Shown: in pieces, positions 1 to 64,000 of the stretch
Layout: every line of letters starts with the position of its first letter
How positions within the stretch are numbered: the first letter of the stretch is position 1
From: an uncultured Planctomycetota bacterium
Lineage (GTDB): Bacteria; Planctomycetota; Planctomycetia; Isosphaerales; Isosphaeraceae
Length of the DNA stretch: 64,000 nt
Direction of reading: 5' to 3'
NCBI GenBank assembly: GCA_963845755.1
Contig: CAWJTV010000042.1
Location: 96,001-160,000 of the forward strand
Notes under the pieces: generated by a model
Told to the model about the DNA's origin: nothing
Database searches by the model: none
Seen by the model: the letters and a program-made list of their open reading frames with translations, nothing else
Translations under genes and position numbers: made by a program

Positions 1-1224
1 GTGGGCCAGTCGAAAGATCTGGAGGACGCGTTCGACTTCATCGGGCTGAACCGGCCGTCGAAAGGCCCGTTCCGCGAACCGGGCGATCACCTGGCGTGCA
101 CAATCGATCCGCGATTGATCGCCGAAATCGGGAGTACAGAACACGATCCTCTGATGTGACTCGGGAAGCTGGTCGGCCTTCACCGAGACGGGGCCACGCA
201 CGACCATGGAGTCCACATGGAGGCCCGTCTCGACCCCATAACGCTTGTCTCCGCTGACGTTGGCGGCAACGTCCTTGGGCCTGTCGACATTCGGATCCTT
301 CGACTGGCCGGGAGCCAACGCGACATGGACCAGGTTGTCCCCTTCCGCGACCCTGAGCCAGTAGCGATAGACCACCGTCTCGTCCTGAACCCGCGCGGCG
401 GCCACGGTGCGGCGATCCTTGCCGAACCCGATCATCAACCGAGGCGGCGGGACCGATTCCGGAATCCCAACGCGCACCAGGCTGAAATCGGCCAGGTAAC
501 GACCCGGCTTCAAGGAATGCTTGAACTCGACCGCTCCGTTGGGCGGTAGCGGATATGTCTTCAAGCCAATCAATTCTTTGGGTGAGTATTCCTCCGCGTC
601 GGGCAAGACGATCGCCTTCTGCAAGGCCAGGTCCGCCGCGTCGAGATACTTCTCGACATGGATGGGTGAGATGTTGAGTGCGGAACCCACATTGTCGAAC
701 CCGAAACCGATATCATCGGGGGGGAAGGCATCCGCCAGGTGAAGATCCTGCCCTAACAGGTCGCGGATTGTATTGTTGTATTCCTGCCGGTTGAGCCGCC
801 GGATCACGACCGGAGCCGAGCTGACTTGCTTCGCACATTGAGCGGCCAGGAAGTCCTTCTCGATCCAGCCGCCGATGCGATCCCGTTCTTCCAGCGTGGG
901 TTGGGGCATGTCGGCCGGGGGCATGATCCCTCCCTGGAGCGCATCCCGCACGCGGAGCCAGGTCCTCCCGTCCTTGACAGCCACTTCCTGATTCTCGTAG
1001 CGATCGAGGACGATTCCCGCCTCCGAACTCTCATTTGCGTGGCAGTCGAAGCAGTATCGCTCGAGCAAGGGCAGGACTTGCCTTTGAAACGGGTCGCGCG
1101 GCTCCGGCTCTCTCGCGGTCGCCGGAGCGAAACTCATCAACATCGTGATGGCCGATGCGAGGACAGCCACCAGGGCGATGGAAGTCACGCCGTACAACAA
1201 ACATCGGATTCTGAGCGTTTTCAT
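1..1224 (-). CDS. DUF1592/PSD-family planctomycete cytochrome c domain protein (3' part runs off the window)
   Basis: Manual translation from ATG 1224: MKTLRIRC..., signal-like N-terminus, heme motif CFDCH, MPP motif, RRLNRQEYNNTIRDL (DUF1587-like), FAERAFRRPV (DUF1595-like). Absent from the ORF track because it is open at the window edge. Confidence 0.88.
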   Translation of the reverse strand, partial: MKTLRIRCLLYGVTSIALVAVLASAITMLMSFAPATAREPEPRDPFQRQVLPLLERYCFDCHANESSEAGIVLDRYENQEVAVKDGRTWLRVRDALQGGIMPPADMPQPTLEERDRIGGWIEKDFLAAQCAKQVSSAPVVIRRLNRQEYNNTIRDLLGQDLHLADAFPPDDIGFGFDNVGSALNISPIHVEKYLDAADLALQKAIVLPDAEEYSPKELIGLKTYPLPPNGAVEFKHSLKPGRYLADFSLVRVGIPESVPPPRLMIGFGKDRRTVAAARVQDETVVYRYWLRVAEGDNLVHVALAPGQSKDPNVDRPKDVAANVSGDKRYGVETGLHVDSMVVRGPVSVKADQLPESHQRIVFCTPDFGDQSRIDCARQVIARFAERAFRRPVQPDEVERVLQIFRLAH

Positions 1225-1490
1225 CGTTTCGAGCAACTCGCGCCGGTGGCCTGCCAACCGGTTTGGGAAGATTGGGGATAACGGCAAGCCCGAGGTCTTC
1301 TCATCTCAGCGTCGATTTCGACGGAACCAGCCCCATTCTCTTGAACAAATATTGGACACGGACCGAAGGCCGGCGTCCAGTGGATAATCGAATTTGCCGG
1401 GCGTCCAGAGGGCCGGATGTGGGATCGTACGTCTCGCGACCCACTTTGGCGCGACAAAGGTCTGAGCACTCACTCGTCGAAATCGTCTTC

Positions 1491-1609
1491 GAGTCTGTTC
1501 CCGATGGGGCAGGTTCGGGCGAGCGGGGGGCGTCAGCCCCGTGTCCGGTGAGCGACGCCCTCGAAAACAGGGGGCTGACGCCCCCCGCTCGCCCTTCGCG
1601 AACAGACTC
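1491..1609. mobile_element. MITE-like element enclosing a REP-like hairpin
   Basis: TIRs GAGTCTGTTCcCGA / TCGcGAACAGACTC (13/14 match), TTC on both flanks, internal perfect 24-bp inverted repeat 1517-1540 / 1571-1594. Confidence 0.75.
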
Positions 1610-1844
1610 TTCGTTGACCCGCGACGTGAACTTCGCGATAAGAATCCAGGAGAATCTGTGCAACATTTGCCTGCGCCGACTCGATAAACTAGATGTGTGA
1701 CCTTTTGCGCCCATCGCCCCAGACTCCGAAACGATCGATGAAACATCCGATTCGAGACGGCATGGATCCATGCCTGCGACGTTCTCGGCGGGACAGTCTG
1801 CCGAGCGATTCCGTTCGGCTCCTGGTAAAAAGGCGATTCAGACC

Positions 1845-3030
1845 ATGTTAGGTCGTGTTCTGGTCCTCTCAGCCAGTGCGGGAGCGGGTCATCTCCGGGC
1901 GGCGGAGGCCGTCGAGAAGGCGATCCAGGTTCGGGGTCTCGCATCGGAGGTCCAGCATCTCGACGTGCTCAAGTACACCAACCAGGTGTTCCGGCACTTC
2001 TATTCCAAGGCGTACATCGACCTGGTTAACAAGGCGCCGGAGGTCCTCGGTTGGCTTTACGACTACCTGGACGACCCCAAGAAGAACGACCCGGTCCGAC
2101 TGGCTTTCGACCGTCTGAACGCCAATCCGTTCATCCGATATCTCCGCCGTTATCAGCCCGATGTGGCGATCTGCACCCATTTCCTGCCGTCCGGCATCAT
2201 CTCGTCGCTGAAGGAGGAAGGGAAGGTGCGGGTCTTGAACTCGGTGGTGGTCACCGATTTCGACGTCCACGCAATGTGGCTGTGCCGTCATGCGGAGCAA
2301 TACTTCGTCGCCCTGGACGAGACCAAGGTCCACCTGAGAGCGCTGGGCGTGCCCGAGTCCCTGGTGACGGTCTCGGGGATTCCCATCGATCCGGTCTTCG
2401 CGGTCCCCAAGGACAAGCGCGCCCTGCGTCGAAAGCATGGTCTGGAAGAAGAGCGGTTCACGATCCTGGTCTCGGCGGGGGGATTCGGGGTCGGGCCGGT
2501 TGGACACCTGATGCAGGCGCTCACCCGGTTAGAGCACTCGGCGCGGGTGGTGGTCGTCTGCGGGCGGAACGAGGCCCTGAGGGCCGAACTCTCCGCGGCG
2601 ATCAAGACCTTCCCGAAGCGCTCACCGGTCTCGTTCACGCTTCTCGGGTTCACGACCGAGATGGATGAGTTGATGACGGCGGCCGACCTCTACGTCGGCA
2701 AGCCGGGAGGTTTGACCACGTCGGAGGCCCTGGCCAAGGGGCTGCCCATGGTGGTGATCAACCCGATACCCGGCCAGGAGGAGCGGAACTCCGATCATCT
2801 GCTGGAAGAGGGGGTTGCACTCCGTTGCAACAACCTCCCCGCGCTGGCGTTCAAGATCGATACCCTTCTCGATACGCCCGGCAAACTGGCTCGGATGGCG
2901 GAAAACGCGCGGCGCTCTGGGTAAGCCCGAGGCGGCATTCGCGATTGTGGACCGGCTCAGTGCGCTTCGCGTTTCGCGATCCGCTTCGCCGGTCGAGAAG
3001 GCTCGGTATGCGACCGTGCGCGGTCGATAA
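1845..3030 (+). CDS. MGDG synthase/UgtP-like diacylglycerol glycosyltransferase (GT28); frameshift near 2910
   Basis: SASAGAGH, CTHFLP, VTDFDVH, SGIPI, KPGGLT and PIPGQEERN motifs. The expected C-terminus ALGKPEAAFAIVD lies in another frame ending at 3030. Confidence 0.88.
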
Positions 3031-3125
3031 GGGGACCAACCGGCCGCGACGTGGGTCTCCGTCGAGAACCGTCTGACCTGATGAGGAACTCCTGAGATCA
3101 GCAACCCATCGAACCGGAGGACATC

Positions 3126-3633
3126 ATGATCCCGACGCAATTTCAACTCTCCCTGACCCTGGGATTGATCCTCGGCGCCTCGAGCGCAGGCGCAAACGGC
3201 AGCGGGGGAAGTCACCACCACGGAACCACGGTCGTCGGCCCGGTCGGGCGTCGTGCGCAGCACGTCCGACGACACGACCCGATCCCTCACCTTCGAGATC
3301 TACCTGGATCAGAAGGAGGGGCATCGCTGGCGGCTCAAGGCGACCAACGGCCAGATCATCGCCACCTCCGGACAGGGCTACAAGGATCAGCGCGACTGCA
3401 AGAACGCGATCGATCGGATCAAGAAGGATGCGGCGACGAAGCTGAAGTTCGAGACCTATGAGGACAAGGCCAAGGAGCATCGCTGGCGGCTCAAGGCGAC
3501 CAACGGCCAGATCATCGCCACCTCCGGACAGGGTTACAAGGATGCGCAGAGCTGCAAGCACGCGATCGACGTGATCAAGAAGGGGGCGGAGAAGGCCAAG
3601 GTCGAGGAGGCGAAGTCATCCGCTCCGGCCTGA
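3126..3633 (+). CDS. Secreted YegP/DUF1508 tandem-domain protein; frameshift near 3250
   Basis: Two copies of RWRLKATNGQIIATSGQGYKD. The signal-peptide-like N-terminus with RBS (ggagg) is in a different frame. Confidence 0.8.
3321..3543 (+). repeat. 67-bp intragenic direct repeat (3321-3387 and 3477-3543, one mismatch)
   Basis: Direct sequence comparison; encodes the two DUF1508 cores. Confidence 0.9.
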
Positions 3634-3687
3634 TGCGGAGGATCCTGAACGATCCAGAGATCCTCGACTGGTAGAGCCGATCGGGCC

Positions 3688-4140
3688 TCAAGTCAGCGAT
3701 CCGAGGACCGACTCTGGAGAGATCGTGACGATTTCGCGGTAGCGTCGGAAGTCAACCACATTGAACGTTAGGAGTCGATCGATTCCATTGATGATCATCG
3801 CGGCCACAAGCCGGGCATCATGACCGTTCTTTCCCATCACTTGATAATGGAGGACCAGGCGTTCCCACTCCGGCAGGATATCAGGAGTGTCTATTAGGAT
3901 GCGATACAATGTCTTGAGTTGGCTCAGCTCCGACTGGGCCCGGATAACCGCCCATCCCAGCCCATTCTCACTGAGCGGTCGAGTGGCGACAACCCAGAAC
4001 TCGTAGAGGTTTTGAGGAGTCAGGCATAGCACCTCCCCGCTCTGTCGCAACATGGCAACCGCGTTGACCGCTGGTTGGTGCATCGAATGGTGGGGTTGGG
4101 CAGATCGGGTCAGGATGTTGGTGTCGAGAAGAACGGTCAT
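3688..4140 (-). CDS. vapC: PIN-domain (VapC-like) toxin
   Basis: VLLDTNIL...QNLYEFW...HDARLVA...LLTFNVVDF; overlaps the upstream small gene by 4 nt. Confidence 0.9.
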   Translation of the reverse strand: MTVLLDTNILTRSAQPHHSMHQPAVNAVAMLRQSGEVLCLTPQNLYEFWVVATRPLSENGLGWAVIRAQSELSQLKTLYRILIDTPDILPEWERLVLHYQVMGKNGHDARLVAAMIINGIDRLLTFNVVDFRRYREIVTISPESVLGSLT

Positions 4141-4400
4141 TCGCCCCGCCCCTCATAGATGCTCTCACGACTGTCGTCCGCTATGACGGCCGAGTTGGGA
4201 TGCCCCGCTGCCCAGGATCTCCAGCGTGAGATCCAAAGATCGGCCGAAGTCGCCTCCATGGCTGAGGACGCGACGCTGTGGATTCTGTACGCCTCCTGCT
4301 CGGCAAGCTCTTGGAGGAGGGCTTCGAGTGACTGCCCGTGGCGCACGGCCTTTTCTTGGAGCAATCGCTCGATTTCTGGTCGTAGATGAACCGTAATCAT
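4137..4400 (-). CDS. Putative antitoxin
   Basis: 87 aa, RHH-like start ITVHLRPEIERLL, acidic end DDSRESIYEGRGE, coupled to the PIN gene. Confidence 0.8.
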   Translation of the reverse strand: MITVHLRPEIERLLQEKAVRHGQSLEALLQELAEQEAYRIHSVASSAMEATSADLWISRWRSWAAGHPNSAVIADDSRESIYEGRGE

Positions 4401-4647
4401 GATCCAGTATAACTCCGTGGATAAATACTTCTCAACCTGCTATTATCGTAGCACGAATGGCGGCCCCGGACCACCCTCGTGGATCTCCGGCGCACCGGAT
4501 GCTGGGGCTCCGATTTCAAGCGTAGGACACCTGTGGCCGATGGCGAAAGTTCGGCGAGGCGAGTATCGTATTCTCGGGCCGTGGCGAAACCGCAACCATG
4601 ACACGCTGTTCGTTCGTGATCGAAGCAACCATCAGAGGAGATCCTTC

Positions 4648-5820
4648 ATGAGTCGCCTTCGGCTTTGCGTCGGATGTTGCCTGCTATTGGTCGTTTCGGC
4701 ACCGCTGCTGGCTGGGGCCGCCGAGGGGCCGGGCCCGTCCCTGAACGACTATTTCCCGCCTCCTGAAGAGCAAGGGGGCTGGCGGACCTTGCTGCCCGCG
4801 GAGGGCGAGCCCGATGACTCGCAGAAGGCGCGGATCCGCGAGGTCGGCGGGGTCGATTGGGACGCGCTCAAGGCGGCCTGGGACCACAACGCCGCGGCTC
4901 CCGGCGGTACGGGACTTCTGGTCATCCGCCGCGGCCAGATCGTCGGCGAGTGGTACAAGGAGGCCGACCGAACGACCGCGTTCAATATCTACTCCAGCTC
5001 AAAGTCCTACACGAGCACGGCATACGGGTTGATCCTCTCGGACTTCGGCAACGGTCCGCTTCCCGGCGGCAAGGCGCTGTCCCTCGACATGAAGGTCTGC
5101 AACGCCGAATGGCTTCCCGAGTCGCTGCCGCTGCCCGATCCTCGCAAGGCGGATATCACGGTCAGAAACCTTCTGAACATGGCCTCGGGCCTGGACACTC
5201 AGAACCCTCCGGAGAAGGATCACCCGTTCGAATGGGCGCTCGGCCACGTCGACGGCTCGCCGATGGTCCAGCTCAAGAACGACCCAGGCGCGGCCTTCCA
5301 TTACAGCAATGCCGGGGTCGCCCACCTGGTACTCGTGTTCCAGCGCGCGACCGGCGAGGATCTGTATCCGTTCTTGAAGCGGCGGCTGTTTGAGCGGATC
5401 GGCGAGACGCAATTGCGCTGGAAGCCGCTCGGCGGTCCCGATGGCGGCGTGGGGGCGATCGGCCCGTTCAGCCAGGGATATAGCGGCATCCACACCAACC
5501 CCCGCCAGCACGCGCGGTTCTGCTACCTGGCGTTGCACAAGGGAGAGTGGGCCGGCAAGCGGATTGTCCCGGCGTCGTACTATGACTTTGCCTGGAAGGG
5601 GACATCGGTTAAGCGCGACTACGGCGGTCAGTGGTGGACTGCTCCCCACATCCCCGGCGCACCGACCGACCTGGTCATGACACTGGGCCGCAACCACAAC
5701 GACGGTTTCGTCGTCCCCAGTCTCGACCTGGTGTTCATCCGGCTGGGCAATGGCGGAGAGTTCCCCAAGGAATTCGAGAAAGACCTGGTCCTGAAGGTCC
5801 TGGCGGCCGTGGTCAAATAG
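4648..5820 (+). CDS. Secreted serine hydrolase (beta-lactamase/class C-like family)
   Basis: Signal peptide, SSSK (SxxK), LLNMASG, FHYSN, VPSLDLV; RBS gaggag before ATG 4648. Confidence 0.88.
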   Translation: MSRLRLCVGCCLLLVVSAPLLAGAAEGPGPSLNDYFPPPEEQGGWRTLLPAEGEPDDSQKARIREVGGVDWDALKAAWDHNAAAPGGTGLLVIRRGQIVGEWYKEADRTTAFNIYSSSKSYTSTAYGLILSDFGNGPLPGGKALSLDMKVCNAEWLPESLPLPDPRKADITVRNLLNMASGLDTQNPPEKDHPFEWALGHVDGSPMVQLKNDPGAAFHYSNAGVAHLVLVFQRATGEDLYPFLKRRLFERIGETQLRWKPLGGPDGGVGAIGPFSQGYSGIHTNPRQHARFCYLALHKGEWAGKRIVPASYYDFAWKGTSVKRDYGGQWWTAPHIPGAPTDLVMTLGRNHNDGFVVPSLDLVFIRLGNGGEFPKEFEKDLVLKVLAAVVK

Positions 5821-5893
5821 TTGTGGATCGCGCGGGCCGGCCGGAGGTGGCTGGTCCAGTCCGTCGATCGAACCGGGAGTCCATGGACGACTC

Positions 5894-6886
5894 ATGGAAG
5901 CCTATCTTCTGATACCTTTGTTCGTGGGATTGGTGATCGCGGCCTTGGCCTGGATCTGGCTGATCGTCCGCGCGATCGAGCAAGACGTCCGGTGGGGCCT
6001 CGGCAGCCTCATCCTACCGCCCGTGGCCCTCTGGTTCGCGGTGCGTCATCCTCAGCGGGCGATCGGGCCGCTCGTCTCGCTCGTGGCCGGCGGGGTGATC
6101 GCGGTCGCCCCGGCGTTCTATCTGCTGTCAGTGCCGGTCGCCCCGGAGTTGCAAAAAAAGCTCGGTGAGCGGCCCATGGTCTGGTCGCTGGCGAGTACGG
6201 CGCTGCGAAGCGATGTGGTTCACGAATGGATGGAAAGGCAGGCATTCTACCTCCAGGTCGGGGGCGTGGCCATGGCCGCCCTGGCCTGGATCTGGCTGAT
6301 CGTCCGCGCATTTCGGCAACGACGAGCCTGGGGGTGGAGTAGTCTCGTCGTGCCACCGATCGGGCTGGCCTTCGCCGCGCGCCATCCCCGGAAGGGCGTC
6401 GCGCCGCTGATTCTACTGGTACTGGCCATACTGGTCACCGCGACGCCGGCGGTCTACATCCTCTCGGTGCCGTTGGACCTGGGCGAACGCGTGAAGATCG
6501 TCGACGGCCGGCGCCATGTCACCTTGACCGGTTGGGATCGCAAGGATTACTCCTTGCTGGGACTGTTGCCGGATGTTTCGGTCCTCCAGATGGCCAACCC
6601 GGATGTGACCGACAGCGTCCTCGAGAAGCTCAGGGACATGAAGGCGCTTCACGAACTCGACCTCAATGGGACGCAGGTGACCGACGCGGGCCTCGGGGTC
6701 CTCCGAGACCTCCCCGCCCTGGAGACCTTGAGGCTGGCCAGGACCAAGATCACCGAGAAAGGGTTTCACGACGCGCTCTCATCCAAGGCGTCGTTGATGA
6801 TGCTCGACCTACGCGGGACACCCGTGAGCCGGGAGTCGATCAAGGCATGGCGCGATGCCAATCCGGAGCGCAAAGCGATGCAGTGA
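5894..6886 (+). CDS. Membrane protein with duplicated TM module and C-terminal leucine-rich repeats
   Basis: AALAWIWLIVRA module occurs twice; LHELDLNGTQVTDAGL and LETLRLARTKIT repeats. Confidence 0.8.
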   Translation: MEAYLLIPLFVGLVIAALAWIWLIVRAIEQDVRWGLGSLILPPVALWFAVRHPQRAIGPLVSLVAGGVIAVAPAFYLLSVPVAPELQKKLGERPMVWSLASTALRSDVVHEWMERQAFYLQVGGVAMAALAWIWLIVRAFRQRRAWGWSSLVVPPIGLAFAARHPRKGVAPLILLVLAILVTATPAVYILSVPLDLGERVKIVDGRRHVTLTGWDRKDYSLLGLLPDVSVLQMANPDVTDSVLEKLRDMKALHELDLNGTQVTDAGLGVLRDLPALETLRLARTKITEKGFHDALSSKASLMMLDLRGTPVSRESIKAWRDANPERKAMQ

Positions 6887-6953
6887 ACCGTAGGTGTCGA
6901 GGCCGAGGACGACGCGTCTGTTGGTTCGAAGGTTCGATACAGGAGCGACGCCA

Positions 6954-7826
6954 ATGAGCATGTCTCTGCGTGATTCGGTCCCGGGCGATTCGCAAAATGC
7001 CCTGTTCCTGGCGCGGGCCTGCGATCTGGCCTACTACAATGAATCGGAGGGGCCCGCGCGATTCCGTTCGGAACTGGGCCTGGAGGCGCGGCTGATCAGC
7101 GTAGATAACACACAGGTCTACGTCGCGGAGAACGACCAGTCGATCGTGGTTGCCTTCCGAGGTTCGGAGGCGCCCACAACTCTGGACGGGTTCAAGGATT
7201 GGCTCTTGACCAACGCCAACAACTACTTGATCCTCCCTGAGGGGCGGGCCGGCACCGATTTCGCCGCGGCAGGAGTGGGCGCGCGGTTCCACAAGGGGTT
7301 CCTTGAGGCTCTGGAGATGGTCTGGCAGCCGATGCTGACGGCCGTGAACGAGGCCATCAAGGCCAAGGAGCGGCCGGTCTGGGTCACGGGGCATAGCCTG
7401 GGGGGCGCGCTGGCGCTCCTGGCCGCGTGGCGGCTCCAACGCAACTTCGCCTCGATCCATGAGATTACCACCTTCGGTGCGCCGATGATCGGAAACGATG
7501 TCGCCGCCAGAGCATTCGAGCAGGACTTCTCGGGCAAGATCTTCCGCTTCGTCGATCTGGAAGACGTGGTGCCGCACCTTCCTTCGGTGAGTCTGGTCGC
7601 CAACGCCTACACCCATTGCCTGAATGAAGTCGGCCTGAGTGACGCCCAGGCTGCCGCCAAATCGGCCCTTGAAGCGCTCAAACAAGCGGGCGGCATCAGC
7701 GGCGATGGTACCGTCGATTCCGCGGTGGCCGATCAGGTCTGGGAGATGGTCAAGGGCCGGATCGCCGCGCACATGATCGGCACCTACCAGGCGCGGGTCG
7801 AGGCCAAATGCAAGGAGATGGCTTGA
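6954..7826 (+). CDS. Class 3 lipase family protein
   Basis: VVAFRGS, FHKGF, VTGHSLGGALA, TFGAP, DVVPHLP, terminal H..Y. Confidence 0.9.
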   Translation: MSMSLRDSVPGDSQNALFLARACDLAYYNESEGPARFRSELGLEARLISVDNTQVYVAENDQSIVVAFRGSEAPTTLDGFKDWLLTNANNYLILPEGRAGTDFAAAGVGARFHKGFLEALEMVWQPMLTAVNEAIKAKERPVWVTGHSLGGALALLAAWRLQRNFASIHEITTFGAPMIGNDVAARAFEQDFSGKIFRFVDLEDVVPHLPSVSLVANAYTHCLNEVGLSDAQAAAKSALEALKQAGGISGDGTVDSAVADQVWEMVKGRIAAHMIGTYQARVEAKCKEMA

Positions 7827-8167
7827 TCCGTCCAGGCGGATCATTTCGGCTCCATCGGTGCGTCGGTCCATCCCACGTCGAGGTTCCACTGCCGGGAGGC
7901 TTGCTTGCGCCTCTTGTTCCAGTCGGGCGAGATCGGCACCGCGGTGGCGCCGGTCTCCGTCCTTCCGTTTCGTGGAGCCCGGACGTTTCAGCCGCCGGTC
8001 GATGGACGACAGTTTCCGCCGTTTCTTCTCGGAGGCCATGATGGCAGGCTCCCCCTCACGAATGTGAACGAGTATCGATCGGGAAATGATCGCGACGACG
8101 ATCGATATTCGACACAATCCGGCGCGTCAAGGTTCGTGCCCGCGCATCCTCAGGACCAAGGAAATCC

Positions 8168-10635
8168 ATGCAGGACTTCGAAAAACTCGGACTCTTCTAC
8201 CTGGGCAAGGTGTACGACGTGGCGAATCGGCAGGTCACCTCGAACCTGCTGCTCTACGAGTCGAAGGACTTGACCACACACGCGGTGTGCGTGGGGATGA
8301 CCGGCAGCGGCAAGACGGGCCTGGGGATCGGCTTGCTGGAAGAAGCGGCGATCGATGGAATCCCGGTGATCGCCATCGACCCGAAGGGCGACCTGGGTAA
8401 TCTGTTGTTGACATTCCCCGAGCTGCGTCACGAGGATTTCCTGCCATGGGTCGATGCGGACGAGGCGTCGCGTCAAGGGATGACGCCGGAGGAATTCGCC
8501 GCGAAGTCGGCCGAGCAGTGGCGTGAGGGCCTGGCCGCCTGGGGCGAGGACGGCGCGCGGATCGCGCGGTTCCGTGAGGCGGTCAACCTGGCGATCTACA
8601 CGCCGGGGAGCCGTGCGGGACTGCCGCTGACCGTCCTCCGCTCGTTCGCCGCCCCGCCGCCGGGACTGGCCGGCCAGGCCGAGGCCTATCGCGAACGGAT
8701 CGCCTCGGCCGTCTCGGGACTGCTCGCGCTGCTGGGCATCGACGTCGACCCGATTTCTAGTCGCGATCATATCTTACTCTCAAACATACTCGACCATGCC
8801 TGGCGCGCCGGGCACGACCTGGATATGGCCGGGGTCATCCATGCCGTCCAGTCGCCGCCGTTCCAGAAGGTCGGCGTGCTCGACCTGGAGACGTTCTTCC
8901 CGGCCAAGGATCGCTTCACGCTGGCGATGAAGCTCAATAACCTGCTCGCATCGCCGGGGTTCGCCGCCTGGATGGAAGGCGAGCCGATGGACGTCGGCGG
9001 CCTGTTCTCCACCCGCGAAGGGAAGCCGCGGCTGTCGATCATCTCGATCGCTCATCTCTCGGACAACGAGCGGATGTTCTTCGTCACGATCCTCCTGAAC
9101 GAGGTGCTGGCCTGGGCGCGATCGCAGCCGGGCACGTCGAGCCTGCGCACCATCCTCTACATGGACGAGATCTTCGGATACTTCCCCTCGACGTCCAATC
9201 CGCCCTCGAAGGTCCCGATGCTGACCCTGCTCAAACAGGCGCGCGCGCCTACGGCCTGGGGGTCGTGCTGGCGACCCAGAACCCGGTCGACCTCGACTAC
9301 AAAGGGCTCTCCAATTGCGGGACCTGGTTCCTGGGCCGCTTGCAGACGCAGCGCGACAAGGACCGGGTGCTCGAAGGTCTGGAGGGGGCCTCGACGGCGA
9401 CCGGGCACGCCTTCGACCGCCCCGAGATGGACAAGACCCTGTCGGGCCTCGGCCGTCGCGTCTTCGTGATGAACAACGTGCACGACGAGCGGCCGCTGGT
9501 GTTCCAGACCCGTTGGACCCTCTCGTACCTCCGAGGACCGCTGACGCGGGAGCAGATCCAGACGTTGATGGCATCCCGCAAGCAGGCGATGGCCTCGGGG
9601 TCACATTCCCCCGCGACGACGGCCGTACTCACCGGCTCCTCCTCGTCTTCCACGACCGCCTCGACCTCTGGCCTCAACACGACCGGCTCCCGGCCGGTCG
9701 TGCCGCCGGATGTGCCCGTATTCTTCGTGCCGCGCCGCGAACCGGTCGATCCTGGGGAATCGTTGCTCTATCGTCCCGCGCTCTTGGGAGTGGCCCGGCT
9801 GCATTATGCCGACAAGAAGGCCGGCGTCGACCACTGGGAGACGGTGGCCCTGCTCCAACGGATCGGCGATGAGATGCCGGCGGAGGTCTGGGCCCAGAGC
9901 GAGACCTACGACGACGGCGTACCGGAGCTGGACAAGTCGCCCGATGCGGAGGCCAGGTTCGCACCCATGCCCTCCGAGCTGGCCCGGGCCAAGTCTTACG
10001 CCGAGTGGACCAAGGCGCTGAAGAACTACCTCTACCGCGAGCGGACGATGGACCTCTGGAGCTACTCCGAGTTCAAGGAGCTGTCCCGCCCGCGAGAATC
10101 CGAGCGGGAATTCCGGCTGCGGCTGGCCCAGGCATCGCGCGAGCGGCGCGATCGGGAGGTCGAGAAGCTGCGGGCCAAGTACGCGCCCAAGCAGGCTGCC
10201 CTCGAAGATCAGATGCGCCGCGCCCGCGAGCGTGTGGAGCGCGAGCAGGCGCAGGCGAGCCGGTCAACCTGGGACGCGACGGTCGCGATGGGCAGCTCGG
10301 TGCTCGGCGCGCTCCTCGGCCGAAAGACCCTCAGTAAATCCAATGTGACCAAGGCCGCTTCGGCCGCGAAGGCCGCCGGCCGGGCCGCCCAGCAGCATAG
10401 CGACGTCAGTCAGGCCGAGGAGTCGCTCGACGCCCTGCGGCGGAAGTATGACGAGCTGGAAACCAAGTTCCGGGCGGAAGCGGCCAAACTCGACGCACCG
10501 CTACGCCCCGAGGCGGCCAAGCTCGAGCCGTTGCCGATTCGACCCAAGAAGGCCGATATCACCGTCGAGCAGGTCGTCCTGGCCTGGACGCCGTGGAAAG
10601 TCGGCGCCGAGGGGAAGACGGAGGCGGCGTATTGA
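8168..10635 (+). CDS. HerA/FtsK-like P-loop ATPase (DUF87/DUF853-like); frameshift near 9245
   Basis: [21 protein letters not shown], then [12 protein letters not shown] in the second frame; C-terminal coiled coil. Confidence 0.88.
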
Positions 10636-10644
10636 GGAGCTGGC

Positions 10645-11130
10645 TCACGATTCGCCAGCCAGCCGCGACGCCGTTTCTACGAGGGCATCCGATAGCCAGT
10701 AACCGTGTGCTCGGATGGTTTCCACGACAGGGCGAACCAGCGGAATATGGCCGTCTTGCTTCGCCTTGAGCAATACGCCGACGACGCCCGTGATGGCGAT
10801 TCCCGGTTGCCGGGCGGATCTGCGCCCAGCCGGGTCATCGATCACGAGTAACCCATGGGATGAGAGCGCCAGGCAAATGGCATGCTGCTCGCCCGCACCG
10901 AGACCAGATGTTAGCCGGTCGACTTCTTCCGATGACTGTGGTATCGCAGTGATGCGCACGAACATTGCCAGAGCGTCATCAATCCGCTGGGCCTCTGGAC
11001 CGACCTTTGCGAGCAGCTCGCGGTGCACGGACGGTGGAATCAAGATTTCTCCGTACAGGGCTTGAAGCAGAGGCAGTTCGTCCGTTTTGGCCAGCGCGAA
11101 AATCGGACCGGTGTTGCTGACGACGGTCAC
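10645..11130 (-). CDS. DUF3368 PIN-like toxin
   Basis: VVSNTGPI...IPPSVHREL...LGAGEQHAI...VIDD..GR...GVVGVLLKAK...GYWLS. Confidence 0.88.
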   Translation of the reverse strand: MTVVSNTGPIFALAKTDELPLLQALYGEILIPPSVHRELLAKVGPEAQRIDDALAMFVRITAIPQSSEEVDRLTSGLGAGEQHAICLALSSHGLLVIDDPAGRRSARQPGIAITGVVGVLLKAKQDGHIPLVRPVVETIRAHGYWLSDALVETASRLAGES

Positions 11131-11408
11131 GGGTTCATGCTCCCGCCGACAGCCTGGAGATCGGCCCGAAGCTCCGCTTCAATCTCCTCGTCGGGATAAT
11201 TGAAGATGGAGACCCGATAGCGGCCGCATGCCTCGAAGAACTCCCCCCGAGAGAGGCCCGCAACCTCTGCGGCATTTCCGGAGGAGAGTTTGCCCAGCTC
11301 GAACATCTTCAAGGCCACCATCAAAGACAGGTGGGCCGAAAGTTCGTCGGAGGTCAACCGGACGGCCTGAGCGAGATCATCAGGATAGGTGAGGACCAGT
11401 TCTTTCAT
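11127..11408 (-). CDS. UPF0175 family antitoxin-like protein
   Basis: ALKMFELGKLSSGNAAEVAGLSRGEF; coupled to the DUF3368 gene. Confidence 0.88.
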   Translation of the reverse strand: MKELVLTYPDDLAQAVRLTSDELSAHLSLMVALKMFELGKLSSGNAAEVAGLSRGEFFEACGRYRVSIFNYPDEEIEAELRADLQAVGGSMNP

Positions 11409-11552
11409 GACTCATGACTCAACTCGAGGCAGTTTATCGGCGCCGAGGTTCGAACCATCGCTTCCCCAGCAGCCGATTCTACCACCCCAATTGGACATCG
11501 GGCACCAGCCCAGCCCGAGTTTTTGACATCTACGCGCGCTCCCCCCGAAGGG

Positions 11553-12458
11553 TCACCCCTTCTCCTCGGCCTCGAGCTGCTTCCTGGCCTCGGCGATGAC
11601 GGCTCTTTGCTCCTCGGTCACCTCGGGATAGCGGAGGTCGAGCGACTCGATCGTCGTGGCGATAATCCGGGAGACCAGCGCGCGGGCGACCCATTTGTGG
11701 TCGGCCGGGATGATGTACCACGGGGCCCACTTGGTGCTGGTGGCGTTGATCGCTTTCTCGTACGCCTTCATATAGTCGTCCCAGAACCCGCGTTCGGTCA
11801 TGTCGCCGGCAGCGAACTTCCAGTGCTTCTTCGGATCCTTCAGCCGTTTGAGGAACCGCTTCCGCTGCTCGTCCTTCGACAGGTGGAGGAAGAACTTGAG
11901 GATGACCGTACTGTTGCGGACCAGGTGCCGTTCGAAGGCGTTGATGTCGGCGTAGCGATCGGCCCAGAAATCGTCGTTGTGTTTCGCGCCAGGGATGCGC
12001 TCGGCCCGGACCAGCTCGGGATGGACCCGCACCACGAGTACTTCCTCGAAATATGAGCGATTGAAGATGCCGATCCGCCCCCGCTCGGGCACGACGCGGG
12101 AATATCGCCAGAGGAAGTTGTGATCGAGCTCCTGGGCGGAGGGATGTTTGAAGCTGTAGACCTGGCATCCCTGCGGATTGACGCCCGACATCACGTGCTT
12201 GATCGTGCTGTCCTTGCCCGCGGCGTCCATCGCCTGAAAGATGATGAGGATCGACCAGGTGTCGGCCGCATAGAGCCGGTCCTGAGCTTCGGCCAGCGCA
12301 GAGACGTCCTGCGTGAGCACCTCCTCGGCGAACCGCTTCCGCTCCGCCTTGGGGAGCTTGAGATCGCCGGCCCAGCCGGGATCGTAGTCCCTGAGCTCGA
12401 TCGATTTGCCATGGGGGACACGCCACATATCGATGATGTCGTCGCTCGCCGTTGGCAT
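11553..12458 (-). CDS. ppk2: Polyphosphate kinase 2 family protein
   Basis: QAMDAAGKDSTIKHV, GVNPQG, FNRSYFEEVLVVRVH, KHWKF, APWYIIPADHKW. Confidence 0.95.
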   Translation of the reverse strand: MPTASDDIIDMWRVPHGKSIELRDYDPGWAGDLKLPKAERKRFAEEVLTQDVSALAEAQDRLYAADTWSILIIFQAMDAAGKDSTIKHVMSGVNPQGCQVYSFKHPSAQELDHNFLWRYSRVVPERGRIGIFNRSYFEEVLVVRVHPELVRAERIPGAKHNDDFWADRYADINAFERHLVRNSTVILKFFLHLSKDEQRKRFLKRLKDPKKHWKFAAGDMTERGFWDDYMKAYEKAINATSTKWAPWYIIPADHKWVARALVSRIIATTIESLDLRYPEVTEEQRAVIAEARKQLEAEEKG

Positions 12459-12509
12459 GATGAAACTCGCCGATAGTCAGTAAGCAGATCGCGCGTTACC
12501 CGAGGATCT

Positions 12510-12857
12510 TCACTGCTGCATCACGTCGATTCGCCAGACTCTCGGAGGACACGGGCGTATAAGGCATCGCTCACGTGGAATCCCGCATCTGTCCTCTGCG
12601 AGCACAATCGCTTCCGCTTCCCCGCGATCAAGTCTGGCCTGAAGAGCGATCACGAGACTTGAATTACTAACATCCCTACGCACGACCCACTCGAACGTTC
12701 GAGTCTCCAATACTCCCGGCAATCGGGGGTCCTGCATCGCCACTTCGTCATACACGGCTCGCGGAATCGTGACCGTGCCATACAGATCGTGCAACAAATC
12801 AAGATGCCCGATGGCCGCCAAACTGATCAATGGTTAAGAATCACTCACGACGATCAT
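12510..12857 (-). pseudogene. DUF3368 PIN-like toxin pseudogene
   Basis: Reads MIVVSDS*PLISLAAIGHLDLL with in-frame TAA at 12834-12836; similarity ends after LDRGEAEAIVLAE. Confidence 0.8.
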
Positions 12858-13099
12858 AGTCGCCCCAACTCGCGCAGGGTCTCGAGATCCCCTTCAAGAT
12901 CGGCGACATCGAAATGGACGGGGATTTGACGGCTAGCCAGAAGATGCTGAAATTGGAGGCGTTGCAAGTTGGCTAGTTGGCTAGCCTGCCCCAGCGAGAG
13001 TTTTTCCTGCTGGAAGAGCATGACGGCGATCTCAACCTTGAATTCCCTCTCCGACAAGCGACTCGCTTGCAGGACCTCATCGGGGATGAGCACACTCAT
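12854..13099 (-). CDS. UPF0175 family antitoxin-like protein
   Basis: EIAVMLFQQEKLSLGQASQLA...FQHLLASRQIP; ATGA overlap with the toxin remnant. Confidence 0.88.
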   Translation of the reverse strand: MSVLIPDEVLQASRLSEREFKVEIAVMLFQQEKLSLGQASQLANLQRLQFQHLLASRQIPVHFDVADLEGDLETLRELGRL

Positions 13100-13393
13100 G
13101 GCAATTGATCCTTTCATCCAGGAATACGGAGACCGTGAGAGGATGGCAGTTGCCGAGGAAAAGAGAACCTCGATTCAGTTTATCGAGAAACTCCGAAACT
13201 TCGCCAGCCGGAGGCGGCGGTCTCACTTCGCGTCAACTCGATAGCAGGCTCGATCAGAGCTCCGATGGGAAGGTCGTTTCCATCACCCAGTCCAGCGGGT
13301 AGACTCAGCCGATGGAGTCCTCAAGGCCGAAGTCTTGGAGGGCGTCTTTCCAGGCAGGGTCGGCCGAGTCTCATTTTTCGAGGGTCCTCACTG

Positions 13394-14731
13394 ATGATCA
13401 TCCGCACGCAGAATCGCCGGGACTTCCTCCGGGTCGCGTCGACAAGCCCCGCGCTGCTCCCGTTTCTTACGCCCTTCGGCCGGGCGATGGCCGACGAGGT
13501 GAAGGCCAAGAACGATCGCCCGCGTCTCGGCCTGATCGGGGCCGGCGGTCAGGGTTCCGGGGACGCCCGGGGTGCGTCCCGTCTCGGCGATTTCCTGGCC
13601 GTCTGCGACGTCGACAAGGGCCACGCGGAGAAGGCCAAGAACCACAAGGAAATCGGCAAGGGGAAGGCCGATATCTGCGAGGACTACCGCAAGCTCCTCG
13701 ACCGCAAGGACATCGACGCCGTCATCATCGGCACGCCCGACCACTGGCACACGAAGATCTGCATCGACGCCCTGCGCGCGGGCAAGGACGTCTATTGCGA
13801 GAAGCCGCTGACCTTGACGATCGATGAGGGCAAGAAGCTCTGCCAGGTCGTCAAGGAGACCGGCCGCGTCGTGCAGGTCGGCACCCAGCAGCGGAGCGAC
13901 CACAACCGGGTGTTCCTGCTGGCCGTCGCCATGGTCCGAGCGGGCCGGATCGGCAAGATCAGCGCCGTCACAGCCGCGATCGGCGGCGGACCCACCGGCG
14001 GCCCGTTCCCCGTGGCCAAGCCGCCCTCCGTGCTCAACTGGGACATGTGGCTGGGCCAGGCGCCGAAGGTCGAATACCGGGTGAAGCGGTGCCATGCCGA
14101 GTTCCGCTGGTGGTATGAATACTCTGGCGGCAAGCTCACCGACTGGGGCGCCCACCACGTTGACATCGGCCAGTGGGCCATCGGCATGGAAGACTCGGGC
14201 CCGCAGACCATCGAGGTCGCTGAGGGCGTCCTCCCGGTTGAGTTCAAGGGCGGTTACCCCAGTGCGGACGATCGCTACAACACCACGACTAAGTTCCGCG
14301 TTAAGGCCAAGTTCGCCAACAATGTAACGATGACCATCCGCGACGACACCGAGAATGGCGTGACCTTCCAGGGCGTGGAGCCACGAGACCGGATCTTCGT
14401 CACCCGCGACCGGATCGACCTCGAAGGCGGTGCCGTCGATGCGCTTTACAAGAACCCCGTGCCCGAGTCGCTCCTGCACGAGCTGCGCAAGGGCAAGAAG
14501 GTCAACGGTCACATGGCCAACTTCTTCGAGTGTATTCGCGATCGTGGCGTGCCGGTGTCCGACGTCTGGACCCATCATCGGGCGCTGACCACCTGCCACC
14601 TGGCGAATATCGCGATCCGATTGGGCCGGCAGAAACTGACCTGGGACCCGGCCAAGGAGGAGATCGTTGGCGACTCCGAGGCCAATGCCTGGCAGACTCG
14701 CCCCCAGCGGGCCGGTTACGAGATCAGTTGA
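13394..14731 (+). CDS. Tat-exported Gfo/Idh/MocA oxidoreductase
   Basis: NRRDFL Tat motif, IGAGGQG, GTPDHWH, YCEKP, WDMWLGQAP, DWGAHHVD. Confidence 0.93.
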   Translation: MIIRTQNRRDFLRVASTSPALLPFLTPFGRAMADEVKAKNDRPRLGLIGAGGQGSGDARGASRLGDFLAVCDVDKGHAEKAKNHKEIGKGKADICEDYRKLLDRKDIDAVIIGTPDHWHTKICIDALRAGKDVYCEKPLTLTIDEGKKLCQVVKETGRVVQVGTQQRSDHNRVFLLAVAMVRAGRIGKISAVTAAIGGGPTGGPFPVAKPPSVLNWDMWLGQAPKVEYRVKRCHAEFRWWYEYSGGKLTDWGAHHVDIGQWAIGMEDSGPQTIEVAEGVLPVEFKGGYPSADDRYNTTTKFRVKAKFANNVTMTIRDDTENGVTFQGVEPRDRIFVTRDRIDLEGGAVDALYKNPVPESLLHELRKGKKVNGHMANFFECIRDRGVPVSDVWTHHRALTTCHLANIAIRLGRQKLTWDPAKEEIVGDSEANAWQTRPQRAGYEIS

Positions 14732-14778
14732 TCGCGAAGAGCGGGCTGCGGGAGGGACCTGCTCCTTCCCGTGACCCG

Positions 14779-15573
14779 TCACCCTCGATCGGAAGGAATG
14801 GCAACCGTGCTCCAGGGTGCGTTCGTCAGGGCCGATCGCAGCGGCGTGTGAGTCTGGCCGTCGAAGATGCGATAGTCGTAGGACGAGAAGAAGGCGGCGA
14901 CGGCGTCCGAGGTGTCGGGGATCACCTCGCACAGGACAATCGGCCGAACGGTTTCGAAGAGCCGCGGGGCGCCGTTGAGCACCTCGAGCTCGGCGCCCTC
15001 GACGTCAATCTTGAGGACCGAAGGAGGTTGGCAGGATTCGAGGAGCCAGTCGAGGGTCACGGCGATGACCGACTGCTCCTCGCGTGCGCCGCCGGTCTCG
15101 ATCGTCCCGAACTCCGCGAGGTAGTTCGCGGCGCGGGACCGGCTTGCCAGGCAGAGCGTGCGGACCGACGGCGTCGAGGCCACGGCTGCCGGTATGACCT
15201 GCACCGGTGCGGAACCGGGCGATTGCCGCGAGGCGCTGCGGCGCAAGAGCTGCACCAGCCAGGCGTCCGGCTCCAGGGCCACGACTTGCCCCTCGGGGCC
15301 AGCCCGGCTCGCGGCCGCGAACGAGAACAGGCCGACGTTCGCCCCGACGTCCCAGACCGTGGTCCCGGGTTCCACGAATTCCTTGACCAGGCTGAGGAGG
15401 ACGGGATCCACCGCGTCCATCGGCCGGAACAGGTAACGCAATCCCGCCGAAGGCGAGACGTGGATCGGCGCCCGCCCGAATTCCGAAGGTAACCGGCGTC
15501 GGACCACCCAATCCCGGGTGAGATTCTCAGTCATGCGGCGCAGCACAGGTTCTCCTCCCTGAGGAACCCTCAT
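14779..15573 (-). CDS. FkbM family methyltransferase (start uncertain)
   Basis: VWDVGANVG, ALEP, LKIDVEGAE. Confidence 0.88.
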   Translation of the reverse strand: MRVPQGGEPVLRRMTENLTRDWVVRRRLPSEFGRAPIHVSPSAGLRYLFRPMDAVDPVLLSLVKEFVEPGTTVWDVGANVGLFSFAAASRAGPEGQVVALEPDAWLVQLLRRSASRQSPGSAPVQVIPAAVASTPSVRTLCLASRSRAANYLAEFGTIETGGAREEQSVIAVTLDWLLESCQPPSVLKIDVEGAELEVLNGAPRLFETVRPIVLCEVIPDTSDAVAAFFSSYDYRIFDGQTHTPLRSALTNAPWSTVAIPSDRG

Positions 15574-15825
15574 CGATGGCGTTCCATCTCGGCGGCCAAG
15601 GCGGCAGCGACTCTTGATCGATCTCGTGCATCAAGCCTCTGAGCCAGCCGATCAAGATACAGCAATCTTCTATTTTCGCAACCTCGGTCTCCGACCGATT
15701 CGTCAGATCGCCGCGCGGGGTGGAAACGTCGCGTCGCTTCGAGTCGCGCCTTGGCCCCGGCGAGCGACCGCACTACAATTGATAGCAAGGTCAACGCGAG
15801 AGCCGTTTTGAGATACGAGGTCGGG

Positions 15826-17028
15826 ATGACTCACCGTGAGGACGATCGTGACGAATCGGCCGCTTTCGCGCCGGCGACCACGGTGGGGCCTGCTCCGAGT
15901 GTTCGTACTGCGCCTCTGGCGAAACGGCCGGTACTCTCGGCGAGCGTCGCGGAATGGCGGTCGTGGATGGTTGAACGGGATTACCCGGCCTACCGCGCGC
16001 GACAAGTGCTCGACTGGGTGATCCGCCGCCGCGCCGTGTCGTTCGAGCCGATGTCCGACCTGCCCAGCTCAATCCGGAAGCAACTCGACGCCGAGTGGAC
16101 CGTCTTCGGCACTCGGGCCGCTTATCATGACGTCGCCCCTGATGGCACTGCCAAACTCGTCGTCGAATGCCGGGACGACCGCCGGATCGAGTGCGTCTTG
16201 ATGGCCGAAGGACCGCGACGGACCGTGTGCATCAGCACTCAGGTCGGTTGCGGCATGGGCTGCGTCTTCTGCGCGAGTGGGCTCAAAGGCGTCGAGCGGA
16301 ACCTCACCTCCGACGAGATTCTCGAACAGGTGATCCATCTCCGTAATCTTTTGCCGCCCGAGGAGACCGTCACGCACATCGTCGTCATGGGGATGGGGGA
16401 GAGCCTGGCGAACCTGGACAACCTGGTCCGGGCCCTCGATCGGCTCTGCTCGGCCGAGGAGGGACTGGGGATCAGTCAGCGTCGGGTGACCATCTCGACG
16501 GTTGGACTTCCCGAAAAGATCCTCAAACTCGCGGCCATGGACCGTCAGTATCATCTGGCAGTTTCGCTGCACGCGCCGACCGAGGCCCTGAGGAATGAGT
16601 TGGTCCCGGTCAACGAGGCCATCGGACTGGGTGCCGTGCTTGCGGCGGCCGACGCCTACTTCGAGCGGTCGGGCCGGCAGGTGACCTACGAGTACGTGCT
16701 CTTGGGCGGTGTCAACGATCGGCCATCGGATGCTCATGCATTGGCCCGTCTGCTGGCGGCTCGCCGGTCACACGTCAACCTGATCCCGTACAACCCTGTA
16801 GCGAGCCTGTCCTTCGTCCGGCCGGATCCCGAGGCGATCGAACGATTCGTCGCGATCCTGCGGGGCCAGGGCGTCAGCGTGACGGTGCGCAAGACCAAGG
16901 GGCGGACCATCGATGCCGCCTGCGGCCAGCTCCGCCGCCGACTCGACGACGACGCGGATCATGGGGCGGTGCACGCGGGCGACGCCGGTCGAAGGGTGCT
17001 CTCAACGGCTTATGAAGCCGTGAAATAG
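15826..17028 (+). CDS. rlmN: Radical SAM 23S rRNA (A2503) methyltransferase RlmN
   Basis: CISTQVGCGMGCVFCASG, MGMGE, ISTVG, SLHA, NLIPYNP, AACGQL. Confidence 0.95.
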   Translation: MTHREDDRDESAAFAPATTVGPAPSVRTAPLAKRPVLSASVAEWRSWMVERDYPAYRARQVLDWVIRRRAVSFEPMSDLPSSIRKQLDAEWTVFGTRAAYHDVAPDGTAKLVVECRDDRRIECVLMAEGPRRTVCISTQVGCGMGCVFCASGLKGVERNLTSDEILEQVIHLRNLLPPEETVTHIVVMGMGESLANLDNLVRALDRLCSAEEGLGISQRRVTISTVGLPEKILKLAAMDRQYHLAVSLHAPTEALRNELVPVNEAIGLGAVLAAADAYFERSGRQVTYEYVLLGGVNDRPSDAHALARLLAARRSHVNLIPYNPVASLSFVRPDPEAIERFVAILRGQGVSVTVRKTKGRTIDAACGQLRRRLDDDADHGAVHAGDAGRRVLSTAYEAVK

Positions 17029-17085
17029 CGGACGAACGATCAATCGATCGATCGATCGAGATTACGCGGAAGAGGAGGACTCGTC

Positions 17086-17718
17086 GTGAACCGAGAGGCA
17101 GAGACTCTGGAGCAGCAACTCGAGGCGCGCGACCCGGACGTTCGGCTCATGGTCCAGGTCCGCACCGAGGAGCCCGGGGCCTTCGAAGCACTGGTCGAGC
17201 GCTACCAGCACCGCCTGGTCGGGATCCTCTTCCACCTGGTCGGCAACATGGATGAGGCCGAGGATCTCTGCCAGGAGGTCTTCCTCCGCATTTACAAGGC
17301 ACGTAAGGGTTACCGGCCCAAGGCCAAGTTCTCGACCTGGCTGTTCACGATCGCCAACAACCTGGCGCTCAACCACATCCGAAACAAGAACCGCAACGCG
17401 AACGTCTCCCTCGGGGGCACCAGTAGCTCGCAGCCGATCTCTCCGTTCGGTAAGCAGCTCGAAGGCCGAGAAGGTACACCCTCGGCCCAGATGCGGAAGG
17501 CCGAGCTCTCGGACGTGGTCCGCGACGCGCTGGGCGCCCTGAACGAGGACCAGAAGATGGCAGTCCTGCTCAACAAGTTCGAGGAGATGAGCTACGCCGA
17601 GATCGCCGACATCATGGGTCGGTCGCCCGCAGCCATCAAGTCTCTCCTGGCCCGGGCAAGGAACCAGCTCCGCGAACAGCTCGAACCCTACCTCCTGACC
17701 GGCGATCTTGGTCGTTAA
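17086..17718 (+). CDS. ECF sigma-70 factor
   Basis: AEDLCQEVFL, FSTWLFTIANN, MSYAEIA...IKSLLARAR. Confidence 0.92.
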   Translation: MNREAETLEQQLEARDPDVRLMVQVRTEEPGAFEALVERYQHRLVGILFHLVGNMDEAEDLCQEVFLRIYKARKGYRPKAKFSTWLFTIANNLALNHIRNKNRNANVSLGGTSSSQPISPFGKQLEGREGTPSAQMRKAELSDVVRDALGALNEDQKMAVLLNKFEEMSYAEIADIMGRSPAAIKSLLARARNQLREQLEPYLLTGDLGR

Positions 17719-17808
17719 TCATCAGTCATCCGAGGCATCGCGGGATCCCACGGCGGTGCGCCGGCAGAAGCACTCCCCTGCCCATTGCATACTGACAGGT
17801 GTTACGCG

Positions 17809-18614
17809 ATGGCTCTTTGGGGTTCTCTTCGTCTCGACGAGAGGTTTGCGGCGGCCCGGGGATCGGTCGCGGGTTGGTTGGGCGTGCTGGGCCAGTCCGT
17901 GGATGCTCTCGTCTTCCCCTGGTCGTGCGCGGTCTGCGGCGTCGAGGGGCAGTCGGGCGCGTTCTGCCCATCGTGCCACGCGGAACTGATGGGGCAAGCG
18001 TCGAAAGCGTTGGCTTCGGTCTGTCCGCGTTGTGCTCTGCCGGCCGGACCGTTCGCGGATCTGGAGCGGGGTTGTGGCGCGTGTCGTGGCCGCTCGCTGG
18101 GTTTCGACGCCGCGATGGCCCTGGGGCCTTACGAGGGGTCGTTGCGGGAGTTGTGCTTGCGGCTCAAGCACGAGCGAAATGCTTGGCTGGCCCCTCGGCT
18201 GAGCGGCCTCTGGCTCGAGGCCCGGGGTGAGGCGATCGGCCGGTTTCCGGACGACGCCTGGATCGTGCCCGTCCCGCTGCATTGGTGGCGGCACTGGCGG
18301 CGGGGCTATAACCAGGCCGAGGCCCTGGCGCGCGGCTTGGCGCGGCGGCTGGATCGGCCGCTCCGGAGGCCGCTACAGCGAGTCGTGGCGACGGACAAGC
18401 TGGCCGAGTTGTCGAGAACTGAGCGGACTCGAGCCATGCGCGGAGCGTTCCGCGCCCGGCGAAACGCTCGTCTCGAGGGCCGAACCATTCTCCTGGTCGA
18501 CGACGTGTTGACCACCGGCGCCACCTGCGGCGCCGCGGCCCGGGCGTCAAGAAAGCCGGCGCCGCGCGGGTTGTCGTCGCCGTGATCGCGCGGACGGGCA
18601 AGAGTTCCGTTTGA
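17809..18614 (+). CDS. comF: ComF family protein (Zn ribbon + PRTase); frameshift near 18548
   Basis: CxxC pairs, PVPLH..RRGYNQA, LLVDDVLTTGAT; the tail KKAGAARVVVAVIART is in a shifted frame. Confidence 0.88.
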
Positions 18615-18621
18615 GGCCGAT

Positions 18622-19686
18622 TCAGGTCAGTGCCCCTTCCCCTGGCTCGATGCTATAGACCGAGCGCAACAGTTGAGAATACTTCTCGTAGAACCGTTCG
18701 ACATATCTCCGGTTCTTCTCGTCTTCCGGGGGGATCAGTTGCACCTGGCCTTCGGTCCGGCCTTCTCCCCTGGCCTGGATTTCCTTGCAGGCCTCGAGGA
18801 CCACCGTACGCAGGAATCGCATGAACCGGAACTCCAGCGTCAGGTAGCGCGGGTAGACGAGCATCCCCCCGAACCGTGCACCGGGGAGGCTGATCGTCAT
18901 CCGCGCCTTGAGCTCGCGGTCGTGGGTCCAGCCGATCATGCTCAAACTGACCCCGGGCATCCACATCGGCGATCGGGTGACGTAGCACTGGTCGAGCCGC
19001 TCATGGAGGATCCGATCCGCGTCGACGGCGCTCAACTTCGGCTGGCCTTCCACTTCTCCGCGCACCATCCAGCCCTTGAGCTGGGCGCGAAAGGCCGCGA
19101 TCTCCTCGATGGCATGCTTCTGATAGACCAACTGCCCGTAACTCCAGGTATCCCGATAGTACGAAACCCCTTCCTCGTTCGGGCGAATGTAGAGGCATAA
19201 CGTTCCCTTGACGAGCGACTTGGCGATGGCCACGGCGATCGCATGACCCTCGGGCGTGTTCTCGAACTCGTAAGGCGTGTTCGTGGGCGCCGTGAAGGCA
19301 TAGAAGCAGTTTTCGCCGAGCGTGTTGAGCACGCGTAGAGTGTGGCCGGCATAACGGGTGAACGTCTTCTCCGCGACCCGATATTCATGGTTGATCCGTC
19401 GCAGCGCCTCCTCGGTGGGATGCGACTCCGACTTGGCCGGACTCCGGCTTTCGATCAGCTCAACCCCGAGTTGTCCGGCGGACTCTTCATCCAGGCCCTG
19501 CCAATGCAGCAGGTCTCCGAGCTGCTCCAGGGAAGCGCGTCGAAACTGGTTCCGTTGTTTCCATGAGGAGAAGGTCTGGATCGGCACGTTGAGTCGTCGT
19601 GCCAGCCACGACTCGTTCTTGCCGACCTCGGCGAGTCGACGGAGAACTTCCCTCCAGAACACGTTGCGTCCATCAGGGATGCTCAC
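18622..19686 (-). CDS. Putative transcriptional regulator, N-terminal XRE-like HTH and unrecognised C-terminal domain
   Basis: KNESWLARRLNVPIQTFSSWK resembles an HTH; clean 354 aa ORF divergent from the DUF1559 cluster. Confidence 0.65.
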   Translation of the reverse strand: MSIPDGRNVFWREVLRRLAEVGKNESWLARRLNVPIQTFSSWKQRNQFRRASLEQLGDLLHWQGLDEESAGQLGVELIESRSPAKSESHPTEEALRRINHEYRVAEKTFTRYAGHTLRVLNTLGENCFYAFTAPTNTPYEFENTPEGHAIAVAIAKSLVKGTLCLYIRPNEEGVSYYRDTWSYGQLVYQKHAIEEIAAFRAQLKGWMVRGEVEGQPKLSAVDADRILHERLDQCYVTRSPMWMPGVSLSMIGWTHDRELKARMTISLPGARFGGMLVYPRYLTLEFRFMRFLRTVVLEACKEIQARGEGRTEGQVQLIPPEDEKNRRYVERFYEKYSQLLRSVYSIEPGEGALT

Positions 19687-19898
19687 TGTGATTCTCCGCG
19701 TAGAAGTTGCATTTTACTCAGAGTATATGCGTACATCCGCGTAAATACAACGACGACATTCCGTCGGAGTCCTCCATCTGTCCGACGATTTCGACGATTC
19801 GCCTCTGGTAAAATCGCCGGAACGCGTGACCGCATCACTTCGGTTCACGGCCCTACGAGTCGTGTCATCATCACCCCGGATCGCAGAGGAAAACCACC

Positions 19899-20126
19899 AT
19901 GCGATCAATAAAGACCGTATCTGTGTTCTGTGTGGCAGCGTTGGCCTTCGGCGCATGCATCGGTTGCGGCGATGACGGTGGCGGACAAGCCAAGCTGGCC
20001 GATCTCCCCCCACCGCCGCCCGGGAGCGTTAATCGAGCCAAGGCCCAGCCGTTGCCGAAGGCGCCGCCCAAGTTCGGTTCGCCGCCGAGATCCGAGATGG
20101 TTCCGCGCGCGAACCCGGGTTCATGA
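19899..20126 (+). CDS. Small Pro-rich lipoprotein
   Basis: Hydrophobic leader ending CIGC; RBS gagga; typical partner of DUF1559 genes. Confidence 0.7.
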   Translation: MRSIKTVSVFCVAALAFGACIGCGDDGGGQAKLADLPPPPPGSVNRAKAQPLPKAPPKFGSPPRSEMVPRANPGS

Positions 20127-20326
20127 TCCCGCACGCGGTCGTTGCCCCATCTCCTTCGAGCTGCAGGATCCCTCGTCACCGACACCACCTCGTGCGCGTC
20201 GGGAGATGTGTCGGACCGACGGCGTCATCAACCGGGGAGGATCCTCGATCATTCGACCTTTCGCTTGCGCTGCGGGAGATGTCTCTTGTCGCTCATACTC
20301 ACGATAATTCGGATGGAGGTTCTGCC

Positions 20327-21460
20327 ATGCGTAACGAGATCGCAACGCTCCGGCGTCGCGGGGCGGGATTTACGTTGATCGAACTGCTCGTCGTGATCGC
20401 CATCATCGCGGTGTTAATTGCCTTGCTCCTGCCGGCGGTGCAGGCAGCCCGTGAGGCGGCCCGGCGCGCCCAGTGCACCAACAACCTGAAGCAGATCGGC
20501 CTGGCGCTGCACAATTACCACTCGGCCAACAACTGCTTCCCGCCGGGCGGCACGAACGCCAGCAACCTCCAAGGCCAGGTCGCCCAGGGGTGGGGCTGCT
20601 GGAGTGCCCAGGCGATGATGCTGCCTTACATGGAGCAGACGACCACGTACAACGCCATCAACTTCAACCTCGCGAGCGAGGATCTTGGTAGCGGCGAAGA
20701 CCTGAGCCAGACGACGGCGACCACGCGGTCGATCAGCGCGTTCCTCTGCCCCTCAAACCAGACGCAGCCCTACTCGCAATACTCTACCGTGTCGTATTAT
20801 TTCCCGGGCAACACCTATTTCGCCTCGGTCGGCTCGGGCATGAACCAGTACGGCAACAGCCCCTATGCCGAGTTGACGGTTGGCTCGGCGGCCCCCAACG
20901 GCATGTTCCAGGTCTTCGGACCGCCGATCGGCCTCCAGTCGGTGACCGACGGGACCTCGAACACGATCGCCATCGGCGAGTGGCTCACGGGCTCCAACCG
21001 GGGTACACTGACCCTTCCGCAGGATGTCGTCGTGTACGGCGCAACGCTCCCTGCCGGTGCGAGCCCCGGCTCGCCGCAGTTGCTGATGCCTGCGGGAGGC
21101 TTCGGCTTCAACGCCTGGCTCCAGCAGTGTGCCCAGCAAATCCCGGCGACGAATGCGATGGGCAACCCCTTGAATGAGCTCGGTCAAGACTGGTGCGTTG
21201 GTCTGTTCTTCCATACCCTTGGGAACATCTTGGTCGGCCCCAACCCGCCTTATCCGAATTGTGCCGCCGACATGAACGGCCTCGGCGACACCGACGACGA
21301 TTACGGCTACTTCGGATTGAGCAGCCGACATCCGGGCGGCTGCAACGTGCTGATGGCCGACGGCTCGGCGCGGTTCCTGAAGAATTCCGTGAACCAGTTG
21401 ACCCTGTGGGGCCTCGGCTCTCGGGGCCAGGGCGAGGTGATCAGCTCCGATCAGTACTGA
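20327..21460 (+). CDS. DUF1559 prepilin-type N-terminal cleavage/methylation protein
   Basis: [73 protein letters not shown]. Confidence 0.96.
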
Positions 21461-21522
21461 CTCGGTCGATGTGGCGAGACATGGTTATCGGGAACGCCTC
21501 ATCGAGGAGGATCAACCCATCC

Positions 21523-22290
21523 ATGGGACCCCTTTCACGGCGCAATCTGCTGATCCGATCCGGCATGCTGGGAGGGGCGATCGCGGCCGGTCCACCGCCT
21601 TCGCCCGCCGTTGCGGCGGAGTCCGAGGGGACGCGATCGGAAGGGAAGCGGCTCAAGATGATCGTGACCGGCGGGCATCCCGGCGATCCCGAATATGGTT
21701 GCGGGGGCACCGTGGCTCGCTACACGGACCTGGGACACGAAGTCATCCTCCTCTACTTGAACAAGGGCGAGTGGCCGCCGAAGGCGGAAGGCACCGGCCG
21801 CATCGCGGAGGCCAAGGCCGCCTGCGAGATTCTCAAGGCACGACCCTTGTACGCCGGGCAGATCAACAGCCAGGCGGTCGTGGACGCGGCCCACTACGAG
21901 GCGTTCCGCAAGATCCTGGAGGCCGAGAAGCCCGACGCCGTCTTCACCCACTGGCCGATCGACAACCACGCCGACCATCGCGCGATCTCGATGCTGGTCT
22001 ATGATGCCTGGCTGAAGTTGAAGAAGCGGTTCGCCCTCTATTACTACGAGGTGTCCAGCGGCGAGGACACCGTCCAGTTCGCCCCGACTCACTACGTCGA
22101 TATCACGGCGACTGAGCCGCGCAAGCGCCGGGCCTGTTATGCCCACGCCAGCCAGACGCCCGATCGGTATTATGCCCTCCAGGATCAGGTCACCCGGCTG
22201 CGTGGGATCGAAAGCGGTCATCGGCAGGCCGAAGCGTACATCCGACATGTCCAGAGCCCCGACTTCGCCTTGCCGCTGGCGTCGTCATGA
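21523..22290 (+). CDS. Tat-exported PIG-L/LmbE family deacetylase
   Basis: SRRNLL; GHPGDPEYGCGGT (variant of HPDD); HADH. Confidence 0.88.
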   Translation: MGPLSRRNLLIRSGMLGGAIAAGPPPSPAVAAESEGTRSEGKRLKMIVTGGHPGDPEYGCGGTVARYTDLGHEVILLYLNKGEWPPKAEGTGRIAEAKAACEILKARPLYAGQINSQAVVDAAHYEAFRKILEAEKPDAVFTHWPIDNHADHRAISMLVYDAWLKLKKRFALYYYEVSSGEDTVQFAPTHYVDITATEPRKRRACYAHASQTPDRYYALQDQVTRLRGIESGHRQAEAYIRHVQSPDFALPLASS

Positions 22291-22567
22291 GGTGAATTAA
22301 GGCCAATTCCCAGTCTCTCGCGACCGAATCGCAACCACGATTCTCGATCAGTTCGGCCATGGGTTCGTCCCAACGTCCTGCGATGACCGATCGGATCGAG
22401 ACAATTGAGTATCACGGAACCGTTTGCGGTGTTCCAGCGAGTCGCTAAAGTGGAAGTCGTTCGCGATGTCACGTTGGGTCGTCCTGGTTATACTGGAGAT
22501 GCAAGGCCGAGGAATTGGGACCACGAGGATTCCCGGTCATCTCCTGGCCCGCATCAGGAACGGACCC

Positions 22568-22801
22568 ATGCCGATGATTTCGATCGATGAAGCACAGTCC
22601 AGCCTCGCCAGGCTGATCCATGGCCTGTCACCCGGCGAGGAGATCGTCATCACGGAGAACGATCGGCCCGTGGCCACGCTCACCGCGGTGAGTCCGCAGG
22701 GACGGTCGCCTCGGCCACCAGGGTTCCTCCGTGGTTCGGTGCTTTACATGGCCCCCGATTTCGACGCCCCACTCGATGATTTTCGGGAGTACATGGAATG
22801 A
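22568..22801 (+). CDS. Phd/YefM-like antitoxin
   Basis: ISIDEAQSSLARLI...GEEIVIT...PVATL...DFDAPLDDFREYM. Confidence 0.88.
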   Translation: MPMISIDEAQSSLARLIHGLSPGEEIVITENDRPVATLTAVSPQGRSPRPPGFLRGSVLYMAPDFDAPLDDFREYME

Positions 22802-23184
22802 AGCTCCTGATCGATGCCCATGCTCTGATCTGGTACGTCGATCAGGATCACTTGCTCAGCCCAACCGCCCGTGCCGCAATGACAGATCCATCGAGCGATC
22901 GACTCGTCGGTGCAGGCACGATCTGGGAAATCGCCATCAAGGTTGGACTCAAGAAACTCAGCCTCTCTCAGCCGTATCGCCGGTGGATGGAACAGGCGAT
23001 GACGGGACTCATGTTGACGATTCTGCCGATCTCGGTCGAACATGCCGACGTTCAAGCCGGCCTTTCTCGTCACCACAACGATCCATTCGATCGCCTGCTG
23101 ATAGCTCAGGCCCTAGTCGAAACGATCCAGGTCGTCAGCGCTGATGCACAGCTCGATGCGTATGGGATCAACCGGTTGTGGTAA
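22798..23184 (+). CDS. vapC: PIN-domain VapC toxin
   Basis: LLIDAHALIW, WEIAIK, HHNDPFDRLLIAQA; 4-nt overlap with the antitoxin. Confidence 0.92.
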   Translation: MKLLIDAHALIWYVDQDHLLSPTARAAMTDPSSDRLVGAGTIWEIAIKVGLKKLSLSQPYRRWMEQAMTGLMLTILPISVEHADVQAGLSRHHNDPFDRLLIAQALVETIQVVSADAQLDAYGINRLW

Positions 23185-23227
23185 AACCTCCTACGACTGA
23201 CCAGAATATCGCAGGAGCCGGTGATTC

Positions 23228-24190
23228 ATGACGGCGTCCACCAGCAAGAACCGCACGCTTCGCATCGGCACCCGCGGCAGCCATCTCGCTCGCTGGCAGG
23301 CCGAGTGGGTCGCCGACCGGCTGCGGAGTTTACATCCAAGTCTGGACGTCGAACTGATCGAGATCAAAACGCAGGGGGACCGGGATCGTAACTCGCCGCT
23401 GGCCGCAATCGGTGGAATCGGACTGTTCACCAAGGAGATCCAGCGGGCCGTTCTGGAGGGGTTGGTCGACGTAGCCGTTCACAGCCTCAAGGACCTGCCG
23501 ACGCAGGGTCCGTCCGAGCTGGTCCTGGCCGCAGTGCCGACACGCGAGGATGTGGCCGATGCCCTGATCGCACCCGAGTGCAAGTCACTCGAGGCTTTGC
23601 CCGAGGGTGCACGGGTCGGCACCGGCTCGCCCCGGCGCCGGGCCCAGTTATTGTTCCGACGGCCCGACCTGGAGGTCGTGATGGTCCGGGGCAATGTCGA
23701 GACTCGTCTGAACCAGGCCCTCGATGGTCGGCTCGATGCGGTGGTCCTCGCCTGGGCGGGGCTGAGCCGGCTAGGGCTGGAAACGCACGTGACGCAACGG
23801 CTCGAACCGCCGGATTTCCTACCGGCGGTCGGGCAGGGGGCGCTGGGGATCGAGTGCCGGCGCGATGATACGGAAGTCCGGGTCGTATTGGAGTCGCTCG
23901 ACGACCCGGCCAGTCACCGCGCCGTGCGCGCCGAGCGCACCGCCCTGGCCGAGTTGGAAGGGGGCTGCATCATCCCGATGGGCGGCTGGGCAAGGGATAT
24001 CGAGGGCGCCCGAGGGGAGCCGGACTCGCCCGCGATGGCCATCGACGCCGCCGTGTTCGACCCCGACGGCCGCAATCGCCTCGCTGTGGTGCTGCACGGT
24101 CCGCGCGACCACCCCGACCGACTGGGTCAAGCCGCGGCCCAGGCGCTACGCGATCAAGGCGCCGAGTCGCTCTTGAGGAGAAGGTCGTAG
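23228..24190 (+). CDS. hemC: Hydroxymethylbilane synthase
   Basis: IGTRGSHLARWQA, GLFTKEI, VHSLKD, RGNVETR, LPAVGQGAL, LEGGC. Confidence 0.97.
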   Translation: MTASTSKNRTLRIGTRGSHLARWQAEWVADRLRSLHPSLDVELIEIKTQGDRDRNSPLAAIGGIGLFTKEIQRAVLEGLVDVAVHSLKDLPTQGPSELVLAAVPTREDVADALIAPECKSLEALPEGARVGTGSPRRRAQLLFRRPDLEVVMVRGNVETRLNQALDGRLDAVVLAWAGLSRLGLETHVTQRLEPPDFLPAVGQGALGIECRRDDTEVRVVLESLDDPASHRAVRAERTALAELEGGCIIPMGGWARDIEGARGEPDSPAMAIDAAVFDPDGRNRLAVVLHGPRDHPDRLGQAAAQALRDQGAESLLRRRS

Positions 24191-24224
24191 ATTCTCACGC
24201 GAGCACCGTTTCAGCGATCCTCGC

Positions 24225-24827
24225 TCATCGTGAGGGATCCAGCGGGACGTTCCAGTAGGCGTCGCTGAGGAACCGGGACCAGCTCGCGATCCGAATTCCG
24301 GTCGTGTCGTACAGGGGTTTCCAGGAGGGCCGCACCGGCACGCGACGGAGCTTCATCGCCGCCTGTTCGGGCGTCCGATTGGCCTTCTTGGCGTTGCAGG
24401 CGACGCACGCCAGCACGCAGTTCTCCCACGTCGTCTGGCCCCCTTGGGAGCGGGGGATCACGTGATCGATCGTCAGCTCCTCGGTACCCGGCTGACAGCT
24501 ACAATACTGGCAGGTGGAATGGTCGCGCTTGAACAGGTTTCGACGGCTGAAGGTGACAGTCTGGTGGCGCGCTTTATCGTGCCGGGTCAGGGCCAGTACC
24601 TCCGGCACGCGCAGATGGAACTGGACGGTCCGGATAAAAGGCTCCCCCTCGCGCGGAGCGAGTTTGGCCCAATCCGACCAGGTGTAGAGCTGAAAATCGT
24701 CCGGGTCGATCACGCATGCGGCCTGGTTCCAGAGCATGATCAACGCACGCTGCACCGGCGCGACGTGCACCGGCTGCCAGTGCCGGTTCAAGACGAGAGT
24801 CGGTCGTTGCAGCACACAGCCACTCAT
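24225..24827 (-). CDS. HNH endonuclease (McrA-like)
   Basis: TLVLNRHWQP, FSRRNLFKRD..CQYC, TIDHVIPRSQGG..WENCVLACVACNAKK. Confidence 0.92.
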   Translation of the reverse strand: MSGCVLQRPTLVLNRHWQPVHVAPVQRALIMLWNQAACVIDPDDFQLYTWSDWAKLAPREGEPFIRTVQFHLRVPEVLALTRHDKARHQTVTFSRRNLFKRDHSTCQYCSCQPGTEELTIDHVIPRSQGGQTTWENCVLACVACNAKKANRTPEQAAMKLRRVPVRPSWKPLYDTTGIRIASWSRFLSDAYWNVPLDPSR

Positions 24828-24846
24828 GGGTTGCAACCTCGCGGCT

Positions 24847-24940
24847 CGGTCGGGTAAGGGGCCCGTTACTCGCTCCCTGGCCTGGGAGGATCAGAGCTCG
24901 ATGGCACCCTATCCTACCCGATCGCAGAGGCATGGTGCCA
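24847..24940 (-). ncRNA. Candidate structured 5' leader/cis-regulatory RNA of the HNH gene
   Basis: Outer stem 24847-24858 / 24913-24924, inner CTCCC/GGGAG hairpin, competing TGGCACC/GGTGCCA stem. Confidence 0.35.
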
Positions 24941-25034
24941 GGTGGGACCTGAAGTTGTTAGATTGGGTCTCTCGAACGCGGCATGAGTGATCCTGCGGAG
25001 CGGATCGAATCATCCTTGAGGCTGGGGAGCGACG

Positions 25035-26285
25035 ATGCGGGCCGAAATCATCGCGATCGGCAGCGAGTTGATCAGCGGGCAGAGCCTGGACACTAACAGC
25101 CGATGGCTGAGCCAGCAACTCGGATCGCTGGGCATCACTGTGGCGTTCCATACGACGCTGGGCGACGACCTGGCCGACCATCTGGCGGCCTTCCGGGCCG
25201 CATTCGACCGCGCCGACCTGGTCGTTATGACGGGTGGACTCGGGCCGACCCAGGACGACCTGACGCGCGACGCCCTGGCCGAGTGCGCCGGTGAGCCGCT
25301 GGTCGAAGACCCGGCATCGCTGGCGGCGATCGAGTCGATGTTCGCGCGGCGCAATCGCGTAATGGCCGATCGGAATCGCGTCCAGGCCCTGTTCCCCCGG
25401 TCCGCCGAGCCGCTGGACAACCCGATCGGCACGGCGCCCGGCATCTGGATGCGCATCGGCCGGGCGACGATCGCCTGCCTGCCCGGCGTTCCTTCCGAGA
25501 TGAAGCGGATGTTCCAGGACCAGGTCGTGCCCAGACTGCGGCGATTGGGATGGGGCGGCCGGGTGATCCTCCATCGCAAGATCAACCTCTTCGGCAAGGG
25601 GGAATCCGAGATCGAGGCCCAGGCCATGGACCTGACCAACCGGGGACGCGTCCCGGAGGTGGGGATCACCGCATCCGACGCGACCATCAGCTTCCGAATC
25701 ACGGCCGAAGCCGCGACCGAGGACGAAGCCCGTCGCCTGATCGAGCCGACCGCGGGGCTGATCTATGAGCGATTCGGCGGCCTCATCGTGGGCGAGGACA
25801 GCGATGACGTCGCCGAGGCCGTGGCCGCCCGGCTCGCGCGCACCGGCTCGACGCTCGCCACGGCGGAGTCGTGCACCGGTGGTCTGATCGCCAAGATGCT
25901 CACGGCCATCCCAGGTGTCAGCGCGTCCTACCTCGGCGGGGTCGTCACCTACGCCAACTCGGCCAAGACCGATCTCCTGGGCGTGCCTGTCGAGATGCTC
26001 GAGGCGCACGGGGCCGTTAGCCCGGAGGTGGCCGCGGCCATGGCCGCGGGCGTGCGGACGCGCCTCGGCGCGTCGGTCGGGATCAGCACCACCGGCGTCG
26101 CCGGGCCGGCCGGCGGCACGCCCGAAAAGCCCGTGGGACTGGTCTACCTCGGCCTGTCCACTGCGAAGGGGACTCAGACGCGCCGGCTGGACATGGGGCC
26201 CGAGCGACCCCGCGACTTCATCCAACTCCTGGCGTCCAAGGCCGCCCTCAACTGGGCGAGATTGACCCTCCTGGGTGAGGGTTGA
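25035..26285 (+). CDS. cinA: Competence/damage-inducible protein CinA (with PncC domain)
   Basis: IAIGSELISG..LDTNS, GGLGPTQDDLT, GTAPG, LPGVPSEM, TAESCTGG, GAVS, TGVAGP. Confidence 0.96.
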   Translation: MRAEIIAIGSELISGQSLDTNSRWLSQQLGSLGITVAFHTTLGDDLADHLAAFRAAFDRADLVVMTGGLGPTQDDLTRDALAECAGEPLVEDPASLAAIESMFARRNRVMADRNRVQALFPRSAEPLDNPIGTAPGIWMRIGRATIACLPGVPSEMKRMFQDQVVPRLRRLGWGGRVILHRKINLFGKGESEIEAQAMDLTNRGRVPEVGITASDATISFRITAEAATEDEARRLIEPTAGLIYERFGGLIVGEDSDDVAEAVAARLARTGSTLATAESCTGGLIAKMLTAIPGVSASYLGGVVTYANSAKTDLLGVPVEMLEAHGAVSPEVAAAMAAGVRTRLGASVGISTTGVAGPAGGTPEKPVGLVYLGLSTAKGTQTRRLDMGPERPRDFIQLLASKAALNWARLTLLGEG

Positions 26286-26295
26286 TCCGCGTCGA

Positions 26296-26700
26296 TCAAT
26301 TCAGCGACGGCGTCCCCTGCCTGCGGAGCGATTGGCACGAGAAGCGGGCCATCTTCGTCTCATCGGACGGGAAACGGTCCGACACAGCGACCAATCCCAC
26401 CTGGACGTCCTCGAAGAAGAAGACGCCCCCGACCCGGCCAGCGACGTTGACGGCGCCATGAATGAACCGCTGGTCCGCCAGCCGCACCAGTTGCAACGTG
26501 CAGACGATGCCGTCCTGGGGAAACATCTGAAAACCACTACGGGCAACGACCGACTCAATGAACGCGTGACTGATCGGGACTCCCAGCTTCATGAACTCCA
26601 GATCATTTCCAAAATGTTCCAGGAAGAATCCCCAGACCGGAAGCAGATCCTTGTCGTGAATGAGCTTCGTCTTCAACTCCTGCAAGCGCGAAAGATCCAT
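26296..26700 (-). CDS. Hypothetical protein
   Basis: 134 aa with RBS (ggga) and protein-like composition; no family recognised. Confidence 0.7.
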   Translation of the reverse strand: MDLSRLQELKTKLIHDKDLLPVWGFFLEHFGNDLEFMKLGVPISHAFIESVVARSGFQMFPQDGIVCTLQLVRLADQRFIHGAVNVAGRVGGVFFFEDVQVGLVAVSDRFPSDETKMARFSCQSLRRQGTPSLN

Positions 26701-26758
26701 GAATCACCGTCCCTGGGAGGAAAAACGCGTTCGGGTCGAAGCGACGATCTCGAAGACA

Positions 26759-27553
26759 CTACCTTACACCTTCCTGGACGATCTGTTGATCGCGCACCTC
26801 CCATCCTCGCCAGATCTTCGCCGCCTGGGAGTGATGATGACGCAGCCAGATCGTGGCCTCGTCCAAGCGGCTCTCCCACTCTCGGGTCGCAGGGATCGCG
26901 CCGAGCAACCGCGTGGCCAACTCGCTGCGGGCGTCGGCGGCATGAGCGGCTTCTTCCATCTCGGCGATCATCGCCGGGTCGGAGCCGGACCGTGGCAACA
27001 ACGCCAGAGTATAAGTCGCCCAGAGACGGATCATCGGGTCCGAATGCTGCCTCAGCTCCTCGATCGGCTCGCGTGGGATATCGTACCCTCGTCCCGCGGC
27101 GTATCCCAACCGCCGCGACAGGATGAGCCGTATCCAGTCGGGCCAGCCCGGACTGCGCGCAACGAGCATCGTGAAGCTCCGAGGGTCCCGGGCGACCAAC
27201 TCCGTTGACACCGATTCGGCCAGCAGGTACCGGGCCAGGTCGGGCAGGTCTCTCCGTAGGGTCAGCGCCATCTTCTGCGTGTCGTCCAAACGCGGATTCC
27301 CGCTGAGCCGGAACGCCGCCTGGACCCGCTCTTCCTCAGGACGAGTCGTGCTGGACAGTGTGTACACGTCCGCCCAGATATCCCGGTTAGTCCAAACGCC
27401 GTAACCGAACCAGCCGATCCATGCGATCAGGAACACCAGCCCGGAGATCCCGAGATAGAAGAGTCCGCCGTATTTCTCCCGCTGACTGCGTACTGGGGCC
27501 GAGGTGGAAACGACGGCGCTGGCGTTGAGGATGGGCAGCTCCGGAAACTGCAC
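26759..27553 (-). CDS. Membrane-anchored hypothetical protein with helical (HEAT-like) region; start uncertain
   Basis: One TM segment (YGGLFYLGISGLVFLIAWIGWFGY) followed by helical repeats such as DPMIRLWATYTLA. Confidence 0.6.
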   Translation of the reverse strand: MQFPELPILNASAVVSTSAPVRSQREKYGGLFYLGISGLVFLIAWIGWFGYGVWTNRDIWADVYTLSSTTRPEEERVQAAFRLSGNPRLDDTQKMALTLRRDLPDLARYLLAESVSTELVARDPRSFTMLVARSPGWPDWIRLILSRRLGYAAGRGYDIPREPIEELRQHSDPMIRLWATYTLALLPRSGSDPAMIAEMEEAAHAADARSELATRLLGAIPATREWESRLDEATIWLRHHHSQAAKIWRGWEVRDQQIVQEGVR

Positions 27554-28021
27554 CGGACGTCTTCCAGAGCCGTTCGACGACGGGACCTCGCGATTGTCGT
27601 TCAAGGATCGATCCTTCAATGCCCAGGATTCTCGGTAGTCGGTGAGGAACTGCCATTCCGGATTGGTCACGCGCCTGGCCGACCGATAGGTATGATAATG
27701 CATGGCCATATCGAAAAGGTAGAGCAAGACGAACCTGGGCCGCTAGCCTGCGATGTCTCGGTGAGACCGCCGATCGGGATCCAGCCGCGTTTCGCTGTTC
27801 CTGTGTGCGCGACCGGGTCGCGATGGCACCTGAGCATTGGTGTTACCATACCGGCTCTTCGACCCAGGTTCCTCCAAATCCTCGCGGATCTGCGCAGAGA
27901 TTCGGGGCCAAAGAAAAAAAGGTTCTTCGCAGAATCGTGGAGACTCCTCGTGTCTTGCTTCAGCCGGAAATGGAGAAACGCCACGTCCGAGTTAAGGTAG
28001 AACTCGGAAGGAGTTTCTCCC

Positions 28022-28330
28022 ATGCGGAAGCGCCGAAGGAACTATACGCTTGTCGAGAAGGTCGCCATCTTGAGGCGTCATCTGATCGACCACATCCCCG
28101 TCTCGGACCTCTGCGATGAGCACCAGCTCTCGCCCACCGTGTTCTACCTCTGGCAGAAGCCGTTCTTCGAGAACGGCCCGGCGGCCTTCGAGCGGAAGAA
28201 CGCCACGCCTGACGGCCACCTCCAGCAGACCATCGCCGCGCTGCGCGACAAGCTCCAACGCAAGAACGAGGTCGTCGCGGAATTGATGGCGGAACATATC
28301 AAACTAAAAAAAGAGCTTGGGGAGCTCTGA
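28022..28330 (+). CDS. IS3 OrfA (HTH)
   Basis: EKVAILRRHL..VSDLCDEH..PTVFYLWQK; A7G slippery site at 28306-28313 with orfB in the -1 frame. Confidence 0.9.
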   Translation: MRKRRRNYTLVEKVAILRRHLIDHIPVSDLCDEHQLSPTVFYLWQKPFFENGPAAFERKNATPDGHLQQTIAALRDKLQRKNEVVAELMAEHIKLKKELGEL

Positions 28331-29100
28331 ACGGAGTCTGGGCTCCCCACGATACCCGCGACTCCATCATCGACTTCGTCCGGCACTGGTCCGATCGCAC
28401 CGAGATCCCCCTGCAACGCTTCATCGGCTGGCTCGGCATTGCCGCCAGCAAGTTCCACGACTGGAGGACGCGCTACGGATTGGCCAACGAGCACAACGCC
28501 CTGGTCCCTCGCGACTGGTGGCTCGAACCGTGGGAGAAGGCGGCCATCCTCGAGTTCCACCGGCTCCACCCTCTGGAGGGCTACAGGCGGCTCGCCTTCA
28601 TGATGCTCGATGCCGATGTGGTCGCGGCCAGCCCCTCGAGCGTCTACCGCGTCCTGCGTCAGGCCGGAGCGATCAAGCCGCGCGACCACAAGCCCTCGCT
28701 CAAGGGGAAAGGCTTTCAACAACCCCTGCGCGCCCACGAGCACTGGCACGTCGATGTCACCTCCATCAACGTCGCCGGCACGTTCTTCTACCTCTGTAGC
28801 CTCCTCGACGGCTACAGCCGGTTCCTCGTCCACTGGGAGATCCGCGATAGCATGACCGAGGCCGACGTCGAGACGATCATCCAGCGGGCCCGCGGCGCTT
28901 CCCCGACGAGCGGCCCCGCATCATCTCGGACAACGGACCTCAGTTCATCGCCAAGGATTTCAAGGAGTTCATCCGGATTTGCGGAATGACTCACGTGAGA
29001 ACATCACCATGCTATCCACAGAGCAACGGCAAGATGGAACGGTGGTACAAGACCCTCAAGGGGGAGTGCATCCGGGTCAAGACACTGTTATCTCTGGCCG
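28327..29100 (+). pseudogene. IS3 OrfB DDE integrase; frameshifted near 28895 and C-terminally truncated
   Basis: HWHVDVT, LLDGYSR, ISDNGPQF, YPQSNGKMERW; the usual YN..R.HS tail is absent. Confidence 0.85.
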
Positions 29101-29164
29101 ATCCAGTGTACACTCTACCTTATCTCCTGACCCTGGTTTCTCCATTTCACGCTGAACCATCACA

Positions 29165-32100
29165 ACCCCGCCGCGAACGAGCCCCGCGGAGGCATTCCAG
29201 CGCGACATTCCGGTCGTGTCGGGCTGCAGATCCTGACCGGCTCCCTTGCCGATTCCGGGGTCGATCCGGAGCGGGGGAAGAGAGGGCGCGCCGGGATCGG
29301 CCGGATCCTCGTCCGGATACGCCGGCGCATCCCAGTCGAGGCCCGCCCCGGCAAGGTGGCGGCGGATCGCCCGCAGGTCCCAGACGTGCACGGCCGGGCC
29401 GTCCCTGGTGCTCACCACCAGCCGCGATCCGTCGGGGCTGAACGTCGCCGCCCACGCCTCACACAGGTCGGGGCTCATCAGCCGCGCGAGAGTGCGGCCC
29501 GTCTCGGCCTCGACCAGGCGCAGAACCTTATCCGGGTGCGCGACCGCCAGTAGGCGACCGTCGGGAGCGGAGCAGAGGATCTTGCCGCTCCCCGCCGGGA
29601 CCACGATCCGGCTCGATCGGTCCTCGGCGATCCGCCCGGATCCCCCGGGAGACTCCAGATGGCCGGGCGGCCCGATCCGGAACTCGCGCCGGTCGGGAGC
29701 GAGCCGCAGCGGCCACCGCCTCACTCCGGTCGCGCCGGCGACCAGCAGGTCGCCCGACGCCTCGAACCGCGCGCCCTCGACCGGGCCGATCGCCAGGAAG
29801 GCGAGCTCCTTGCCGCCGGCCAGGTCCCAGAACGCCACGCCTCGGCTCGTCCCCAGGGCCAGCACCCGACCGTCGGGCCGGATGCTCACGGCCCCGTAAT
29901 CGATCGGCTCGCGGCTCGCGTGGACGAACGTCCGGTATTCGAGCCCCGGCTCAACCTCGTAGGTCGTCAGCCGGTCCCCGGTGGCGACGACCATCCGCCC
30001 GTCCTGGCCGAAGATCGGGGGGCGGCTGGCGCCGGTCAGGTTGAACCAGGGCCGGCCCAGCACCGGGTCCCAGAGCCAGGTCCGGCCTTCCCAGCCGCTG
30101 CTGCCCAGCAGCGTGCCGGCGGGGTGGAACGCCGAGCACAGCCCGCCGCCGATATGCCCGTCGAGGACCGCCCTCCGGGTGCCTGTCTCGGCGTCCCAGA
30201 CGTGGATCCTGCGGTTCGTGCAGGGGGTCGACAGCATCGAGCCGTCGGGGCTCCAGGCGACCCCCTCCGCGCTCGCCGGCAGCGGGATCGACCGGACGAG
30301 CCGGCCGGTCCCCGTCTCGAGGATTTTGCAGGCGGGTCGATCCGCGTTCGACAGGATCGCGATCCGGGTCGAGTCGAAGCGGAACGTCAGGGTCCCGGGG
30401 CTGGAGACGCGCCCGCTCGCGTCAGCCCGGCCGGTCGCCAGGTCGTAGACTATCAGGTCGCCGCCGGCCCGGGCCAGGGCGATGAGACGGCCGTCTGGGC
30501 TGAACCGGACCCGATCCCGGACCGGGCCCGGGTCGCTCGCGACGAGCACACGCCGATCGACATCCCAGACCGACAGGGCCTCGCCGGAGAACTGCGCGGC
30601 CGCCAGATATCGGCCGTCGTGGCTGAAGGCGAACACGCAGAAGCCGGCCCCGCCCGGGGTGTGGAATCGGGCAATCTCCTCGTCGTCGGCGACGCGACGC
30701 ACGGGAATCCTGCCGTCCCGGAACCCGAGCGCATAACGCGTCATGGTGGGGTCGAATGCGAACGCGACGGCCCCTGCCGGCCGGCGGACGACCCGACCGC
30801 CGGGCTCCGGCCTGACGTCGGGCAGGGCCAGGCAGGCGATCGCCTCATCGCGAATCGGATCGAGCCGCTTGCGGGCCAAGCCCAACTCGCGGGCGATCTC
30901 CGCCGCCCGCCACAAGGCCGCCAGGCCCTCGAACCGCTGGCCGGCCTGCCGGCTCAGTCGCATGACCCGCGCCCGATCCGTGAGCGACTCGACGAGCTCC
31001 TCGCGGCGGCCGTCGATCCGCGCGTCGCTGCTCGCGCGCCTCGGAGAGGCGCATCAGCGCCAGGTCGTAGGCGATCTGGTCGCGCTGCTCGCGGAACTTC
31101 CAGGCCATCGCGGTCAACGCGATGGCCAGGGCGACCGCGGACGCCGCGGCGGTGACCAGCGCCGCCACCAGGAGCGGATTGCGGCGGCACCATCGCCAAC
31201 CCTGTTCGATCGTCGTGCTCCGTCGCGCCAGGATCGGGCGGTCGTCGAGGAACCGCTCGAGGTCCTCGGCCATCGCCAGGGCCGTGGCGTAGCGGTCGCC
31301 CGGCTCCTTGGCGATCGCCTTCAGGACGATCGTCTCGAGGTCGCGGGGAATCCGCGCATCGATCCGCCGCGGGGCCTCGGGCGGATCGTGGAGCACTCGC
31401 TCGATCAGCTCGGCCTGCGCCGAGGGCCCGAACAGCGGGCGCAGGGTCAAGAGCTCGTAGAGCGTCGCCCCCAGGCTGTAGACGTCGCTGCGGCGGTCGG
31501 ACCAGCCGTCGAACCGCTCGGGCGCCATGTAGCGGATCGTGCCGACGATGTCGCCGGTGCGCGTCGGGCCGTCCGAGCCCTCGACCTTGGCCAGCCCGAA
31601 GTCAGTCACCCAGACCTTGCCCGCCACGTCGAGCAGGAGGTTGGACGGCTTGATATCGCGGTGCAGCACGCCCTGCTGATGGGCGTAGGCCAGGGCATCG
31701 GCGACCTGGAACCCGATCCGGGCCACCGAGCGAAAGTAGGGCCCCTTGGCGGCCAGGGTGAGGGTCGCGGTCTGGATGGCGACGGGCGCCGCGACCGCCC
31801 GCGCCGGCTCGCAGGGGTCGGGCCGGACGGGGCCGTACGGCGCGCCGGGGGTGGGACGAGCATCCGTCACGTTGCCCGCGACGGTCAGCGACAGGAGCGA
31901 ACCGGTCGCGAGCGAGTGGGCCAGCGTCATCGACTCGGAGGGGCCGGCCATGAGGGAGGACAGCCCCTCGTCCCCGGGCGAGCCGCCCGGGCGCTGGGCC
32001 AGGCCGCGGAGCTTCCTCAGGTCGTCGAGGATGGCGTCGAGGCCGTGCCCCTGGATGAACTGCATGGCGTAGTAGTGCACCCCCTGGTGCTCGCCCACGC

Positions 32101-32551
32101 CGTGGACCGGCACGATGTTGCCGTGGTGCAGCCGCGCCACCGAGCGCGCCTCGAGCTGGAACCGCTCGATGTGGGTCGCGCCGAGCCGCCCCGAGAGCGG
32201 GAGGATCTTGAGCGCGACGTGGCGGCCGAGCGACTCCTGCACGGCCTCGTAGACGACGCCCATCCCGCCCCGGGCGACCTCGCGGAGGATCCGGAAATCG
32301 CCGAGCCGGTCGGACGCGGGGCTCGCGGACGGCCCGTCGCCGACGGCCCGCCCGTCGCCGGCCGGCTTGACCTGCTCCATCACGACGAGTGCGGGGAAGA
32401 GGTTGACGATGGCCTCGGCGAGCTCGGGATGCCGGCGGGTGTACTCGGACAGCGGCGGCCGTTCGCCCCGGCGCTGCCGCTCGACGAACTCCTCCGCCAG
32501 CACCTCGAGAGGATTGCGGTCGGCGCCGGAGATGGGTTCGTCGCGGGACAT
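29165..32551 (-). CDS. Ser/Thr protein kinase with TM segment and WD40 repeats (kinase 1); frameshifts near 31000, 3' end abuts IS3
   Basis: ARGGMGVVYEA, VALK, HRDIKPSN, DFGLAK, GTIRYMAPE, then TM and WSPDG/FSPDG repeats in ORF 29077-30963. Confidence 0.9.
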
Positions 32552-32589
32552 CGCTCAGAACCTCCGCATTGCGGGGATGGCCGTCGCGG

Positions 32590-33237
32590 TCAGGGCTCCA
32601 GGAAACCCGGGATGCCCGCCAGGGCGTCCTTGAGCCGCTTCAGCGCCCGGATGTAGCGGTTGCTGGCCGCGGTCTTGCTGATCCCCAGGACCTCGGCCGT
32701 TTCGTTGTTGTTCAACTCTTCGAAGTGGCGGAGCGTCAGGATCTCGCGATCGATCGGCTCCATGGCGTTCAGCGCATCCTGCACGCGAAGTTGGAGCTCG
32801 GCCCGGAGGGCCGCCTGCGTGGGCGACGTGAGCCGGCCCAGGAGCATCGCGGCCAGCGAGACGGACGTCGCCCGGGGCAGCGCCCCATGCCGGAGCGAGA
32901 TCTCCAGCCCGGCGTCCCGGGCCTTGCTGCCGAGGTGCCGGCGGTGCAGGGTCACCAGCCGCTGCCCGGTGATCCAGCGCAGCCAGAGGAACACCGGCAT
33001 CGCCGGATGCGCGAGGTACTCTCGCGCCCGGCGGACGACGTCGATCGAGGCCTCCTGCAACACATCCGACGGATCGAGCCGCCCCCGCAGCCGCCGGTCG
33101 AGCCGGAGGTCCACCATCCGCCGGAGCCGATCGCGATGGCGCGCGAACAGTTCCAGGAGCGCGGACTCGTCCCCGCCCTCGATCCGCCGGCGCAGCTCGA
33201 TCGATTCATCGGATTCGGCGATCATGATCGACCCCAT
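32590..33237 (-). CDS. Planctomycete-type ECF sigma factor (ECF1)
   Basis: RLRGRLDPSDVLQEA, LWLR, TSPTQAA, DREILTLRHFEELNNNETA..RYIRALKRL; alternative start at 33225. Confidence 0.93.
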   Translation of the reverse strand: MGSIMIAESDESIELRRRIEGGDESALLELFARHRDRLRRMVDLRLDRRLRGRLDPSDVLQEASIDVVRRAREYLAHPAMPVFLWLRWITGQRLVTLHRRHLGSKARDAGLEISLRHGALPRATSVSLAAMLLGRLTSPTQAALRAELQLRVQDALNAMEPIDREILTLRHFEELNNNETAEVLGISKTAASNRYIRALKRLKDALAGIPGFLEP

Positions 33238-33239
33238 AC

Positions 33240-33274
33240 TCAAGATAACCGCGCGACGGTCCGGATTGTCCACA
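33240..33274 (-). promoter_or_regulatory. Putative ECF1 autoregulatory promoter
   Basis: TGTGGACAAtccggaccgtCGCGCGGTTaTCtTGA; 28/35 identical to 39690-39724. Confidence 0.7.
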
Positions 33275-33305
33275 CGATTCCGGCGAGATTTCCGAGCCGG
33301 CCCCG

Positions 33306-36300
33306 TCAATTGACCCGCTCGCCCGGCTTCTTGTGGACGAGCTTGTCCTTGGCCCCCTTGAAGAACCAGTCCCGGCCGTGGCCGCCGATCAGCTTGCTGG
33401 CGCTGCCGTCGTCGTGGACGGTCGTCTTCCAGACGAGCCGGAACGACTTTGAGGGGCCGACGCCCTTCATGATGTCCTTGATCCGGGTGTCGTAGGACTT
33501 CCCGGACTGCCACGCCGCGAGGATCGCCTCGAGGGCTTCGTCTTTGGCGAGGCTGCTGGGGTCGTCATCCGTCGTGCCGCCGATCAGGATCGCGTCGCCG
33601 GCGCCGGCGGTGATCTGGTCGGTGCCCTTGCCGCCGATCAGGATGCTGCGGCCGGATCCCCCCTGGATCATGTCATTCCCGGGGCCGCCGATCAGGACGT
33701 TGCCGTGGGCGTCGCCAACGAGGTTACTGCCGTCGGGGCCGCCGCGAACGTCCTCGACGCCTCGGACTCCGCCCTGCACGGCGGTCGCCGTGCCGGCGGC
33801 CAGGTCGACGGCGACCGGGGCGTCGTAGGCCAAATAGTCGAGCCAGTTCCCTCCCCCGGTGCCGTTGATGCTCCCGGTGATCATCGCGCCCGGCTCGAAG
33901 GCGAAGGCATCGTCGGTGCCGGCCCCGCCCTGGAGATCTTGAATACCCTGGAAATCGACCCGTCCCATCAGACTGCCGGTGTCAACGCCGGTGATCGACC
34001 AGCTCGCGGCGAGGATGCTGTTGATCGTGGTCGAATTGACGGCGGCCATGACGTTGCCGGTACCCTGCGCGACGACGTCCACGGCGGTCTGGCCGGTACC
34101 CTTCACGGTGTAACGGTCGGGCCCCGGGCTGCCTTCGAGGGTGACGGATCCCGGGCCGGTATACTTGACCGCGGGGGCCGAGGTGTTGAAGTGGACGGAC
34201 CCCGCGTCCAGGATGTAGTCGCGGCCTCCCGGCCCGTCCTGGTCGGACAGGATGACGGAGGTCGTGCTCGTGCCCTGGATCGACAGTTGCCCCTGGATCG
34301 TGTCGAGGTTCTGCTGGGCGTTGCTCACCAGAACCGTGTCAGCGGCGTCGCCGGCTTCGATGAGCACCGACGTGGCCGCATCTGTCTGCGGGACGTCGAT
34401 CTCGGCCGGTGCGAGGCCGCCGGCCGCGAGGAACAGGGTGCTCAGCGGGTCGTCGGAGTCGTCGAACTGGATGGTCGCCGCGCCCGTGCGCGTGATCTCG
34501 TCGGGCGAGACCACGTAGGTGTCGCTCGCCTTCGCGGTCGTATCGAGCACGGCGAACGTCTTGGTCCCCTTGCTCCACTGGAAGGTCAACGGCCCCTGGA
34601 TGTCGTCGAGCGGGAAGGCCCCGAGGTTGTCCGTGCCACCGCCGGGCAGGACCTCCACGGGGACCCCGGCCGGCGTGCCCTCGACGGCGATGACGTTGGT
34701 GTCGGAGTTTTCGCTGGCGTGGAACGACAGGCTGGAGATCGCGTTGAAGTCGATGACGATGTTCGGCGAGCCGATGCGCTCGAGCTGCGTCGCGGTCAGC
34801 TCGTATTGCTGGGCCTTGCCATCGCCGGAATCATCGATCGTCAGCGGATCCTGGCCGGTGCCGCCGTTGATGGTGAGTGGGCCGAGGATGTGATCGAGCG
34901 AGGGGGACAGATCGCTCACCGCCACGGTGTTGTTGCCGGCCCCGGCATCGATGGTCGTTGTCGTCCCGGAGGCGGTGCCGAAGACGTGGATCGTGTTGGC
35001 TTCCGGGGTCGCCACCTTCAAGACGAGCTGGCCGAGGCTGCTGTAATCGATCGTGGCCTGAGTATTCACCCGTTCGACGTCCGTCTGCGTGACCCGGTAG
35101 GTGTCGGCGCGTGGTGAGCCCTCGTCGTCGATGGTCAGCGTGGTCGTCGGACCGTTCGCGTCGATGACATCCAGGGTCGAGTCGAGGTCGTCGAGCGTGC
35201 TCGACGGGTCGGAGGTGGTACCGCTCGCGCCGCCGTCGAATCCCACGTAGACCTGGGCATCCTCGCCGTTGGTCTGCACGGTCGTGGGTGCGTTGGCGAG
35301 CACGCTCTGGACGTAGATCTGGTCGGGCTGGGACGGGTCGAAGGAATACGTGCCCTCGAGCTTCACGCCGCCGGAGAAATCCCCGCCGGTGGACTGGAAG
35401 GTTACGTCCATCGGGTATCGGTACGAGGAAGGCTGGCCGTAAAGCGTCACGATCTGCCCCACATAGCGGAGGAGGTAACCCTGCGGCGTCGGCAACCCCG
35501 GCTGGGAGTGGCCGGGCGAGAGGCTCGAGGTCAGAGTGAGGATGTCCCCCGTCGAGCTGGCGGCGTCGTCGAACATGATCGCGTTCGAGCCGGCGCCCGC
35601 GTCGATGAAGAGCGGCCCCTGGATATCGTCGAGGGCGCTGCCCGGTCCACCGACCTCGATCGCGTCGTTGCCGCCGGCGGTGGAGACCGTGGTGGCGTCC
35701 GGCTGAGTGTCGGTGACGGTCACCGAGTCGTCACCGGCGAAGGTGTTGACGGCGAGCGTGTCGCTCGACTTGGGCAATGCCGCGTCGACGTGATACGAGA
35801 ACTCCTGGCCGTCGATCGAGGTGTTGACCGAGGCGGTGGTCCACTGCTGCTTGTAGATCGGCTCGCCGTTGGAGCCATACTGGCCCGTGGCGACCTGCTG
35901 GACGCCGACATAGACGGTGTCGTCCCCGGAGCCGCCCTTGATCGTCACGTGGTCGCCGTTTGCATCGGGGGAGGTCGTGTACTCGTGGAGGTTGACGTTC
36001 ACCTGGCTGACGTCGGCGTCGCTGAGATCGTCGATGACGTAGCTCTCGCCGCCGGTGTTGGCCGAGTCGGCGGCGTCGACGCTGACGACCGGAACCTCCA
36101 GGGCGTCGATCTGGCCGATGGATTGCTGATTCTTGTCCTGGCCGGCGACCTCGTATCCGGGGATATCGGAGTGCAGCGAAGTGATCGTCCAGGTCTCGCC
36201 GTCCTGGGCGCCCAGGACATCGAGCTGGGAATTGCTCCCGGTCACCAGGATCCCGCGGACGGTGAGCGGCCCGGCTCCTTCCTGCCATTCGAAGTCCGTC

Positions 36301-39240
36301 TGGCCGTATCCCGCCAGCATGTAGTCGCCGCCGAGCCCCTTGTCGTCCTTCCCCGCGATCATCACATACTGGGAAGACAGGGACGGGTTGACGGAGTTGT
36401 TGTCGGACCCGGCAAGGGGATCGTCGCTGCCGTAGAGGTTGTCATTGCCGAGCCCTCCCCCTTTCATCGTGGCACCCGCGTTGCCGGCCTGGAGCAGATC
36501 GTCCTGCCCGCCGTCCTGGCCGGCGCCCAGCATCTCGGCGGGGTTGGCGATCAGCATGTTCCACGCGGCCTGCTTCTCGGCGTCGTAGCCCTTGGCGCTC
36601 AGGTTGCCGCCGATCAACGTGTTCTGGCCGAATCCCCCCTGGAGTGTGTTGAGCGTCTGGATGGGGGACTTGAGCTTCGCCGGATCGCCTTGCGAGGAAT
36701 TCCACGTGCCCCCAACCATGTAGGTATCGCCATTGCCGAGGTACTGGAAGTCGTTGCCGTGCGGGCCGCCGATGAAGTACTGCGCCGGCGGCGACGCCCT
36801 GGCCGACGGTCACCGTCTCGGCCATCTTCCCGGAGTCCTCGAGCGCGACGATGGTCGTGCCCGGCGTGTCCGCCCCGGGGATCTCCTCGACGGCCCCGAA
36901 GGCGCTCGACGAGGAGGGCCTTGTCGTTGATCCCCTTCTGGTCGGTCGGCAGCGAGATCTCGAAGTCCTCATCGGTGGCCCCGGTGCTGTTGACGTTCTG
37001 GCGTCGCGACGCGTAGTCGCCCATGTCGAGCACGAGGACCTGGTTGGTCCCGGGCAGTTGCTTCTCGATGTCCGCGACGGGCAGGCCGGGAATCGGCGGA
37101 TCCTTGGGATTGAGGTTGCCGAACAGCTCGCCGAGCTGCGGCGGTGCCGGAGGCTGGCACGACGGACACGTGAAATCGAACAGCGTGACGCTGCCCAGGG
37201 GATAGGTGTAATTGATGTCGAAGGGCGAGACCCCGACCTGGACGAATGCCGACAGACTGAGATTCGCCGAACCGCCGATGATGAACGGGCAGAATGGCCC
37301 GCCGCTCACGACGTCGTTGGTGAAATCATCGAGCTGGAGGACCGGGTCGGTCACGGCTTTGCCATTTTGATCGACGGTCTTGACCTGATGATCGTTGGGG
37401 GCCGAATTGCCGGTGTTGATCCCCGTGACGCCGAAGCTCAATCCGATCGAGCCCGTGGCGCCGGTCTGGGCCAGGCCCAGGTCCAGCTTCCCGGTCAAGC
37501 CGATGCTCCCCGTCAACTGGGCCGAGGCTTTCGAGATGAACAGGCCATCGATGGGCTGACCGGCCGCGTTGTGGAAACCGTAGGTATCGACGCCCAGGGT
37601 CAGCCCGGCGGTGATGCCGAAACTCGCCGTGAGCTGGAGGAACAGCGGGATGGGAGGGATGATCGGTCCGATCGCCGGCCCGAGCGCGATGTTCGCCAGC
37701 GTCTGGCTGATCGGAGTCAAGCTGTACTGAACCAGCGCCACGTTGTCGTTGGTCAGCAGCCCCTCGAACGCCAGCGCCGGATCCGCCAGCATCGGGAGGA
37801 TGACCGTCCCGTCGAGGTCACCGCCCAGTTGGGTGAGATAGGGCTGGATCTCGCTGTTGACGGCGCTCGAGTCCTGCGTCGCCTGCGCCTCGATCGAGGA
37901 GAGCAGGGTCGAGAACGTGAGATCCTGCGCGGATCCGCGGTCGATGGCAGCGTACTGCTGGCGAAAGTGACTTCCGCCCCACTCGGAAACGAGAAACTGC
38001 CCGCCCCGCTGACGAGGTCGTGGAGCGTATCCAGTAGAGTCAGGAAACCCTTTTCGTTCATCGGCAGGAAGTCCTGGAGCAACGCCCTGGGCGTCACGGT
38101 GATGCCCAGGTTCGAGAGGACGGGCAATGGCTGATAGAAGAAGTCCACGACGTCCTGCAACGGCTTGATCTGCTTGTCGAGCGCCTGGATGAGCGGGCTG
38201 TTGGCGGGGTCGAGCTCGCTCCCCACGGAGCTCAAGTTGACACCCGCATCGAACGCGACGGTCGGCACCTGGCCGTCGCCCGGACCGTCGAAGGGGCTCG
38301 TGCCGGCGACGACGCTGTTCAACGGCCACTGGACCCCGAGATCCAGCGTGAGCGCCGGCGCGTCGGCGACGTCGAGAGCGTAGTCGAGGTCGACGGTCGC
38401 GGCAGCGGAGCTGGCGAAGTTGATCTGGTCGATGTCGGACGCGCTGAAGTTGTAGATGTTGCCCGAGGCGGACGCATTGAATGTCACCGGGACATCGAGA
38501 GAGCTCGGGGCGTGGGCATCGTCCGTCACCTGGTCGTGTACGCCGTTGAGACTTCCGGCCGTGCCGGCCCATCCTCCGAGGTTGGCCTTGAGCTCGACCT
38601 GCAACAGGGGACTGCTCGGGCCGTTCTGCGTCGGGTCAACGAAGAGGCCGGTCTGATCGAGGCCGAATTTCAGGTCGAGCGTGAAGGTGAGCTGCACGCC
38701 CACGGCCTGGTTGGCGGTCACCGCCAGCGGCGCGAGGCCGGGCAGGCCGAGCTCCAGGGCGACCGTCTCGGTGAGCGGCGTGCTCGTCGCGGCCTGGACG
38801 CTGAACGTGGCCTGGTTCGAGGACGAGCCCGTATTGGCGACCTGGGGCTGGTACGACGCCAGCGCCGTCTCCAGATCCGAGACCACCGTATCCTCGGGCT
38901 TCTGGCCGGTGACGGGCGGGTCGCCCTGGAACGTGGAGGCGATCTGCTGGGCCAGGCTCGCGAAGACCTGCCCCACGGGATCCGACGCCTGGCCGAGCTG
39001 AGTGCCCACCAGGGGCAGCGAGTAGCCGACGGCATTCGGGTTCAGGAGGTGGTCGTTCGCACTCGCTTGCATCTGAATGAAGATGGCCTGGAGTCCCGGG
39101 CCGACGAGCGACCAGTTCAGGCTCAGGAGCGTGCGGTCCTCCAGCGGCTCCGCGATCGGACTGGCGGCGAAACCGCGGCGGACGCGGCGCCTCGGATCAT
39201 ATCGTCGAGGGAACCCATATCGCCAGGTGATCCGATTCAT
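33306..39240 (-). CDS. Giant secreted RTX/hemolysin-type calcium-binding protein (~2000 aa), split by several frameshifts
   Basis: N-terminal Arg-rich stretch + EPLEDRTLLS export motif; repeated LDDIQGPL units; C-terminal GGPGND/GGKGTD repeats and GRDWFF; pieces in ORFs 37753-39318, 36614-38572, 36442-36972 and 33306-36719. Confidence 0.85.
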
Positions 39241-39392
39241 TGGTCGGTCCTCGGTGGGGAGTCCAGGGAAGCAAGTCGGACGTTCCGGTCTTCCGCGTCG
39301 GGCGAAGGCGGCGGGCACCGCGAACGCGCGGAGCGGCGCTGGGCCGCTCCGATCGAGTCGGCGCGGACTTGGCTGTCGAATTCGCGCACCGA

Positions 39393-39641
39393 CTAACAGG
39401 GGTCGGGCGGCTCAACGTGGGCCACAATGCCCACACTCCCCGGCGGATCGGCTTGCCAGGGCGAGTGCTGTTGCTTGCCCGAGGCGCGGGTAATCTCCAC
39501 CGCGCCGGGGCCCTGCCCCGGCAGAATGGGCAGGACGAGCGAAGGGGCCAGCCGCGGCTCGATCGACTCGACGGCGAGGCGGGTTGACCACTGTCGGCGC
39601 GCCGACGGCCGGTGCCGACGTACCCGGTTTATCGAGTTCAT
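39393..39641 (-). CDS. 82-aa peptide with planctomycete export-type motif (ESIEPRLAPS), ending PPDPC
   Basis: RBS gagggag; Arg-rich N-terminus and motif parallel to the adjacent giant protein; promoter-like motif upstream. Confidence 0.7.
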   Translation of the reverse strand: MNSINRVRRHRPSARRQWSTRLAVESIEPRLAPSLVLPILPGQGPGAVEITRASGKQQHSPWQADPPGSVGIVAHVEPPDPC

Positions 39642-39689
39642 GACGACGTCTCCCTCGGAGGAACTCGGGGCGCCGCGACGTGCGGCCCA

Positions 39690-39724
39690 TCATGACAACC
39701 GCGCGGCGCGGCGGTTTGTCCACA
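39690..39724 (-). promoter_or_regulatory. Putative ECF1-dependent promoter of the peptide/RTX operon
   Basis: TGTGGACAAaccgccgcgcCGCGCGGTTgTCaTGA, same spacing as 33240-33274. Confidence 0.7.
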
Positions 39725-40394
39725 GGCCGCGCGATCGCTCACGCGGTTTTCCCTTCGAGGTGCCGGCCTCGACCGCCGGGCATCACCCACCCCAGATCAC
39801 CGGAACCGGCTCTCGAACGCACGGTTCGTACTCCTCGATCTTCGGCAGAGTTAGAGGAAGAGCCCCTCGCGTTTCAACCGCTGGTCGCCCGCCCGGCCCA
39901 GCACGCTGGCGTCCGCCATCCGGGCGGAATTCTCGGGACTCGGGATCTTCAAGCCGAGGTCGTCGGGCATCCCTTCGACAAGCGAGACAACCCGCGCGGC
40001 GTTTTCAGGTGCCCCGGCGGGGATGCCCCGGGGCTAGACTGGCTCCGACCCTCCTTCAAGAAACCATCGCGCTGGCGGCCGATCCTCTCTGCTCCGTCCC
40101 CGGCGATTCGCCAGCCTGGACATGGACATCTACGGCCAACTCACCTGGCCGAAACGGGCGGCGCTGCCCCGAGAGCGTGCCACTCACGACGAGGCGGTGC
40201 GGCCGTGGCGCGAAGTGCCATCCGAAGGTCCCGGCGACCGCGAGACACGGGACATGCTGAAGTGGGTCGGGTACATTTCGCACGAATAGCGCCTATCCAC
40301 TTAATTGCGAGCCTACAGGGCGCGGGCCTCGTGGTCATCACGGAGCCGCCGCGGGGACTTGCTCGCTTCGGTCCGACGACACCGAAGCAATTGA

Positions 40395-40767
40395 GAGTCT
40401 GTTCCCTAAGTCCCCTCCTGAGCCCCCGGATGGGGGCGGAAGCACGTAGCCAGGGGCGTGAGCCCCTGGACGCGGGAGTTCCTCCGAACCGGGAAGCCCC
40501 GGAGGGGCGACAGAAACCCTGTGGCCCTGAGGACGTCTGTCGCCCCTACCTTCTAGACATATGTCCGACCGCATCCTCGGCACGCAAAAAAGCCGGTCGG
40601 ACAGCATGTTTCAGAAGGCTGATCCGGACCATATGTTGTCCAGCGGCACGACATATGTCCGGATCTCCGGGGCTCGAACGACGGTTGAGGGGGTCGCGGT
40701 CGATCATCCAGGGGCTCACGCCCCTGGCTACGTCCGGTCGCCCCTCTGGGGCTTTTGGAACAGACTC
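40395..40767. mobile_element. MITE-like element enclosing a REP-like cluster
   Basis: TIRs GAGTCTGTTCC / GGAACAGACTC, TGA on both flanks, internal perfect 27-bp IR 40444-40470 / 40707-40733, plus AGCCCCGGAGGGGCGAC-type units. Confidence 0.78.
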
Positions 40768-41653
40768 TGAGAGCAGTAACTGTTCGCGATTCAATGGTGA
40801 CAAGCAGACAGGCTCGCATAGAACCGCGAAATTACTTCCCGGACGCTCCGGTCGGATCGACGAATCGCACTAGTTTAAGCGTAAACCATTTTTGACAAAG
40901 GATTTACGTTTATGGTTGGCGGGTTTTTCGCGGAGAACATCCGAGTATGTTTATTTTATCGGTCGAGGGCTAGCCGGGAAACATAGGGCGCTGAGACGGA
41001 GCCCCTGGGAATCAACCCAAGGAGCCAGGAAGTTTAGCATTCACAAGTCTAAGCCCAATAGGATGTTGCGCTTGAGCTTGTGCCATTCGTCGATCCGACC
41101 GAAGCCCGCTGTGGCTCAGGGGGTCAGAGTGGTTTCTAGTTTCTTTATCCAGCCTCGCGAAAAAAACTTGAAACCAGGCCCGACCCCGACCCTCCCGCGA
41201 CCCTCCCCAGGGATCCCCACCGGGTGTGGCCGCGCGCTGGACGCCTGTCGCCGTTTGCTCCTGGGAACGGCTCTCAATATCATGAGGCACGGAGCGGGTG
41301 CCCGTGACCCTGGTATGGCTTCGCCCAGCGCTTACCCTTGGCCGCCGGCGCCCTCGCTGTCGGGCTGGGCGTTGCGGCTCGGCGAAGTTCCGGCCAGGGA
41401 CACCAGGAACACCGCCTGGCATCACGTGGCTTGGCGATGGGGGCAGTGGTCCTGGCGCTGGTCCTGGTCCCGAATCTCGTGGGTCGCTTGTTGACCGTCT
41501 GGTCGTCAGGGCCGCCTACGGTATCCGCCGAACCAGCGCTCCAACTGACTCGGCCCGCAGTGTAGGTTCCCGGGAGTTCGTAGCCACCGGATGCGGGCCG
41601 GGCCGGCGTTCGGTGGCGGAGCGGATCAGCCTCAACAGCCTAAGGGGAATGAA

Positions 41654-43071
41654 ATGGCACAGCCAGGGGCAACTATCGGGCGGAAGCGTGTTCCACTCAT
41701 CGTCTGGGCCGTCGCGCTCGCCCTGGGTCTGAATGGATCGGCCTGGGCCGCGGCCTTCGGGCAGCCGAACGACGACGACGTTATTCCTAAAGGGGCCGAA
41801 TCGAAACCCTTTCGCAAGGTGCTCATTCTTTCAGGAGGCGAGCTTCGCTTTTCAGCGGGCCTCGCGATGATGGCCACGCTTTATCGGAGGGGATGGGTTC
41901 CCGATGTGACCATCTACACCTGCGGATTCTCCAAGATCCCGGCGCGTACTTAAACTCACTCACCCAACTCCAGCCCGGTCAACCCGATCCGGCAAAATGG
42001 TATGAGGCCGCTTTGTCGGACGAGTACTTCCGAATTATGCAAAGAGTCAAAGTCAATAAGGATTTCTTTTCGAGAGTCGTGGATAAAGACGGAAACACCG
42101 GTTCGAGCCTGCTTTACGGGCAAATGACTTCCCGGATCGCGGGAATGCAATTGAAGAAAGAGGTCAACAAGGCACGCGAGCTCCCCTTTCTTTCTTCCCT
42201 ACTAAGAACGAACCCAAACGCATTGAGGATGACTCCGGTAGCCACCTATCCCGCCCTTTATCGAGACAACAAAGACACCCTCCTTGATGTCCCTTTCGAT
42301 CTCAGTCCCCCCGGAATGAATATCCCCTTTTCAGCCAACAAGATGCGCGCAATTTTTCTGGCGACAAAGATCCTCTACCCGCGTGAGTTGCAAAATCAGC
42401 CTCGACCCGAGAATTCTCAGCCCCTCTATCAAGAGGTGGTTTTCACCGATCGGCACACGGCAGACGAAATCGCACGGGTGAAATACGAAAAGTCGGCGAT
42501 CGCAAAGATGTTCCCGAAGGCCCCGATCCATCCCGACGTAGAGGTCCGCAGTGGCTACCGAGTCTGGGATGTGGCCCGGGCTGCATTGGCAGATATGTAC
42601 CTTACGGCGCCCATGTGGCTAGAAGACCCCACGGGGGTTCATCCCAAAGAGCTCTTTTTCACGGGAGCGATGAACATTTCGCCCATCGAATTAGCGCTTT
42701 CCCTGGGCGACGAGGTGATGGCCATTCGAATGAAGGAGTTGCGAGCGTCAAATCCCGCCGAGAAAATCGAATCGTACGTTTATGAAAATACATTCGGCTT
42801 TACCAACGACGAGAGAAGACTGGAGATCAAGAACCGTTTCGGCGATAAGGTGATCTGGATCGATCTGGAAGGAATCCAGGAAATGGAGAAGAGAAACGGT
42901 TTTTCCCCACTGCGCGTCGGAGACGGGCCGAAAATGCATCTAGAGGATAACATCCCCAGTGATCCCGCGGAGTTTAAGAGGCGGAGCAAAGCCCAGTGGG
43001 AGTGGGGTGTGGAGCAGATCAGGCGGGTTGATCTTCGAAGGAAAGGCGGCCATAGCATCCCAGGAAAGTAA
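41654..43071 (+). CDS. Secreted divergent patatin-like protein; frameshift near 41941
   Basis: Signal peptide, KVLILSGGELRF (Gly-rich loop position), PDVTIYTCGFS (nucleophile elbow position); visibly AT-richer than the host genes. Confidence 0.6.
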
Positions 43072-43300
43072 AGCCCGTGACAAGGGGAGATCCGATTGGT
43101 TGAAGAAGCTTCGCGGCAGTTTCTGGTCCTCCCAGATGGGCTTTAGTTCGCTGACGATCGCCTCATTTAAGTGGGGGGCATCCCGCGGCGCGAAGTTACA
43201 CAGCCGATCGTACTTCAGCCAGCGCCACAGGAACTCCACGGGCATCAGCTCCGGGGCGTGCGTCGGCATCGGTTCGATGTCCAGGCACCCCTGCGATCGC
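43057..43300 (-). pseudogene. IS630-family transposase C-terminal fragment
   Basis: MPTHAPELMPVEFLWRWLKY resembles the LPxYxPELNPxExxW motif. Confidence 0.8.
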
Positions 43301-43526
43301 CGCTGCTCCGAAAATCTCCGGGGGACAAGGCTCCGTACGCGCGCAGGGTCCCCACGCCTCCAGGGGCGGTGGCTTTTGAGCGTGGCCAACATAATCGATG
43401 TGAAATTCGCGGATTCTGATCAACTTATTCGAGGTCTTGGCGATAACCACCATCAATTAGCGTGATCGAGCGAGAGCCTTCGCATGGCGTGTCCTCTTTG
43501 AATGTCCTCAGTCCAAGGAGCACGCC

Positions 43527-44111
43527 ATGATAGCGCATGAGTTGCATCGAAGTGGGAGTTTCTGGTCGTTCCTTTTGTCGATTGACAAGGACCTGGCCGA
43601 TTCGGCTCGGCAGCAAGGATGCTCGTGCGGTGGTCGCCTCCACTGCGCCAACTACCCGCGTGCACCGCGCGGCGGGCCGGATCATCTGCCGGAGGAGCAT
43701 CGCTGCCGGTTCAGCTTCTGCTGCGATCGCGACGGCTGCAGGAAGAGGACGACACCGCCATCGGTCCGTTTTCTCGGCAGAAAGGTCTACCTTGGTGCCG
43801 TGGTGATCTTGATCAGCGCCATGCGGCAAGGTCCAACGCCGCGCCGGGTCCACGAGCTTGCGAGGCTGTTTGGTGTGGACCGGGCGACCGTCGCGCGATG
43901 GCAGGCCTTCTGGCGCGACTACATTCCGCAGACGCCTTTTTGGAAACTTGCACGAGGTCACGTCGTGCCAGTTGTGGAAAACGTCGTTTTGCCTCTGTCG
44001 CTGCTGGAAGCGTTCCATCGCACCAAAGATCCCTGCCAGGACTGGAGGCATCTCTTGCGATTTCTGTCGCCGCTTACGGTCCCGAGCAGTCCGCTGATCA
44101 AGATGACGTGA
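43527..44111 (+). CDS. Cys-rich Zn-ribbon/HTH protein resembling accessory genes of DDE transposase + ATPase elements (DUF6431-like)
   Basis: GCSCGGRLHCANYPR, FSFCC..GCRKRTTPPSVRFLGRKVY, LARLFGVDRATVARW. Confidence 0.7.
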   Translation: MIAHELHRSGSFWSFLLSIDKDLADSARQQGCSCGGRLHCANYPRAPRGGPDHLPEEHRCRFSFCCDRDGCRKRTTPPSVRFLGRKVYLGAVVILISAMRQGPTPRRVHELARLFGVDRATVARWQAFWRDYIPQTPFWKLARGHVVPVVENVVLPLSLLEAFHRTKDPCQDWRHLLRFLSPLTVPSSPLIKMT

Positions 44112-44772
44112 TGGTCAACGATCACCCGCAGAGGATGTATCGTCACCGCTTTCGATCAGCGGCGAGCATCGACTCAGGAGGAATTCTTATGCTGTCGAAG
44201 GACATGAAAAGAGCTTAGAAACGACCCGACTGGGTCGACCTGGTGCCCGCGGAACGGACCCTGCTGAAACGGCTCGTACCGAGGCGTTCGACCTTGCGCA
44301 GTGACCGGCGGTGGAAACAGAGCGGCCTCGGCAAGTCGTTCCCCGTTCCTCATAGAGTGTCAGGGAACGGAACACTCGTTCAATGCACCGCCCCATCCGC
44401 AGGATTCTGTCGGGGTGTATATGAACTGCCAAGTGAGGGCACGGCTGGTGCTTCGCAGAAACTGCTTCGGTGTCGTCGGACCGAAGCGCGCCAGCGTTGA
44501 TTTCGCTCCTCACAATCCGGACATTGGGGCGATCGAGCCAAGGAGCCGACGATTTCAGAACGCGTCTCGGTCTTGTCATAGCGCAGACGAGAACCGCTGC
44601 TCGACGGTGAGCGGCAGTCCAAGTACGTGGGCCTCCGGTAGGCTTCACTCCAGGTGCGACGAGTTGCGCCGCGGTGTCCAGTAGATTCGAGGTCGCCAGT
44701 TTCAAATCCATGCATGATATCGCTAGGTCCTCCGATGACCTGAGAGGGACCCTGGCGATCCGATTCCCGCTC

Positions 44773-44806
44773 TTCCGGTCCCGCTTTCCGACCGGCGCGC
44801 GGATAA
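44773..44806 (+). promoter_or_regulatory. Putative ECF2 autoregulatory promoter
   Basis: ttccggtcccgctttccgACCGGCGCGCGGATAA; 28/34 identical to 50231-50264. Confidence 0.7.
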
Positions 44807-44811
44807 AGGGT

Positions 44812-45461
44812 ATGGGGACTCTCATGGACAATACACCCGGTGATCCCACTGACCCGATCGAGAAGCTCCGCGGTGGCGACCGCCAGGCGCTGGGAATGCT
44901 CTTCGACCACTACCGCGAGCGGCTCCGGCGCATGGTGGAGCTGCGCCTCGACCCGCGGCTGCGAGCCCGATCGGACGCCTCGGATGTCGTCCAGGAGGCG
45001 TTCCTCGACGTCGCCGGCGACCTCGACGCCTACCTGACCGACCCGAAGCCCCCCCGCTGCTCTGGCTGCGTTTGCACGTCGGCTGGCGGCTGACCCGGTT
45101 GCATCGCCAGCACCTCGGTACGCGAATGCGGGATGCGGGGCAGGAGATCTCGCTCGACCAAGGCGTCCTGCCCCAGGCCAGCTCAGCCGCCCTGGCATCC
45201 ATGCTCCTAGCTCAGGTCACCTCGCCGACCCAGGCGGCCCAACGCGCCGAGCGGATGCTCCGCGTCCAGGAGGCGCTGAACAGCCTCGACCCCATTGACC
45301 GGGAGGTACTCGCGCTGAGACAGTTCGAGCATGTCAACCGTGACGAGGCGGCCCTGGTGCTCAGGATCAGTCAGGAGGCGGGTGCGAGGCGGTACTTCCG
45401 CGCCCTGAAGCGGCTCGAGGACGTACTGGCCACGACGCCCGGTGGCTCGGAGGGTTTCTGA
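44812..45461 (+). CDS. Planctomycete-type ECF sigma factor (ECF2); frameshift near 45055
   Basis: RLRARSDASDVVQEA, TSPTQAA, DREVLALRQFEH, RYFRALKRL; paralog of ECF1. Confidence 0.9.
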
Positions 45462-45463
45462 CG

Positions 45464-48400
45464 ATGCTCACGACGTCGGGTTCCCGCGACTATGGCCGAC
45501 TCGACGAGCTGGCCGAGGAGTTCGCCCAGCGGTATCGCCGGGGCGAGCAGCCCGGCCTGCAGGAGTACATCGACCGCCTGCCCGAGATGGCCGACGAGAT
45601 CCGCGAGCTGTTCCCGGCCTTAGTCGAGGTCGAACGGCTCGACGGCAGCGCGCGAGAGGACGCAGATCCGCACCTGCAGCCATCGCCTCCGCGCATCCGA
45701 CAGCTCGGCGACTATCGCGTCATTCGTGAGATCGGCCGGGGCGGGATGGGGGTGGTGTACGAAGCCGAGCAGGTCTCCCTGGGCCGGCATGTCGCCCTCA
45801 AGGTCTTGCCCGATCAGGCCTTGAAGGATGCGCAGCAGAAGCGGCGCTTCGAGCGTGAAGCGCGAGCCGCGGCCAAGCTGCATCATACGAACATCGTGCC
45901 CGTCTTCGGCGTCGGCGAGCACGATGGATCGCCGTACTACGTCATGCAGTACATTCAAGGTCTGGGCCTCGATGCGGTCATCGACGAGCTGAATCACGTC
46001 CGGCCGGGTGGTCTCAGACCAAGAACGCCAATGAAGCCCGTCTCACTCGCCGCAGTGCCACCGCGGCCCGGATGGCACGATCGCTGCTGACGGGTGCGTT
46101 CCTGCACGCGGATGACGCCGTCGAAGAGTCCACCGACGCCGCGAGGCTGGTTACAGAGGCGGCGCAGGGAGGGCGAGAAACGGGTCGTCCGAATGCCGCG
46201 AGCGTACCGCTGGCCGCCGGCTTTGATGTCGCAAACTCGCCGGACTCGGGCCATCTTTCGGATTCCTTCACCTCATCGGAATCGGCGCTATCACGCCTCG
46301 GGACGAGCAGTGCGGTCTCGGGGCGAAAGGCCGCGGGCAGAAAGCCGTCCTACTGGCAGTGTGTGGCCAGCATCGGCCGGCAAGTGGCCGACGCGCTGGG
46401 CTACGCCCATCAACAGGGAATCCTGCATCGCGACGTCAAGCCGTCGAATCTGCTCCTCGATCTGCGCGGCACCGTCTGGGTGACCGACTTCGGCCTGGCC
46501 AAGGTGGCCGGGCCCGGCGCGGACAACCTGACGCATACCGGCGACATCCTCGGCACGCTCCGCTACATGCCGCCCGAGGCGTTCGAGGGGAGGAGTGACG
46601 CCCGCAGCGACGTTTATTCGCTGGGATTGACCCTGTACGAACTGCTGGCGATGAGGCCGGCGTTCGACGAAAAAGAGCGGAACAAGCTCATCAAGCAGGT
46701 GACGTCCGGTGAGCCCATACCCCTCGACCGGGTGCGGCGGGAGATCCCGCGCGATCTCGTCACAATCGTGCAAAAGGCGATCGAGAAAGAACCCTCGCGA
46801 CGCTACGCCACGGCCGAGGAACTGGCCGCGGATCTTCAGCGATTCATCGATGATGAGCCGATCCTGGCGAGACGACAGACCGAGCTGGAGCGATGCGTTC
46901 GCTGGGCACGCCACAACCCCTGGATCACGGCGCTGGGAGCGATCCTGACGGCCGTCCTGGTACTGGTGACCATCGCCTCATTGATCGTCGCGGGACGCAT
47001 GGCGCAGTCGGCCGCGGATGAACGACTGGCTCGTCTACAGGCCGTCGAGGCGAAGAAGACCGCCGAGAGCAGCTTCGCCAAGGCGCGCAAGGCCGAGATG
47101 GAAGCGACCGCGCAACGGAACCGGGCCGACCACGAGGCCGAAGCCGCACGGCAAAACCTCTACGAGGCGCAGATGCTCCGGGCCCCGCTACTCTGGCGGG
47201 GCGGACACCAAAGTTTACTCCACCTGCGTGAACTTCTCGACACCTGGCTTCCCCAAGGCGAGTCGCTCGACCGCCGGGGCTGGGAGTGGTTCTACTTGAA
47301 CTCACTGCCCTACCAGAACCAGCGAACCTTGACGGAGAGCGGGAAAAGCCCCAGGGCATCCACAGTGGCATGGCACGTTGCGAGCAAGCGACTCGCCGAA
47401 GGCACATCCGATGGCCTGATCCGGATCTGGGACGTCGATCGAGAACAAACGACCCTGATCCTGAGAGCCCCCGCGCCCGGGCTCGCATACTGGGGGGGCA
47501 GGTGGCTCGCGTGGAGCCCGGACGGCCGTAAGTTGGCGGCAGGTGGTCACAACGGGACGGTTCATCTCTGGGACACGGGCTCCGGAAGAGAACTCGCCGT
47601 CCTCTCCGGGCGAGACTCCTGGGCGCTTCCGTGGCCTTCAGCTCCGACGGCACGCGCGTGGCGGCCTGGGGACAGTGCCGGCACAATCAGCATCTGGGAC
47701 GCCAACACAGGCCGCACGATCGCGAACGTGGTCCATCCGGGAGGAGTTGGCGCAGGCGCCTGGAGCCCGGACGATCAACTCCTCGCCACCGGGCACTTCG
47801 ACGGGACGGTGACCATCTCCGGCATTCAGGCCGGCGACCAGATCGTGACTCTGCGGGGGACCTTCGCCTCGATCACCGATATGGCATGGAGCCCCGACGG
47901 CATCCGTCTCGCCGCGGCGAGTAGTTATGATTTCAGCATCAGGATCTGGGAGGTCGCGTCGAAACGGATGGTCCTCGGCCCGCTCGTGCACAGCCACGAG
48001 GCCCAGTCAGTCGCGTGGGAGCCGAATGGGCAGAGACTGGCGAGCGGCAGCATCGACGAAACGATCGAGATCTGGGACGCGACCACGGGCCGAGAGTCCA
48101 TCGCTCTGCGTGGGAATGCCCGGACCATCACTTCGCTCGCATGGGGCCCGGAGGGTGTGTTGGCCTCGGGCAGCGACGACGGCAACGTGAGGGTCTGGAG
48201 CCCGATCCACGATCAGGAGTCGAGCGTGTTGCCGGGCCACGTCGGGAGGGCTCATTCGGTGTCCTGGAGCCCGGAAGGAAGGAGGCTGGCGTCCGGCGGA
48301 GACGACGGCAAGGTCCGCATCTGGGACCCGCACACCCGCAAAGAGGTCCTGACTCTCGAGGCCCATGATCAAGGCCGAATCCACGGTCAGTTCGGGCTGA

Positions 48401-50122
48401 TTCGCTCGCTCGCCTGGAGCCCGGACGGAAAGCGGCTCGCGTCGGCGGGACTCGACGGCACTCTCAAGGTCTGGGAGATCGCCGATGGTGGCAGGATCGT
48501 CGCCCGGTTCACGGACGGCGGGCCGGTCTGGGCCGTGGCGTGGAGCCCGAACGGGACCCGTCTGGCCGCGGGCTACGATGATGGGACGATTCGCCTGGTC
48601 GAAGGGCTCGGCCGGATTCCGAAGGTCCATTCTTTCCAGACCCGGAATGGGCGCGTCCGTACGCTGGCCTGGAGCCCCCACGGGGAGCGCCTCGCTTCAG
48701 GGGCGCCAAGCGGGATCGTGAGCATCTGGGATCCGATCGGGGAGGCCGAGCTCGTCCGCATGCGGGCTGACCAGAGCATAGTCATGAGGGTGGCCTGGAG
48801 CCCGGACGGCAAACGCCTGGCATCCTGCGGAGCCAATCTCCTCGTCATCACGTGGGATGCGGCGACAGGTCGGAAACTCGTGACCATGCACGATCATCAT
48901 AGCTGGGTGGACGCCGTCGCCTGGAGCCCGGACGGGACTCGGCTGGCATCGGCAGGGCTGGATAACTCGGTGAGGATCTCGGACCCGCAGACCGGCCGCG
49001 AGACCTGCGTGCTCCGGGGCCACTCCGGGATGTTCCACGACGTCTCGTGGCACCTCGACGGGGCGCGGTTGGCCGCGGCGAGCAGCGACGGTCAGATCTG
49101 GATCTGGGACGCGACGCGCGGATACGAGCGGGATCGGACACCGCGGGCCTTGCCCTACATCGACCGAGCGATCGCCTCGGGGGCCGCTCGCGGCGAGGAC
49201 CTCCGCTGGTTCGCGGAGTCCTACCTCCAGCTCGGGAAGCCCCGGGAAGCCCTGGCACTCGTGAAGGACGATCCTTCAGCCTTGCGCACGATGGCCCCGC
49301 GTCTAGTCGCCGCGTATCACGACATCGGCGACCAGCGGGCGAGCGACGAAGTGGTGAAGCGATACCCGGAAGCGGCGGCCGCCATCGGTGATCGATACGC
49401 GGCCGAAAAGGATTGGGACCGGGCGATTGCCGAGTATAGCAAAGTCATCACCGATCGGACGGCCGACGGCAACGTGCTGGTCAAGCGCGCCGTGGCGTAC
49501 GAGGCGACCGGGCAACGGGATCTGGCCGCGGCGGACTGGCAGCGGGCAGCCCGTTCGACACGCTGATCTGGCACCTGACCTGGCCCCGGCGGTCTTCGTG
49601 CGAGCGCGCTCGCTCATGGCCGCGGGCGTCAACGCGTTCGAGAGCGGGCGGCGGGCCGAGGCGATCCGCGAGCTGAGGCAGGCTCGCGACCTGTTGCGGG
49701 TCCTCACTCAGGCCGCCCCCGAAGATGGCGGGCTGGCCAGGCAACTGGCGATCAGCCTGGGATTCCTCGGCAGCGCCTTGAGAGACGAGAATCGTCCTTC
49801 GGAGGCCCTCGAGGCCATCCAGGACGCCCGCCAGGTACTGGAGGCCATCCGCCGGCCGACTTCGTTGGACCTTTACAACCTCGCCTGTGCTTACGCCAAT
49901 CTCAGCACGCTCGGCGAACTCGGTACGACTCCGTCGACCTCCGCCGAGCGCGAGGCCCTGGCCGATCAAGCGATGGACGCTCTCCGGCGTTCGATCGGCG
50001 CCGGCATGACCGATCTCAACGTGATGGATGGCGACCACGATCTCGACCCGCTCCGCGACCGCCCGGACTTCCGCTCCTTGATGCTCGATCGGGGCTTTCC
50101 GTCCGACCCCTTCGCCAGGTAG
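45464..50122 (+). CDS. Ser/Thr protein kinase with TM, WD40 and TPR regions (kinase 2); frameshifts near 46030, 47630-47670 and 49555
   Basis: IGRGGMGVVYEA, HRDVKPSN, DFGLAK, TM segment, many WSPDG repeats, C-terminal LYNLAC...DLDPLRDRPDF...FPSDPFAR. Confidence 0.92.
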
Positions 50123-50230
50123 CCTCTCGCGAAGGCCCGTCGTCGTGGCCTGCACGTCGTAGCCGGCTCCAGTTCGTCCTCCGCTGACGCGTGTCGGCGA
50201 GCCCGCCGGTTACGGCGGGGATTCGATGCT

Positions 50231-50264
50231 TTTCGGTACTGCTTCTCCACCGGCGCGCGGATAA
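50231..50264 (+). promoter_or_regulatory. Second copy of the ECF2 promoter-like motif
   Basis: tttcggtactgcttctccACCGGCGCGCGGATAA; last 16 nt identical to 44791-44806. Confidence 0.68.
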
Positions 50265-50327
50265 TACGAATCAACATCGCCGAGCGCATCTACCGCGTCA
50301 CGGGGGCAGGGAATCTACCGCGATACC

Positions 50328-50750
50328 GTGCTCCTGGGCCGCAAGTCGCCGATCGCGCAATCGCTGCTCAACGCCGAGGTTACAGGCCGGATCGCCTCGG
50401 TTCCCAGGGGAAACGTGAGTCGGTTCTTGGGCATGTTCGACGCGACCACGGGCCGGTTGCAGTACAACCAGGGCCCGTTCGGTCAGCACTTCGTCGGCCT
50501 GGCCTTCACCCCCGACGGCAAGCGGGTGGCCAACACCGGCTGCGAGAACGTCCTGAGCCTCTTGAACGCGGCGACCGGAGAGGTCGTCCTGAGCCTGCCA
50601 CGGTCGATGTGCGGCCAGGAGCCGGGCTTCACGGCTTCGGGTCGACTGCTCGGGTGGTCCGAGCCCGACGGCTTCCACTTCGTCGACCTCCGCCCGAAAC
50701 CCAACGCCGACCCGAAGTCGCCCGCCTCCGACCGCCGTTCGCCTCCCTGA
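50328..50750 (+). pseudogene. WD40-like beta-propeller fragment, probably 5'-truncated
   Basis: LAFTPDGKRVA, LLNAATGEVV; no convincing start or RBS. Confidence 0.55.
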
Positions 50751-51129
50751 CAGTGAAGTGCTGGGTGTGGCCCGTCTACCAGCTAAGTTGTGCGCTTCGG
50801 TGTGATCGACCGACGCATCCGCGGAGTCAGTTCGGGGCTCGATGCGCTCTGACCTTTGTCGCCAGCGACTCGTGAACGTTACGTGGCACGGTGCAGGTCG
50901 TGTCCACATCGCGAGCCGCGCGGAGATACTTTGAGCATGGCGAGGCTTCGCGAGCGGGGTCGCTGAGGCTCGACACAGAATGATGTGCCATGATCAACTA
51001 GGGTCTGAGCGAGATCATCGGTCCGTTCCCGGTTCCGTCACCGAGAGATAAGCGGGAACGGAACGACGATCCGGGACAGTAGAGAAGAGGCCACCGGTAC
51101 TCAGTACATCCATCCAATCGCACGATTCC

Positions 51130-51177
51130 CATCGATTATCGTGATCGGAGGTCAGTCAATTATCTTGACCACTCTCA
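51130..51177 (+). mobile_element. Transposon-end-like repeats ending in CA
   Basis: TCGATTATCGTGATC and TCAATTATCTTGACC followed by ACTCTCA; match repeats at 43417-43468. Confidence 0.55.
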
Positions 51178-51211
51178 GCTTTCTGCGGTTCGACGCCAGG
51201 CGGCGTGACCC

Positions 51212-51384
51212 GTCACGCCGCCTCGTCTTGGGAGGTCAATCCTCGTTCCACGGACAGATCCCGGCCCAGGAGCTGAGGTGGGTCTCATCCGGGAACACCG
51301 ACATGTCCACGCCGATCTCGGCCACCACGTTCTCGATCGTCGTGCGGTTCACGCCACCGATGGAATCCAACCGCTTCAGCCGCT
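51212..51384 (-). pseudogene. IS110-family transposase fragment (internally deleted)
   Basis: Reads RLDSIGGVNRTTIENVVAEIGVDMSVFPDETHLSSWAGICP.NE, then jumps to a ...TSQDEAA* end followed by a 12-bp IR (51198-51223). Confidence 0.8.
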
Positions 51385-51434
51385 GACACCAACTTGACAC
51401 CCAGGAAACGGAGATGGCTCATGTGGGGGATTTG

Positions 51435-51690
51435 GTGGTGGACTGTTCTGTCGTGGCGGGTGACAGGGGGTGCAGACGCCCGAAGGCCTTGAAAGATCAG
51501 GAGTTCGGCCCACGTCTCGGCATTGGCTCGTCTGGTCTCCCACCGAATTCCCCCCACGAGCCAACGAAGATTATGGGCGGGCCGCCCGCAGACAGGTGCA
51601 GACCCTCACGGATGGCAGGGGCGTTCCAGCGGGCCGTCCCCAATCGAAGGGGTCGTCGAACTTGCCGGATCACTGAAAACAGTCCACCAC
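51435..51690. mobile_element. Candidate IS110/IS1111-type non-coding segment bounded by a 13-bp inverted repeat
   Basis: GTGGTGGACTGTT / AACAGTCCACCAC; internal stems TTGGCTCGT/ACGAGCCAA and GGGCGG/CCGCCC; TTGACA just outside. Confidence 0.45.
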
Positions 51691-52391
51691 GCAAATTTTT
51701 TTGACAAGATTTTTATCTCCCAACCCTATAAGGGGTTGCGTCGAGAAACCAGGTCAAATCCCCCATAGGTGCATTAACCGAATTCGAAAGCTCCGGCATA
51801 CTAAAGACAGTGGGATTACGTGTGCCCGAGCGGTCTGGTTTCGCTCGGCCCGGCGTCCCCGGTCCAGTGTAGGCCCCCTCCTATCGTCACCGATCACAGT
51901 TCTGACTCCGGACGATCAAGCTACAAGTCGAGAACCAAGCACACGGCGGGGGGGAACCCGCCAAAAGGTGGCCAATCCGCGCCATTCACGGCCGCCGGTT
52001 TTACAACTGAAGTCCAACCAAGAAAAGACGTTACGTCAAGCCGCGGTCCGGTACCACTGTGCCAATTTCCGGGTTCGGCTCCGCTGCGCGGGGAAGGGAC
52101 CGCTTTCGTTCGAGCCGTTGTCCTCGCCGCGGGGCAGGCCGTGGTCCAAGAGTCCGGCGACTCGTTTGAGTGCGCCAAACACGGGCACGCCCTCCTCGCC
52201 GCACCTGAGAAACCCGCTACAGGAAACTTCGAGAACAGAAGAGCGCCCAGCGTCTCATTGAGTTCGCACATCCATGGTATCACTACCAACGCGACAATCT
52301 GGATGTACGTGATCACTAATCCATTCTTGATGCCTTGGAGTTCTGAAGAACGAAGCCATGAAGTTGTGAGTTGCTGGAGCCCCCAAACTCA

Positions 52392-52488
52392 CCAAACGAA
52401 CTCAGGAACTCGGGCAGCCGGCCTTCGGAGTCGCAAAACGAACCCAGGCAAGCGTCCTGCGGGAGCCAGAGTCCGCAAAACGAACCCA
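52392..52488 (+). repeat. Three CAAAACGAACCCA-type motifs at an exact 42-bp period
   Basis: ccaaacgaactca (52392), caaaacgaaccca (52434), caaaacgaaccca (52476), with dissimilar spacers. Confidence 0.8.
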
Positions 52489-52832
52489 AGTCCCCGCACA
52501 GACTTTGTGACCGGCAAATCTCATATAATCAATAGATATCATCTGAACTTCCAAAAACCTCTCGTCGTTGCGACCCGTAAATCCATCTCGACCCTTGCAG
52601 AATACCGAACCCGGCAACTGGAAGCTCATTACGAAACTGCCGGTCGGAGGAGGCCGATTCGACCGGCTCGCCGACGAGGATCGAGGGATAGCATTCCCGC
52701 ACCATCCGCAGCCGACGTTCTATAAGGGACGTCGGTAGGGAGTGGCCATGACCCATCCTTCGTAAGAGAATCCTTGTCGGCCGGGTTTCCTGGCCATCGG
52801 GTCACTGAGTTTGGCAATCAGGGTTCGAGCGA

Positions 52833-54476
52833 ATGAGGAGATCGACCGTGAGAAGCCTGGTACGATTCTGCCTTGTGGCTGCGGGAATGACTGGCGTCGT
52901 TCTCCTGAGTGCCTCGGCGGGCGAGCAAACCCCGGCCGTCGTTGGATCCGCCGACGCGTCACGCGGTTGCAGCCTCGTAGCACCGCCGCCGGTCACCGCG
53001 CCGCCCGAGTCGGCATTCGCGAAGTTCCGGGACAGCGACCGTGAGGTCGCACGCCGGTTCTACAAGAAGTCCATCAATGTCAAAGGGATGCCCGTCATGG
53101 CCTCGGCCGAGGTTGCCGATGAGGCCCTCCGGCGCACCTATGACATCGTCACTCACCTGCTGGCCGGCCGGCCCGACATCTTGGAAGCCATGGTGAAGCA
53201 CGGCACGCGCCTGATCATCATCGGCAAGGACCAGGTTTATACCGAAATGCCCGAGTACCGGAACCACCCGAACCCTCAGTATCAGAACGAACGGGTGCGG
53301 GGCACCGGCGGGCTGTCGGTCACCAGCTTCGGAGAGGAGAACCTGCTCAACCTGGCTGGCGATCGCTATGACGACGAAAGCATCGGCGTTCATGAGTTCT
53401 GCCATACGATCGATGCCGCGATCGGCCGAATCGATCCAACCTGGCGACGGCGCCTGGGCCAGACTCACCGTGGTGCCATCGACAACAGGTTGTGGAAGAA
53501 TGCTTACTCCGCCTCTAATCCGGCCGAGTACTGGGCGGAGATCTGTCAGTCTTACTTCAACTGCAACCGGATCAATAACTGGAACCACAACAGCATCGCC
53601 ACCCGCGAGCAGCTCAAGCAGTACGACCCGGAGGGTTACGAGCTGGTCCGCACCACGTTCAAACTGACCCCGGAACAAGACTGGACACTCCCGGTGCTCC
53701 GTCGGCAGCCGAGCGTGGTTCCTCCGCCGGCCCGGTTCAAGATCCATCCGTACTACACCAAGTTCACCTATGCGCGCGAGTTCCCGGTTCTGGGGTCGAA
53801 GAACGTCAGCGATGCGGCACTGCTCAAGGCCAATGACACAATCCGGAAAATGGTTGCCTACCGGCACGACATCCTCAAGGCGTTGATCGCGGACGGCGTG
53901 CGCCTGGTGGTCCTGGGCCGGGACGAGTCGCTGAGCGACCTGCCGGAGTTTGCGGAATCGAAGAACACCGCGGCCTTCGACAGCGTCCGTTACCTCGACT
54001 ACACGCCCTCACTCAAGCTGATGGTCGTCCCCGAGGAGAACGTCCTGGGACTCGAAGACGATCGCTTTGCCGGCAAATGCATGGTGGTGAATGAGTTCGC
54101 CCGGGCGCTCTACCGCGTGACGGGTCTCCGGCCCGTGGATCCCAACTTTGAAAAGCGGCGTCCGAAGCAGCAATACGAACTGAGGGTGAAGCGTCTGGAT
54201 GTCGAGTTCGATCACACACTTCAGAGAATCCATGAGGAGTCGAAGAGCAAGGGCCTCTGGAAGGGGGTGCCCGCGGCTCGCGACCGCGACGCGTACTGGG
54301 TGGCGGGCGTAGAAGCGTACTTCGACGCCGCGGGCGCCGCCGGCCCTGCACCCCAAGGCGCCGACCGGCCCATAACCACGCGAGAGGCCCTCAAAGCCTA
54401 CGATCCGGCGTTGTACGCACTGGTCGATGAGACGATGGCCTACAAGGAGCATGAGGATTGGCGGTTCCGACGGTGA
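52833..54476 (+). CDS. Secreted zincin-like metallopeptidase with two tandem homologous domains
   Basis: Signal peptide; domain 1 HEFCH...EYWAE; domain 2 NEFAR...AYWVA; both end TRE.LK.YDP..Y.LV. Confidence 0.8.
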   Translation: MRRSTVRSLVRFCLVAAGMTGVVLLSASAGEQTPAVVGSADASRGCSLVAPPPVTAPPESAFAKFRDSDREVARRFYKKSINVKGMPVMASAEVADEALRRTYDIVTHLLAGRPDILEAMVKHGTRLIIIGKDQVYTEMPEYRNHPNPQYQNERVRGTGGLSVTSFGEENLLNLAGDRYDDESIGVHEFCHTIDAAIGRIDPTWRRRLGQTHRGAIDNRLWKNAYSASNPAEYWAEICQSYFNCNRINNWNHNSIATREQLKQYDPEGYELVRTTFKLTPEQDWTLPVLRRQPSVVPPPARFKIHPYYTKFTYAREFPVLGSKNVSDAALLKANDTIRKMVAYRHDILKALIADGVRLVVLGRDESLSDLPEFAESKNTAAFDSVRYLDYTPSLKLMVVPEENVLGLEDDRFAGKCMVVNEFARALYRVTGLRPVDPNFEKRRPKQQYELRVKRLDVEFDHTLQRIHEESKSKGLWKGVPAARDRDAYWVAGVEAYFDAAGAAGPAPQGADRPITTREALKAYDPALYALVDETMAYKEHEDWRFRR

Positions 54477-54481
54477 AGCCT

Positions 54482-55465
54482 TCATGCCGTCCGAAGCGTC
54501 TTCTCCCGGTCCATCTGCATGGCCTGCGCCTCGTGGCCGTCCAGGAGCACGCGGAGTAGAGCGGAGTTGGCCCTGCGATTGCGATCGGCGGCGTCCGCCG
54601 GATTGAGTTTTGGACTGGGGTGGTCCAGGCGGTCGCAGAGCCGGTTCAGCCAGTGCCCGAGCCGGACCGGCGACCAGTCGCCCAGCACATCGGCGCCGGC
54701 CAGCCGTCCTCCAGCAGCCGACAGGAACGTTTCGACCGTCGCCATGGCATCCGGCAGCCGGAGCAACCCAGAATCCCAGTTCACCGCCGCATCCTCGGGT
54801 GTCAGGACGTCCTTGTCGATCGAGATGTACAGGGGATACCGACGCAGCTCGTCCTGGAACGGCATGAGGCCGGCGCGCAACGCCGCCACGGGCGGGTTGC
54901 CGCCGGCCAGGAGGGGGCGTACCGAGATCCTCGACCAGCCGCCGCGCACAAATCGCCGGCGCGCCGGGAAGACCACGACCCGGCCGTCCACAATCTCGGG
55001 CCAGGGGGCGAGCCATCGGTACGTGTTGTCGAAATCGGTCTCACCGCCGCAGAGGAAGGCCCGCTTCAACCCCGGGAGTCTAAGCGCATGGCTCAGCCAG
55101 GTCCCGCAATGGAGGAACGGGATGCCCCGCATCCAGTCCGGGTGCTTGTCGAGGACAAGCAGATTGAACGGTCCACGTATCCGGCCCAGCAAGGCGAGCG
55201 TGACGTGATGGAAGTCACCGGATCCGTAGAGCGTCACCGTAGGGCTGCGGTCGGGGAGCGAGTCCGCAAGCCATCTGCGGAACCGGTCGAAGGTCCCGAA
55301 GGCACAGGCCAGGCGAATCCGTCCGCCCCATTCCCGGGCCGGTACCCAGTTGACCCCCTCATCAGGGAACGCATCGGCCTGTGGGGCCAGGCTTCCATCC
55401 AAATCGAGGATCCGGATGCGCGGCACGGGATCGATCCTCCGCGGAGGAAAGTGCGATGAGTTCAA
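54482..55465 (-). CDS. Arginase/ureohydrolase-fold protein (start uncertain)
   Basis: YGSGDFHH, LVLDKHPDW, HCGTW, YISIDKDVL, NWDSG. Confidence 0.78.
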   Translation of the reverse strand: MNSSHFPPRRIDPVPRIRILDLDGSLAPQADAFPDEGVNWVPAREWGGRIRLACAFGTFDRFRRWLADSLPDRSPTVTLYGSGDFHHVTLALLGRIRGPFNLLVLDKHPDWMRGIPFLHCGTWLSHALRLPGLKRAFLCGGETDFDNTYRWLAPWPEIVDGRVVVFPARRRFVRGGWSRISVRPLLAGGNPPVAALRAGLMPFQDELRRYPLYISIDKDVLTPEDAAVNWDSGLLRLPDAMATVETFLSAAGGRLAGADVLGDWSPVRLGHWLNRLCDRLDHPSPKLNPADAADRNRRANSALLRVLLDGHEAQAMQMDREKTLRTA

Positions 55466-55631
55466 ACCGAACGGCGAGGTTTCGTCCTGGCCCCATTGAA
55501 AACCAAAACCGATGCCGGCTCGGGCCGGGGTCTTGTCCGACCCAGCGATCCAGTTCTCCCCGGTTCAAGAGAATCGCCGGAGACGACGAAATTAGTCGGG
55601 GTTTCCCTCTCTATCGGTCAGGAGCTCAAGG

Positions 55632-56360
55632 ATGGGCCACAGTATTCTAGGAATAATCGCTATTTCCCTCCTGGCCGGCTCACCGTTGCCGGAGTCTTAT
55701 GTCTATCAGCCGGCCTATTGTCTGGAGGATGTCCTCATCGGCTCGCCCGAATTCTACGTGCCGCAACCCGGGGACATCTTCCTCGCGACCGACGAGTCCT
55801 TTTGGCTCCGTCTCGGCCACGCGGGCGTCGGTGGGGCTGGAGTGCACCACTCGGGCTTCGTCTTCGCCCGGCCGGACGGGAGCCTGGGACTGATCGAGGC
55901 CGGCCCGTTCAACGAACTAGTGATCCGCATCATGAATCCATACCAGCACATGTCCAATCATGTGAATGGCGGAACCCGAGTCTGGGTCCGCCGGCGGCGG
56001 GTGCCACTGACTCCCGAGCAATCCGCCCGTCTGACGGCATTTGCCAGCGCGCAGGAGGGGAAGCCGTTCGCCCTCGCGCGCGGCCTCAACTTCATGATGC
56101 CCTTCAGCCGGCGCGGCGCGCTCCGCACGCCGTTCGTCGGCCGTGTTCATGGCAATCGTCCGCGTTTCTTCTGCTCGGAGCTGGTCGTGGAGAGCTTCGT
56201 GTACGCCGGGCTGATGGACTGCGAGACCGCCCGGCCCTCGGCGACGCTCCCGCGAGACCTCTTCTTCGGCCACTCCCGCGTCCCCTATCTCGACCGCCAC
56301 TTGAACATGGATTCCGGCTGGTATCCCCCTGCGCGGTGGCTTCCCGGGCAACCGAAATGA
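55632..56360 (+). CDS. Secreted permuted papain-like amidase (YiiX/YaeF-like NlpC/P60)
   Basis: QPGDIFL, HHSG before FFCSELV, EGKPF. Confidence 0.72.
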   Translation: MGHSILGIIAISLLAGSPLPESYVYQPAYCLEDVLIGSPEFYVPQPGDIFLATDESFWLRLGHAGVGGAGVHHSGFVFARPDGSLGLIEAGPFNELVIRIMNPYQHMSNHVNGGTRVWVRRRRVPLTPEQSARLTAFASAQEGKPFALARGLNFMMPFSRRGALRTPFVGRVHGNRPRFFCSELVVESFVYAGLMDCETARPSATLPRDLFFGHSRVPYLDRHLNMDSGWYPPARWLPGQPK

Positions 56361-56674
56361 TCGGAACGGCGGCTTGGCCGCATCGTTGTCCCATCTTGTA
56401 CCGCCACCACTTCGAACGGCCGTCAATGCATCAGCTACCCGCTCGGTCGTCCCGACCGGCACAACCGCGACAGACCGCATCACCACGGTGACTTTGATTG
56501 ATGTTTCCGGGAGAGATCCGACGAAGTCATCTGCGGATGGCCGGGGTCCCGGCGGCGACCGCGACAGGACGCCGTGGGGCTGATCGAGGTAAGGAATCGG
56601 CGACCGGCCCGAGACGCGCGGCCGAGGATGGTCAAAACACAGCAAGCCCGCCACCAGGGTATGGGAGGACCGTG

Positions 56675-56875
56675 ATGAGCTATCGTCGGTCCGTAATCGT
56701 TGCGATGCTGGGCGTCGTCCTGCTCGGCACCGTCGGTTGTGACATGGGGACGCCGCCGAGCGGCTCCCGAGCGATTGTCGCCGCGCATTACCTCGAGCGG
56801 CAGCGGGCCAAGATTCAGCAAATCCGGTCGAGCATGAAGACTCGTGCTCTCAGCAGTTCGATGGCGGGTCACTGA
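56675..56875 (+). CDS. Small lipoprotein
   Basis: RBS ggagg; MSYRRSVIVAMLGVVLLGTVGC lipobox-like leader. Confidence 0.6.
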   Translation: MSYRRSVIVAMLGVVLLGTVGCDMGTPPSGSRAIVAAHYLERQRAKIQQIRSSMKTRALSSSMAGH

Positions 56876-57026
56876 CCTCGCCCGATCATCCCCGGCGCGG
56901 CACTCTCTCAATGCCCTGCTCTAGCCCTCCTGCTGCCGGTCCCTTACCAGTTTTCGTCTTTTCCGTTCCAGAGGCTCCGCTCCAGTCGGCTCATCCCGTG
57001 CGGGATGGCCGTCGCGGCCACCAGGA

Positions 57027-58907
57027 TCATGCCGTTGACGATCCGGGATGGTCCGTTACCACGAGGCTTTGTCGTGATGCGGGTGGTTCCAGAGGAGACC
57101 GCGCCAAGATGAGATCGGGCTTCGCCGCGCCCGAAAGCGGAGGGCGGTCCAGCCAGCGGTCGAACCTATGGACGACCCGAAATGTCAGCACAAGCGCCGT
57201 GAGGAGGTAGAGCGTCACGAGGACCGAGGTGAGTGGGGTCGATAGAGTTGCCGGGATGGAGCTCAGGTCCCTACCCAGCCAGGATGTCTTCGCAACCATC
57301 TGCTGCGGCACCAGTGGACCGGCCGCGAGCATCGGCATGGCCCCCAGCACAGCGAATGACGAGTTCCAGGAGAAGCCTGCCAGCAGGCAGAGGATCAAGA
57401 GGACAGGGTATCCGTTAATCACGGACAGGGTAACGATCGTCGACGCCACGGCCCTCGAAGTACTGGGGGAGCGTATCGAAGCGTGCATCCCGATCGCCGC
57501 GGCCAGCCAGGTCAGCAAGGCGACGACGGCGATCGAGGCCAGGATTCGCGTGGGCTGGACCACCCCCGTGACCAGGGTTACCGACCAGAGGAAGACCAGC
57601 ACGGCCCCGAAGCCGCGCTGGTTCCAGATGGCCCCCAGCACCTTCGCGCGGACGATCTCCCAGCCGGTCAGTGGGGTCGCGGTGAGGCTCACCCAGGTAT
57701 CCTCCTCGCGCTCGATCGTCACGCTCGACGCACAGGCCCCGGCGACCGCCAGCAGCCAGAAAGCGGCGTACCAGCCCACGTCCACCTGCAACGCCCAGAC
57801 GAGATTTGCTCCTCGGAACGCACTGCCGCGCCATCCACTCCTCCAGAGGTCGAGAAGCACACCGGTGATGTTCCCCTCGATCTCGGTCGCGAGGGCCAGC
57901 GGGAGGGTCACGATGATAATCGCGGGCAGGAGCACCATCTTGGTGAAGAGATCGGTCGGCGCGAAGTACCGTTCTTTCCAGAGGACCGCATCGTCGCCAC
58001 AGGCGGGTCGATCGAGCCATCGCGGTCGTCGCGAGCGGGACGGCACTGAGCGGAACCAGGTCCGACGGGCCGGCGTATCCTCCTGGCGGCGAAACGTCGG
58101 TCGGAGCCGCCAGATGGCCAGGAGGAGCATGAGCGCGGCGCCGCCAAGTTGGAGCTCGACCCTCCCGACGAACTCCTCGAGCGACATCGACGCAACGAAT
58201 CCCAGCATCGATGGCCGGAGCGCCCCCTGGAGCCCGATGTCGACCGGGCTCGAATACGCCAGCCATTCGAACGCAGGGCCGGTCCAGGCATAGATCGCCG
58301 GGTACAGAGCCTGCACGACCATACCGATCAGGGTCGGCAGGAACAGCCAGGCCAGCATGAGCGTGTAAGAGATGATGACCGCCTGCCGGACCCCTCGCGC
58401 GAGCGTCGAGATCAAGACCGTCAGAGCCATGGCGAATGCGGCCGTCGAGAAAGACCCCACATAAGCGAATAGGACATACTCGATCGGGATACCACCGAAG
58501 AACCCCCTGAGGATGCCCACGATCGGCAGACCCATCGCCAGGAAGACGCACAGGTGCGGCACCCGGCCCAGGACCTTATCGATCACGATCTCGGCAGCCG
58601 AGAGTCGGCTGGCCATCAGGTAATGCATCGTCTTCCGCTGCTTCTCGTCCGTGATCGCCCCGCCGAAGATGGGCGGGATCAGAAGGAGGATGGCGATCAA
58701 TTGCACGGTCGCGAACACGATGAAGGTCTCTTCGGCGAAGCCGGCGACGGCCGCGATCGTCGCCGTCGAGTTTCCCGAGAAGGTCTGCTGATACTTGCTC
58801 CAGACCAGCAGCAACAGGATCGACGCATAGAGGAACCGCAGAACGTAGTAACGTCTCCGGCGAGCCGTGCGGAGCAGCTCGCCACGGAAAACCGGTCCCA
58901 GCAGCAT
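57027..58907 (-). CDS. Planctomycete-type ABC transporter permease (duplicated ABC-2-like halves)
   Basis: MLLGPVF..EL..ARRRRYY; ITDEKQRKTM..L and VTIEREEDTW..L..TPLTG.EIV.AK; many TM segments. Confidence 0.88.
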   Translation of the reverse strand: MLLGPVFRGELLRTARRRRYYVLRFLYASILLLLVWSKYQQTFSGNSTATIAAVAGFAEETFIVFATVQLIAILLLIPPIFGGAITDEKQRKTMHYLMASRLSAAEIVIDKVLGRVPHLCVFLAMGLPIVGILRGFFGGIPIEYVLFAYVGSFSTAAFAMALTVLISTLARGVRQAVIISYTLMLAWLFLPTLIGMVVQALYPAIYAWTGPAFEWLAYSSPVDIGLQGALRPSMLGFVASMSLEEFVGRVELQLGGAALMLLLAIWRLRPTFRRQEDTPARRTWFRSVPSRSRRPRWLDRPACGDDAVLWKERYFAPTDLFTKMVLLPAIIIVTLPLALATEIEGNITGVLLDLWRSGWRGSAFRGANLVWALQVDVGWYAAFWLLAVAGACASSVTIEREEDTWVSLTATPLTGWEIVRAKVLGAIWNQRGFGAVLVFLWSVTLVTGVVQPTRILASIAVVALLTWLAAAIGMHASIRSPSTSRAVASTIVTLSVINGYPVLLILCLLAGFSWNSSFAVLGAMPMLAAGPLVPQQMVAKTSWLGRDLSSIPATLSTPLTSVLVTLYLLTALVLTFRVVHRFDRWLDRPPLSGAAKPDLILARSPLEPPASRQSLVVTDHPGSSTA

Positions 58908-59128
58908 GGTCGTTCTCCTAAGAATCCGGCACGATCCGGCTGCGTGAACTCCCCAAACCGTTCACCCGCCCACGCGGTTCCAACCGCCATCCTGAACTTC
59001 AGGTGAGCCGACTGTACGACAATTGTAATTGAATGAGGCCGCCATTCAAAGGCGGCCGATTATCTCGGGCGGTCTTCCCTCTCGTTTGGGTGTGGCTCTT
59101 TGATTCAATTCCGGAAAGTCACGGCGAT

Positions 59129-59143
59129 TGGCATCGAGATTGC
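59129..59143 (+). promoter_or_regulatory. Sigma-54 -24/-12 promoter candidate
   Basis: TGGC-atcgaga-TTGC, ~60 bp upstream of the ATG at 59201. Confidence 0.6.
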
Positions 59144-59200
59144 TCTTCTTTCGCCAATCGTTTCATGATTTCCCACCACAAAGCTGAATAGGAGCAGTCC

Positions 59201-59362
59201 ATGGCAGCGACGAGGGACAAAGTCAAAGAGACGATCGATGCGGGGGCTGAGAAGGCCAAAGAGGCGACAGATAAGGCTGCCGACAAGGCGAGCCAGGCGG
59301 CGAAGGACCTTGGTAGCAAGGTCGAGCAAGCCGGCCAGAAGATCAAGGATATGGGCGAGTGA
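59201..59362 (+). CDS. Small hydrophilic LEA/CsbD-like stress protein (53 aa)
   Basis: RBS aggag; MAATRDKVKETIDAGAEKAKEATDKAADKA...GQKIKDMGE; below the ORF-track cutoff. Confidence 0.8.
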   Translation: MAATRDKVKETIDAGAEKAKEATDKAADKASQAAKDLGSKVEQAGQKIKDMGE

Positions 59363-59618
59363 CCTGAGATCCCCAGGTCCGGAGACAGGCCCCTCGCGGT
59401 CCGCCACCTTTCCTGGGGGCCTCATGGAATCCGCAGTTACGACGCGGACGCTTGCTCTACTGAAGCCGCAGTCGGGCGCGCCTGGTTGCGGCCCGTAAGT
59501 TCTCTGTAGGTCGTCGCTCGATGACAGGGCGATGACCGTTCTGTTCTCACGGTGCGATTCCTCGGGAATCGCGACTTCGACGCGGAATACCACTCAAATC
59601 GGGAAGGACAAGTGACCC

Positions 59619-59789
59619 ATGCTCCGTTTCGCAATCGTGTTCGCCGTACTCGCCTTGATAGCCGGAGTGCTCGGCTTCGGAGGATTGGCGGGCGAATTCA
59701 CATACTTCGCGAAGATCCTGCTGTTCGTCTTCCTGGTCCTCTTCGTGATCTCTATGATCTTCGGCCGTCGCGCCGGTCCAGTCGTCTAG
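59619..59789 (+). CDS. DUF1328/UPF0391 small membrane protein (56 aa)
   Basis: [25 protein letters not shown]...[15 protein letters not shown]. Confidence 0.9.
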
Positions 59790-59809
59790 CTCGGAACTCA
59801 GCCACAGCG

Positions 59810-61978
59810 TCATGGGGTTCCGGTCTTCTGACGAATGGTGACCAGCTTCTGCCTCAATCGATCGAGCCGGGGCTTTTCCGCGGGGACTTCGGTCAGGTTC
59901 TGCCGTTGTTCCGGGTCTTCGGCGAGCGCGAAAAGCTCGGCCGGGCGGTCGCTGTAGTCGATCAGGACTCGATCCTCTTCGATGATCGAGTCGATGCGCA
60001 CTACCAGGCTCGTTCGGAAATCCTTCCCCTTGAGCCGCGGCTCCTCCAGTTGAGAGAAGACGGGATCGGGCGTCTCCGCGCCATCCGCGTACCAGTAGCG
60101 CGCGAGGCTTCGACCCGGAAAGGGATTATCCGCTCCGGGAAGGAGCAGGTCGGTCAACGTCCTGGGTAGATCACGCTGAGAGACGGGGATGCGGATCCGA
60201 CGATTGCGTAGCGCGGCATGGGGGTCGTCAACGGAGGGGTCGTGGCCCAGCGGTGGGATCAAGAGCAGCGGCACGTGGGTCAATTCATTGTAGAGGCTGG
60301 ACCCGTGTCCGAACTGGCCGTGCTCGCCGAAATGCTCTCCATGATCGGCCGTGATGACGATCCAGGTGTCGGCCAGCTGGCCGGCATCGCGCAACTTGCC
60401 CAGGAATCGGCCGAGATGGGCGTCCAGCCCGCTGAGGCAATCGTCGTAAAGGTCTCCGAGCCGATGCCGGGCTTGATCCAGTTCTTGTCGGCGCTGCGGC
60501 ATGTGGTCCGGGGTCGCAGCGTCTTGCGCTTGGAGCGCGAGCCAGCCATCCTCGGGCCGGGCGTCCTTCTTCGAAGGGGCCGGGCCAGTCCAGTAGCGTC
60601 GAGGGACATCGGAGTGTGGAAGATACGGGCCATGAACGTCCATGAAATTCAGGAACAGGAAGAACGGCCGGTGTGATTCTCGCGAGGTCGCTTCGCCTCT
60701 CGGACAGACGGAACCCAACCAGGCTCGCCCTTCCGCGGCGATTGCCGGCGCGGATCGCCGGTAGTAGAACGGGTAAGATGGCGGAATGGGAAGACAGAGC
60801 CGGCGACCGATTTCCATCAAACCGCTTCCCACTGCGGAGTTGCTCATGGCCGCCTTGAGACTGATCTCGCGTTTGCAAGGATAATCGACGTACCAGTCGA
60901 ACCCGCGCCCGACTCCATAGGCAGAGTTGCACATCCTCACATTAGCCACGATGCCCGCCGTCGCGTAGCCTTGGCCCTTCAAGTGCTCGGCCAAGGTTGG
61001 AGAAGGCCCGGAATAGGGGCTGTCGATGCAGGCACCATGCTCGGAGGGCCAGAGGCCGGTGAACATCGTCACGTGCGACGGTAAGGTCCACGGCGCGGCC
61101 GAGCGTGCCATTTCAAAGGTGATCCCGAGCCCGGCCCATTTCTCGAGTTCGGGTGTGGTGGATCTTGGATATCCATGGAGGCTCATCCTGTCGGCGCGGA
61201 GCGTGTCCAGGACAATCCAGAGAAGGTTGGGTCTGTGAGCGACGGCTCGTGCGGCGGACGGGCCACGCGCCGAAGCAGACGCGTTCCACTGCCAGGCAAC
61301 ATGGTAGCCCAGCACGATGACGGCGATCCCGGCCGCCCCGTAAACGCACCGCGGCCAGCCGAGGGACGGCCGGACCAAGCATCGCCGAATTCGATATCCC
61401 ACCCCCAACGCAACCGCAAGAGGCGCCGCGAAGTGGAACCCCCGGATCGTCAGCAGTGGCCCCAGGAGGAGCAGCGTGCCCACGACCCACCCGGCCCATT
61501 CCCAAGCCCACCCCGGCGCATTGTGCATCTCTCTCCGTCTTCCACGCCAAGCCACCCAGGCTAGGACGGGCCCCACGAGCACGATGGTCAGGGCGACGAC
61601 GATCGAAGCCCCGGTGATCGGAATCATCCAGCCTACATATCGGCTGATCATGAGGGTGCTCCAGTCCACGTAGCGCAATCCGTGGAGCTGGGCGACGAGG
61701 ACTGAGAGCTCGAGGAACCCCGCGACCGTGCCGATGGCGAGGGCCGCCGCGATCATGGCCGTCGGCGACGGCGCAGGACCCGGCTCGAATGCTGAGGAGG
61801 CCGCTTTCCCAACAAACCCACGCGTGCGGACGCCTCGGTTCAGGACTCGTCGAAAGGCCGTCGAAGGACGATAGGGGGTGACATCATTCGACGAACTCCG
61901 AGAGGACGACCGAGTTCGGGGATGGGTGGTCGCCACTCCATCGGCCGGCTCCGGACCGGGTTCCTCATGTCTGAGCAT
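59810..61978 (-). CDS. Membrane-anchored sulfatase-like hydrolase/transferase (start uncertain)
   Basis: Several TM segments, PNLLWIVLDTLRAD, APWTLPSH..MFTG, FLNFMDVHGPY, TADHGEHFGEH. Confidence 0.88.
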   Translation of the reverse strand: MLRHEEPGPEPADGVATTHPRTRSSSRSSSNDVTPYRPSTAFRRVLNRGVRTRGFVGKAASSAFEPGPAPSPTAMIAAALAIGTVAGFLELSVLVAQLHGLRYVDWSTLMISRYVGWMIPITGASIVVALTIVLVGPVLAWVAWRGRRREMHNAPGWAWEWAGWVVGTLLLLGPLLTIRGFHFAAPLAVALGVGYRIRRCLVRPSLGWPRCVYGAAGIAVIVLGYHVAWQWNASASARGPSAARAVAHRPNLLWIVLDTLRADRMSLHGYPRSTTPELEKWAGLGITFEMARSAAPWTLPSHVTMFTGLWPSEHGACIDSPYSGPSPTLAEHLKGQGYATAGIVANVRMCNSAYGVGRGFDWYVDYPCKREISLKAAMSNSAVGSGLMEIGRRLCLPIPPSYPFYYRRSAPAIAAEGRAWLGSVCPRGEATSRESHRPFFLFLNFMDVHGPYLPHSDVPRRYWTGPAPSKKDARPEDGWLALQAQDAATPDHMPQRRQELDQARHRLGDLYDDCLSGLDAHLGRFLGKLRDAGQLADTWIVITADHGEHFGEHGQFGHGSSLYNELTHVPLLLIPPLGHDPSVDDPHAALRNRRIRIPVSQRDLPRTLTDLLLPGADNPFPGRSLARYWYADGAETPDPVFSQLEEPRLKGKDFRTSLVVRIDSIIEEDRVLIDYSDRPAELFALAEDPEQRQNLTEVPAEKPRLDRLRQKLVTIRQKTGTP

Positions 61979-62396
61979 TGCTCGCACCCCTTTCCCACTC
62001 AGTGCCGTCTTGCACGGGCAGACTGTTCGGGACCGATCGTGTCTTGGCTCTCGCGATGGCGGCCCACGCCTCCGACGGACGAGATCGAACGAACGCAAAG
62101 CCCTGGTTCACAGAGTTTGCATTAATTTATATAATTATTAATATTTAATCGGATTCTTCGCGTCTGGTCACGCGACACTGCGGATTCTCGCGTCCGAGCC
62201 GGTTCTCGCGGCGCGCGGAGTCGGCGCCGGCCAGGAATCACCGCCAAGCCGAGGCTTCTCTAAACCGCGAATCGATGGGTCGCCCCGGCGCCGTCCACGG
62301 ATCGCAATACGATCGGCGCGGACGCTCGTGCTCCCGCTTCGCGGGACCATGCCTGACGCGAAGGCGGTCGGGGTGGATTCTCGGACCGTTGAGCCT

Positions 62397-62768
62397 TCAA
62401 CAGAGCAGTCGGCAGAGAAATCGGGGCAGGCTCTCGATCCCGACGGTGCGTCCTGCGTGTTGCGGCGACTGGATGTGGATGTCAGGGCTCGCCGATGGGG
62501 CGAGGGATCGGCCAACGTCAGACTCCGAGTCCGAGTGTGGCTTGCCTTCGGAAGAGGCCGTTGGCATGCCTGTTCGAATCGCTCCGCAGACGTCGTCTGG
62601 GAATCCGTCGTTGTCGGTAGGGGAAGGGACGTTCCGAAGTGTTGAGCAGAGGATCTTCAATGCCATCAACGATGCGAGGTCGTGAGCATCGGGTGTGGCT
62701 CCCTGGATCGCCAGCGCGATCAACAGTGCCTGAATAGGAAGTGCGTTGGGACGTCTTCTCTGAGCCAT
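62397..62768 (-). CDS. Small hypothetical protein ending LCRLLC
   Basis: Basic/hydrophobic N-terminus LLIALAIQGATPD; co-oriented upstream of the sulfatase-like gene. Confidence 0.55.
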   Translation of the reverse strand: MAQRRRPNALPIQALLIALAIQGATPDAHDLASLMALKILCSTLRNVPSPTDNDGFPDDVCGAIRTGMPTASSEGKPHSDSESDVGRSLAPSASPDIHIQSPQHAGRTVGIESLPRFLCRLLC

Positions 62769-63010
62769 GCACCCAACCTGTCATGTCTGAGTTGAGAATC
62801 CGAGCCCGACCATCCTGGTCGGTGCTGAGGATTATATCGGCAGAGCGAAGTGCTTGCTCCATCAGGATTATCGACTGATATTGTAAAACCGTGTTAAATT
62901 GTAAAACCGTGTGAATTCGTGTCCCCGAGATGGCACGGAAGCCGTCTAATGGTCCGTGATTGTAGGCGAGGGAATCTGTCGAGTGGTGGTTGTCGATTCC
63001 CACGAGCGGT

Positions 63011-64000
63011 TCAGAGGGGTTCCTCATCCCTCGGCTCCGGCCCCTTCGACGGGACCCCGCCCGCGTTGCCCGTGCGGCCAACCAGCGTGGCAACGACGGC
63101 CGTGAGTTCCTCAGGGTCAACCGGCTTGGCCACGTGGACCTGGAATCCGGCAAGCATGGCCCTGCGCCGATCGTCGGAGCGTGCGAAGGCGGTCAGGGCG
63201 ATGGCGGGCAGGTCCCTGGCGTTGAGGCCCCGCCGCGAACCTGGCGAATGAGGTCGAACCCATCGGCATCGGGGAGGCCGACGTCGCTGACCACGACGTG
63301 GAACTTATGCTGGTCGAGCAATCGGAGTGCCTCGGGGACGGAGCCCGCCATCAGCACGTTTGCCTGACTCTCCGCCAGAACACGTTTGATCAACTCGCGC
63401 GCATCGGGCTCGTCGTCGACGACCAACACGCTCACGCCCTGAAGGAAGGCGGGGGCGAACTCCATCTCGGCGGCGACTGGGTCTTTGGGGCGGATCTGCT
63501 GGCGATCCTCTTGGTCGTGAACGACCAGCAATGGGAGGGAGACCGTGAACGTGCTGCCCCGGTTCTCGCCGAGGCTCTTCGCCCGAACCGTGCCCCCGTG
63601 AAGTTCGACCAGTTGCTTGACGATCGACAGCCCCAGGCCCAAGCCCCCATGTCTTCGGGTCGTCGAGGCGTCGGCCTGGCGAAACCGATCGAACACGAAC
63701 GGTAGGAATTCGGGTCGGATTCCGATGCCGGTGTTGACGACCGTGATCTCGACATGCGAGTTGACCCGTTCCAGGAGGAGCTGGATCCGTCCTTCCCTCG
63801 GCGTGAATTTCACGGCGTTGGACAGCAGATTCCAGATGACCTGCTGCAAACGGGCCGGGTCTCCCATCACCGGGCCGGCCAGTGAGTTGACCATCTTGAG
63901 GACTCGGACCCCTCGGGCATCGGCGGCCGGCATGACGGTCGCCATCGACGCATCAATGACCTCGGCGAGGTTGACCTGCTGGATGTCGAGGCGAAGGTTG
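63011..64000 (-). CDS. Hybrid sensor histidine kinase/response regulator (5' part outside window); frameshift near 63235
   Basis: [38 protein letters not shown], then [18 protein letters not shown]. Confidence 0.93.

What the first reader, a model, noticed from the sequence alone, without database searches (positions are those of the whole stretch)
29165..39724. Candidate peptide - receptor kinase - ECF sigma circuit controlling a giant secreted protein
Seen: four co-oriented genes, namely an 82-aa peptide, a ~2000 aa RTX-like protein, an ECF sigma and a TM Ser/Thr kinase with WD40 repeats. One 35-bp bipartite motif (TGTGGACAA..CGCGCGGTTrTCwTGA, 28/35 identical) lies before both the peptide gene and the ECF gene. 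Known: ECFs often autoregulate, planctomycetes carry many ECF-kinase pairs without anti-sigma factors, and kinase activation of an ECF is established for Vibrio EcfP/PknT. Inference: ECF1 transcribes itself, the kinase and the peptide/adhesin operon. The exported peptide could be the ligand of the WD40 sensor, which would make an autoinducing loop.
Basis: partly seen in the sequence, partly recalled or inferred. Interest (0 to 1): 0.85.

Follow-up and report, generated by a model that had tools for sequence, protein, structure and literature searches.

The report
Kinase-linked sigma switch with repeat peptide
In a family of planctomycete bacteria, an alternative sigma factor paired with a membrane kinase very probably switches on itself, a giant exported protein and a small proline- and cysteine-containing exported peptide of an apparently undescribed family; this gives a testable promoter for a poorly studied regulator class, while the idea that the peptide feeds back as the kinase's signal remains unlikely but open.

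Summary
Observation confirmed (minus strand): motif, 82-aa peptide, ~1,980-codon giant gene, motif, ECF sigma, TM Ser/Thr kinase-WD40. The giant and kinase genes carry four frameshifts here but are intact in the same module in G071. The motif reads as an ECF promoter (-35 TGGAC, 17 nt, -10 GGTT). A matrix trained on other genomes' ECF upstream regions ranks the two window sites first and second in 14.3 Mb. Its -34/-33 bases track the sigma-4 residue equivalent to RpoE Ser172 (27 of 27 versus 0 of 32; only 1-2 independent events). The peptide is a real, coding-constrained family without a Pfam or NCBIfam match: planctomycete LExRL export motif plus one or more PPDPC-like cores. All 8 genomic copies lie within 11 kb of a kinase-linked ECF; three beside another ECF type carry another promoter. 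So the ECF very likely drives itself, the kinase and nearby exported proteins. The ligand loop is not supported: close ECF-kinase orthologues lack the peptide, and peptides also sit beside kinases without WD40. The scan noted similar ECF-kinase-exoprotein circuits on other DNA (e1-4218060, e1-6940006). No transcript data.

The parts
39690..39724 (-). Promoter copy A: TGGAC (-35) N17 GGTT (-10), predicted +1 at about 39687, 46 nt before the peptide start
   Evidence: rank 2 in the genome (28.5 bits) with a matrix from 14 ECF upstream sites of other genomes; near-identical before peptide genes in G071, G087, G044 and a close variant in G062
39393..39641 (-). 82-aa peptide: Arg-rich LAVESIExRLAP export-type leader, Pro-rich spacer, C-terminal EPPDPC; atypical member of a family with one or more PPDPC-like cores
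   Evidence: third-position and synonymous changes dominate; no Pfam or NCBIfam family
33306..39240 (-). Giant exported protein gene (about 1,977 codons): N-terminal LEDRTLL export motif, unannotated middle, few Ca-binding nonapeptide repeats at the C-terminus; three frame changes in this assembly (near 37920, 36907, 36780)
   Evidence: intact 2,082-aa orthologue in G071 and an intact orthologue in G087
33240..33274 (-). Promoter copy B, directly before the ECF gene; predicted +1 falls on the ATG at 33237
   Evidence: rank 1 in the genome (34.9 bits); same element before many paralogous ECF genes
32590..33237 (-). ECF sigma factor (ECF1), ECF62-like; DPSD in region 2.2; recognition helix KTAASNRY
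29077..32551 (-). Ser/Thr kinase, one TM helix, WD40 propellers; one frame change near 31020; lacks the C-terminal TPR part of most relatives; the last few codons run into the IS
27994..29103 (+). Insertion sequence (IS3/IS481-like transposase pieces) just downstream of the kinase; ends approximate; not part of the module
44777..44811 (+). Internal control: variant promoter (GGTCCCGCT..CGCGCGGATAA) before a second, frameshifted ECF62-like gene (ECF2, start 44812) whose helix residue is Arg

Best explanation
A small local regulon. ECF1 recognises TGGAC-N17-GGTT and transcribes (i) its own gene and the kinase and (ii) the peptide and the giant exported protein. The membrane kinase senses an unknown envelope or outside cue through its WD40 propellers and switches ECF1 on, most likely by phosphorylating the Ser of DPSD in region 2.2. 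Positive autoregulation sharpens the response. The peptide is an output: a minimal substrate of the planctomycete LExRL export route that delivers a disordered Pro-rich chain with one or more Cys-bearing PPDPC cores to the envelope or matrix, where my best guess is a thiol role (disulfide cross-linking or metal binding) alongside the large surface proteins. Shown here: the motif, its conservation and placement, the peptide family and its linkage. Inferred: transcription from the motif, phosphorylation, export, the peptide's activity.
For: Matrix from 14 ECF upstream sites of other genomes (no G000, no G071 orthologue, no peptide promoters) ranks the window sites 1 and 2; 4 sites at 24 bits or more against 0 in the reversed genome. 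Spacing fits an ECF promoter: with the ATG at 33237 as +1, the blocks fall at -35..-31 and -13..-10 (sequence). ECF1 Asn194 aligns with the Ser of GTVRSRIF in AlgU-type structures, the RpoE Ser172 position that contacts and specifies -34 (PMC1540707, PMC7776599). In 59 of 122 ECF rows with a site, the masked -34/-33 bases were G/T in 27 of 27 Asn/Ser rows and 0 of 32 Lys/Arg/His rows. The peptide promoter matches ECF1's variant, not that of ECF2 5 kb away. Pattern search: 22 hits in 12 of 121 family genomes, control 2; 20 of 22 precede an ECF62-like gene (10), the peptide (5), a short ORF plus LExRL gene (3) or an LExRL gene (2). Gene order is shuffled while the motif stays with each target. 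Three peptides beside another ECF type share another bipartite motif. Ser/Thr at the third DxxD position in 109 of 122, the position phosphorylated in EcfP and EcfK. Leader matches the published LxLExLExRxxP cell-surface motif (PMC8567305).
Against: No transcript or start-site data. 63 of 122 ECF rows had no site above threshold. All Asn rows fall in one 56-row clade (quick tree, support 90), so the covariation is 1-2 independent events. The matrix included close orthologues of ECF1, and 8 of the 22 pattern hits were loci seen before the pattern was written. About 5 other Asn-type paralogues in G000 could read the same promoter. DPSD keeps both Asp residues, unlike EcfP's STTA; a review cautions that non-ECF43 groups may work differently. 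LExRL genes as a class are not enriched near these ECFs in G000 (long ones 6 of 79 within 10 kb, random mean 4.2). The export route is unknown: no HlyD above the TIGR01843 cut-off in G000, 88% complete. The thiol role has no direct evidence. Four frameshifts leave open that this copy is decayed.
Confidence: 0.7

Rival explanations
1. One reading: the exported peptide (its PPDPC core) is the ligand of the kinase's outer domain, so the module is an autoinducing peptide circuit.
For: 8 of 8 genomic peptide loci lie within 11 kb of an ECF-kinase pair, against about 4-5% for random placement near ECF62-like genes in G000. One metagenome contig has peptide-motif-ECF with no giant gene between (L048). 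Leader plus repeated short cores is signal-precursor-like. A second leader-plus-repeats peptide sits beside the closest paralogue in G000.
Against: No full-length peptide found in G030 (91% complete) or G036 (85%), which have 83-84% identical ECFs, the same kinase type and the same promoter. Peptides in G013 and G043 lie beside a kinase-TPR and a kinase-ECF-sulfatase fusion, neither with a Pfam WD40 hit. The core is almost invariant, whereas specific signals usually vary with their receptor (general knowledge). At least 688 proteins share this WD40 region against 84 peptide-family sequences. Co-location is equally explained by being a target.
Confidence: 0.12
2. The peptide is a RiPP-type precursor (leader plus repeated cores) modified by enzymes encoded elsewhere.
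For: Conserved leader, variable spacer, repeated cores (up to 7 by a loose pattern); 44 of 84 members end exactly at PPxP[CILV].
Against: No recognisable RiPP-modifying enzyme or dedicated peptide transporter recurs among 91 neighbouring ORFs from the 8 peptide loci scanned against Pfam. The leader is the export motif shared with about 87 ORFs in G000, most of them large.
Confidence: 0.1
3. The motif is not an ECF1 promoter but a site for another DNA-binding protein, or a copied remnant carried along by module shuffling (TGTGGACAA is one mismatch from a DnaA box; recalled, not tested).
For: The spacer and leader before peptide genes are conserved too (ACCGCCGCGC in 4 genomes), which points to common descent. 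Covariation has few independent events.
Against: Bipartite layout with fixed ECF spacing, position at the ECF start in 59 of 122 rows, variation at the base contacted by the varying sigma-4 residue, and different spacers between the two window copies while both blocks are kept.
Confidence: 0.08

Closest known systems
ECF62 (Jogler 2012; Casas-Pastor 2021, PMC7826278 supplement)
   Same: Planctomycete ECF with a kinase at +1, one TM helix, WD40 repeats, no anti-sigma gene.
   Different: The supplement text says ECF62 target promoters are not conserved; here a conserved, subgroup-specific motif is found. ECF62s1-s3 kinases have an N-terminal zinc finger; this kinase's N-terminus has no Cys. No targets or peptide described.
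ECF217s1 (PMC7826278 supplement)
   Same: Kinase-linked planctomycete ECF with a Planc_extracel protein conserved in its neighbourhood.
   Different: Reported from Rhodopirellula and Pirellula, promoter not conserved, no shared promoter with the exported protein shown, no peptide.
EcfP/PknT (Vibrio) and EcfK/PknS (Xanthomonas), ECF43
   Same: ECF paired with a membrane Hanks kinase; Ser/Thr at the third position of the region 2.2 motif.
   Different: ECF43 lacks the acidic residues (STTA, QATE); this ECF keeps DxSD. Phosphorylation is shown for those and only inferred here. Outputs differ (polymyxin resistance, type VI secretion).
Planctomycete cell-surface signal motif (Pfam PF07595; RRLxxExLExRxLLA, LxLExLExRxxP)
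   Same: Peptide, giant protein and other targets begin with this kind of motif (sequence).
   Different: Described on large surface proteins; here it leads a 70-100 aa peptide with Cys-bearing repeats. No Pfam hit was returned for these N-termini.
Peptide autoinducer circuits (Rap-Phr, ComX-ComP, Agr; recalled)
   Same: Small exported peptide encoded beside a sensor and a positively autoregulated regulator.
   Different: Those use histidine kinases or cytoplasmic receptors with variable, receptor-matched peptides; no such pairing is evident here.

Membership tests
ECF62 | Planctomycete ECF with a protein kinase gene at +1 | tested here: met
   one peptide homologue and several kinase homologues are named Isosphaerales or Isosphaeraceae by their sources
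ECF62 | Kinase with one TM helix and WD40 repeats | tested here: met
ECF62 (s1-s3) | N-terminal zinc finger in the kinase | tested here: not met
   no Cys in the region before the kinase domain; feature
ECF62 | Sequence falls in the ECF62 clade / matches the group HMM | not testable with these tools
   group HMMs not available; TIGR02984 176.6 bits against cut-off 183.75. Filed as ECF62-like only
ECF group 4 promoter | Bipartite -35/-10 with 16-17 nt spacer at the ECF gene start | tested here: met
ECF group 4 promoter | Transcription starts there and depends on the ECF | not testable with these tools
   needs start-site mapping and reporters
Phosphorylation-activated ECF (ECF43 type) | Ser/Thr at third position of the region 2.2 motif | tested here: met
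   DPSD; 109 of 122 rows
Phosphorylation-activated ECF (ECF43 type) | Loss of the acidic residues of DAED | tested here: not met
   both Asp kept in the commonest motifs DASD and DPSD
RTX toxin / type I secreted RTX protein | RTX family match above cut-off; HlyD-type secretion gene | tested here: not met
   NF033943 25 of 1000 bits; no TIGR01843 match over cut-off in G000, 88% complete; only a few nonapeptide repeats
PF07595 export motif | N-terminal Arg-rich LxxExLExR motif | tested here: inconclusive
   matches the published consensus by eye but no Pfam hit
RiPP precursor | Conserved modifying enzyme in the neighbourhood | tested here: not met
   91 ORFs; long ORFs over 900 aa and ORFs failing a codon-bias filter were not scanned
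Peptide autoinducer circuit | Peptide co-occurs obligately with one receptor type | tested here: not met
Peptide autoinducer circuit | Peptide binds and activates the sensor | not testable with these tools
   needs binding and kinase assays

The most novel reading that the evidence does not exclude
Short LExRL-leader peptides with repeated cores (PPDPC here, G[ND]H[AI]G beside the closest paralogue) are exported signals sensed by eukaryote-like receptor Ser/Thr kinases that activate ECF sigma factors. This would be a peptide-receptor-kinase autoinducing circuit in a Gram-negative phylum, with dozens of paralogous channels insulated by a sigma-4/-34 code.
Probability: 0.12. Interest if true: 0.88.

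Novelty: new variant of a known kind. Interest (0 to 1): 0.56.

Why it matters
Kinase-linked ECFs are among the most expanded regulators of planctomycetes (about 32 close paralogues in this genome alone), yet the current classification lists no conserved promoter or target for this kind. A concrete promoter, a residue-to-base rule that may insulate paralogues, and named targets make the class testable with reporters in a standard host. The peptide family is the smallest kind of cargo with the unexplained planctomycete export motif that I met, so it is a handy probe for that route whether or not it signals.

Tried and rejected
Co-folding of the G071 peptide (residues 16-75) with its kinase's WD40 region (530-1110): no verdict, score 0.00, not used either way. 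Sequencing runs: no RNA holder listed; one DNA run with a 0.08 share, whose contigs cover short pieces only; it does not settle whether the frameshifts are assembly errors. A 5' hairpin after the peptide promoter: not better than shuffles (z from -1.65 to +0.60 in 6 leaders); dropped. Idea that the IS cut off a TPR domain: rejected, the G071 kinase ends at the same point without an IS hit there. General enrichment of LExRL genes near ECF62-like genes in G000: not found. Collection scans with the peptide alignment gave 2 loci each, and one of the metagenome pair (L049) was a chance match. AlphaFold model of the peptide: no fold, pTM 0.14; not searched further. ESM Atlas: only unnamed clusters for the peptide (0.81) and the giant's N-terminal part (0.91). 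Sigma-70 promoter scan: 0 sites; no minus-strand terminator. Weak hits of the peptide profile (E about 1e-5 to 1e-6) that I read were leader-only matches to other proteins and were not counted. The Fisher p-value for the covariation is not used because rows are related. Literature: searches for PPDPC-type strings (25 of 177 listed, none relevant by title), ECF62/ECFSTK/ECF217, LEPR-XLL/Planc_extracel, Planctomycetes+quorum sensing+peptide+ECF and Isosphaeraceae+sigma factor+regulon found no description of the peptide or this promoter.
Full report
Observation. The four genes lie on the minus strand in the order peptide (39641-39393), giant gene (39240-33306), ECF (33237-32590), kinase (32551-29077). 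The two motif copies are at 39724-39690 and 33274-33240 and agree at 28 of 35 positions; chance is about 4e-6 after allowing for search space. The giant gene changes frame three times and the kinase once. In G071, another genus of the same family, the whole module is present at 81-83% nucleotide identity with single ORFs of 2,082 and 1,162 aa; there the ECF gene is the one with a frameshift. In G000, 5 of 31 ECF62-like loci are split over frames. Assembly indels are the likelier cause (inference); decay is not excluded. The giant protein has only a few Ca-binding nonapeptide repeats and fails RTX family cut-offs, so 'exported surface protein' is safer than 'RTX'. An IS lies just downstream of the kinase and does not cut its WD40 region.

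The sigma factor and kinase. ECF1 scores 176.6 bits on TIGR02984 (cut-off 183.75). G000 has 50 tblastn loci like it, 32 at 100 bits or more, of which 30 have a kinase match directly downstream. The anatomy (kinase at +1, one TM helix, WD40) fits the description of ECF62, whose promoter is stated to be 'not conserved' (PMC7826278 supplement part 15). The zinc finger of ECF62s1-s3 kinases is absent and I could not run group HMMs, so I call it ECF62-like. Region 2.2 reads DPSD; the third position is Ser or Thr in 109 of 122 rows. That is the position phosphorylated in EcfP and EcfK, but both Asp residues are kept, so activation by phosphorylation is an analogy, not a result. This kinase and its G071 orthologue lack the C-terminal TPR part and about two WD blades of the family consensus.

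The motif is an ECF promoter. De novo search in 31 paralogue upstream regions, with ECF1 left out, recovered a related bipartite motif. Taking the ATG at 33237 as +1 puts TGGAC at -35..-31 and GGTT at -13..-10 with 17 nt between (sequence). A matrix built from 14 ECF upstream sites in other genomes (no G000 site, no G071 orthologue, no peptide promoter) ranks the two window sites first and second in 14.3 Mb; sites at 24 bits or more number 4 against 0 in the reversed genome, at 14 bits 58 against 32. The training set did include close orthologues. From 164 candidate loci in 11 genomes, 122 passed the filters and 59 had a site at 12 bits or more (shuffle 99th percentile 10.4); with the -34/-33 bases masked, they were G/T-G/T in 27 of 27 rows with Asn or Ser at residue 194 and in 0 of 32 rows with Lys, Arg or His, 31 of which have C at -34. 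Residue 194 aligns with the Ser of GTVRSRIF in AlgU-type ECF structures; that this equals RpoE Ser172 is recalled from the shared motif. Ser172 contacts -34 and sets its preference (passages of PMC1540707 and PMC7776599). The weakness: all Asn rows fall in one 56-row clade (quick tree, SH-aLRT 90) with one small Lys/CC group inside a polytomy, so this is one or two events. An internal control helps: ECF2, 5 kb on the other side of the peptide, has Arg at this position and a CC-type site; the peptide's promoter matches ECF1. In 29 of 59 sites an ATG follows 6-8 nt after the -10 block, which suggests leaderless or very short-leader ECF messages; a second ATG with a purine-rich site is also available.

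The regulon. The pattern GTGGACAA-N9-11-GCGCRGTT has 22 hits in 12 of 121 family genomes (reversed control 2); 8 of these I had seen before writing the pattern. Downstream lie ECF62-like genes (10, one only a 5' fragment followed by a 1,599-aa LExRL gene), the peptide (5), a conserved 66-aa ORF followed by an LExRL gene (3), an LExRL gene directly (2) and two others. Gene order varies: in G087, G044, G062, G036 and G030 the ECF and kinase come first and the targets follow, each with its own motif; metagenome contig L048 has peptide-motif-ECF with no giant gene. The large targets differ (beta-helix, RTX-repeat, unannotated). The link is specific to this subclade: long LExRL genes in G000 are not enriched near ECF62-like genes (6 of 79 within 10 kb, random mean 4.2).

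The peptide. Profile searches gave 40 proteins and 58 cluster representatives; after merging and dropping two unrelated hits, 84 sequences, median 83 aa: 73 have the LxxExxExR leader, 55 contain PP[DNE]PC, 44 end exactly at PPxP[CILV]. In conserved blocks of 7 genes, differences fall 92, 77 and 185 at codon positions 1-3, with 148 synonymous and 127 non-synonymous codon pairs (pairs not independent). No Pfam or NCBIfam family matches. Full-length copies occur at 8 loci in 7 of 121 family genomes and were not found outside the family among 401 sampled genomes of the class, where only 14 candidates per genome were scored. All 8 are within 11 kb of an ECF-kinase pair. Five sit by ECF1 orthologues and carry this motif. 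Three (G013, G043, second G071 copy) sit by a different ECF type and share a different motif, TGTC-N13-AAAGGGNATGGWACC, found only at those three places in 121 genomes (pattern written from them). The leader matches the planctomycete cell-surface motif (PMC8567305 section 19); it has no hydrophobic core, and its export route is unknown.

Ligand or output? Linkage alone fits both. Against a dedicated WD40 ligand: G030 and G036 have the orthologous ECF, kinase type, promoter and LExRL targets but only leader-type matches to the peptide profile (91% and 85% complete); the G013 and G043 peptides lie by a kinase-TPR and a kinase-ECF-sulfatase fusion; the kinase region has at least 688 relatives. 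For it: peptide-motif-ECF adjacency (L048), the precursor-like layout, and a second leader-plus-repeats peptide beside the closest paralogue. A RiPP reading lacks a recurring enzyme among 91 neighbouring ORFs. I put regulated exported cargo at 0.70 (thiol function is my guess within it; cysteine-rich envelope proteins are known in this order, passages), the loop at 0.12, RiPP at 0.10 and a non-promoter motif at 0.08.

Known versus new. ECF-kinase pairs, WD40 sensors, neighbouring Planc_extracel proteins (ECF217s1) and kinase activation of ECF43 are published. I found no description of this promoter, the residue-base pattern in this group, or the PPDPC peptides in searches. What I read: PMC7826278 passages, supplement passages and part 15 (file cut, logos not visible); passages of PMC1540707, PMC7776599, PMC8999054, PMC13147305 and bioRxiv 10.64898/2026.03.19.712371; passages and section 19 of PMC8567305. 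Jogler 2012, Iyer 2020, Studholme 2004 and Wiegand 2020 I know second-hand or from memory; Wiegand 2020 was not held, and it, ECF Hub or Todor's datasets may already hold this motif. Earlier unchecked notes of this scan describe similar circuits on other DNA; none matched this peptide or locus by sequence. Verdict: real, well-supported local regulon; new variant of a known kind; interest 0.56.

Noticed in passing
G000:C34:685613-688650: Beside the closest ECF1 paralogue, two divergent GG-type motif hits (687328 minus, 687523 plus) and an operon with a short LExRL ORF, a Lys/Glu/His-rich repeat protein and a 91-aa LExRL peptide with five G[ND]H[AI]G repeats: a second leader-plus-repeats peptide.
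   Followed up: partly
L064, L055, L056 (G071, G043, G013): Second bipartite motif TGTC-N13-AAAGGGNATGGWACC before PPDPC peptides that sit by another kinase-linked ECF type; candidate promoter for that group.
   Followed up: partly
L095:8794-12594 (G043): Single 1,267-aa ORF with kinase, ECF sigma and sulfatase domains; true fusion or assembly artefact not checked.
   Followed up: no
L081, L085, L087: Conserved 66-aa ORF (starts MNRNR/VNRDR) between the motif and an LExRL gene in G044, G036 and G087; its leader resembles the peptide's.
   Followed up: no
window 44777-45460 and beyond: Second ECF62-like gene (frameshifted) with CC-type promoter, followed by a kinase.
   Followed up: partly
G000, many contigs: Sub-clades of these ECFs each have their own -35 variant (for example HKAAASNR with TGTTGAC/TGTTTAC, EEAGAKR with TGTCCCGAA, QEAGAKR with GGTCCCG), a possible insulation code among about 30 paralogues.
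   Followed up: partly
G000:C41:89135 and C33:452986: Strong GG-type sites (28.0 and 23.7 bits) near other ECF62-like loci with no obvious ORF found downstream.
   Followed up: no
L245 (G011): Small LExRL-type ORF containing FNPQPDPP, another Pro-rich core.
   Followed up: no
L241, L242, L243, L249 (G107-G109): Conserved family of about 125-aa proteins with a VESLExKAAP leader, tandem in G109, near an ECF gene in the loci checked.
   Followed up: no
window 40421-40469 and 40708-40753: Two Rfam Acido-Lenti-1 (RF01687) matches on opposite strands upstream of the module.
   Followed up: no
window about 27994-29103: IS with frameshifted transposase and short terminal repeats next to the kinase's 3' end.
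   Followed up: partly
window 41893-43071: 392-aa ORF with no Pfam or NCBIfam match and lower GC than its surroundings.
   Followed up: no
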